IMG/VR virus record: IMGVR_UViG_3300012948_000010
Coordinates: 1 to 36,012 of that record
Reading direction: 5' to 3' (one strand)
Length of the DNA: 36,012 nt
Source of the DNA: a virus
Lineage: Duplodnaviria; Caudoviricetes
The stretch's first letter is position 1; every line of letters begins with the position of its first letter. The position numbers and the translations under genes were made by a program. Under the pieces are notes generated by a model. That model was not told the DNA's origin. It saw only the letters and a list, made by a program, of their open reading frames with translations, and did no database searches. Positions 1 to 36,012 of this stretch are shown here, piece after piece.

Positions 1-1
1 C

Positions 2-1393
2 GTCAAGACCGGAGCAATTCCATTTGTCCAGTCCCGCATCGATCCGGTCATCGACTCCAACCCCAAAATCAAACAGTCCTTCGCCGCAGTCGATAACCGC
101 TTGCACAAGCAAACGCATTCCGGTGTGAAATTGCTCATCCGGGGAACGAACATCGAAACTGAATTGCAAGAAGTACCCGTCGATGTCGAAGTCTGGGACG
201 AACGAGACAGGATGGTGGAGGAAAATCTGGAGGATGCCCGCACCCGAATGGACGGCTCAGCGATCAAGAAGCTAACTCAACTCTCAACTCCGACCGTCCC
301 CGGTCACGGTGTGGATGCGGAGGATACGTGGCACGCTTCCGATCAGCATTTGTGGGAAGTACCCTGCCCCGGCTGTGGAAGATTTCAATTCCTGAATTTC
401 AAGGAAAACCTACGCATCGGCAGTAACGAATACGACTGTGTTTTGCAATGCTCCAATTGCTACCGCGCTTTCAAGGATGAGGAACGGGCAGCCCTCAACA
501 AGATCGGTCGTTGGCAGCCGATGAACCTGGACGGTCATCTCCGGGGTTATCACATCAATCAGTTTTCAAGCTCGACCAAGAAGCTCGAAGAGATGATGCG
601 AACGTGGTTCATCGGTCAGCGGGAAGCAAAGAAGCTCCGTTCCTTTTTCAATAATGTACTAGGAGAGCCGTATGTTGCAGCGGGGGATCAATTCACTCCG
701 GAACTTCTTGACAAATGCATTCGTCAAGGTCATATCCTGGGCGGTCTGCCGATTGGCCCTGTATACGTGGGAATTGATATTGGGGCTAAAATCCATGTCC
801 GAGCAGACTACCTCAACCGTTATGGTCAGCGCATGGCCTGGCAATTCAAAATCTTCAACGAGTGGAGCGAAGTTGACAACTTTCTTTCTCGCCTCACCAA
901 CTTCACCGCCGTATGTGATGCCCACCCCGAGAAACGTAATGCCCGCGATCTGGCCCTCAAGTACCACGGCCGATTCTGGCTCGGGTTTGAAATGGATCGG
1001 CCCAACACAAATGAATTGGCACAGTGGGCTGTTTTGAAAAGGCGTGAAGCCGGGAAGGTTGTCATCGACCGCTCGATGGCTCTCGACCAAGTGATCTATG
1101 ACTACATGCACGGAAATGTAATTCTGCCTCCCGAAGCCCGCGAGCTAGGTGAGTATTACCCACGGCTCCCATACAACGGCTTTTATCACCACATGCTGCA
1201 AATGGTCAGGGTGGAGGAGGAGACACCGCAGGGCGGCATGGTAGCCCGCTGGAAGCGCAACAAGAACCCGGATCACTGGCACCACGCGGATATGTTCGCT
1301 TACGTGGCCTCGCTCAAGGCTCCACGTTTGCAAGTCCCGGCAAGTCTCGGAGAAGCAATGCGGGAAGGAGGGAACGTCGTTGCCGCGTCCTAG
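2..1393 (+). CDS. Terminase large subunit, lambda GpA-like family (5' truncated)
   Basis: Frame is open from base 2 (VKTGAIPFVQSRIDPVIDSNP...). Walker B-like VEVWDERD, STPT coupling motif, CPGC/CSNC zinc motif, FFNNVLGEPY, nuclease GIDIG and NPDHWHHA. Confidence 0.9.
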   Translation, partial: VKTGAIPFVQSRIDPVIDSNPKIKQSFAAVDNRLHKQTHSGVKLLIRGTNIETELQEVPVDVEVWDERDRMVEENLEDARTRMDGSAIKKLTQLSTPTVPGHGVDAEDTWHASDQHLWEVPCPGCGRFQFLNFKENLRIGSNEYDCVLQCSNCYRAFKDEERAALNKIGRWQPMNLDGHLRGYHINQFSSSTKKLEEMMRTWFIGQREAKKLRSFFNNVLGEPYVAAGDQFTPELLDKCIRQGHILGGLPIGPVYVGIDIGAKIHVRADYLNRYGQRMAWQFKIFNEWSEVDNFLSRLTNFTAVCDAHPEKRNARDLALKYHGRFWLGFEMDRPNTNELAQWAVLKRREAGKVVIDRSMALDQVIYDYMHGNVILPPEARELGEYYPRLPYNGFYHHMLQMVRVEEETPQGGMVARWKRNKNPDHWHHADMFAYVASLKAPRLQVPASLGEAMREGGNVVAAS

Positions 1394-2012
1394 GGGAAAA
1401 TTCATGACCGAAGACGAGGAAAGACAGCAACTCGACAACCTAAAGGCTCGCAAACGTCATGGTATGCGAGCAGAGAAACGCCCAAGCGGCGGCATCAGGG
1501 TCAATTACAAAGAATCGACCAAGCACCGCATTGCAATGATTCTGCGGATTTCCGGCTACGAATACAGCCAGATTGCGCTCATTGTCAATGCAACTACCGA
1601 ATCAGTGAAGCATTGGTTCACGGCCAAGCAGTACGTTGAATTTCAAGAGGAGTACAACATCCTCAAGGCTTCGGTCACGAAGGCCGCAGCAAAGCTCCTT
1701 GAGGCGTACACAATCGAGGCAATTCAAGCCATTGCCCACGTCATGAGGACGACGTACTCGGATGAACTCGTGCTCAAGGCTGCCGCTGAAATTCTCGACC
1801 GTGCAGGAATGCCCAAAACGTCCCGGCAGGAGAAGAAGTCCGATCACGAGCATCATCATGAAATTACGGCCGGTGGAGAGAGTCTCCTGGAGAAATTGCG
1901 AGATGCCCCACCGGAAATTCAGGAGCAGGCTGCAAAGGGCATCGAGGAGATTGAAAAGCTCCTTGCCACCGCCCCGGTTCCGCAGCAGGAGAAGACCGAG
2001 GCGAAGGAATGA
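1380..2012 (+). CDS. Terminase small subunit-like HTH protein
   Basis: HTH-like segment GYEYSQIALIVNATTESVKHWF and KAAAEILDRAG motif; AAGGAGG upstream of TTG; lies between TerL and portal. Confidence 0.55.
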   Translation: MPRPRGKFMTEDEERQQLDNLKARKRHGMRAEKRPSGGIRVNYKESTKHRIAMILRISGYEYSQIALIVNATTESVKHWFTAKQYVEFQEEYNILKASVTKAAAKLLEAYTIEAIQAIAHVMRTTYSDELVLKAAAEILDRAGMPKTSRQEKKSDHEHHHEITAGGESLLEKLRDAPPEIQEQAAKGIEEIEKLLATAPVPQQEKTEAKE

Positions 2013-3538
2013 ATTTCAACTGGAATCCGCTCAAGGAAAGGGTCAGCGAACAGCTAGGCTCGTTTTCATTCCAGCTTGGTTCGGCATGGTCGGGTTTCCG
2101 CCGAACCTTCTGGGCCGCGTGGGAGTCCCGAGGAAAGGGATCGGTCAATTTCCAATTCGTCCGCGACCTCTACCGTAACGATGAGGAATCGGCTGCCCTC
2201 GGAGCGGGGTTCTGCAAGCCGATTATTGATCTCCCTGTTGAATTCATGGGACTCCCACGTTCGGCCAGTGGCGACGAGCTAGTAGATGAATTTCTTTCTA
2301 ACTGTTTTGCTCACTACTGGGCTCCGCAACTCCAGCAGATGTTCCGAAATGCAATGCGGGATTCGATCACCGTCGTTCGACTCAGACAACCGGGCGACAA
2401 TGCGCTCATGACCGAGACGGAACGAATTTCATGTTACCTGGAAGTCCTGATGCCGGAGACGGTTGATGTCTATTACAACCGGGACGATCAAACCGTGATC
2501 GACTTGGCCGTCATCCGACATGAAATTCTGGAGCTTCTGGAGGATCGCAACCTGGACACTCGCTTGGCTGGACAAACGTACCGGGCTCCGCAGACCGAGC
2601 TTCGGGTGATCTATGAGGAAATCTCCCCCGAGCGTTTCCGGTACTACGACGAGACACAGGGGGAATGGCGAACCGATCTTGAAATGCCTAATCCCTGGGG
2701 CTTCGTTCCTCTCATCGAGGTTTACAACGAGTGGGACTCGACCCTCTTGGCCGGAATTTCAGACCTGGAGGCGTCCTATCCATTCGTGCAGGCATTCCAC
2801 AACGTCCTGCAACAAGCTCTTGCCGCTCATAAATACCACTCCATCCCAAAGGCAAAATTCAAGATCAACGATGTCATGCAATTCATACTCAACAACTTTC
2901 CCGACTCGTTTGGCAAGGATCAGAACAACCGGCCGATCCCGGAGCAGTTTACGGGAACGATCAACTGGAAGGGAACTGAAATTCTCTTCCTGGAGGCAGA
3001 CGAGGATGCAGGCTTCATGGAGGCCAAGTCGGTACTGGGAGACTCCAATACCCTGCTGGGATTTCTCCTGGAATGCATTTGCATTGCCTCCGAGACTCCA
3101 CAGTGGGCATTCATGTTGTCACTGGGCGCAGGGCAGGGAGCCCAGACCGCTCAGACACTTCCCTTCACGAACAAAATCAAGCGCAAGCAAGTCATGTTCC
3201 AGGATACAATTCAAAAGCTAGCCAAGATGGTCTTGAAAATCTCAGGTCAGCAACCGATCTGCGTTCCTCTGGCCTGGCAGGAGATTACGGTCGAGGATGT
3301 TGTCAACAAGGCGGCTGCGCTCAATCAGACGGTCATGGCGCTGGAGGTTGCCGCACAGCGGCAGGTTATCTCCGACACGACCTACCGTGAGCATCTGCGA
3401 GCCATGATTCCGCAAATGAAATCTCCATCCGAGGAAGCTGCGCAGGCCAAGAGCAACGTGCAACTGGCAGCACCGGCAACAGGCAACCCGAATTCAACTT
3501 CCTCCAAGAACGGAGCCGGGAATGCACCGGCCGGGTAG
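2009..3538 (+). CDS. Portal protein (SPP1 gp6-like)
   Basis: 509 aa after the terminase genes; PNPWGFVPLIEVYN and GISDLE motifs; ATGA overlap. Confidence 0.88.
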   Translation: MNFNWNPLKERVSEQLGSFSFQLGSAWSGFRRTFWAAWESRGKGSVNFQFVRDLYRNDEESAALGAGFCKPIIDLPVEFMGLPRSASGDELVDEFLSNCFAHYWAPQLQQMFRNAMRDSITVVRLRQPGDNALMTETERISCYLEVLMPETVDVYYNRDDQTVIDLAVIRHEILELLEDRNLDTRLAGQTYRAPQTELRVIYEEISPERFRYYDETQGEWRTDLEMPNPWGFVPLIEVYNEWDSTLLAGISDLEASYPFVQAFHNVLQQALAAHKYHSIPKAKFKINDVMQFILNNFPDSFGKDQNNRPIPEQFTGTINWKGTEILFLEADEDAGFMEAKSVLGDSNTLLGFLLECICIASETPQWAFMLSLGAGQGAQTAQTLPFTNKIKRKQVMFQDTIQKLAKMVLKISGQQPICVPLAWQEITVEDVVNKAAALNQTVMALEVAAQRQVISDTTYREHLRAMIPQMKSPSEEAAQAKSNVQLAAPATGNPNSTSSKNGAGNAPAG

Positions 3539-3701
3539 AAAGGGCGTCGGCCGTGTCAAGCGGGGAAGACCACGGAAAATCCGAATGAAGAAGTCTTTTT
3601 CAAGGCGCGTGCTCGGTCGTGGAAAAAAGGGAATTGCAACTCCGAGACAAAAAGCGGCGACGGTTGGACGTAACAGGGTACGCCGGTCGAGGAGGAGGTA
3701 A
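3522..3701 (+). CDS. 59-aa Arg/Lys-rich peptide with AT-hook motif (not in ORF track)
   Basis: Hand translation MHRPGRKGVGRVKRGRPRKIRMKKSFSRRVLGRGKKGIATPRQKAATVGRNRVRRSRRR; GGAG upstream; TAATG coupling to next gene; 26 K/R, no D/E. Confidence 0.7.
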   Translation: MHRPGRKGVGRVKRGRPRKIRMKKSFSRRVLGRGKKGIATPRQKAATVGRNRVRRSRRR

Positions 3702-3907
3702 TGGCTAGACGCAAAAAGAAATTCATAAAGAAGGCCATCAAGCGACCGGGAGCATTCCGGGCGAAGGCAAAGCGGGCAGGAATGTCAACGAATGCCTATG
3801 CACGGAAGGTAACGCGAAAGGGAAGCAAAGCAAGTGCCCGGACGAAAAGACAGGCCAACCTTGCGTTGACACTTGGGAAAATGCGAAGGAAACGAAGGAG
3901 GCGATGA
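3701..3907 (+). CDS. 68-aa protamine-like basic protein
   Basis: 29 K/R, no D/E; GAGGAGG upstream; TAATG and ATGA overlaps on either side. Confidence 0.8.
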   Translation: MARRKKKFIKKAIKRPGAFRAKAKRAGMSTNAYARKVTRKGSKASARTKRQANLALTLGKMRRKRRRR

Positions 3908-4059
3908 ATTTGGCGTCGAAAGGACTTCGGAGTGCTCCCAGTCGCATAATCAACCTGCGGCGCAACGTCTACATCTCCCCGGCCCGCGTCATGAGCGGCG
4001 TCAAGAAGTATTCGCCCTTCTCCCAGCGGGCCAACCGAGTCCAGTGGAGGAGGTTCTAA
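3904..4059 (+). CDS. 51-aa basic peptide (not in ORF track)
   Basis: MNLASKGLRSAPSRIINLRRNVYISPARVMSGVKKYSPFSQRANRVQWRRF; AAGGAGG upstream; ATGA overlap; no acidic residues. Confidence 0.7.
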   Translation: MNLASKGLRSAPSRIINLRRNVYISPARVMSGVKKYSPFSQRANRVQWRRF

Positions 4060-4179
4060 ATGAAAAGGCTGTTGAATCGAGCCTACGCCATCACTAAAGT
4101 CAAGTTGACCAAGCCGCTTGACGGGAAGAATCACAACGTCGGCTACGTCGGCGGGATTCCAAAGAAGGGAGGGAAATAG
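4060..4179 (+). CDS. 39-aa basic peptide (not in ORF track)
   Basis: MKRLLNRAYAITKVKLTKPLDGKNHNVGYVGGIPKKGGK; GGAGGAGG RBS; abuts neighbours as TAA-ATG and TAG-ATG. Confidence 0.65.
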   Translation: MKRLLNRAYAITKVKLTKPLDGKNHNVGYVGGIPKKGGK

Positions 4180-4560
4180 ATGACCCGAATCATCTCCGGT
4201 GGAGGAGCGGCCGGAAGCAAGATCGTAGGACGCCCCGGCGGCTATGCAGGATTGAAAAAGACTGGCCTTCTGACGAGGGCAAACAAGATCAAGCATGTGA
4301 CTCCCCAGAGAGTCCGCAGGCTGTACGCTCGTAGCCCGTCGAACCGGACTGCAATCATCGGAACGAGCAAGGACGTTCTGATGGATTCCAACTTGAAATG
4401 GAACCTGGCTTCTGTCCGGATGCGGGATTCCAACCAATTCACTCCGTTCGGCAAGCGCAAGCTCAAGGTTGCCCCTGGCACGGCCGATCAGGGAAACAAC
4501 GCAAGGGAGCGCCGTCAGCCGAACAAGAACTACACGAACCTCAAGATCGTCAAATACTAA
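4180..4560 (+). CDS. 126-aa basic protein
   Basis: K/R-rich; GGGAGGG RBS; TAATG coupling to the protease gene. Confidence 0.75.
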   Translation: MTRIISGGGAAGSKIVGRPGGYAGLKKTGLLTRANKIKHVTPQRVRRLYARSPSNRTAIIGTSKDVLMDSNLKWNLASVRMRDSNQFTPFGKRKLKVAPGTADQGNNARERRQPNKNYTNLKIVKY

Positions 4561-5729
4561 TGCAAACACAATCCCTCGATGAGCGTTTTCAAGTTGCAGA
4601 GATAGGAGCCATCGATACTGCCACCGACGTTCCTGTTCCGCAGGAGCGAATTGACAGGATCAAGGCTCAGGACGAAGATGCTCTCTTCGTAACTGTTGAA
4701 ATCGAGGAAGGGCTTTCCAAATCCAACCGGCTCTGGACTGCCGAGTCGCTGCACTCCATAGCTCGGCAGGTAAACGAGAAGCTGCCGGTTGGCTACAGGG
4801 GTCACATCAAGGAGCAGGACGATCCATTTGCATTTCCCGACCCGCAGACTGCCTGGCTCGGGGCTCGGACGATCAACCGTGACGGCAAGATCGTTTGCCG
4901 GGTCAAGGGCTACGTTCTCAATCAGGAAATGAAAAGGCTTCTCAAGCTGGGTGCCGTGGACGGCGTTTCCGTTCGCGGTGATGCCGTCCTGTCACCAAGG
5001 AGAGGAGGCACGGTTGAAATAAAGGACTTCGATCTTGAAAGCATCGACTGGGCGAGGAAGGGTCGCTCGGGGATGAAAAACAAGATCGTCTCTGTCACGA
5101 CTGAAATGTTGGAAGGAGGAAACCAAGTGGAGGACAAGGACATTGCTGCCTTGACCGAAGACGAGCTTCGCAAGCATAACCGCTTGCTCGTTCAGGACAT
5201 TGAAAACAAGGCGAAGCAGCCCTTGGAAGAGAAAATCGCGGAACAGACGACGAAGCTGGAAAAGGCAGAGCCCGAGCACAGCCTTCTGAATTCAATTCGG
5301 GAAAAGCTGGGGCTCGATGAGAACGGCGATATCCTTGAAAACCTCGGAAGCATTCTCGACAAGGTTGAGGGTGCCGTCAAGACCGAGGTTCGCAATTTCA
5401 TCAGTGATGTCGTCGGCAAGAAGGTCAAGACCGAGCAGGGCAAGAAGCTCGTTCTGCGCATGGTCGGCGAAATGGAAGTCAAGCCGGAAGTCAACAAGGA
5501 CGGCACCCTCTCGGACAAGACGAAGACTGAAATCGAAACCAAGCTCAACGACCAGTTTGAAAACGACGAGGATGTCAAGGCCATCGTCTCCGAGCAGGTT
5601 CCGCTCAAGGACGGCCCAGGTGGAGGTTCCAGTCTCGGCGGGAAGCGGCCTACTCATCGGTACGACCGTGGCGAGTCCACGGAAAATGAAAACATCAAGA
5701 TCAGCGAAACGTCGTTCGGAGGGAGTTAG
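4560..5729 (+). CDS. Prohead maturation protease fused to scaffold domain
   Basis: Start reassigned to ATG 4560 (TAATG overlap). N-half has SNRLWT, GHI, GVSVRG, LESIDW motifs typical of prohead proteases; C-half is charged and helical. Confidence 0.78.
   Translation: MQTQSLDERFQVAEIGAIDTATDVPVPQERIDRIKAQDEDALFVTVEIEEGLSKSNRLWTAESLHSIARQVNEKLPVGYRGHIKEQDDPFAFPDPQTAWLGARTINRDGKIVCRVKGYVLNQEMKRLLKLGAVDGVSVRGDAVLSPRRGGTVEIKDFDLESIDWARKGRSGMKNKIVSVTTEMLEGGNQVEDKDIAALTEDELRKHNRLLVQDIENKAKQPLEEKIAEQTTKLEKAEPEHSLLNSIREKLGLDENGDILENLGSILDKVEGAVKTEVRNFISDVVGKKVKTEQGKKLVLRMVGEMEVKPEVNKDGTLSDKTKTEIETKLNDQFENDEDVKAIVSEQVPLKDGPGGGSSLGGKRPTHRYDRGESTENENIKISETSFGGS
5113..5129 (+). promoter_or_regulatory. 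Internal RBS and in-frame GTG start for a separate scaffold protein
   Basis: AAGGAGG-aaaccaa-GTG (5127), in frame, at the protease/scaffold boundary. Confidence 0.55.
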
Positions 5730-5731
5730 AT

Positions 5732-6133
5732 ATGTCCGTACCGAGTGACAAGCTCTGGCCCAGTCGAACCCTGGAGGATCAGGACATGACGACGATTCCT
5801 GTCGTGGCAGGGCCTCCTCCGTTTTCAAGTCCCGACCCGACGACCGACTCCCGGACGATGTTTGACTTGACCGAAGGGTCGAACGGCGGGCCGTCTCAGG
5901 AGCCGCAAATCACCGAGGACATGACCGAGGAGGAGAAGGCAGCGGCAATTCAAGAGGCGGCAGGGGTAGCTCCTGCGGAGCCGGTGGCAAGCGAGGAGCA
6001 GTTGCAGTCCATGACCAAGGCCGAATTGGTCGAGCGAGCAGAAGGACTCGGCCTCGACACGTCGGGCCTGAACAAGTCCGAGCTAGTCGCTGAAATTCAG
6101 GAAGCCGAACTAGCGCAAACCCAGGCCGAGTAA
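5732..6133 (+). CDS. Acidic protein with C-terminal Rho-N/HeH-like domain
   Basis: C-terminus LQSMTKAELVERAEGLGLDTSGLNKSELVAEI; GGAGGGAG upstream. Confidence 0.65.
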   Translation: MSVPSDKLWPSRTLEDQDMTTIPVVAGPPPFSSPDPTTDSRTMFDLTEGSNGGPSQEPQITEDMTEEEKAAAIQEAAGVAPAEPVASEEQLQSMTKAELVERAEGLGLDTSGLNKSELVAEIQEAELAQTQAE

Positions 6134-6151
6134 TCGAAGGGAGGTTTTCAA

Positions 6152-6532
6152 ATGGGCCGAAAGGCATCTGACGGTCAAGCAGTAGATGTCCAGGCTCCAG
6201 GCGCGACCCAGATCGATTTTGGCGAATGCTACCGGATCGACGGCTTTACCGGAATTGCATTGTCACAGATCGGGGCTTCGGACACAGATCGGGGACTTGC
6301 ATTGGAAGTCTCGTCCTCGATTTGGTGGATCAAGGTTCCTGCGGCGGTCGGTACGACGCGAGGAGCCTTCCTGTATTGGTCTTCCGGTACAGGTTTCAAG
6401 GTCGGTGGGACGGCCTTGCAGAACACGGCAGGAACCGCAGGCGATCAGCCCATTGGGAAGGTCGAGACGGTTCGCAATTCAAACGGCTATGCCGCCGTCA
6501 AGATGTTCGACGGCGACGGTGCCAACGCTTAG
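6152..6532 (+). CDS. Capsid decoration/cement protein (DUF2190-like)
   Basis: 126 aa, Gly-rich beta pattern, directly upstream of the MCP; GGGAGG RBS. Confidence 0.7.
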   Translation: MGRKASDGQAVDVQAPGATQIDFGECYRIDGFTGIALSQIGASDTDRGLALEVSSSIWWIKVPAAVGTTRGAFLYWSSGTGFKVGGTALQNTAGTAGDQPIGKVETVRNSNGYAAVKMFDGDGANA

Positions 6533-6550
6533 AAAGGAGGGTTGAAAACC

Positions 6551-7552
6551 GTGCGAAACATCAACGAATACACGAGGCTCATGTCGCATCGGCTTCTCCT
6601 TTCCGAGCGGCAGCGCGATCCGGAATTCAAGATCAGGACAGCAGAACTCAAGAAGCCCGTAGGCGAGATGATTACGACGGCTCAGGGGCTCATGGACTTG
6701 GTGGAGAAGGTTCGTGTCGATGTGGAATTCGGCCAGGCCGAAGTCCCGACGCTGTATGAGCCCATCTACCGGCGCATCGCTCCCGCTGGGGGATTCCCCG
6801 GCCGTGCCGTCGATCTGGGCTTCAACACCCTACAGGCAAATGTCGTCTTCCTTGAAAAGTTTGAGGCAGGCGAAATTCAATTCGGTACGCTCGCCAAGGG
6901 TGTCCCGGCGGTCGCTCGACTCAAGACGTGGGCGGCAGGTTTCGAGTGGACGGAAGACATGGAAGAGTGGGATTCCACTTGGGAGCTTACTCTTGTAAAC
7001 AACGCCTTTGGCCGCGCTTACAACATGCTCTTGAATTACCTCCATCTCGGGCCGATCACGACCTACACGTACACCGCTCCTAATCAGACCGCCGCAGACG
7101 CGACGGCCGGTGCGTCACTGGCCGAGAAAACGCTGAGGACTTTTCAGACAGCGTATCGTCACGCGGTCAATGCAACGCCACAGCGAACGTGGAGCATTCT
7201 GCTCGCAACCGAGGGTGATCGTTTTCAAGTCGAGGAAGCTCTGCTCCAACCCGTGCTCGATACACAGGGCAACCAGCTTCCGCAGGTTCCGGTGGATACG
7301 ATCATCTACTACGACGGCGGCACGATTGATCTTGGCACGAACGCGGTCACGTATGCCGGTGTTACCAGCAAGAAGGTCTACGGGATTTTCCCGCAGCAGA
7401 AACTTCTTGAATTGGTGCATCATCCGCTGCGCATCGACTCCGACCGGCCGACCGACATCTCTCGACTCATCGAGGCACAGATTGTCGGCCGCACCCGGCG
7501 AGGTGTCTATGCCGACATTGCAAACTCCGTCGAGGAAATTACGCTTCCGTAG
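6551..7552 (+). CDS. Major capsid protein
   Basis: ~333 aa after protease and decoration genes. GTG 6551 fits the AAAGGAGG RBS spacing better than TTG 6542. Confidence 0.85.
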   Translation: MRNINEYTRLMSHRLLLSERQRDPEFKIRTAELKKPVGEMITTAQGLMDLVEKVRVDVEFGQAEVPTLYEPIYRRIAPAGGFPGRAVDLGFNTLQANVVFLEKFEAGEIQFGTLAKGVPAVARLKTWAAGFEWTEDMEEWDSTWELTLVNNAFGRAYNMLLNYLHLGPITTYTYTAPNQTAADATAGASLAEKTLRTFQTAYRHAVNATPQRTWSILLATEGDRFQVEEALLQPVLDTQGNQLPQVPVDTIIYYDGGTIDLGTNAVTYAGVTSKKVYGIFPQQKLLELVHHPLRIDSDRPTDISRLIEAQIVGRTRRGVYADIANSVEEITLP

Positions 7553-7577
7553 CCTCTCTGGGCGGGAAGGAGACGGA

Positions 7578-7871
7578 ATGCGGTTGTTCAAACATAGGCA
7601 GGGAGAACAGGAGCCTCAGCCCTCCGAGCCACAGGGAGGCGTTGAGGCTCCTGTCACTATGGATGTCGGCATGGAGATGTCCGCGACTCCGAACAAGAAT
7701 GTGAAAGTTGAAAAAACAATCAAGGTCAGGGCAAGCATGGGAATGGTTGTCCGGAGAATTCAACCTGACGGCACGTACAAGGAAGAGGACATGGGGACTC
7801 AGGTGGAAGAGATAGTTGAAATCCCTGAGTCGGAAGCGAGGAAACTCGGACTAATTCGGGAGGAGGAATAA
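7578..7871 (+). CDS. Hypothetical virion-associated protein (97 aa)
   Basis: AAGGAG RBS before ATG 7578; TAATG coupling downstream. Confidence 0.65.
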   Translation: MRLFKHRQGEQEPQPSEPQGGVEAPVTMDVGMEMSATPNKNVKVEKTIKVRASMGMVVRRIQPDGTYKEEDMGTQVEEIVEIPESEARKLGLIREEE

Positions 7872-8257
7872 TGGCATCAAATGGCGTGGCTGGCCTGACT
7901 TCAACAGCACCATGCCTAGCCGGTGACGGCGACGTGAACCTTCTTGAAAAGCATGTTGCACTCAGCTTCAAGACTCAGCGGAGCGTAATTGAAAAGGCTT
8001 CGATCCCAGTCGATGAAGATGGACAGCCTACGGTCGATCTGACCAGCGTTGAAGCTGTGGAGGGCTTGGAGGACGCTGAGGACAGCTACTACCTCGGTAC
8101 TCGCTTCGGCGTCGGCGAAATCGGCGTTTTTCATAACTTCGACTGCGTTGCCAACTACTTCGATGAGAAGCGGGATGATGAATTGAAAATCACGTTCCGA
8201 CGTGAAGATGAGGAAAAGGACATCTACGGCAATGCGGCTGTGAGGGGTGAGATGTAA
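7871..8257 (+). CDS. Hypothetical acidic protein
   Basis: GGAGGAGG RBS; TAATG overlaps at both ends. Confidence 0.65.
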   Translation: MASNGVAGLTSTAPCLAGDGDVNLLEKHVALSFKTQRSVIEKASIPVDEDGQPTVDLTSVEAVEGLEDAEDSYYLGTRFGVGEIGVFHNFDCVANYFDEKRDDELKITFRREDEEKDIYGNAAVRGEM

Positions 8258-8628
8258 TGTGCGCAGTCGTACTCACAAATGCTGGCGAGGAGTACGTCGT
8301 TGACAAGCTCACCGAGACTGTCCAGACGACCTTGCAATACATCGGCTGGGGAACGGGAGCCGGAACGGCTGCCAAGGCCGACACAACGCTTTTCACCGAA
8401 GCTGCCGAGGCCCGTGTTGCCGGGACAGTGACGAAGACGGGCTCGACTTCCACGGCGAAATTTCAAACCGTGGGAACGATGACATCTCTGTCGGCGCAGA
8501 CAATTACAAATGCAGGGCTCTTCACCGTCTCGTCGGCGGGAACGGTGTACGTCAAGGGCGACCATTCCGGCGTTGCTCTTGCCATCAACGATCAGATTAC
8601 GTATACGTTCACCCTCGATCCAGCATAA
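8257..8628 (+). CDS. Virion structural protein (tail-collar/fibre-anchor-like)
   Basis: VLTNAG...YIGWGTG...DTTLFTE...ITNAGLF pattern resembles DUF3751-like collar proteins. Confidence 0.6.
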   Translation: MCAVVLTNAGEEYVVDKLTETVQTTLQYIGWGTGAGTAAKADTTLFTEAAEARVAGTVTKTGSTSTAKFQTVGTMTSLSAQTITNAGLFTVSSAGTVYVKGDHSGVALAINDQITYTFTLDPA

Positions 8629-8633
8629 TTCAA

Positions 8634-9260
8634 ATGGGCGTTCAAATCTGGGATCGCCTACAGGGACAATTCAAACCGGCCGAGATTGATCGGCCGGAAT
8701 TTGAGTTGGGGAAAGAATCGCGAAGCTGGATCGAGCGCCTCCTTCTTGCCTCCGGAATTTCAAAAGTCAGGGGTGGCGCGCAGGAGAACATCTTTTCGCT
8801 CACCTTTTCTGCATTCGCTACGGCGACAACGGCGAAGACGATCTTTGAAATTCCAATTCCGGCTGCTGCTGCCGGAGCCGATGCTATTGCAGTCGTACAG
8901 TGGTGGTGTGAATTCAATGCTTCGGCTGCCGGTGCTGGGATGCTTGTTGAATTGCTCCGTGTTACTGCCACGACTGGAATTACCGGCACGACTCAGACCG
9001 GCGTGAAGATTGACGACGAGAAGGACTCGGGCTCGACCATCTCCGCGTCGAAAGTCAATGCCACGGCCGAAGGCACGATCACCGTCACGGAAGTAATCGA
9101 AGTTCATTACATTCCTCCAACCGGGGGAATCTACGTGCAATATCCGCTCGCTCGTGAGCCCTCTGCGGCTCCGGGAACAAACCGCTATTGGCGGATGCGG
9201 CTTACGGGCTCGTCCGGTGTGACTCCAAGTGCCGCCGCTGGAATTTGGTGGCGGGAGTAA
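8634..9260 (+). CDS. Putative virion structural protein
   Basis: Thr/Ala/Gly-rich beta composition inside the structural operon. Confidence 0.55.
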   Translation: MGVQIWDRLQGQFKPAEIDRPEFELGKESRSWIERLLLASGISKVRGGAQENIFSLTFSAFATATTAKTIFEIPIPAAAAGADAIAVVQWWCEFNASAAGAGMLVELLRVTATTGITGTTQTGVKIDDEKDSGSTISASKVNATAEGTITVTEVIEVHYIPPTGGIYVQYPLAREPSAAPGTNRYWRMRLTGSSGVTPSAAAGIWWRE

Positions 9261-9269
9261 CCGCCACTA

Positions 9270-10037
9270 ATGGCCTCTCCTGCGGTAGCCGGTCGCTTTG
9301 AAGGCGCAAATTCAACAACTGTAACGACGCATACAATTACATTTTCAAGCGTTTCGGCAAACGATCTTCTTCTTCTGTGGTTCGCTTGTACCGCGACGAC
9401 GCTTTCAAGCTCCGGTTGGACTTTTCTTCTTGGCGGCAGTAACTCTGCCGCTACCCATCTCGGATACAAAAAGGCGGCTGGCGGTGAAACGCTCGTTTCT
9501 TTTACAAGTGGCGCGGCTACTCGCTCGGCATATCTCGGGTATCGAATTACCGGAAACGTTGACCCGGCAACACAGGCACCGGAATTGTCAACGGTGGGCG
9601 CTGCGGTAAGCACAACTCCTGATCCGCCATCACTGAGCCCCACAGGTGGCAGCAAGGATTACCTTTGGCTTGCGGTTTTCAGGCAGAATGCAATTGTAAC
9701 CAACGATGATGCGTGGATCACGGCAATCCCAACAAACTATGCAAACAAGCATGGGTCTAGCGCGGGTACTGCGGGAACGCCTGCCGTGGGGGCAGCCGAC
9801 CGGCAGCTAACGGCTGCAACGGAAGACCCAGGCACGTTTACCTCCTCATCGAATACGACGTGGCAGGCATATTGCATTGCAATTCATCCTGCCGTTTCTG
9901 CTCCGGCATTCATTCCTGGAAATCCAACCGTAGTCCGGCAGGCTGTGAAGCGTTCGGCTTACTTCTGCATGGGCGAGAAGTGGGCTCGCAAAGGCAAGTT
10001 GTGGATTCCATCCCCTGACCGACCGTTGATGGTTTGA
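9270..10037 (+). CDS. Putative virion structural protein with duplicated beta domain
   Basis: Two similar halves (NDLLLLWFA / KDYLWLAVF; KKAAGGE / RQLTAATE); Thr/Ala/Ser-rich. Confidence 0.6.
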   Translation: MASPAVAGRFEGANSTTVTTHTITFSSVSANDLLLLWFACTATTLSSSGWTFLLGGSNSAATHLGYKKAAGGETLVSFTSGAATRSAYLGYRITGNVDPATQAPELSTVGAAVSTTPDPPSLSPTGGSKDYLWLAVFRQNAIVTNDDAWITAIPTNYANKHGSSAGTAGTPAVGAADRQLTAATEDPGTFTSSSNTTWQAYCIAIHPAVSAPAFIPGNPTVVRQAVKRSAYFCMGEKWARKGKLWIPSPDRPLMV

Positions 10038-10038
10038 A

Positions 10039-12933
10039 ATGGCACGCTTCGGTCGAGCATATCCCCGGCAAGTCCAAACCTATATCAAGGCTGCTCCTCC
10101 GCGAGCGCCGGTCAATACGCCTGTCCAGATGGACGCTTCGGTAACGCTTACCGCCGCAGTTCAAAAGAAGATTTCAAAGGCATTGGCCGTAGGCCAGTAC
10201 GTTGATCGTATTCTGGGTTTGAGCCCGGTTGGCTACTGGCGGCTCGGTGAGCCTTCGGGAACGGTTGCAGCCGATAAAACGTCCAACAACAATACCGGAA
10301 CGTATGTCAATTCACCGACGCTCAATGTCGCTGGATTGATTTCAGACACCGACAAGGCCGTTACCTTTGACGGTACGGACGACCAAGTAACCGTCGCGCA
10401 CTCAACGTCGATAGATGTCGGCAGCACGTTTTCAGTTGAATTCTGGATGAAAACTTCCATGTCTTCCTCGGGCACGCTCTTCGACCGAGGTTCGCCTGCG
10501 TTTCGGATACTTGTCAATACGGGCTTGCCGGTCGGAGGCAGCATCGGCTTTGGAATTGTCGCAGCGGATTGGTGCGCATACTCGTCCATAACCGTTTGTG
10601 ATGGGGTCACGCATCACGTCGTTATTACAAATACGGGCTCAACTCCGAAGGTTTACGTTGACGGCGTAGATCGAACGTCAACGTGGAATCCTTCTGCGCC
10701 GGGAGCCAATACGTCACAAGGACTTTCAATTGGGCGGCAACTTGACAACTCAAACCCGTTCAATGGAACAATTGACGAGGTTGCCTTTTACAATTATGTC
10801 CTAACCGCTCAACAGGTTCTCGATAATTACAACGCCGGTATTTCACCCGGCGTTGCGCTCAAGCCCGCTATGGTCGTGCAGAAGACATTTCCGAGGACGC
10901 TGAGCTTGACGGTAACGCTGACGGCGGCAATGACCAGGGTTGCGAAGTTCCTGCGAACTCAAGCGGTTACGGTAACGCTCACAGCGGCGATGACGAGAGT
11001 GGTCTTGTTCCCGCGGACGCTTTCTCAAACTGTCACGCTAACTCCAACGCAAACAAAGGTGGCGGTCTATCTGAGGACAAATGCCGTGACGGTGACGTTG
11101 ACGGCAGCAATGACGAAGATAATGAAAGCCCCGAGGACGCTATCGACTGGAATTACATTGACCGGGGCAATGACGAAGGTAATGAATGCTCCAAGAACAC
11201 TGGCGGCTGGAATTACATTCACGCTCAACCTCGTCCGGAACGTGGGCAAGTTCTTTGCGCAGTCGATCACGTTTACAAATGCCCAGACCGTGCTCAGGAA
11301 GTTCTACCGTACGAACGCGGTAACGGTGACGATTACTCCGGTGCTGACGACTTTTCAACACTACTATCGAGCATTGGCCGCTTCGTTGACTTTCACCAAT
11401 ACCGTAACTCCGGTTTATCATGCAGGCTCGGTCAACAACCCGGTTTCACTTCCGGCATCGGTCACATTCACCCTGGCGATGTCAAGGAACATTTCAAAGT
11501 CGCTAGCTCAGTCGATCACGTTCACCAATGTCTTGTCGCTTTTCAAACAGTTCTACCGAACGAATGCTGTCGCCGTAACCCTGACTCCTACCCAAACACG
11601 GTTGAGGCTCGCTCCTCGGACGCTGACGCTCACCGTAACCCTAACGGCGGCAATGACGAATGTGAAAAACGCTCCGAGGACACTGGCTCAGGGAATCACC
11701 CTGACTCCGACGATGACGTTCTTTGCAATTCATTATCGAGCGATCACAGGAGCGATCACCTTCACGGCGACTCAGGCGACGTTCAAGCAGTTTTTCCGGG
11801 CGATGCCGATAACGGTGACGCTGATTCCAAATCAAACGCGGTTCTTGAAATTCCTCCGCACAATGTCCCAGACGGTGACGTTGACACCGAACCTGCTCCG
11901 GGGAGCTTCACAAGCGATCACCCTGCCGACTTCGATCACCTTCACCGTGGCCCAATTGAAAAATGTTCGCTACTTCCCCGCAGTCATTGTCACTCTGGCC
12001 GGGAACATGCTCAATCAGGCCAAGCATCCTCGGACGTTGGGAGCCTCTCTAAGCCTCTCTGCCGTTCAGACCCTAGTTACCCTCCACCTGAGGACTCTCA
12101 GCGCCTCAGTGACGCTTACAGCGGCTCAGACGAAGGTTCGTGGCTACCCCCGAACCCTGTCTCAGACCGTAACGCTCACTCCGACCCAGGTTCGGGTCGC
12201 AAAGCACGTCCAGAATCCGGCCGTCACGCTCACGTTGACGCCGACAATGCAAAACCTGGACAAGTTTTTCAGAACGATGGCGCTGACTGAGACGATTACG
12301 CCGGTCATGACTTCATCGAGCCTTCATTCCAGCAACATTTCAATGCCGGTCACGATCACCTTGACTCCGAGCCTCGTTCGGAGATGGTTGGCCCTGCGGA
12401 CTCTCTCGACCGGGGTGACGTTGACTCCTGCGCAGACGAAGGTTCCAAATCATCCGCGCTCCTTCGCGGTCACGGTTACTCTGGCCGCAATTCAATTCCG
12501 GCTCGCTCATTACTACCGGACGATGCCGGTAACTCCGACATTCACGGTCACGCAGACTAATCGGGGATTTCATTTCCGGCAAATGGACGGCACGGTCATT
12601 TTCGTGCCAAACTTGGGAGTGAAGAAGATACCGAGAATCGTCCTGGCTACCGTCGTCAATTTCATTGCCGCTCTCAACGTCGGCAAGAAACAGAATCCGG
12701 TTTTGCTTCCTCTCACCGTCACCTTCGCGGTGGCAATGAAGATTTACAAGGTCAAGGAGAAATTCCAAAACCTGATGACGACGATCTTCCGGGCTCGGCT
12801 TTGGGGAGCGAAGGTCGAGGGCGACGGAATGCAGGTAGAAGTTATTTCAAAGCCGACTGTCCGGGGAACTATCTCACAGGCCGAGCTTCATGGAGCAGAA
12901 ATTCAAGACCCTGATCTAGAGGAGGTTCTATAG
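10039..12933 (+). CDS. Fibre-like protein: LamG/ConA-like domain plus about 30 tandem ~20-aa repeats
   Basis: GYWRLGE...FNGTIDEVAFYNYVLT LamG signature, then repeats such as FPRTLSQTVTLTPTQTKVAV. Confidence 0.75.
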   Translation: MARFGRAYPRQVQTYIKAAPPRAPVNTPVQMDASVTLTAAVQKKISKALAVGQYVDRILGLSPVGYWRLGEPSGTVAADKTSNNNTGTYVNSPTLNVAGLISDTDKAVTFDGTDDQVTVAHSTSIDVGSTFSVEFWMKTSMSSSGTLFDRGSPAFRILVNTGLPVGGSIGFGIVAADWCAYSSITVCDGVTHHVVITNTGSTPKVYVDGVDRTSTWNPSAPGANTSQGLSIGRQLDNSNPFNGTIDEVAFYNYVLTAQQVLDNYNAGISPGVALKPAMVVQKTFPRTLSLTVTLTAAMTRVAKFLRTQAVTVTLTAAMTRVVLFPRTLSQTVTLTPTQTKVAVYLRTNAVTVTLTAAMTKIMKAPRTLSTGITLTGAMTKVMNAPRTLAAGITFTLNLVRNVGKFFAQSITFTNAQTVLRKFYRTNAVTVTITPVLTTFQHYYRALAASLTFTNTVTPVYHAGSVNNPVSLPASVTFTLAMSRNISKSLAQSITFTNVLSLFKQFYRTNAVAVTLTPTQTRLRLAPRTLTLTVTLTAAMTNVKNAPRTLAQGITLTPTMTFFAIHYRAITGAITFTATQATFKQFFRAMPITVTLIPNQTRFLKFLRTMSQTVTLTPNLLRGASQAITLPTSITFTVAQLKNVRYFPAVIVTLAGNMLNQAKHPRTLGASLSLSAVQTLVTLHLRTLSASVTLTAAQTKVRGYPRTLSQTVTLTPTQVRVAKHVQNPAVTLTLTPTMQNLDKFFRTMALTETITPVMTSSSLHSSNISMPVTITLTPSLVRRWLALRTLSTGVTLTPAQTKVPNHPRSFAVTVTLAAIQFRLAHYYRTMPVTPTFTVTQTNRGFHFRQMDGTVIFVPNLGVKKIPRIVLATVVNFIAALNVGKKQNPVLLPLTVTFAVAMKIYKVKEKFQNLMTTIFRARLWGAKVEGDGMQVEVISKPTVRGTISQAELHGAEIQDPDLEEVL
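10888..12750 (+). repeat. Degenerate ~60-bp coding tandem repeats
   Basis: Protein consensus approximately (F/Y/H/A)xRTLxxxVTLTxxxT, with a few 17-18-aa units. Confidence 0.8.
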
Positions 12934-13616
12934 TGGCGAGCGTAAGGTTGAATTTCAGTCCTCCCATCGAACCGAATATTACCAAGCTCCACATCCTTGA
13001 GTCAACGTCGCAGACAGGGACGTTCTCGGAAATTGAAGTGGTTACGGGAATCGGTACGTATCCGAGTTACATTTCCTACTACACGACGAATCTCGCAACC
13101 GCCGCGACAAATTGGTTCCGAATTCAATGGGAGGACAATAAGGGTGCCCTGTCCGATCTGTCCGAGGCCGTCCAGGGAGGCACGGAATCCTACGTCGGTG
13201 AGCTAACCGAATGGGTTTTGCTCCGGGATTCCACGATCAATGAAAACGTGGCGACCCAGGAAGTCGAGGCTGCGCTTTTTCAAGTCTTTGGCACGACGAC
13301 TCCTGACACGCTCGACCCGGATCAGAAGTCCGGAATCACTATGCTGGCAATGGCGCGCTGCTACCTGACCAAGCTGGGAGCGTCCTCCTCTACTGGAACA
13401 GCGAACAAGTGGACGGCAGGGCTCGTCTCGATGGACAGTGGAACTACCGCAGCGCAGCAGGGGCAGGCCAATATTGAAATGCTGCTAAAGCAAGCTGGGA
13501 AGCTCCTTGGCTTGAATTACAGTGTAGTAGCGCAGATGGCAGAAGCCAACCTCTTTGGCAACAATGGTGACGGCCCAACGTTCGATCCTTCCCGGCTCTT
13601 GATCGAAGTGCAATGA
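12933..13616 (+). CDS. Putative head-tail adaptor (neck) protein
   Basis: FN3-like N-terminus, helical C-terminus; first gene of the neck block; GAGGAGG RBS before GTG. Confidence 0.5.
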   Translation: MASVRLNFSPPIEPNITKLHILESTSQTGTFSEIEVVTGIGTYPSYISYYTTNLATAATNWFRIQWEDNKGALSDLSEAVQGGTESYVGELTEWVLLRDSTINENVATQEVEAALFQVFGTTTPDTLDPDQKSGITMLAMARCYLTKLGASSSTGTANKWTAGLVSMDSGTTAAQQGQANIEMLLKQAGKLLGLNYSVVAQMAEANLFGNNGDGPTFDPSRLLIEVQ

Positions 13617-14092
13617 CGACCAAAGACCAATTTCAATCTCTGCTGCAAACGAACGGTCAATCGGCCGTCTATCACCGGGACGATTCCATGAATCCATGCC
13701 CATGCAGAACTCCGGAGGGATATCGCGATCCAATCTGGCATCTCGAAAATCCAAGTGCTCCGATCTGTAACGAGGCCGGAATGCTGCCGGGGAGTCCCAC
13801 CGATATCACAGTCAAGGCATTCATTCAGCCGATCCAGTCCACAAGGGCTACTCGATTGGCGACCGAAAGGCTTGTCGAGCTATTCGGGGAAATTCAAACT
13901 GACGACCATCTTGGCATCTTCCCGATAGTGTGGAACAGTGTCGCGCTGAACTTCTACGATTGGGGTCAAGCGGGAGAAGATTACGTCCAATATGACGGCC
14001 GGAAATTCCAGGTCGTGAACGCAAACAAAATGCCCCACCCGGAAGGAATGTCGGATGGTCACTGGGAGGTAGCGTTGAGGTTGAAATCGTGA
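13613..14092 (+). CDS. Putative head closure protein
   Basis: CPC...C motif, VKAFIQP, DYVQYDGRKFQV beta pattern; synteny. Confidence 0.55.
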   Translation: MTTKDQFQSLLQTNGQSAVYHRDDSMNPCPCRTPEGYRDPIWHLENPSAPICNEAGMLPGSPTDITVKAFIQPIQSTRATRLATERLVELFGEIQTDDHLGIFPIVWNSVALNFYDWGQAGEDYVQYDGRKFQVVNANKMPHPEGMSDGHWEVALRLKS

Positions 14093-14646
14093 GAGTCCCG
14101 GCCAGTCGATACGGCTTTGTTTCCGTCGAGGACTTCAACGCGATTGACGACTTCGCCGCCGACTTGCAAGCGGCCGGAAGGAACCTGTATCCGGCCATGA
14201 ACGCACTTGCAAAGATGCTCAGCTACGTAGCTCTCGGTGCTGCGCAGGAAATGAGCGCAGGCCCAGTCGATCCATTGCAAACCAACCGAGAAGCAGCCTG
14301 GAAAATTCCAGTCCGCAGAATTACAAGCCACTATTACAAGGGTTGGAAAGTCAGAAGGATGGCTCCCGGCTGGTGGCAGACGTACAACGACTCCAGGGAA
14401 GCGTTTTACATTGAATACGGAATCAACCCTCGCTCGGCACGTCGTCCGATTCGTCGTCCGATCAGGAAATTTGCATTTGTCAAGACGCTGCGGTTTGTCG
14501 ATAACTCCCGAGCCGAGCAGTACGTCTGGGAAATGGTCTTTGGGCCGCTGAAAAGTCAGCGCAACATGCGCGAGGTTGTCGGCCGTGGAGATTTGAGTTT
14601 CCATCCGGCGCATACGGGAAGCCGCTTGTACGGGGTGGGAGGCTAA
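14089..14646 (+). CDS. HK97 gp10-like tail completion protein
   Basis: IPVRR..HYYKGW, NDSREAFYIEYG motifs; synteny. Confidence 0.6.
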   Translation: MRVPASRYGFVSVEDFNAIDDFAADLQAAGRNLYPAMNALAKMLSYVALGAAQEMSAGPVDPLQTNREAAWKIPVRRITSHYYKGWKVRRMAPGWWQTYNDSREAFYIEYGINPRSARRPIRRPIRKFAFVKTLRFVDNSRAEQYVWEMVFGPLKSQRNMREVVGRGDLSFHPAHTGSRLYGVGG

Positions 14647-14849
14647 TGCCCAGGTCGGCGTATTCAAAAGGTTCTCGCAAAGCGCTTCGTGCAATGCGAA
14701 AACGCTATGGCACCAAGCGTGGGACTTCCATCTTCTATGCAAAGGCGAACAAGTACGGCCGTGGAAAGTCAAATGCTCGAAAAGCAAATTCAGTCTACTC
14801 CAAGGGCCGGAAATTGAAAGGCCGGAGTCGGAGGAGGAGACGGCGTTGA
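14646..14849 (+). CDS. 67-aa protamine-like basic protein
   Basis: 27 K/R, no D/E, ends SRRRRRR; GGGAGG upstream and TAATG overlap. Confidence 0.75.
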   Translation: MPRSAYSKGSRKALRAMRKRYGTKRGTSIFYAKANKYGRGKSNARKANSVYSKGRKLKGRSRRRRRR

Positions 14850-15043
14850 GCGAATACATCATCCTTATCAGGCGGGAGGACGGGAAATTCGACTGGGGAC
14901 GCTACGGCGGGAACAATGAATACCTGTACGGCTCCAATCAGGGATATGAAAACAAGTTAGATGCCGTCAATATTGCAGCCTCCCACAATCCCGGAATTCC
15001 AATCTACGAGATGGTGGAAGGGAAGAAAGTCCTCGTTCCATGA
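14846..15043 (+). CDS. YegP/DUF1508-like small protein
   Basis: EDGKFDW...GGNNEYL.GSNQGYENKLDA resembles the DUF1508 pattern; GGAGGAGG RBS before TTG. Confidence 0.55.
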   Translation: MSEYIILIRREDGKFDWGRYGGNNEYLYGSNQGYENKLDAVNIAASHNPGIPIYEMVEGKKVLVP

Positions 15044-15708
15044 CCGCGACTTACGATCCCGACGTTGACGTTTGGCTCTTGACGCTCACGAGGGCGCTCA
15101 AGGATTACGTCTCCGATGGTTTCAATTCGTTGTCATCGAGCGGTAACGGGCTCGACGCCTACGATGTCGTCTTCGGCTATCCGGATTCCAGCGATCCGCT
15201 TTTTCAAGCCGAACTCGTGAAAACCATCATTCACCTGGAAGTCGATGACATCACCGATATCCCTCTCGGCTTCGGTGACAACATGGTCAATGAAATCATC
15301 GCCCCTGTCAGCGGAAACATTTTTCAAACGACGCAAGAGGAAGCTCTCTGCAAGCTCGTGAACTTCGACGTAGGGGTCTGGGCCAGTTACCAATCCGGAG
15401 GCTCCACGAGCCGAATGGTGGCCTATCAGGTACTCAGCAAGCTCTTTACCGGGGCAGGGGCCTTTTCAAATGCAAAGGAGGCAATGGGAGGAGTTGAAAT
15501 TCGTAGTTTCCAATCCGGGCTCTTTGTTGTTGATGCGGCCGGAGATATCAACGTCTTTCGCATCGTCGGTAGCGACTTGATTGTCCGGGTGTATGTGAAG
15601 CGCGTCAGTGGGCCGTATCAGGGCGTCGATACGATCCATCTAATTCAAAAGGTTGACATCGACCAGACTCAAATTACAGAAGTAACCGATATCCAACTCC
15701 ACGAATAG
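15040..15708 (+). CDS. Putative tail terminator protein
   Basis: Immediately before the sheath gene; acidic; ATGA overlap. Confidence 0.55.
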   Translation: MTATYDPDVDVWLLTLTRALKDYVSDGFNSLSSSGNGLDAYDVVFGYPDSSDPLFQAELVKTIIHLEVDDITDIPLGFGDNMVNEIIAPVSGNIFQTTQEEALCKLVNFDVGVWASYQSGGSTSRMVAYQVLSKLFTGAGAFSNAKEAMGGVEIRSFQSGLFVVDAAGDINVFRIVGSDLIVRVYVKRVSGPYQGVDTIHLIQKVDIDQTQITEVTDIQLHE

Positions 15709-15716
15709 GAGGAGGT

Positions 15717-16850
15717 ATGAGTCCAGTAGCATCGACGCAACTTTTCCCCGAGGTTGTAGATGCCTCCACTCTCGGCGGCAAGTTTCAACAGGCAATGGCC
15801 TTGCCGGTCGGTGTCGAGGGTCAGGCAGATGCAGCCGGTTCGGGGACGGTTGGAGTCCTCTACACGATTTCAAGGGGCTCGGATGCGGATACGTATTTCG
15901 GGCCTGTGTCCACCCTCTCAACGCTCGTCAAGAACCTGTTGCAAAAAGGTGTCTATCCGGTGTACGCGATCATTTCGGCCAAGGCCACCTTGCCGACTCT
16001 TGCACAGCGGCAGGCGGCATGGGCTGAGCTTGAAAACAAAATCTTCGTTCGTATCCGGATGACCGATTCCTTGCTCAACTCGGATCATGTCGCGCTTGGT
16101 ACGTCGTGCGACAATGCAAATCTCATGTCGATGAAGCAGTTTGCAATCGTCGGCATGGCATCGGCTACGACGAAAGCTGCTCTGATTTCAGCGGCAACGG
16201 CAATCGGTTCCAAGCGCGTCGTGCTCGTCGGCCCTGGAATCTACGACGAGACAGGTACGCTCCAGACTGGCCGTTACGCGGCGACGTGTGTGGCTGCGAT
16301 GGTGGCTGCAAACTTTGACCCCTCTGACGACATGGATTTGGCACTCGTGCCTGCCACTACCGGAATTGAATTGGATTCCAATGGTTTTCCGATCTTCCGG
16401 GAGAAGGTTGTCTCGGGCTCGGTCGTAAACGACTTTGAAGACTTGCTCCAGGGTGGAGTGAGCCCGCTACAGCCGGGGCGAAATGGTGGAGTTGCATTGA
16501 CCCACCTTCGCACGACTTGGAAAACCGATGGAACTTTCGACGCGCTCATGACGCGGCTCATCATCGATCAGCTTTTCGTGGACGTTCGCGAATACTGCTA
16601 CGACCAAAATTTCCTGCGCAAAGGAAATACACAAGTCAACCGCGACCTTCTGGCGAGCGGTGTGCAGCGAATCCTCCAGGATCGCTCCGACTGGATTCAG
16701 CCGCTCCAGCAACCGGACGGCACGATGGGCTACCGGGTCGGCGTTGTCCCCTCGGTCGATCAGCGACAGATGATCGTGAATTACGAGGGCCTTGTCGTGC
16801 GTGGCGTTCAGACAATTCAAGTGGACGCCCAACTCCAGATCGCAGCCTAG
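15717..16850 (+). CDS. Tail sheath protein
   Basis: C-terminal LLQGGVSPL...THLRTTW...LMTRLIIDQL...FLRKGNT sheath pattern; precedes tube-sized gene. Confidence 0.85.
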   Translation: MSPVASTQLFPEVVDASTLGGKFQQAMALPVGVEGQADAAGSGTVGVLYTISRGSDADTYFGPVSTLSTLVKNLLQKGVYPVYAIISAKATLPTLAQRQAAWAELENKIFVRIRMTDSLLNSDHVALGTSCDNANLMSMKQFAIVGMASATTKAALISAATAIGSKRVVLVGPGIYDETGTLQTGRYAATCVAAMVAANFDPSDDMDLALVPATTGIELDSNGFPIFREKVVSGSVVNDFEDLLQGGVSPLQPGRNGGVALTHLRTTWKTDGTFDALMTRLIIDQLFVDVREYCYDQNFLRKGNTQVNRDLLASGVQRILQDRSDWIQPLQQPDGTMGYRVGVVPSVDQRQMIVNYEGLVVRGVQTIQVDAQLQIAA

Positions 16851-16867
16851 GAAGGAGGTAATTTCAA

Positions 16868-17266
16868 GTGGCAAACTGGCTAGAGGGAATTAGTGCTCCT
16901 GACCTGGGCCTGCTTGTGGCAGGCGAGGATTTCGTCGCCACTCAGGACATGGAGGAGGAATACCGCCAGGAAGTCAACTGGCGAGGCGCGTTTGGTACGG
17001 ACGGCCCAGTCCTGCGCACGATCCGCAAGGCGGACGAGAATACCATCTCGTTCTCGGCCATCCTCTTGAAATCAGGAGTTTCCAAGGGGATGAACGACGA
17101 GAGCAAGCTCACGGGAATCCGTGATTTTCAAGTCCAGTGTCGTCGTGGTGACAGGATCGTGACGTATACCGGCGTCAACTGGACACGAATCAACATCCGT
17201 TCGACGCTCACCGAAGTTACGCTGAGCGCAGACCTGAGCATTCCAGGGTACGCACCGGGCGGCTAG
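16868..17266 (+). CDS. Tail tube protein
   Basis: 132-aa beta-rich ORF directly after the sheath; AAGGAGG RBS before GTG. Confidence 0.75.
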   Translation: MANWLEGISAPDLGLLVAGEDFVATQDMEEEYRQEVNWRGAFGTDGPVLRTIRKADENTISFSAILLKSGVSKGMNDESKLTGIRDFQVQCRRGDRIVTYTGVNWTRINIRSTLTEVTLSADLSIPGYAPGG

Positions 17267-17668
17267 ATGGATCGGCACGAGTACCGGGAATTCATGACAC
17301 TGGCTCATTCTGCGGTGGACTCGATGCGCGATTTGGTCAAGGAAGTCAAGGCGCTCGGTGTCGAGCCGCAACCTGAAATTCAAAACTTGGCAGGGCCTCC
17401 ATTCTGTCCTAACTGCGGAGCATTTGATCCAGATATTCAAACCGATGAATCACCGGCCGGTAGAGGACGGTTGAGTGATGCCGTCATTACCGGAAGCTGC
17501 GCCAACTGCGGCGACAGTTTGATCGTCGTCGTCCAGTCGTACTCGATGCACCGAACCAAGGACGAAGCACACGAAGAGTTGAAAAATCCAAAGCGCGGCG
17601 AATTCTTCCGAGGCCGTGCGATGTCAATGAACGAAGGGGCGGGAAATGGCCGAGTCAGCGACTCTTGA
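17267..17668 (+). CDS. Zinc-ribbon hypothetical protein
   Basis: CPNC and CANC pairs; abuts the tube gene. Confidence 0.55.
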   Translation: MDRHEYREFMTLAHSAVDSMRDLVKEVKALGVEPQPEIQNLAGPPFCPNCGAFDPDIQTDESPAGRGRLSDAVITGSCANCGDSLIVVVQSYSMHRTKDEAHEELKNPKRGEFFRGRAMSMNEGAGNGRVSDS

Positions 17669-18296
17669 AAAACTACGCCAACGTCGTCTCGACAAGATGC
17701 GTCTCGGGCAGGCGGCGTGTGAAATCTCATCGCTTCTGAGCGATCCCGGCGTTAGGGTGGCCCTCGTGCCGCTCTTGGAGGGTGAGTACCTGCGAGTGTT
17801 GCAGGCAACGGCAATCAAGGACTTTCCGGAGAATAATGCAGGAGAAGTAGCACGAGACGAATGGCAGAGAGTTGAAATCCTTGCCATTGCGCTCCGAGAA
17901 GTTGAAAACCTCGAGATTCGTATTTTCCAATCGGCCGATCAGGTTCACGACAACCTGGAAGTCTCGGACATCAATCATCTCATGGACTTGTGGCTTGAAA
18001 TGGTGAGTCAGCAATCGCCTTCGGCCGAGGCGATCCCGGAGGAAGAATTCAACGAAATAAAAAAAGTCTTGAATTCAATCAACATGAGCGCCTTATCTGG
18101 GCGGCAATGGTACGCGCTAACGCGGTATCTACGCTCGATTTTGCCCGACTTACCGAGGGTCAGCTCCTATGGATCGTCCTCAATCAGCAACTCGACCTTG
18201 ATGAACGAGAGCGAAACATTCACCTTGGATGTCTTAGAAAATGGCGACAACGACGATGCGAAGTTTGTGGCGAGCCCGTTGGAGTCCCAGGAGTAG
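17646..18296 (+). CDS. Tail assembly chaperone (gpG-like)
   Basis: Between tube and tape measure; contains slippery A AAA AAA site. Confidence 0.75.
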   Translation: MAESATLEKLRQRRLDKMRLGQAACEISSLLSDPGVRVALVPLLEGEYLRVLQATAIKDFPENNAGEVARDEWQRVEILAIALREVENLEIRIFQSADQVHDNLEVSDINHLMDLWLEMVSQQSPSAEAIPEEEFNEIKKVLNSINMSALSGRQWYALTRYLRSILPDLPRVSSYGSSSISNSTLMNESETFTLDVLENGDNDDAKFVASPLESQE

Positions 18297-18355
18297 AGGA
18301 ACTTCCGCTGGAAATTCAGGAGAAGATTTACAGGCCAGGCGAAGACGGTAAATGA
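18059..18355 (+). CDS. -1 frameshift extension of tail chaperone (gpGT-like C-terminal part)
   Basis: ATA AAA AAA G at 18057-18066; -1 frame reads KKSLEFNQHERLIWAAMVR...LTEGQLLWI and ends in an ATGA overlap with the TMP start. Confidence 0.75.
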   Translation, partial: KKSLEFNQHERLIWAAMVRANAVSTLDFARLTEGQLLWIVLNQQLDLDERERNIHLGCLRKWRQRRCEVCGEPVGVPGVEELPLEIQEKIYRPGEDGK

Positions 18356-20514
18356 GCGACATACAACGCAACCTCGTAATCAATTTCATCGCCCGAGGAG
18401 CGGGGCAGGTTCGGGCGACCATTCAGGAAATCAATTCCGGCCTGCTGGGCATGAACCGGCAGATGACGGAAGGCTCTACTCGGACAGGGATTCTCACGCA
18501 ACAGCTTCGCTCGTTGGGAACGACTGTCCGCTACGCGCTTTCAGGCTTCGCCGTCTACGGCTTCATGGGAGCCGTACAGAACTTGCAAACGCTCCAGGAA
18601 AGCCTAGGCTCCATTGCGGCTATTGGTGAGACAATTCAAGGGACGCCGCTGCCCACGGATCAGCTAAACAAGATGCGGGACGACATCTTGCGAATTTCAA
18701 CCGACATTGCATCACCGGCAGAGGAGATTGCAAATTCAATCACCACGATCTACTCCTCGATGCAGGGGCTAAGTCCGCGTCAAGTTGAAAATCTGGCAAA
18801 GGTGTTCACTGTCCTGGAACGAACGACACGTACGGGAACGCCGCAGAATGTCCAGGAAGTCGGCACGGGCCTCCTGCGAACGTTGACGAGCTTTGGAATT
18901 CCAACCGGCAGGGCTCCACAAACCGCTAATCAGATTTTCAAATTCATCCAGCGATCCATCGGCGTCTCGGGCGAGCAGTTTGCACAATTCACGGCTCCGT
19001 CATTCCGTGGCGCTCAGCTTGCCGGTGTGAATTTTCCGCAATTCCTCGCGCTGTCCGTTCTCATGCAGCGAGGCGGCGGTACGTTTGCATTGAACCAGCG
19101 TTGGCTCGGTCAGCTTTTCCGTAACATCCGCAATCCGCCGAAGGGTGAGCAGAAGGGATTTTCAGCAATTGGGCTCACTCCCGAGACGCTTTCAACGATG
19201 TCGTTCAATCAAATTTTGCAAACGATCTTCGAGCAGCTTCGGCAGAAAGGTGGGGCGTTCCTCCCGCCGGGAGAAGCGGCCGGATTGCAACCGGGAGAAA
19301 TGCCGTCGATCAAAGGCCCTGCTGCACAGTGGCTCGGTCAACTCGTGCGTCGTGCGGAGACGAGAGGCGCAATCGTCACGCTATTTCAACAGTGGATGGG
19401 ACAAGGCCCGACTCGCCCCGGCTTTACCCAACTGAATCAGGAATTCATCAATGCCGGGAAAAATTCAAAAGCAATGGGCGATGCAATGAAGAGAAATCTG
19501 GAGCAAATCCCGATCACGAGAATTCAACAGTCGTGGCGAAACTTCTTCACATCCCTTCTCACCGAGAGCGATCCCGTTCTCAAGCGGTTTGCCGATCTTT
19601 CACAACACGCGACGGACTTCGCGCTCAAGGGCCATCGACATCGGCGTGAAATTCTCGGTGGTGCTGCGATTGCAGGAGGACTTCTCTTCGGTCGGCGCTT
19701 CCTCCCGAACGTAAGTCCGTTCCGGCTCTTCGGTGCAGGCAGCGCGGCGCTCTCGGCCGCACAGGCCATTGCATCCGGCGATCAGACGCGAGGAGCTTCC
19801 CCGCTGAATCCGGTCTGGGTTGCAATTTCATATCAGATGGGAGGCCCGAGAGGATTCGGCCCGCTTGGTCGAGATGCCGAGAAGGAAGCCGAAAGGCATC
19901 CGGGATTTTTCAGCCGAGCATTTGGATTTGCAAGAAGAACCGCCGGAAGAGTAGGCGGCGCGCTCGGCGGAATTACAATGCGGACACTCGGGCTCGGGCT
20001 GGGAACGACTGCCCTTGCAGTTGGCGACATAATTGCATTGCTTTCGACTCCAGGTGCGCAAGGCCCGATAACCGATCCCCGGCATCCGTTGTATTCGGCG
20101 CTCACAAAGAACCGCAGAGAATTTGGCCGTATTCTCGGCCCAGCTTCCGGAATCCGCAGCGCGGTCAGGCATGGGTTTATCAATCCCGAGCTTGGTCGAT
20201 CAGAGCTAATTGAAAACCGCATTTTCCGGGACTTGCGACGAGGTTTCATTAGCCCGGATACAGCCGAGCGGAGGTTGCGAGCCTTTGCAACATCTCGTCA
20301 GTTGAGCGCGGCCGGTGTAGATCGGCTACAGGTGTCCTGGAACCCGGATTCTGTCATGAAGATCGAGCTTACCGGGAAAGACTTGGAGGATTTGCAAAAG
20401 GGGAAGAAGGTTGGCAAGCCCGCAAAATTCAAGGGAGCTACATCCGACACGCTTTCACAATTCAGGTTCTCGTATCCGCTTAGTGGAGGTCAGCAGAAAG
20501 TGACGAGGAAATAA
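18352..20514 (+). CDS. Tape measure protein
   Basis: 720-aa helical protein after the chaperone with TP901-family-like core and Gly/Ala-rich hydrophobic C-terminal segments. Confidence 0.85.
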   Translation: MSDIQRNLVINFIARGAGQVRATIQEINSGLLGMNRQMTEGSTRTGILTQQLRSLGTTVRYALSGFAVYGFMGAVQNLQTLQESLGSIAAIGETIQGTPLPTDQLNKMRDDILRISTDIASPAEEIANSITTIYSSMQGLSPRQVENLAKVFTVLERTTRTGTPQNVQEVGTGLLRTLTSFGIPTGRAPQTANQIFKFIQRSIGVSGEQFAQFTAPSFRGAQLAGVNFPQFLALSVLMQRGGGTFALNQRWLGQLFRNIRNPPKGEQKGFSAIGLTPETLSTMSFNQILQTIFEQLRQKGGAFLPPGEAAGLQPGEMPSIKGPAAQWLGQLVRRAETRGAIVTLFQQWMGQGPTRPGFTQLNQEFINAGKNSKAMGDAMKRNLEQIPITRIQQSWRNFFTSLLTESDPVLKRFADLSQHATDFALKGHRHRREILGGAAIAGGLLFGRRFLPNVSPFRLFGAGSAALSAAQAIASGDQTRGASPLNPVWVAISYQMGGPRGFGPLGRDAEKEAERHPGFFSRAFGFARRTAGRVGGALGGITMRTLGLGLGTTALAVGDIIALLSTPGAQGPITDPRHPLYSALTKNRREFGRILGPASGIRSAVRHGFINPELGRSELIENRIFRDLRRGFISPDTAERRLRAFATSRQLSAAGVDRLQVSWNPDSVMKIELTGKDLEDLQKGKKVGKPAKFKGATSDTLSQFRFSYPLSGGQQKVTRK

Positions 20515-21380
20515 TGGCTGACGCTGGTGGAGGGCTCGGCCCAACTGTTGAAAAGCCACCGACTGTCGTTCGCATTGGCGCTGGCTCGCCGCCTGGAATC
20601 TTTGGCTATGGCAAGGACGATGCCGGTTACGTCATTGACACGTCACGCTTTGAGCGCCCGTCAATTCACAACAAGAACGTTGATGACGGTGACTCGCATT
20701 TGCGATTTGAATTTCCGCTCGGCGTGGAGGGGTTTGAATGGAACGGTTCGCAAGGTCAGGCGATTCACCATTACGTCGGTGACAACGCAGCCATAGTAGA
20801 GGTAATGCACCTGGACGATCACCGAATCAATCTGAGCGGTGTCCTTCCAGGTAGAACCGCAATTGTCAATATGCGAAAATGCCGCAAGGTCTTGACTTCG
20901 GTTCCTCCTGTTCACCCGGCCAAGGACAAGTCGGCTTATGGACTTGAATTGTGGTTGCCTGCTTCAATGGTGGGCAAGCACGAGGACAACAATCCCTATC
21001 AGGTCTTCGTTGCCGATTACAGTTTCAATCACCAGGAAGGCGACCGGACTGGAAGCATTGCCTATACCATCAATTTCATTCACGTCGGGACGAGGGAGAA
21101 GATCGACCTTCCCAAGCCGGGAAGGCGACCGCCGCCTCCAAATCCAAAGGGGAAGAAAATCAAAAAGAGCCATCGCACGTTCACGGTCAAAGTGGGATAT
21201 CGAACGCTAAAAACAATTGCCAAAAAGGTCTATGGTGATGCAAATAAATGGCATCGCATCTATGACAAAAACCACTACGTCATTGCATCGGGAGTTGCAT
21301 TTGGCGGGTTGGCTCAGCCTCCCCCGCCGAACAAGATTCCAACGACTCAGATGATGCTCGGGCTCGTGCTCAATGTGTAG
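20514..21380 (+). CDS. Tail tube initiator/baseplate protein with C-terminal LysM-like domain
   Basis: RTLKTIAKKVYGDANKWHRIYDKN LysM-like motif after a Pro/Lys linker; follows TMP. Confidence 0.75.
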   Translation: MADAGGGLGPTVEKPPTVVRIGAGSPPGIFGYGKDDAGYVIDTSRFERPSIHNKNVDDGDSHLRFEFPLGVEGFEWNGSQGQAIHHYVGDNAAIVEVMHLDDHRINLSGVLPGRTAIVNMRKCRKVLTSVPPVHPAKDKSAYGLELWLPASMVGKHEDNNPYQVFVADYSFNHQEGDRTGSIAYTINFIHVGTREKIDLPKPGRRPPPPNPKGKKIKKSHRTFTVKVGYRTLKTIAKKVYGDANKWHRIYDKNHYVIASGVAFGGLAQPPPPNKIPTTQMMLGLVLNV

Positions 21381-21389
21381 GAGGTTGAA

Positions 21390-21596
21390 ATGGCAATTGT
21401 TGTCAAGCGTCCGATCAAATCCAAAAAGGCAAGAATGTATACGATGATTGCTCGTGAATATGAAATCTGGCTCCTTCGTCAAATGCAGCGAGGCAAGAAG
21501 CCTAGTAGAACCGTGCGCATGAGGCGATTCGATCAGATCAGCGATTTGTATTTGTCCGGAGGGATGGATGCAGGCGTACGCAGTAATTACAACTAA
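21390..21596 (+). CDS. Small basic hypothetical protein
   Basis: AGGAGG RBS; fills the gap between the LysM gene and the hub. Confidence 0.55.
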   Translation: MAIVVKRPIKSKKARMYTMIAREYEIWLLRQMQRGKKPSRTVRMRRFDQISDLYLSGGMDAGVRSNYN

Positions 21597-23865
21597 GTGG
21601 AATAAGGCAGGCTACAAAGCCCTGTCCGTCGATAGGGTCATCTCTTTCGACGTAGATAGCGCGATGGATACGGACGCGGATCAGTGGACGTGCCAGCTTG
21701 GCGATCCATTCAACGACATCAAGGAGGTTTTGAAAAGGGATAACGAGGTACGGGTTGACTTGGTGCTCGTCCAGGGTGGGAAAATCCGAACGCTTCATCG
21801 CGGTTATGCCGATACCGTGTCCAAGAACGAAGAAGGCATAATTGAAATGGTTGGCCGGGATATTACGGCTCCGGCCGTGGATGCGACTGCATTGCCTTTC
21901 ATGCATACCAACGTCCGCATCGACCAAATGATCCATAAGGAATCTCGCGCACTTGGCATGGCAGCAAACTTGAAATTGCTCAAGCACCAGCGAGTCAAGA
22001 AATTCTACACGGATGGCACCGAGACGTATTGGGAGAAGTGGTATCGGTTCTACCGGAAATTTGCAAAGGCATATATCTGGGCCGAGCCCGACGGAACGAT
22101 CTATGCCGACCGGCTGAGCTATCACAATCAACCAACATATTACTTCGGCCAGCCTCGAGTTTTCAAAGGACATCAACGGCAATGGATTCCGGTCGAGCAA
22201 ATGGAGTGGAACAAAAACACGCAAACCCGTGTCGGAGAGCAATGGGTCAGTTGGCAGAAAGGAAATACAGGTTCCTACGTTCGTGAGCGCGATCCAAGCA
22301 TTCGCCTTTGGTCGAAAAAGCCGGTGAAATTTGTTACGTCCAAGCAGGCTAGAAATGAAAAACAGGCTCGGGCCGAAGCCTGGGAGGAAATCTTCGAGGG
22401 TAAAGTCGGATCGCTTGAAATCAAGATCACCTGTTTCGATCCCGGCTTTCTCATTCGGCAGAACCGCATTGCTGTTGTCAACCTTCCAAAGCTCGGGCTT
22501 GTGGGGACGTTCTACATCGTCGGTGTCCGGCATGTTGTCAGCCCCGATGGTCTATTTCAAGAGGTTCGGCTGAGAGAGCGCGGCTTCGCCCTGACCAAGC
22601 GAGTGCCTGACGATCCTCAGTTGCAATCTCCTGACCACGAGCCCGCCGCAGGAACCGATGCCGTCCTGTCCGATGAGCTAACCGGCATCCGCTGGGCCGA
22701 CTGCTTTGTCAAAGCGGCGCATACGTGGCACAAGCAATATGGATTTCAAGTTTTCCTTTCGGTGCTTCTCGGTATTGCCAAGCATGAAGAGGCGTTCAGA
22801 AACGGAGCCGAAGAAGCGTACGACCACAACCACAATTACGTGGGCGGAAAAGACTGGCACATGCCACCTTCGGTATTTCAAAAGGAGCAGTACGACAAGT
22901 GGCGCTGGATGTATGCGGACGGCCCACGCGACAATCACAATCCATTTTCTCCGGCTGCCGGACTTTCAACAGCGCGTCCGGGAGCACCAGAACGCGGAGT
23001 CGGCCCAATGCAGTTGACGGATGCAAGCTTGAAGCAGGAAGCTGACCGATATGCGGTGAAACACAAATTGAAATTGCCCGGTACTAGTATTAGCCCTAAC
23101 AATAATAATTCATATACCGGCGGTCGTTGGTGCCCTTGCGCAAACATCTGGGTCGCGGCACATTCGCTTTACAATCGCAATCCACATGCGAAGGGAACGG
23201 AAGCGGATTTGCGAGACGCTATTTGGTCATATGCCGGTAGATCAAAAACAGGACTGGCAAATGCAAATTCAATCTGGAAAATGGCGCAGGACTTCCTTCC
23301 AACAATCCAGGCTGCGGCCAAGGCAAGCAAGAAAAGCAAATCGCCTGCCGACGCCTCGGAGCCCGGTGGGCATGGGGGTACGCAATACTACTTTGACTTT
23401 TACGTCGGCCACCAATTCCTTGGCCCGGATCAAGGACTTGACTTTGCCGTCAGTGAAGGCGATCCCGTCTATGCCCACGGCCGAGCCAAAATTCTCTACG
23501 TTGCTCGTAACGTCTGGCCCAACGGCGGGGTTTACATTGCTTACAAACTTCTCGATGGGCCGTATGCGGGCTGGAGCATCTACGTGGCCGAGATGATAAA
23601 GAATATTCAAGTAGCTCCTGGGAAAATCGTCCAAAAGGGCCAGCTAATTGCCCGCTTCCGTAGCGGCTCGATGGAAACGGGCTGGCATTCAGGAGGCATC
23701 AACGATAGCCCAAAATGCCGACTTGCATTTTATACTCCGGTCGGCGGAATGTACGGCGGTAGAGGTAGTGGCTCGACGTGCAGCGACAGCTTCGCCCGCT
23801 TCTTGAATAAGACGCACAAGCAGGGGCAAAAGGACTGGCCGGTCGTGAGGGGGTCGAAGCGGTAA
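21568..23865 (+). CDS. Baseplate hub (Mu gp44-like) fused to lysozyme-like and M23-like domains
   Basis: N-half hub pattern (GRDITAPAVD, IWAEPDGTI); middle IAKHEE...GVGPMQLT...NIWVAA...AIWSY; C-terminal DQGLDF...PVYA...VQKGQLIA. Confidence 0.75.
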   Translation: MQAYAVITTKWNKAGYKALSVDRVISFDVDSAMDTDADQWTCQLGDPFNDIKEVLKRDNEVRVDLVLVQGGKIRTLHRGYADTVSKNEEGIIEMVGRDITAPAVDATALPFMHTNVRIDQMIHKESRALGMAANLKLLKHQRVKKFYTDGTETYWEKWYRFYRKFAKAYIWAEPDGTIYADRLSYHNQPTYYFGQPRVFKGHQRQWIPVEQMEWNKNTQTRVGEQWVSWQKGNTGSYVRERDPSIRLWSKKPVKFVTSKQARNEKQARAEAWEEIFEGKVGSLEIKITCFDPGFLIRQNRIAVVNLPKLGLVGTFYIVGVRHVVSPDGLFQEVRLRERGFALTKRVPDDPQLQSPDHEPAAGTDAVLSDELTGIRWADCFVKAAHTWHKQYGFQVFLSVLLGIAKHEEAFRNGAEEAYDHNHNYVGGKDWHMPPSVFQKEQYDKWRWMYADGPRDNHNPFSPAAGLSTARPGAPERGVGPMQLTDASLKQEADRYAVKHKLKLPGTSISPNNNNSYTGGRWCPCANIWVAAHSLYNRNPHAKGTEADLRDAIWSYAGRSKTGLANANSIWKMAQDFLPTIQAAAKASKKSKSPADASEPGGHGGTQYYFDFYVGHQFLGPDQGLDFAVSEGDPVYAHGRAKILYVARNVWPNGGVYIAYKLLDGPYAGWSIYVAEMIKNIQVAPGKIVQKGQLIARFRSGSMETGWHSGGINDSPKCRLAFYTPVGGMYGGRGSGSTCSDSFARFLNKTHKQGQKDWPVVRGSKR

Positions 23866-24215
23866 TGCCACTGACGCATGAAGATTTCGGGATGGTCTAC
23901 CAGGCTATCGACAGCCATGTCAAAAAGTCAACTCAGTTTTTCATTCAGAGTCCCGTGACTCGCCGTGACGTTGACCGCAAGCTCATCTGGGTCGAGGAAC
24001 TAGGGCCGCAGTCAATTCCCCTCATCGGGTTTACAGGAACGGCCAAGGTATACGACGAGGGAGCCAACGGCGAAGTGCGGTTGAAAAGAATCAAGGTGGA
24101 GCCTGACGTTCCCCAGGTAGGCGAGCAAGTCCTGATTGCCTTGCACTTGGGGCAGCGTGGACTTCCCAAGGCGCTCGGAGTAATTCAATCTACGATGCTG
24201 GACGAGGAGGATTAG
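23865..24215 (+). CDS. Putative short baseplate spike protein (OB-fold part)
   Basis: PQVGEQVLI motif; position between hub and wedge. Confidence 0.55.
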   Translation: MPLTHEDFGMVYQAIDSHVKKSTQFFIQSPVTRRDVDRKLIWVEELGPQSIPLIGFTGTAKVYDEGANGEVRLKRIKVEPDVPQVGEQVLIALHLGQRGLPKALGVIQSTMLDEED

Positions 24216-24667
24216 TGCCGGTTGATTTTGCAATGACCGATCACGGCGATTGGCTTTTCAACTCCAGCGGGGATTTGCAGGCCATCGAAGGTGCGGGCCT
24301 TATTCGTCAACGCATCGTCACCCGTTTGAAAATCCCGAGAGGGACGTGGATTTTTGACGACACCGGCAACCTCGGAAGTGACCTGGCCCTGGCAGTAAAC
24401 CAGCCAACGATTGAAAAGGCTGCCGAGGCAGCAAAAGGTCATATCGGCAAGGCGCTCATGCCGATGTACGACGTGAATGTGATTGACATTCAGATGATGA
24501 AAACCGATGAAACGACGAACCGATCTATGCAAGCGGTTATTCGGTTTACGGCCACGGAACCGCCCGATATCAACATTCCTGTCGATGAAGCTGACCTGGA
24601 TGAAATCGAGTTGGCCGAAGGCATCGGCGTTGATCCTGGTGAATACGTAATCACCGTTCAAGTCTAG
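24215..24667 (+). CDS. Baseplate wedge protein (gpW/gp25-like)
   Basis: GDLQAIEG...IRQRIVTRLKIPRGTWIF...LGSDL pattern. Confidence 0.8.
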   Translation: MPVDFAMTDHGDWLFNSSGDLQAIEGAGLIRQRIVTRLKIPRGTWIFDDTGNLGSDLALAVNQPTIEKAAEAAKGHIGKALMPMYDVNVIDIQMMKTDETTNRSMQAVIRFTATEPPDINIPVDEADLDEIELAEGIGVDPGEYVITVQV

Positions 24668-24675
24668 GAGTTTCA

Positions 24676-26109
24676 ATGGCGCTCCCATTTGATCCACAGG
24701 CACTTTACATGAATCGAGATGACATTATCAATGTCATGATCGAGGAAATGCAAAGCCGTATTCCGGATGTGTATGTGGGCGACGACGGAAATCTCTACAT
24801 GCTTTTTCAAGTAATGGCGAGCGCAATGGAAAACCTCTACATCGCCCAGTCGTTTCTCGGATCGGACATTTTCCTCCAGACGGCCAACCAAGATGCACTT
24901 GAAAAGTACGGCGATCAATACAACATCCCACTCAAACCAGGAACACCCTCTGTTGGCAACTTGAAATTCTTTGGTGCAGGCGGGACGTTCATTCCGATGA
25001 CTTCAAGTGCGGCTTACGATATCGGGACTGGGCTCGATCCGATCTACTTCACTACGACTGTAGATGCCACTATCCCCAGTCCTGGGATTCCGACGGCTCC
25101 TACGGCCACTGATCGCGTCCTGGGAGGCAACCTGACCGGCCTCATGGAGTACGTGGTGACATTTCTGACGGCGGGAGGAGAAACCGCTCCGAGCGCGCAC
25201 AGTAACGCGCTCAATGTCAACACGTCTCAGATTCGGCTAACAGCACTTCCACTCGGCGGCACAGGTACAACGGGACGACGGATTTACCGAATGAAAAACG
25301 GCGGGCCTTTGCAATTGGTTACGACGATCAATGACAATACAACCGTCCTGTTCGATGACAACGTAACCGATGGCGCGCTCGGTGGAGCGCCGCCTGCTGT
25401 AAGTACAGCCGAGTCAATCCTTGTCGCGGCAGCGGGTGAGTCCTACGGGATTATCTACAACGTTGGGCCGGGTGTCATCAATGAAATTTCAGACGTTCCC
25501 AGCGGTGTCAACTCCGTGACGAACCCCGCCGGGTTTACCGGAGGAAGTGAGCCTGAGGACTGGGATGATTTCAGGGCTCGATTGCTCGGAGCCCTACGTG
25601 CTCCCAGCACAGGCTCGCCTAATGATTTGATTTCCTGGGCGATGATCCACAACGAAGTCGATACGGCAGTTGCATTTCCGAATAACAACATGGGCGTGGC
25701 GGCAAACGGTCATGTCACGATACGAGTCTCCGGGCCGGATGGTGCGATTGTCGATCCGGCCATCATCACTGAAATTCAAGATGACCTACAGGCGCTCGAC
25801 GTGGCAAACATGATCGTTCACGTTACCGGGTTTACTGGAATTTCAACCGCCGTCTCCGTGACAATCACACTGGATACGAGCGTGGCCGATATGGTCTACA
25901 CGGTTGCCGATCTTACGCCGTCGATCCAGCAGGCAATTTCAGATTATGTGAATGCGCTTCCGGTCGGTGCGTCAATCAGACCGAACGGAATTATTGACGC
26001 GGTATTTGGATTGCCCGGCGTGGCCGACCTGACCGTCACGGCTCCGAGCGGTGTCCTCTCGACCGCGCCTGATAGCAAGCGACTTCCTGGGACAATCACC
26101 GTGTCATGA
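24676..26109 (+). CDS. Baseplate J-like protein with inserted beta domain
   Basis: IFLQTANQDALEKYG, VTNPAGFTGGSEPEDWDDFRARL, GSPNDL, LPGVAD motifs. Confidence 0.9.
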   Translation: MALPFDPQALYMNRDDIINVMIEEMQSRIPDVYVGDDGNLYMLFQVMASAMENLYIAQSFLGSDIFLQTANQDALEKYGDQYNIPLKPGTPSVGNLKFFGAGGTFIPMTSSAAYDIGTGLDPIYFTTTVDATIPSPGIPTAPTATDRVLGGNLTGLMEYVVTFLTAGGETAPSAHSNALNVNTSQIRLTALPLGGTGTTGRRIYRMKNGGPLQLVTTINDNTTVLFDDNVTDGALGGAPPAVSTAESILVAAAGESYGIIYNVGPGVINEISDVPSGVNSVTNPAGFTGGSEPEDWDDFRARLLGALRAPSTGSPNDLISWAMIHNEVDTAVAFPNNNMGVAANGHVTIRVSGPDGAIVDPAIITEIQDDLQALDVANMIVHVTGFTGISTAVSVTITLDTSVADMVYTVADLTPSIQQAISDYVNALPVGASIRPNGIIDAVFGLPGVADLTVTAPSGVLSTAPDSKRLPGTITVS

Positions 26110-27347
26110 CGCTTCCTGCTGAACAGCCACTCACCGATTTTGAAAAAGTATTCATCGAGGAATCCCCTCATGGCCTCTGGCCTGAAAATCAGGATTCCTA
26201 TTTCGGTCAGCTTCGTTATGTGCTCACGATGCCGCTACAGACGTTGGCGGATCAAATCGGGGCAATGTATACGGAGATGTTCGTCGCAAGCTCGACGGAC
26301 TGGCTTACCCGCTGGGAGCAGAACTTTGGAATTCCTGCACTTATTCCAACGCCGTCCAATCAGCTACGACGAAACCGCATTCTCACTCACATTCGTAAGG
26401 GCGCGTTTACAAGAACGACGCGGAAGGCGATTATTGAAAACTACATCTACGCCTCGCAGGGAATCGGTGTGCCAACCTCGATTCTCCCGGATGGCATCGA
26501 CCTTAGTTCCGGAGCAGGAGTCACACTCTACGGGGAGTCGGTACCTGCCGACATTTCAAATCTGTATTCGATCAACGAAGACCTGGCGAACTTCGCTTAC
26601 CGAGTAAATGTCGATCCATCGCTTACTCCGGATTTTCAAGCGATCAGCCGTGAGCTTTCCCATTTCACCCCGGCTGGAATTACATTCACAATCACTCAGT
26701 ATACGAACAACAAATACGACGATGCACTCATGGACTTGCTGCCAATTTCATACTGGCGGCTTACCGAAACCGCCGGGCCGACTGCCTTTGACGAGACGAA
26801 CCGAAATCCAGGAACGTATACCGGAGGAATCACCTATTCCCAGACCGGCCCGACGACGAGTGTTTCTCCGAACCGTGCCGTCCTTCTCAATGGCACGACG
26901 GGCTACATTACAATTCCGGATTCGGCCTCGCTCGATCCCGGTGACACGTTTACAATCATCGCTTGGATCAAAACCAACTCGGGCGCAACCAATGGGGTCG
27001 TATCGAAACGCAACGCAGGTTACTCGATGACTTATGGCCGCACGGCGGGGAGAATTGCAATTGAAAAGGAAGGAACGGCAGTCATCTCGACGGCGACGAA
27101 TACTGTCAATGACAACGCCTGGCACATGGCTGTCTGGACGAAGGCCGGGGCAACGAACAAGATTTACATTGACAATGTGGATCGTACGGGAACGGTGACG
27201 AATCAAACTATCGCTGCAACGACGGGAGCAGTTGAATTGGGGAGGCTGGACGGTACAAATTATTTCAACGGTTCGCTCGACCGCATTGCACTCTTCGACT
27301 ATGCGTTGTCTCCCGCCCAGATTTCAACGCTCTGGAATGCCAAGTGA
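26106..27347 (+). CDS. Baseplate gpI/YmfQ-like protein fused to LamG domain
   Basis: WLTRWEQNFGI and FTPAGI motifs; C-terminal SYWRLTE...FNGSLDRIALFDYALS. Confidence 0.8.
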   Translation: MTLPAEQPLTDFEKVFIEESPHGLWPENQDSYFGQLRYVLTMPLQTLADQIGAMYTEMFVASSTDWLTRWEQNFGIPALIPTPSNQLRRNRILTHIRKGAFTRTTRKAIIENYIYASQGIGVPTSILPDGIDLSSGAGVTLYGESVPADISNLYSINEDLANFAYRVNVDPSLTPDFQAISRELSHFTPAGITFTITQYTNNKYDDALMDLLPISYWRLTETAGPTAFDETNRNPGTYTGGITYSQTGPTTSVSPNRAVLLNGTTGYITIPDSASLDPGDTFTIIAWIKTNSGATNGVVSKRNAGYSMTYGRTAGRIAIEKEGTAVISTATNTVNDNAWHMAVWTKAGATNKIYIDNVDRTGTVTNQTIAATTGAVELGRLDGTNYFNGSLDRIALFDYALSPAQISTLWNAK

Positions 27348-29746
27348 CAAACGTACTTCCTGAAAACCTCGTTGGGACTCCGGGCATAGCCTCGGGCACG
27401 ATCAATGCCGGGGACATTTTGAGTTTTGTCCAGAGCGCGAGCGTGAATACGGTCAAGCGGTTCGACGGAACAAACTTCGCCGGGATCGCGGTCACGAGCG
27501 CAGCCAGCGGCGACAGGATTCTCTATGCCTCGACCGGCTACGTCAATGTAAATACGACGACGACGATTGCACAAGCCGGTACGTTGCTACAACCGGATTC
27601 CACGACTCCCTATCTTGCAAAGCAGGCCATCCTTCCTGCTTCGGGCTATCCGATCATCGGCGTTTCCTCTCAGCCGGGAATCGGAACTTCAATTACCGCG
27701 CTCATCGGTTTTTCAATGGGCGGCTCAGGAGGAGGGGGAGCATCGGCAGGTCGTTACGTGAACGTCAAGAACGCTCCTTACAACGCGGTCGGAAACAATA
27801 CAGCCGATGACACGACTGCAATTCAAAATGCAATCAACGATGTCTCGACGGCAGGCGGTGGCTATGTGTATATACCGCCGGGGAATTACAAGATAACCGC
27901 TGAGCTTCTTTTACAGAACAATGTTGAAATCAGTGGCGCTGGTTCGGCTGCCACGTTCTTGAATTGGACTACTGATCTGGGCGCAGGGAAGTATTGCATA
28001 AAACCTTCGCCAACGTACGGCACTTGGGGTCAAGCTCCACGGCTGTTGGACTTCTGCTGTCAGGGTACATTCGGCCATGTCCTGAATCCCAACGCGCTCG
28101 GCTGTGTGATGAAGGGCATCAAGCCGGGTAGCAACATGAGTCTTACTCGTGTTCAGGCGTCAGGTTTTCAATCCGGGCTCGTCATGAATAGCGATCATGT
28201 CAATTTCAACGACTGCCGGTTCTCAAACAACTTCTATAACGTCGAGTGGGAAGACGGCGCAACTACCTTCGGGGACAATACATACATCCATTGCTACTTC
28301 GACGGTAGCTTCTTCGCCTCGCTTGCTGTTTTTGGCAACAATGCAATTGTCGGCAGCAACTTCCTGGACTGCCATGCGGGTTTCGGCCCATATGGCATCT
28401 ACGGTGCCGACAAGGGCGGGCACCAATTACAAAACATCGCCATCAATTGCCAATTCATCGATTTGGCCTATGAGGCAGTTGGAAATGGCTGCATTCTCGA
28501 TGAGGGAACCGGCGGGGGAGACAGTTTCGTAGATTGTAATTTCTTCGGCATGAGCATGATGTGGCATTCCACGATCCGCGCAGGCGGATGGGGTGGGGCT
28601 ACGACGGCGATTACTGCTCGCGAATCCAAGTACGCCGTCAGGATCAAGAGCGCGGCTCAGACGACGTTCTATCCGTCAGCCGCAGCCGACATCATCGGCG
28701 GAACGGGGACAGGCGCAGCGGCTTGGTATTTCAGCAATTACGGCACAGGAGCACGAATCGTCGGCAAGGGATGGTCGGATACCCTTCCGATGTTTGCCGA
28801 TGCCAACCCAGAGAATTGCAATCTTGAGACGCCGGACTGGACTGCCAAAATTTTCAATGCGACCGGGACAATTACAAAAGGTGACATCGTTGGCTTCTCC
28901 GGGCCGTTCAACTCGGTAGACCGCTGTACCGGATACAACTACGCCGGAATTGCAATGAATGATGCGACCAATGGCCTGCCGGTGATCGTTGCCTACATCG
29001 GTCAACCGGCAGTTACAACCGTTGCGTCGATTGCAAGTGGCGGCGTTCTCGTTCAGCCGGACGCATCAACGCCGTACAAGGCGAGGGCTGTAGCCAGTCC
29101 GTTTTCAGGGTATCCGATCTTCGGCGTTTCGGATGCTCCGGGAGGAGCTACTTGCCCAATTCATTTGACGGGTGCAGTTACGATTCCCGATGCCTCGATA
29201 GAGGGAATGAAGCTCGGTTTTCATATTGGCACATCTCCTCCCTCTTCGCCGGTCAATGGAATGCTCTGGATTTACAACGGGCTCGGGGTCTACTGGATGT
29301 TCGTCTATGACAACTCGGAAACGACATACAAATGGAAATTCATCGGCGGGGCTCCGGCATTCGCATATGTGGCGGCATTTGAATCTACGGCGAGCACAAC
29401 CTACGTTGCTCTCACGACGGCAGGCCCGAGTATCACCGTTCCCAGGGCGGGGATTTACACACTTGAATATGGCGCAGCGATTCTCACTCCCGGCGGTGCG
29501 TCTCTGGCCCATACCGCTTATGCCTCGCTCGATCTTGGCGGCACCGCAGCAAATGACAACTGGGCCGCTTGGTACGACATTGGAACGACCGGCGCGGTCG
29601 GCTACATCATTAGCGTTGAGGCGATGTATCAGCCGACGCTTGCAGCTAGTGATGCCATTGTAATGAAATATCGCTCGTTCTCTGCTTCTGCCACGGCGCA
29701 GTTTGGACACAGATTCTTGAAAATTACACCGACGAAGGTGAGCTAG
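27344..29746 (+). CDS. Tailspike/fibre with pectate-lyase-3-type beta-helix (putative polysaccharide depolymerase)
   Basis: VNVKNAPYNAVGNNTADDTTAIQNAI...GGGYVYIPPGNYKI signature followed by Asn/Cys-rich beta-helix sequence. Confidence 0.8.
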   Translation: MTNVLPENLVGTPGIASGTINAGDILSFVQSASVNTVKRFDGTNFAGIAVTSAASGDRILYASTGYVNVNTTTTIAQAGTLLQPDSTTPYLAKQAILPASGYPIIGVSSQPGIGTSITALIGFSMGGSGGGGASAGRYVNVKNAPYNAVGNNTADDTTAIQNAINDVSTAGGGYVYIPPGNYKITAELLLQNNVEISGAGSAATFLNWTTDLGAGKYCIKPSPTYGTWGQAPRLLDFCCQGTFGHVLNPNALGCVMKGIKPGSNMSLTRVQASGFQSGLVMNSDHVNFNDCRFSNNFYNVEWEDGATTFGDNTYIHCYFDGSFFASLAVFGNNAIVGSNFLDCHAGFGPYGIYGADKGGHQLQNIAINCQFIDLAYEAVGNGCILDEGTGGGDSFVDCNFFGMSMMWHSTIRAGGWGGATTAITARESKYAVRIKSAAQTTFYPSAAADIIGGTGTGAAAWYFSNYGTGARIVGKGWSDTLPMFADANPENCNLETPDWTAKIFNATGTITKGDIVGFSGPFNSVDRCTGYNYAGIAMNDATNGLPVIVAYIGQPAVTTVASIASGGVLVQPDASTPYKARAVASPFSGYPIFGVSDAPGGATCPIHLTGAVTIPDASIEGMKLGFHIGTSPPSSPVNGMLWIYNGLGVYWMFVYDNSETTYKWKFIGGAPAFAYVAAFESTASTTYVALTTAGPSITVPRAGIYTLEYGAAILTPGGASLAHTAYASLDLGGTAANDNWAAWYDIGTTGAVGYIISVEAMYQPTLAASDAIVMKYRSFSASATAQFGHRFLKITPTKVS

Positions 29747-29760
29747 GGAGGCTAAATGGC

Positions 29761-31365
29761 ATGAGCCGTGTGAAAACCTTTGATGCGACAGGGATAGCTC
29801 CAGGCGGTCGGCTCTATGCCGGTGACTTGAATTCAATTCAGGATCACTACGCCGACGCTGCCAACTTCGGGCAGACCGTCGATGTGGGAACAGTCCGGAT
29901 CGGAGAAACCGGACTCCAGCTTTCTCGCTTCGGAGCAGGCGAAGCCCAGATTACAGGCAACCTCCGGATTTCCGGGATTTCACGACCGCTAGGCGGGACG
30001 GGACTACCTCAGCTAACAACGGCCCAGAGAGATGCCATTGCTCTCGGTAGCCGTCCACAGGGGCTTTGTATTTTCAATACCACGACGGCTCGGCTTGAAA
30101 TAAATGCCGGATCGGATGCAACGCCAACCTGGCAGCAACTCATTCCCTCGGGGCAGGTTGCCAATGCCGATATCGTAGCCGGTGCCGGAATTGCAAAGTC
30201 AAAGCTCGCTGCCCTAGCAATCGTGGATGCCGACGTTACCGGCCCTATTGCCGTTTCAAAACTGTCGGCAGGGTCGGCCGGTCAAATCCTCGGAATTTCA
30301 GCCGGTGTACCGACCTGGCAGGCTCCCTCTTCGTTCTCAAGCCCGTTGACGACGAAGGGCGATCTGTACGGCAGGGGCACAGGAGGCGATCTAAGGGTCG
30401 CTGTCGGTACAGATGGTCAAGTGCTCCAGGCGGACTCTACCCAGGCCGCAGGAGTCAAATGGGGGGCTCCTAGCGCCGTTGCAGATGCCTCGACAACCGT
30501 GAAGGGCATCGTTCAGCTTGTCGGTGATCTTACGGGCACGGCTACGACTCCTGCTGTGGCCGCTGGAGCAATTACAGATACGAAGGTGGCGGCGGCAAAT
30601 AAAGACGGCGCGGCCGGTACGGCCTCGATGCGAACGTTGGGCTCGGGTTCGGCTCAGGCTTGCGCCGGAAATGACTCCCGACTTTCCGACACGCGGACTC
30701 CGACTGACGGCTCGGTAACGAATGTAAAACTGGCGACCGATGCGGTTACGGCAGCAAAGATTCTTGACGGGACAATTGCAAATGCTGAAATCTCTGCTTC
30801 GGCTGCCATCGAATTTTCAAAATTGAATTACCATCTCGGAACATCGCCTCCCGCTGCTCCAGTAGACGGCATGATGTGGATTTTCAATAACTACCCCGGC
30901 GTTTACTGGACGTTCATCTACGATTCCAGCGAACCAACCTACAAATGGAAATTCATTGGTGGCCCGCCAATTGCAGTTTCAATCGTAACCGATCAGACGT
31001 TTGCGGGTACAGGAGTAGGCGCAGTCGATGTTGCAACAGTCGGCCCGCAAGTAACAGGATTGCGGGCAGGCGATTGGTATTGCGAAACAAAAACCATCAT
31101 GTACGCAAGCGGTCAGACGACCGCCGGGTCACTTGGCGTTGTTCTTCGCACATCTTCGGGTACGTGGGACGGCAGCGGGACTGCCGACTATGAGGCCGAT
31201 GAATACGTCGCTGGCGGTTGGGCGACTTGTCTCATTGTTAGTGACATTGCCCGAGGAGTATCAGCGTCAACGACAATCAAAACCATGTATGCCTCGTCAA
31301 ATGTCGGCGGTACGGTTCATGTCAATAGCCGTCAATTGAAAATCTGGCCGATTAGGTTTATCTAG
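29761..31365 (+). CDS. Tail fibre protein
   Basis: LPQLTTAQRDAI, LTTKGDL, DASTTVKGIVQL, AVTAAKI fibre motifs. Confidence 0.8.
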   Translation: MSRVKTFDATGIAPGGRLYAGDLNSIQDHYADAANFGQTVDVGTVRIGETGLQLSRFGAGEAQITGNLRISGISRPLGGTGLPQLTTAQRDAIALGSRPQGLCIFNTTTARLEINAGSDATPTWQQLIPSGQVANADIVAGAGIAKSKLAALAIVDADVTGPIAVSKLSAGSAGQILGISAGVPTWQAPSSFSSPLTTKGDLYGRGTGGDLRVAVGTDGQVLQADSTQAAGVKWGAPSAVADASTTVKGIVQLVGDLTGTATTPAVAAGAITDTKVAAANKDGAAGTASMRTLGSGSAQACAGNDSRLSDTRTPTDGSVTNVKLATDAVTAAKILDGTIANAEISASAAIEFSKLNYHLGTSPPAAPVDGMMWIFNNYPGVYWTFIYDSSEPTYKWKFIGGPPIAVSIVTDQTFAGTGVGAVDVATVGPQVTGLRAGDWYCETKTIMYASGQTTAGSLGVVLRTSSGTWDGSGTADYEADEYVAGGWATCLIVSDIARGVSASTTIKTMYASSNVGGTVHVNSRQLKIWPIRFI

Positions 31366-31373
31366 GAGGGAGG

Positions 31374-31628
31374 ATGGAGGCAAGCAAAGACGATGTAATT
31401 TTTCTCCTGGGGGAAAAGGAAGTCAGGATACGGCAACTCCAGCACGAATTACAAATAACGCAAATTCAACTTGAAGAAGCGGCAAAGCAATTGCACGAAA
31501 TGAAAGCCAAATACGAACCGGAGGGAGACGATGACGGAAGAGACGACGGAGATGGAGGAGATTCCGGGCCTGGAGGTAACGGAAGAGACTCCGGCGGAAT
31601 TGTCCGCCCGGAAATCTGGAAACCGTAG
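31374..31628 (+). CDS. Small coiled-coil protein (possible fibre chaperone)
   Basis: GGAGG-rich RBS; heptad-like segment; follows the fibre gene. Confidence 0.55.
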   Translation: MEASKDDVIFLLGEKEVRIRQLQHELQITQIQLEEAAKQLHEMKAKYEPEGDDDGRDDGDGGDSGPGGNGRDSGGIVRPEIWKP

Positions 31629-32364
31629 GACGCTGCACCTTGTCTCACCTCCGATGCGGGGCAGGGACGTAAAGGAAATTCAATGGCTTCTCAACGGCCA
31701 CGATCCCTCGGCCTGGCAGAAGAAGGATGTCCAGTATCCGATCATTTATCATTTCCCCATCGACGGGGTATTTGGTCGTCAAACGGCCAACCGAGTTTTC
31801 AGGGCGCAGTCGTGGCTCGGATATGAGCATCCTTCCAGGGCAGCCGGTCAGGACTTCTACGATTTCATGATCGGCAAGAAAAAGCTCACGAAGGAAATGC
31901 AACATCGACGTGGTGAGCGGATCAGGGAAGCGAAGAAGTCAACCGGCAAGAAGGCAGGAGCGGTTGAGGCTCTGAGGAAGCACATGGGGCTCGGAGAGTC
32001 CCCGCCTGGATCGAATTGTCAAATGTTCGGCTCCTGGTATCACATGAATTGTGTCGCGTGGTGCGCCATCTCCTGCTCGTGGGCGTTCGATCAGGTTGGA
32101 ATTCATTTCCGGCATTCCTACGTTCCTGAAATTCTCGATGATGCTCGCTGGGGTCGAGAGGGTTTGCACATCACCGGCTTTCCCGAAAAGGGCGATCTTT
32201 TCATTGTCCCGCCAGCGGTGCATGTGGGGTTCTTCGACAAGTGGGGCTCGGGCGGATATTTTCATACTGTCGAGGGAAACCACGGCGATCATGTCGCTGC
32301 GGATTACAGACATCGAAGTTCAATTCAAGCGTTCATCCGAGTGGAAGGGCCGAGACATGCCTAG
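31531..32364 (+). CDS. Endolysin: peptidoglycan-binding domain plus CHAP amidase/peptidase
   Basis: MRGRDVKEIQWLL...IDGVFGRQT; AWCAISCSWA, HVGF, TVEGN. Confidence 0.82.
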   Translation: MTEETTEMEEIPGLEVTEETPAELSARKSGNRRTLHLVSPPMRGRDVKEIQWLLNGHDPSAWQKKDVQYPIIYHFPIDGVFGRQTANRVFRAQSWLGYEHPSRAAGQDFYDFMIGKKKLTKEMQHRRGERIREAKKSTGKKAGAVEALRKHMGLGESPPGSNCQMFGSWYHMNCVAWCAISCSWAFDQVGIHFRHSYVPEILDDARWGREGLHITGFPEKGDLFIVPPAVHVGFFDKWGSGGYFHTVEGNHGDHVAADYRHRSSIQAFIRVEGPRHA

Positions 32365-33070
32365 CTGGGGATGGGAAGAAGGAGCTTTCAAGTACGGTCA
32401 GCGGTACGACGATACGGCCGAAGTCGATAGTTTTCAATTCCGGCGTGCTCATGCCATCCTCGGTTACAAGGATTTGCTCCAGCGAGTCACGAACCGGAAA
32501 GTCAAGGACACCCCGGCGTTCGGTGATGCGACCAAGAACGCAGTCAAAGACGTTCAAGCCGCAAACGGAATGCCGGTTGATGGAATTCTAGGATTTCAAA
32601 CTGCCAGAGTCTTGTGCTGGTGCTCGCACTCCTCCATTGTCCGGGAAGTGGAGTCGGACATGGGCGTGCCCAATCAGTACGTCGGTAGGATCGGGGCGTT
32701 GGAATCCGAGTATTACCTTGCAGCACGGTATGAGCTAGACAGTGGCAATGACCGGGGAGCATTTCAAATCCATGACTCATTTGAACCGGCGCAGGATTAT
32801 CGGAATGTTGAAAAACAGGCACGCTGGACTGCGGACAGACTCATTGCTACGCACAGGAAATTGAAAGAAGAGCATCCGGGCCACACATGGACTCAGTATT
32901 GGTGGAGCGCAATCTTCGCCCACAATGCGCCTGCGTGGGCTCCTGAGTGGCTCGATGCAAATTGTCCGACCTCGGGGGGAGGCACGATCCACGTAGGCAA
33001 TTGGGAGGGAGACAAGTTTGCATGGGCAACTCTCTACACTCATGCGGTGTTGAATAGGAGATGCCAGTAG
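32357..33070 (+). CDS. Second lysin: peptidoglycan-binding domain plus lysozyme-like domain
   Basis: Start reassigned to ATG 32357. FGDATKNAVKDVQAANGMPVDGILG; LESEY...DRGAFQI...AIFAHN. Confidence 0.75.
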   Translation: MPSWGWEEGAFKYGQRYDDTAEVDSFQFRRAHAILGYKDLLQRVTNRKVKDTPAFGDATKNAVKDVQAANGMPVDGILGFQTARVLCWCSHSSIVREVESDMGVPNQYVGRIGALESEYYLAARYELDSGNDRGAFQIHDSFEPAQDYRNVEKQARWTADRLIATHRKLKEEHPGHTWTQYWWSAIFAHNAPAWAPEWLDANCPTSGGGTIHVGNWEGDKFAWATLYTHAVLNRRCQ

Positions 33071-33240
33071 CAAATGAAAATGGGCAGTACCGTTACATAC
33101 ATCTCGTCCGAGCTTGGGCAATCACCATTTTGGGGGTCGTTGGAATCATTTACGGGCTCATTGACAAAAGCTCCGAGACGATCATGCTTGGCTTCACCGT
33201 GCTTGGTTGCGAACCGATGATCCGAGCAAAGGGGTCATGA
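33061..33240 (+). CDS. 59-aa membrane protein, holin-like (not in ORF track)
   Basis: MPVANENGQYRYIHLVRAWAITILGVVGIIYGLIDKSSETIMLGFTVLGCEPMIRAKGS; two hydrophobic stretches; overlaps both neighbours. Confidence 0.6.
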   Translation: MPVANENGQYRYIHLVRAWAITILGVVGIIYGLIDKSSETIMLGFTVLGCEPMIRAKGS

Positions 33241-33542
33241 GTACGCGGGCTTGGATTTACGTTTCACTGGCCTATGCGCTTCTCGCTATCGGCATGGTCG
33301 TCAGTCTGTGGTATTTCAGCCGTACCACGGATCGGCTGGACAAACATCAAAAGGAAATAAAGGCAACGCTTATCGTTCTCAGGCGACGAGTAGTAGAAGT
33401 CAAACAGGCCAGCATTGTCTTCTGTGAGGTTTCAAGACGGAATGACATCGGTGAGGCGACCGTCCTCTTGGAACTTTCAAATGGTCGCAATGTCAAGGTC
33501 AGTCCTGAGTGCGTGAAACTCATTCATAGAATATTCAAATAA
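33237..33542 (+). CDS. Single-pass membrane protein of the lysis block
   Basis: ATGA overlap start; N-terminal TM (WIYVSLAYALLAIGMVVSLWYF), coiled segment, two Cys. Confidence 0.65.
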   Translation: MSTRAWIYVSLAYALLAIGMVVSLWYFSRTTDRLDKHQKEIKATLIVLRRRVVEVKQASIVFCEVSRRNDIGEATVLLELSNGRNVKVSPECVKLIHRIFK

Positions 33543-33552
33543 AGGAGGATGA

Positions 33553-34383
33553 ATGGAGACAGTTCAAGTCGATGGATTCCGAACCGGAAAACAGGAGTAC
33601 GAACATGACCCGCATACACTCATGCTCGGTGACTTTCTGGCCGAGGACATCGTGTATCCAGTTCCATTTGACTTTGACCATAACCGACGGCCGTTCCCAA
33701 CGAACGTTTGGGGCAACGATGCTTACGGAGATTGCGTGTTTGCAGGACGCGCAAATAACTTGCTGCGACTTGAAAGAGTGGAAACTAGAAATACCGTCCC
33801 GCTCACCGACCAACAAGTCGTCGATGAATACAAACTCCGAACGGGCTGCCAGACTCCGGGAGACGCTAAGGACAGGGGCTACTCTGTAATTCAAGCTCTC
33901 CGTGAATGGAGGCATGGCTGGGAATTGCATTTTCCCGATACAAAGGTTACGGAGCGAACCTACTCCATTGCAGCCTTCGGAGAACTCAATCCAGGAGATG
34001 AGAAGCAACTGCGGACAGCTATCTATCTCCTGCATGGAATTCAACTTGGTCTTTGGCTACCGCTTACAGCGCTGGAACAATTGCAAAATGCAATCAAGGC
34101 GGGGAGGCCCTGCATCTGGGATTACGTGCCCGATACACCGCGAAATCGACCGGGCTCGTGGGGCGGGCATCTCGTGTATTCCAAGCGATACGACGAGGAT
34201 TTGATCTGGGATTTGACCTGGGGGATGGAGGTTGCTATGACTACCTCGTTCACCGATCACTACGCCGATGAAGCGTGGGGCGTAATCGACAACTTCGACC
34301 CGTGGCGTAAGACCCACTATTTCAATGTCAACGCAATGATTGAAAAGATGCGCGAAGTCGGCGTTACAAACATCGAGCAATGA
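33553..34383 (+). CDS. Papain-fold cysteine peptidase-like protein
   Basis: GNDAYGDCVFAG (Cys), WGGHLV (His), LTWG; AAAGGAGG RBS. Confidence 0.7.
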   Translation: METVQVDGFRTGKQEYEHDPHTLMLGDFLAEDIVYPVPFDFDHNRRPFPTNVWGNDAYGDCVFAGRANNLLRLERVETRNTVPLTDQQVVDEYKLRTGCQTPGDAKDRGYSVIQALREWRHGWELHFPDTKVTERTYSIAAFGELNPGDEKQLRTAIYLLHGIQLGLWLPLTALEQLQNAIKAGRPCIWDYVPDTPRNRPGSWGGHLVYSKRYDEDLIWDLTWGMEVAMTTSFTDHYADEAWGVIDNFDPWRKTHYFNVNAMIEKMREVGVTNIEQ

Positions 34384-34447
34384 AAGGAGGCTGGGAAGAC
34401 TTCCCACGCTAGCAGCATGACTTGTAAGCTCACAAGGAGGAAATTCA

Positions 34448-34834
34448 ATTCATCGCTTAGCCGCGATACTGAGTGCGTGTGCCCTTGCACTCACCACAGG
34501 CACGGCAACAGCGCAGGCTCTTTACTGGCCGGGTATCCCCCGGCCTCCTCGTGCAGTCCACCAAGCCATACTGAAAACATTTGGGCCTGTAAAGTACGCA
34601 CGGGCTCAATGCATAGCGTGGTACGAAAATCGCTATGTCTACCGTGGGCGGGGAGCAATCTCAGCAACCAACGACCACGGGCTATTTCAAATTCACAGGC
34701 CAGGCCCATACTGGGTGAAGTGGTGGAGGATTTACAATCCTCTCTACAACGCTCGGGTGGCCTATCGGATGTCAAACCACGGAACGAATTGGTATCCGTG
34801 GTCTGTTTACACCTATCAGCGTCATTGCCGATAA
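34448..34834 (+). CDS. Secreted lysozyme-like/SLT transglycosylase with probable ATT start (not in ORF track)
   Basis: AAGGAGG + 7 nt + ATT; signal peptide HRLAAILSACALALTTGTATAQA; AQCIAWYEN, NDHGLFQI, YNPLYNARVAY, GTNWYPWS. Confidence 0.75.
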   Translation: MHRLAAILSACALALTTGTATAQALYWPGIPRPPRAVHQAILKTFGPVKYARAQCIAWYENRYVYRGRGAISATNDHGLFQIHRPGPYWVKWWRIYNPLYNARVAYRMSNHGTNWYPWSVYTYQRHCR

Positions 34835-34853
34835 TTTGAAAGGAGGGTAGGAC

Positions 34854-35120
34854 ATGAACTGGCTGAATACAAAAACTCCGAACGTCACACTGGCACAAGC
34901 CATAGCCGCTTTGGGCTGGGTGATTACTCAGGCAATTGCAATGGGCTGGCTAGACGGGGATAAAGGTCAATTGTTCTTGCAATTGGGTTCATCCATCATC
35001 GCCGGATTGTGGATGGTCGGAGACGGAATCCTCAGAGCCGGACGGAACCGAGCAAGAGCAGCGGCAATTCAAGCCGGTAATCCCGATCCGGCTCTGACCC
35101 CATCGACAAAGACTCGTTAG
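34854..35120 (+). CDS. Holin-like two-TM protein
   Basis: Two hydrophobic helices and basic C-terminus; AAAGGAGG RBS; last gene of the lysis block. Confidence 0.7.
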   Translation: MNWLNTKTPNVTLAQAIAALGWVITQAIAMGWLDGDKGQLFLQLGSSIIAGLWMVGDGILRAGRNRARAAAIQAGNPDPALTPSTKTR

Positions 35121-35139
35121 CTTCGCGGAAGCGAAGGGT

Positions 35140-35184
35140 GGCAGAGGAGTCCCGCCAGTCCCGCCCGGTGAAGACTCCTCTGCC
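35140..35184 (+). terminator. Strong hairpin at end of late operon
   Basis: Perfect 12-bp inverted repeat GGCAGAGGAGTC / GACTCCTCTGCC; only a weak U-tract follows. Confidence 0.55.
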
Positions 35185-35209
35185 CTTCTATGCAGGGGAA
35201 AAATCCACG

Positions 35210-35238
35210 TTGACTCAGGCCCATACCGATGTTACCAT
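35210..35238 (+). promoter_or_regulatory. Sigma70-type promoter
   Basis: TTGACT - 17 bp - TACCAT with TGn extended -10. Confidence 0.7.
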
Positions 35239-35258
35239 CCCCCCTCCGGGGGGAACCG

Positions 35259-35284
35259 AGGGAGCAGGCTCAAGCTCCCTTTTT
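35259..35284 (+). terminator. Intrinsic terminator-like hairpin in leader of the Hfq-like gene
   Basis: AGGGAGC-aggctcaa-GCTCCCT followed by TTTT. Confidence 0.55.
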
Positions 35285-35312
35285 CAAATCAAAATTCAAG
35301 GAGGAATTACGC

Positions 35313-35642
35313 ATGACTGAAATTGAAGAGAAAGACCCGAAAAAGCGGGAGCGGAAGAACAACAAGAACTACACCGTCCACGACTCGGAGCTAATCACGG
35401 CTCGGGTCAACAACGTCCCCGTGGCTTTCAAACTTGCAATTGAAGTCGAAGGTGGGGATACGGTGATCGGCAAGCTCATCTCCATCGACCGCTACGCCCT
35501 CAAGATGGAAGTCCTGGAGCCTGAGAACGACGAGGAAGGAAACGATGTTTGGATCACGACCGGGCAGAAGGTCTGGATTCAGAAGCGGTACATCGTTCTG
35601 GACGAAACCCTCGACGGAAACACGGTGAAGGACGGAAATTGA
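35313..35642 (+). CDS. Hfq/Sm-like RNA-binding protein
   Basis: ATG 35313 with AAGGAGG RBS; HDSELITARVNNVPV, GDTVIGKLISIDRYALKM (Sm1-like), KVWIQKRYIV (Sm2-like). Confidence 0.6.
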   Translation: MTEIEEKDPKKRERKNNKNYTVHDSELITARVNNVPVAFKLAIEVEGGDTVIGKLISIDRYALKMEVLEPENDEEGNDVWITTGQKVWIQKRYIVLDETLDGNTVKDGN

Positions 35643-35791
35643 AATTGAACCATGAATAATACTAAACCGAAGGTTTAGTAATAGAAGGAGTGAAGGAAAG
35701 GATAGTAATTGAAATGGAAGTAATACTACTAGTAGAGAAAGCAGGGGAGTCCTTTCCTAGCTTTAGTGCGCGAAGGCAGGGCATACATCTA

Positions 35792-35953
35792 ATGCCCGTT
35801 GCTCGAATGAAAGTCCGTCGAGTTTTTTGCCCCGAATGTGGAGCTTGGCCCGGTGAGCATTGCTACGGAGCACGCCCTTTGCGGAATGGACAACCTTGGA
35901 GACGGATTTCAAATCACCAATCACGAGTGGATTCCTATTTGGAAATGCGATGA
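35792..35953 (+). CDS. Small zinc-finger protein
   Basis: CPECGAWPGEHC...HQSR (C3H); start uncertain (GTG 35690 also in frame). Confidence 0.55.
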   Translation: MPVARMKVRRVFCPECGAWPGEHCYGARPLRNGQPWRRISNHQSRVDSYLEMR

Positions 35954-36012
35954 TTTTCCTGAGCGGACTTCTTTTGGGATTCGGTTTGGGGTTCGTGATC
36001 GGGGGAATCATC
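35950..36012 (+). CDS. Start of a membrane protein (3' truncated)
   Basis: ATGA overlap; MIFLSGLLLGFGLGFVIGGII runs off the window. Confidence 0.45.
   Translation, partial: MIFLSGLLLGFGLGFVIGGII

What the first reader, a model, noticed from the sequence alone, without database searches (positions are those of the whole stretch)
34418..34834. Hidden secreted muralytic gene that appears to start at a non-canonical ATT codon
Seen: an open frame bounded by TGA 34418-34420 and TAA 34832-34834 has no ATG/GTG/TTG upstream of its catalytic motifs. AAGGAGG lies 7 nt before ATT 34448, and the product has a clear Sec signal (…ATAQA) plus a lysozyme-like domain (CIAWYEN, DHGLFQI, NWYPWS). A 5-bp hairpin CTTGT/ACAAG (34421-34436) overlaps the RBS. 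Known: AUU starts are rare and IF3-sensitive (infC). Inference: a holin-independent wall hydrolase, possibly Rpf-like, kept low by weak initiation or tied to host translational state.
Basis: partly seen in the sequence, partly recalled or inferred. Interest (0 to 1): 0.78.

Follow-up and report, generated by a model that had tools for sequence, protein, structure and literature searches.

The report
Phage wall enzyme starting at ATT
A soil phage carries an intact gene for a lysozyme-like, likely secreted cell-wall enzyme with no normal start codon; it likely starts at the weak codon ATT, which would keep a risky enzyme scarce, and related phages put a different wall enzyme behind a similar leader with the weak start TTG.

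Summary
Observation confirmed. Frame 34421-34834 has no ATG/GTG/TTG before GTG 34715, which lies behind the catalytic Glu; AAGGAGG sits 7 nt before ATT 34448. The product is an SLT_3 lysozyme-fold protein (Pfam above cut-off, invariant Glu60) with a signal-like N-terminus aligned to the Met of its closest homologue. It is not Rpf. A relative from another sample lists no change at ATT and differs 9 synonymous to 2 non-synonymous in this frame, so the gene is real. In Thermoleophilia-class genomes non-canonical starts mark 16 of 30 SLT-like and 9 of 30 NlpC/P60 loci versus 0 of 57 secreted binding proteins (M23: 0 of 30). Most homologues of this protein start canonically and the host is unknown. 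Best reading: an accessory Sec-exported endolysin (Kayvirus Tgl/Lys44 type), throttled at initiation, with export but probably not activation independent of holin. Translation from ATT is inferred, not shown.

The parts
33553..34383 (+). Upstream 276-aa gene of unknown function (PHROG 19005); marks the slot: its homologues precede the secreted wall enzyme in related phages
34380..34412 (+). 10-codon uORF whose ATG overlaps the upstream stop (ATGA); not shown conserved
   Evidence: sequence
34383..34390 (+). Orphan SD-like AAAGGAGG with no usable start; AAAGG also lies 28 nt before the motif in L455 and L456 and an AAAGGAGG lies upstream in the X2/X4 relative
   Evidence: (loose end)
34389..34410 (+). 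Leader hairpin 1; relatives have a different-sequence hairpin at the same place
   Evidence: consensus fold weak
34421..34436 (+).
34434..34440 (+). Shine-Dalgarno AAGGAGG, 7 nt before ATT
34448..34450 (+). Inferred ATT start codon
34448..34519 (+). Predicted Sec signal peptide, residues 1-24, ending A-Q-A (judged by eye and hydropathy; no predictor run)
34520..34834 (+). Mature 104-aa SLT_3 lysozyme-fold domain: Glu60 (34625-27), Asp76 (34673-75), Cys55/Cys127, net charge +13; stop TAA 34832-34
34417..34839 (+). Overlapping 140-codon ATG frame; not protein-coding by substitution pattern (0 synonymous, 10 non-synonymous)
34854..35120 (+). 88-aa gene with two hydrophobic segments, holin-like candidate (no family hit)
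35140..35184 (+). Perfect 12-bp inverted repeat after the cassette, possible end of the late transcript
31531..33542 (+). Rest of the lysis region: CHAP/PG-binding and PG-binding endolysin-like genes without signal peptide, then two small membrane-protein genes

Best explanation
The gene encodes an intact lysozyme-fold (SLT_3) protein at the end of the phage's lysis region, and it is likely translated from ATT 34448 at a low rate, exported by the host Sec system and used as an accessory endolysin that would loosen the wall without bursting the cell until holin collapses the membrane. Shown: no canonical start before the catalytic motifs, a strong SD at 7 nt, family membership, purifying selection in this frame, the same slot and a shared pre-SD motif in relatives that use TTG. 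Inferred: initiation at ATT; roughly tenfold damping (from AUU/AUA reporters in S. aureus); signal cleavage after A-Q-A; Glu60 (with Asp76) cutting the glycan; a further brake by the conserved quasi-palindrome over the SD, more likely a protein-binding site than a pure RNA stem; sensitivity to IF3, ppGpp and nutrient state. The logic is that an enzyme exported as soon as it is made cannot be held back in the cytoplasm, so it is held back at initiation.
For: SLT_3 35.6 bits, cut-off 27; Glu60 invariant in 35 and 90 aligned homologues; model pLDDT 93, best matches c-type lysozyme Z 10.1 (rmsd 2.4, 91 aligned), MltE 8.9, Slt 8.8. ATT aligns with the first residue of the closest homologue P0002, 56% identical. 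Relative in X2/X4: 10 of 14 listed coding differences at third positions (p 0.004), 9 synonymous versus 2 non-synonymous codons; no listed change at ATT. Complete relatives G816 and G821 and record L456 carry a signal-bearing PF06737 gene right behind the homologue of gene 33553, each starting at TTG. Motif shared 10 of 12 with G821 and L456, versus at most 8 at the 39 other window starts; L456 was found by the motif alone. Same rule applied in genomes of the class of G001 (record titled Thermoleophilia): non-canonical in 16 of 30 SLT-like loci and 9 of 30 NlpC/P60 loci, against 0 of 30 SBP_bac_5 and 0 of 27 Peripla_BP_6 loci (p 3e-5, orthologues not independent). Precedents: Tgl and Lys44 (PMC7150955, PMC6116005), ebpA ATT (PMC4447247), about 10% efficiency of AUU/AUA (PMC13009471).
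Against: No RNA or protein data. The stretch 34444-34533 shows no listed difference in the relative, so the ATT allele may be recently shared rather than long conserved. Most homologues start canonically: only 4 of 31 clusters with a closed signal-bearing frame hold a credible start-less member, the window included, 0 of 15 Patescibacteria-phylum loci, 0 of 30 M23 loci. Host not established (capsid in 0 of 401 class genomes), so the Thermoleophilia pattern may be a parallel, not the host's. A third relative, G810 (70% complete), has no such gene in the slot. Consensus fold of the three leaders is weak, -2.7 kcal/mol. Holin candidates have no family hit.
Confidence: 0.58

Rival explanations
1. 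Same ATT start and export, but the enzyme is a host-physiology tool rather than a lysin: an Rpf-like resuscitation or wall-remodelling factor that wakes or softens dormant soil hosts, expressed only when translation is active.
For: The slot holds true Rpf-family genes in three relatives; the phage already has two other endolysin-like genes; non-AUG starts are strongly disfavoured by starvation and ppGpp (PMC5499595, abstract).
Against: Position inside the lysis region, between endolysin-like and holin-like genes; no promoter-like site found in front of it; Tgl, which also resembles autolysins, behaved as an endolysin (PMC7150955).
Confidence: 0.22
2. Ribosomes enter from ATG 34417 (possibly by re-initiation after the coupled uORF) and shift +1 at the tandem AGG-AGG codons, which are the SD itself, into the enzyme frame.
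For: ATG 34417 is in frame with AGG AGG; +1 shifting at AGG-AGG in E. coli is recalled, not looked up; ATG 34417 lies 4 nt after the uORF stop.
Against: No SD at ATG 34417; an SD is in that frame one time in three by chance; the relatives with the same leader have no such ATG and start at TTG right where ATT stands; ATT alone gives the homologue-length N-terminus; AGG is 60 of 462 Arg codons here, not very rare.
Confidence: 0.07
3. ATT is a recent ATG>ATT lesion that switched the gene off (young pseudogene).
For: The region around ATT is nearly identical between the two alleles seen; most homologues have canonical starts.
Against: Two ATT-bearing alleles from different samples have diverged, intact catalytic domains with synonymous bias; all invariant residues kept; relatives also avoid ATG in this slot (3 of 3 TTG).
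Confidence: 0.1
4. Sequencing or assembly error hides an ATG.
For: Single metagenomic contig; only contigs, not raw reads, could be laid.
Against: Separate assembly X1 identical (0 differences in 341 bases) and a relative from another sample and study lists no change there.
Confidence: 0.02

Closest known systems
Kayvirus Tgl (PMC7150955; abstract and passages read)
   Same: Phage-encoded, Sec signal with AXA, lysozyme-like domain with conserved Glu, near the main endolysin and holin, accessory endolysin
   Different: 230-aa IsaA/SceD homologue with own early promoter; the paper has 0 occurrences of 'start codon'; this protein is a minimal 104-aa SLT_3 domain with an ATT start
Oenococcus phage fOg44 Lys44, exported endolysins (PMC6116005; passages read)
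   Same: Sec-exported wall enzyme, holin not needed for export
   Different: Lys44 is the main endolysin and is described as controlled after export by membrane potential; here control at initiation is inferred in addition
AUU/AUA-started bacterial genes: E. coli infC and pcnB, E. faecalis ebpA (PMC4447247), S. aureus cvfC1, ccpN (PMC13009471); passages read
   Same: Near-cognate start behind a strong SD, attenuated expression; ebpA is also an exported protein
   Different: All are chromosomal and none is a wall hydrolase; I found no phage lysis gene among them
Pfam SLT_3 (PF18896) small secreted proteins; gene 26 of Streptomyces tectiviruses WheeHeim/Forthebois/RickRoss (about 33% identity)
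   Same: Catalytic domain family
   Different: Those are annotated 'glycosyltransferase' in a structural region with a canonical start; most family members surveyed start canonically
Resuscitation-promoting factors (PF06737)
   Same: Lysozyme superfamily, secreted; occupy the same slot in three related phages
   Different: No PF06737 match for this protein; no c-di-AMP riboswitch in the leader

Membership tests
SLT_3 (PF18896) | HMM score above curated cut-off | tested here: met
   35.6 bits versus 27
SLT_3 (PF18896) | Catalytic Glu and lysozyme-like fold | tested here: met
   Glu60 invariant; Z 10.1 to c-type lysozyme, 8.9 to MltE; Foldseek gave only weak E-values, best 0.067
SLT_3 (PF18896) | Muralytic activity; hydrolase versus lytic transglycosylase chemistry | not testable with these tools
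   Glu60 and Asp76 are the only acidic residues and align with lysozyme-like motifs; chemistry needs an assay
Rpf (PF06737) | Transglycosylas HMM match | tested here: not met
   No hit at E<=1; BLASTP to relative's Rpf E 0.5
Rpf (PF06737) | Rpf-type fold | tested here: inconclusive
   RpfB Z 6.9, below lysozyme and MltE
Sec-exported endolysin (Lys44/Tgl type) | N-terminal signal with basic n-region, hydrophobic core and AXA site | tested here: met
   By inspection and hydropathy 2.4 over 11 residues; no signal-peptide predictor was run
Sec-exported endolysin (Lys44/Tgl type) | Located in a lytic module with a holin | tested here: inconclusive
   Endolysin PHROGs upstream; three small membrane proteins without family hit
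Sec-exported endolysin (Lys44/Tgl type) | Export and activation by membrane depolarisation | not testable with these tools
   needs experiment
SAR endolysin | Uncleaved N-terminal anchor | tested here: inconclusive
   A-Q-A site argues for cleavage, but cleavage is not shown
AUU-initiated gene (infC/pcnB/ebpA type) | Strong SD at proper spacing and no usable canonical start | tested here: met
AUU-initiated gene (infC/pcnB/ebpA type) | Conservation of the non-canonical codon | tested here: inconclusive
   One relative lists no change; syntenic genes use TTG
AUU-initiated gene (infC/pcnB/ebpA type) | Mapped initiation site, IF3 sensitivity | not testable with these tools
   needs experiment
Riboswitch-led hydrolase gene (e.g. 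c-di-AMP) | Rfam match in the leader | tested here: not met
   No match over 34100-34499 at E<=10; none at E<=1 in L454-L456; only tRNAs in 20 other loci

The most novel reading that the evidence does not exclude
These soil phages carry a modular 'throttled wall-enzyme cassette': a conserved leader (orphan SD, hairpin, palindromic operator over the SD) plus a deliberately weak start codon, into which SLT_3 or Rpf domains are swapped. It copies a general, unreported bacterial rule that secreted peptidoglycan hydrolases are started at near-cognate codons (ATT/ATC/ATA/CTG), so that IF3 and ppGpp tie wall cutting, lysis or resuscitation to the cell's translational state.
Probability: 0.3. Interest if true: 0.82.

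Novelty: new variant of a known kind. Interest (0 to 1): 0.58.

Why it matters
Gene callers miss or truncate such genes, so secreted phage lysins and bacterial autolysins are under-annotated. It offers a simple answer to how a phage tolerates a wall enzyme that is exported as soon as it is made, and a controlled comparison (16 of 30 SLT-like and 9 of 30 NlpC/P60 versus 0 of 57 binding proteins) makes 'start-codon throttling of wall hydrolases' directly testable with reporters and IF3 titration. Four paper searches aimed at this link returned nothing relevant by title or abstract start; the library lacks most subscription journals.

Tried and rejected
Word-index homologue search with the protein alone: 0 hits. 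DNA pattern scans of viral contigs with two leader motifs: 10 and 35 loci, all unrelated. Holin-like gene: no relative in viral contigs. c-di-AMP riboswitch, suggested by a recalled resemblance: no Rfam match. Hairpin as a significant fold: rejected. TGA read-through: not needed, the phage ends real genes with TGA (sequence). ATG 34417 frame as a gene: no Pfam hit, codon score -0.23, 0 synonymous changes; 49 of 621 same-length windows in that frame of real genes are stop-free too. Codon score of the ATT frame itself is neutral (-0.01), no evidence either way. Host assignment: capsid in 0 of 401 class genomes, G816 Rpf in 0 of 5 class genomes and weakly in 1 of 5 others, no taxon names on capsid homologues. 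SLT alignment against 28 capsid-related phage records: 1 weak match, the Rpf of G816; most records are fragments. Broader leader pattern: 48 loci, only the 2 known relatives relevant. No RNA holder listed. Hecht et al. 2017 was not held. No supplements were read.

Full report
Setting. The window is a whole 36,012-base virus record, about 54% complete, held by soil metagenome runs. It encodes terminase, portal, sheath and baseplate, so it is the late region of a contractile-tailed phage. The finding lies at the end of the lysis region, after a CHAP/PG-binding gene, a PG-binding endolysin-like gene, two small membrane genes and a 276-aa unknown gene, and before an 88-aa membrane gene and a 12-bp inverted repeat.

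Observation. The frame between TGA 34418-20 and TAA 34832-34 has its first ATG/GTG/TTG at 34715, behind the catalytic motifs. AAGGAGG lies 7 nt before ATT 34448, with an SD score of -11.2, typical for this phage. It is the only non-canonical start among 40 hand-picked gene starts. Of 126 stop-free frames of 100 codons or more, 6 have a near-cognate codon with a strong SD before any canonical codon; two sit one codon before a normal start and three are off-frame or antisense to known genes. A separate assembly (X1, maybe the source sample) is identical; a relative in X2/X4, one other sample, covers 34412-34660 with 29 differences, 15 listed, none at ATT and one in the spacer.

The gene is real. 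SLT_3 scores 35.6 bits over a cut-off of 27. A full-library search found 231 relatives; the best, P0002 (56%), has its first residue aligned with the ATT codon. Glu60 and Trp118 are invariant in 35 and in 90 sequences, Cys55/Cys127 nearly so in the smaller set. The model (pLDDT 93) matches c-type lysozyme (Z 10.1), MltE (8.9) and Slt (8.8) better than RpfB (6.9). The relative's listed differences fall at third positions in 10 of 14 cases and give 9 synonymous to 2 non-synonymous codons in this frame, but 0 to 10 in the overlapping ATG 34417 frame (one difference inside a local indel pair was left out of the codon count). Caveat: 34444-34533 shows no listed difference and the downstream gene is identical in X2, so these phages are mosaics and the ATT segment may be recently shared.

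Is ATT a family trait? No. In 168 family ORFs from viral, metagenome and genome scans (39 clusters at 70% identity; 31 with a closed, signal-bearing frame) five clusters were flagged as lacking a canonical start; one was a false flag by inspection, leaving the window, L129/L130 (ATC, SD -11.2), L165 (ATT, -7.7) and L171 (unclear). None of 15 loci from the phylum of G002 (record titled Patescibacteria) was flagged.

The slot in related phages. Capsid relatives (28 loci) include complete genomes G816 and G821. In both, the homologue of gene 33553 is followed by a signal-bearing Rpf-family gene (PF06737) starting at TTG (in G816 after two small genes); G810 has none there. The G821 leader shares TTGYAAGCTSACAA directly before the SD with the window. 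A scan of viral contigs with that motif plus SD gave 3 loci: G821, one unrelated, and L456, another phage with the same upstream gene and a TTG-started Rpf-family gene. The 12 bases before the SD match 10 of 12 (about 4e-4 allowing 11 offsets; at most 8 at the 39 other window starts), although the upstream proteins are only 34-35% identical and the enzymes belong to different families. An AAAGG and a hairpin precede the motif in all three. The loop is conserved, the stem register is not, the consensus fold is weak and the motif is nearly palindromic, so I infer a protein-binding site over a pure RNA stem. No Rfam family matches.

A wider pattern. One rule (best SD-supported codon within 40 codons before the hydrophobic core; non-canonical if its SD is -8 or better and no canonical codon reaches -5) was applied to loci from the class of G001, whose record is titled Thermoleophilia (the tool did not name the class). 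SLT-like loci: 16 of 30 non-canonical, 10 canonical, in two orthologous groups, one with CTG in 12 of 13 (TTG in the other) behind a covarying leader hairpin, one with ATA/ATC in 4 of 4. NlpC/P60: 9 of 30 (8 ATC, 1 ATA), 11 canonical, 9 unclear. Controls: SBP_bac_5 0 of 30, Peripla_BP_6 0 of 27 scored of 30 fetched. Fisher p 3e-5 overstates it, since the hits fall in three or four orthologous groups. M23 peptidases: 0 of 30, 18 unclear. infC starts at ATA with a strong SD in 4 of 25 genomes, 17 unclear. The phage's host could not be tied to this class. Two earlier scan notes report the same trait in bacterial chromosomes; they are unchecked leads, not support.

Mechanism. Most likely the late transcript is translated weakly from ATT, the precursor is exported by Sec and cleaved after A-Q-A, and the small basic enzyme (net +13) nicks the glycan with Glu60, possibly helped by Asp76; lysis would still wait for holin, as described for Lys44 and Tgl (PMC6116005 and PMC7150955, passages and abstract). 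AUU/AUA starts gave about 10% of AUG output in S. aureus (PMC13009471, passages), ATT attenuates ebpA (PMC4447247, passages), and starvation and ppGpp penalise non-AUG starts in vitro (PMC5499595, abstract). Every step from initiation on is inference. Rivals: a resuscitation or remodelling role (0.22), a young pseudogene (0.10), a +1 shift from ATG 34417 (0.07), an error (0.02).

Novelty. Accessory secreted phage wall enzymes and AUU-started genes are each known. I found no paper joining them: four searches aimed at the link gave 0, 18 (15 listed, none relevant by title or abstract start), 0 and 0 papers, and 'ATT start codon' with 'bacteriophage' gave 4 unrelated listings. The library is partial and no supplements were read. 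Verdict: real, a new variant of a known kind, interest 0.58; 0.82 if the cassette and the general rule hold.

Noticed in passing
L230-L241, L243 (genomes of the class of G001): Chromosomal secreted SLT_3-type gene next to tRNA genes with CTG start in 12 of 13 and a conserved leader hairpin (5 of 13 pairs with compensatory changes), no Rfam match; a TTGTAAG-like motif recurs further upstream in several
   Followed up: partly
L217, L220-L222; L260, L263-L265, L267, L270, L275, L281, L286: PcsB-like coiled-coil SLT_3 and NlpC/P60 hydrolases starting at ATA/ATC behind strong SDs; likely truncated by gene callers
   Followed up: partly
L404-L433: M23 peptidase genes of the same class often lack a recognisable SD (18 of 29 signal-bearing loci unclear, versus 4 of 54 in controls): possibly leaderless or another weak-initiation route
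   Followed up: no
L436:8759-9361, L441:4725-5072, L456:587-895 (-): Soil phages related to the window carry secreted Rpf-family (PF06737) genes with TTG starts at the end of the late region
   Followed up: partly
L129:2387-2881, L165:376-936, L171:2198-2677: Low-GC SLT-family secreted genes without a canonical start (ATC, ATT; L171 has an in-frame stop three codons after an ATG)
   Followed up: no
window 33553-34383: 276-aa acidic protein of PHROG 19005 with conserved GDCV and GSWGGH motifs, papain-like cysteine peptidase by recalled resemblance only; conserved in at least four relatives
   Followed up: no
window 10039-12933: 964-aa protein with a long imperfect Thr/Val-rich repeat (TLTxxVTLTxxxT) after a LamG-like-looking N-terminal part
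   Followed up: no
window 3701-4560: Three small, very basic ORFs with strong SDs between portal and the next head gene
   Followed up: no
window 35032-35097 and 35140-35184: Two perfect inverted repeats (11 and 12 bp) at the end of the holin-like gene; run X1 differs from the window at six places in 35045-35117, showing strain variation there
   Followed up: no
L214:2453-3121 (MK305890.1): Streptomyces tectivirus gene 26 annotated 'glycosyltransferase' matches the SLT-like alignment and is probably a lytic transglycosylase
   Followed up: no
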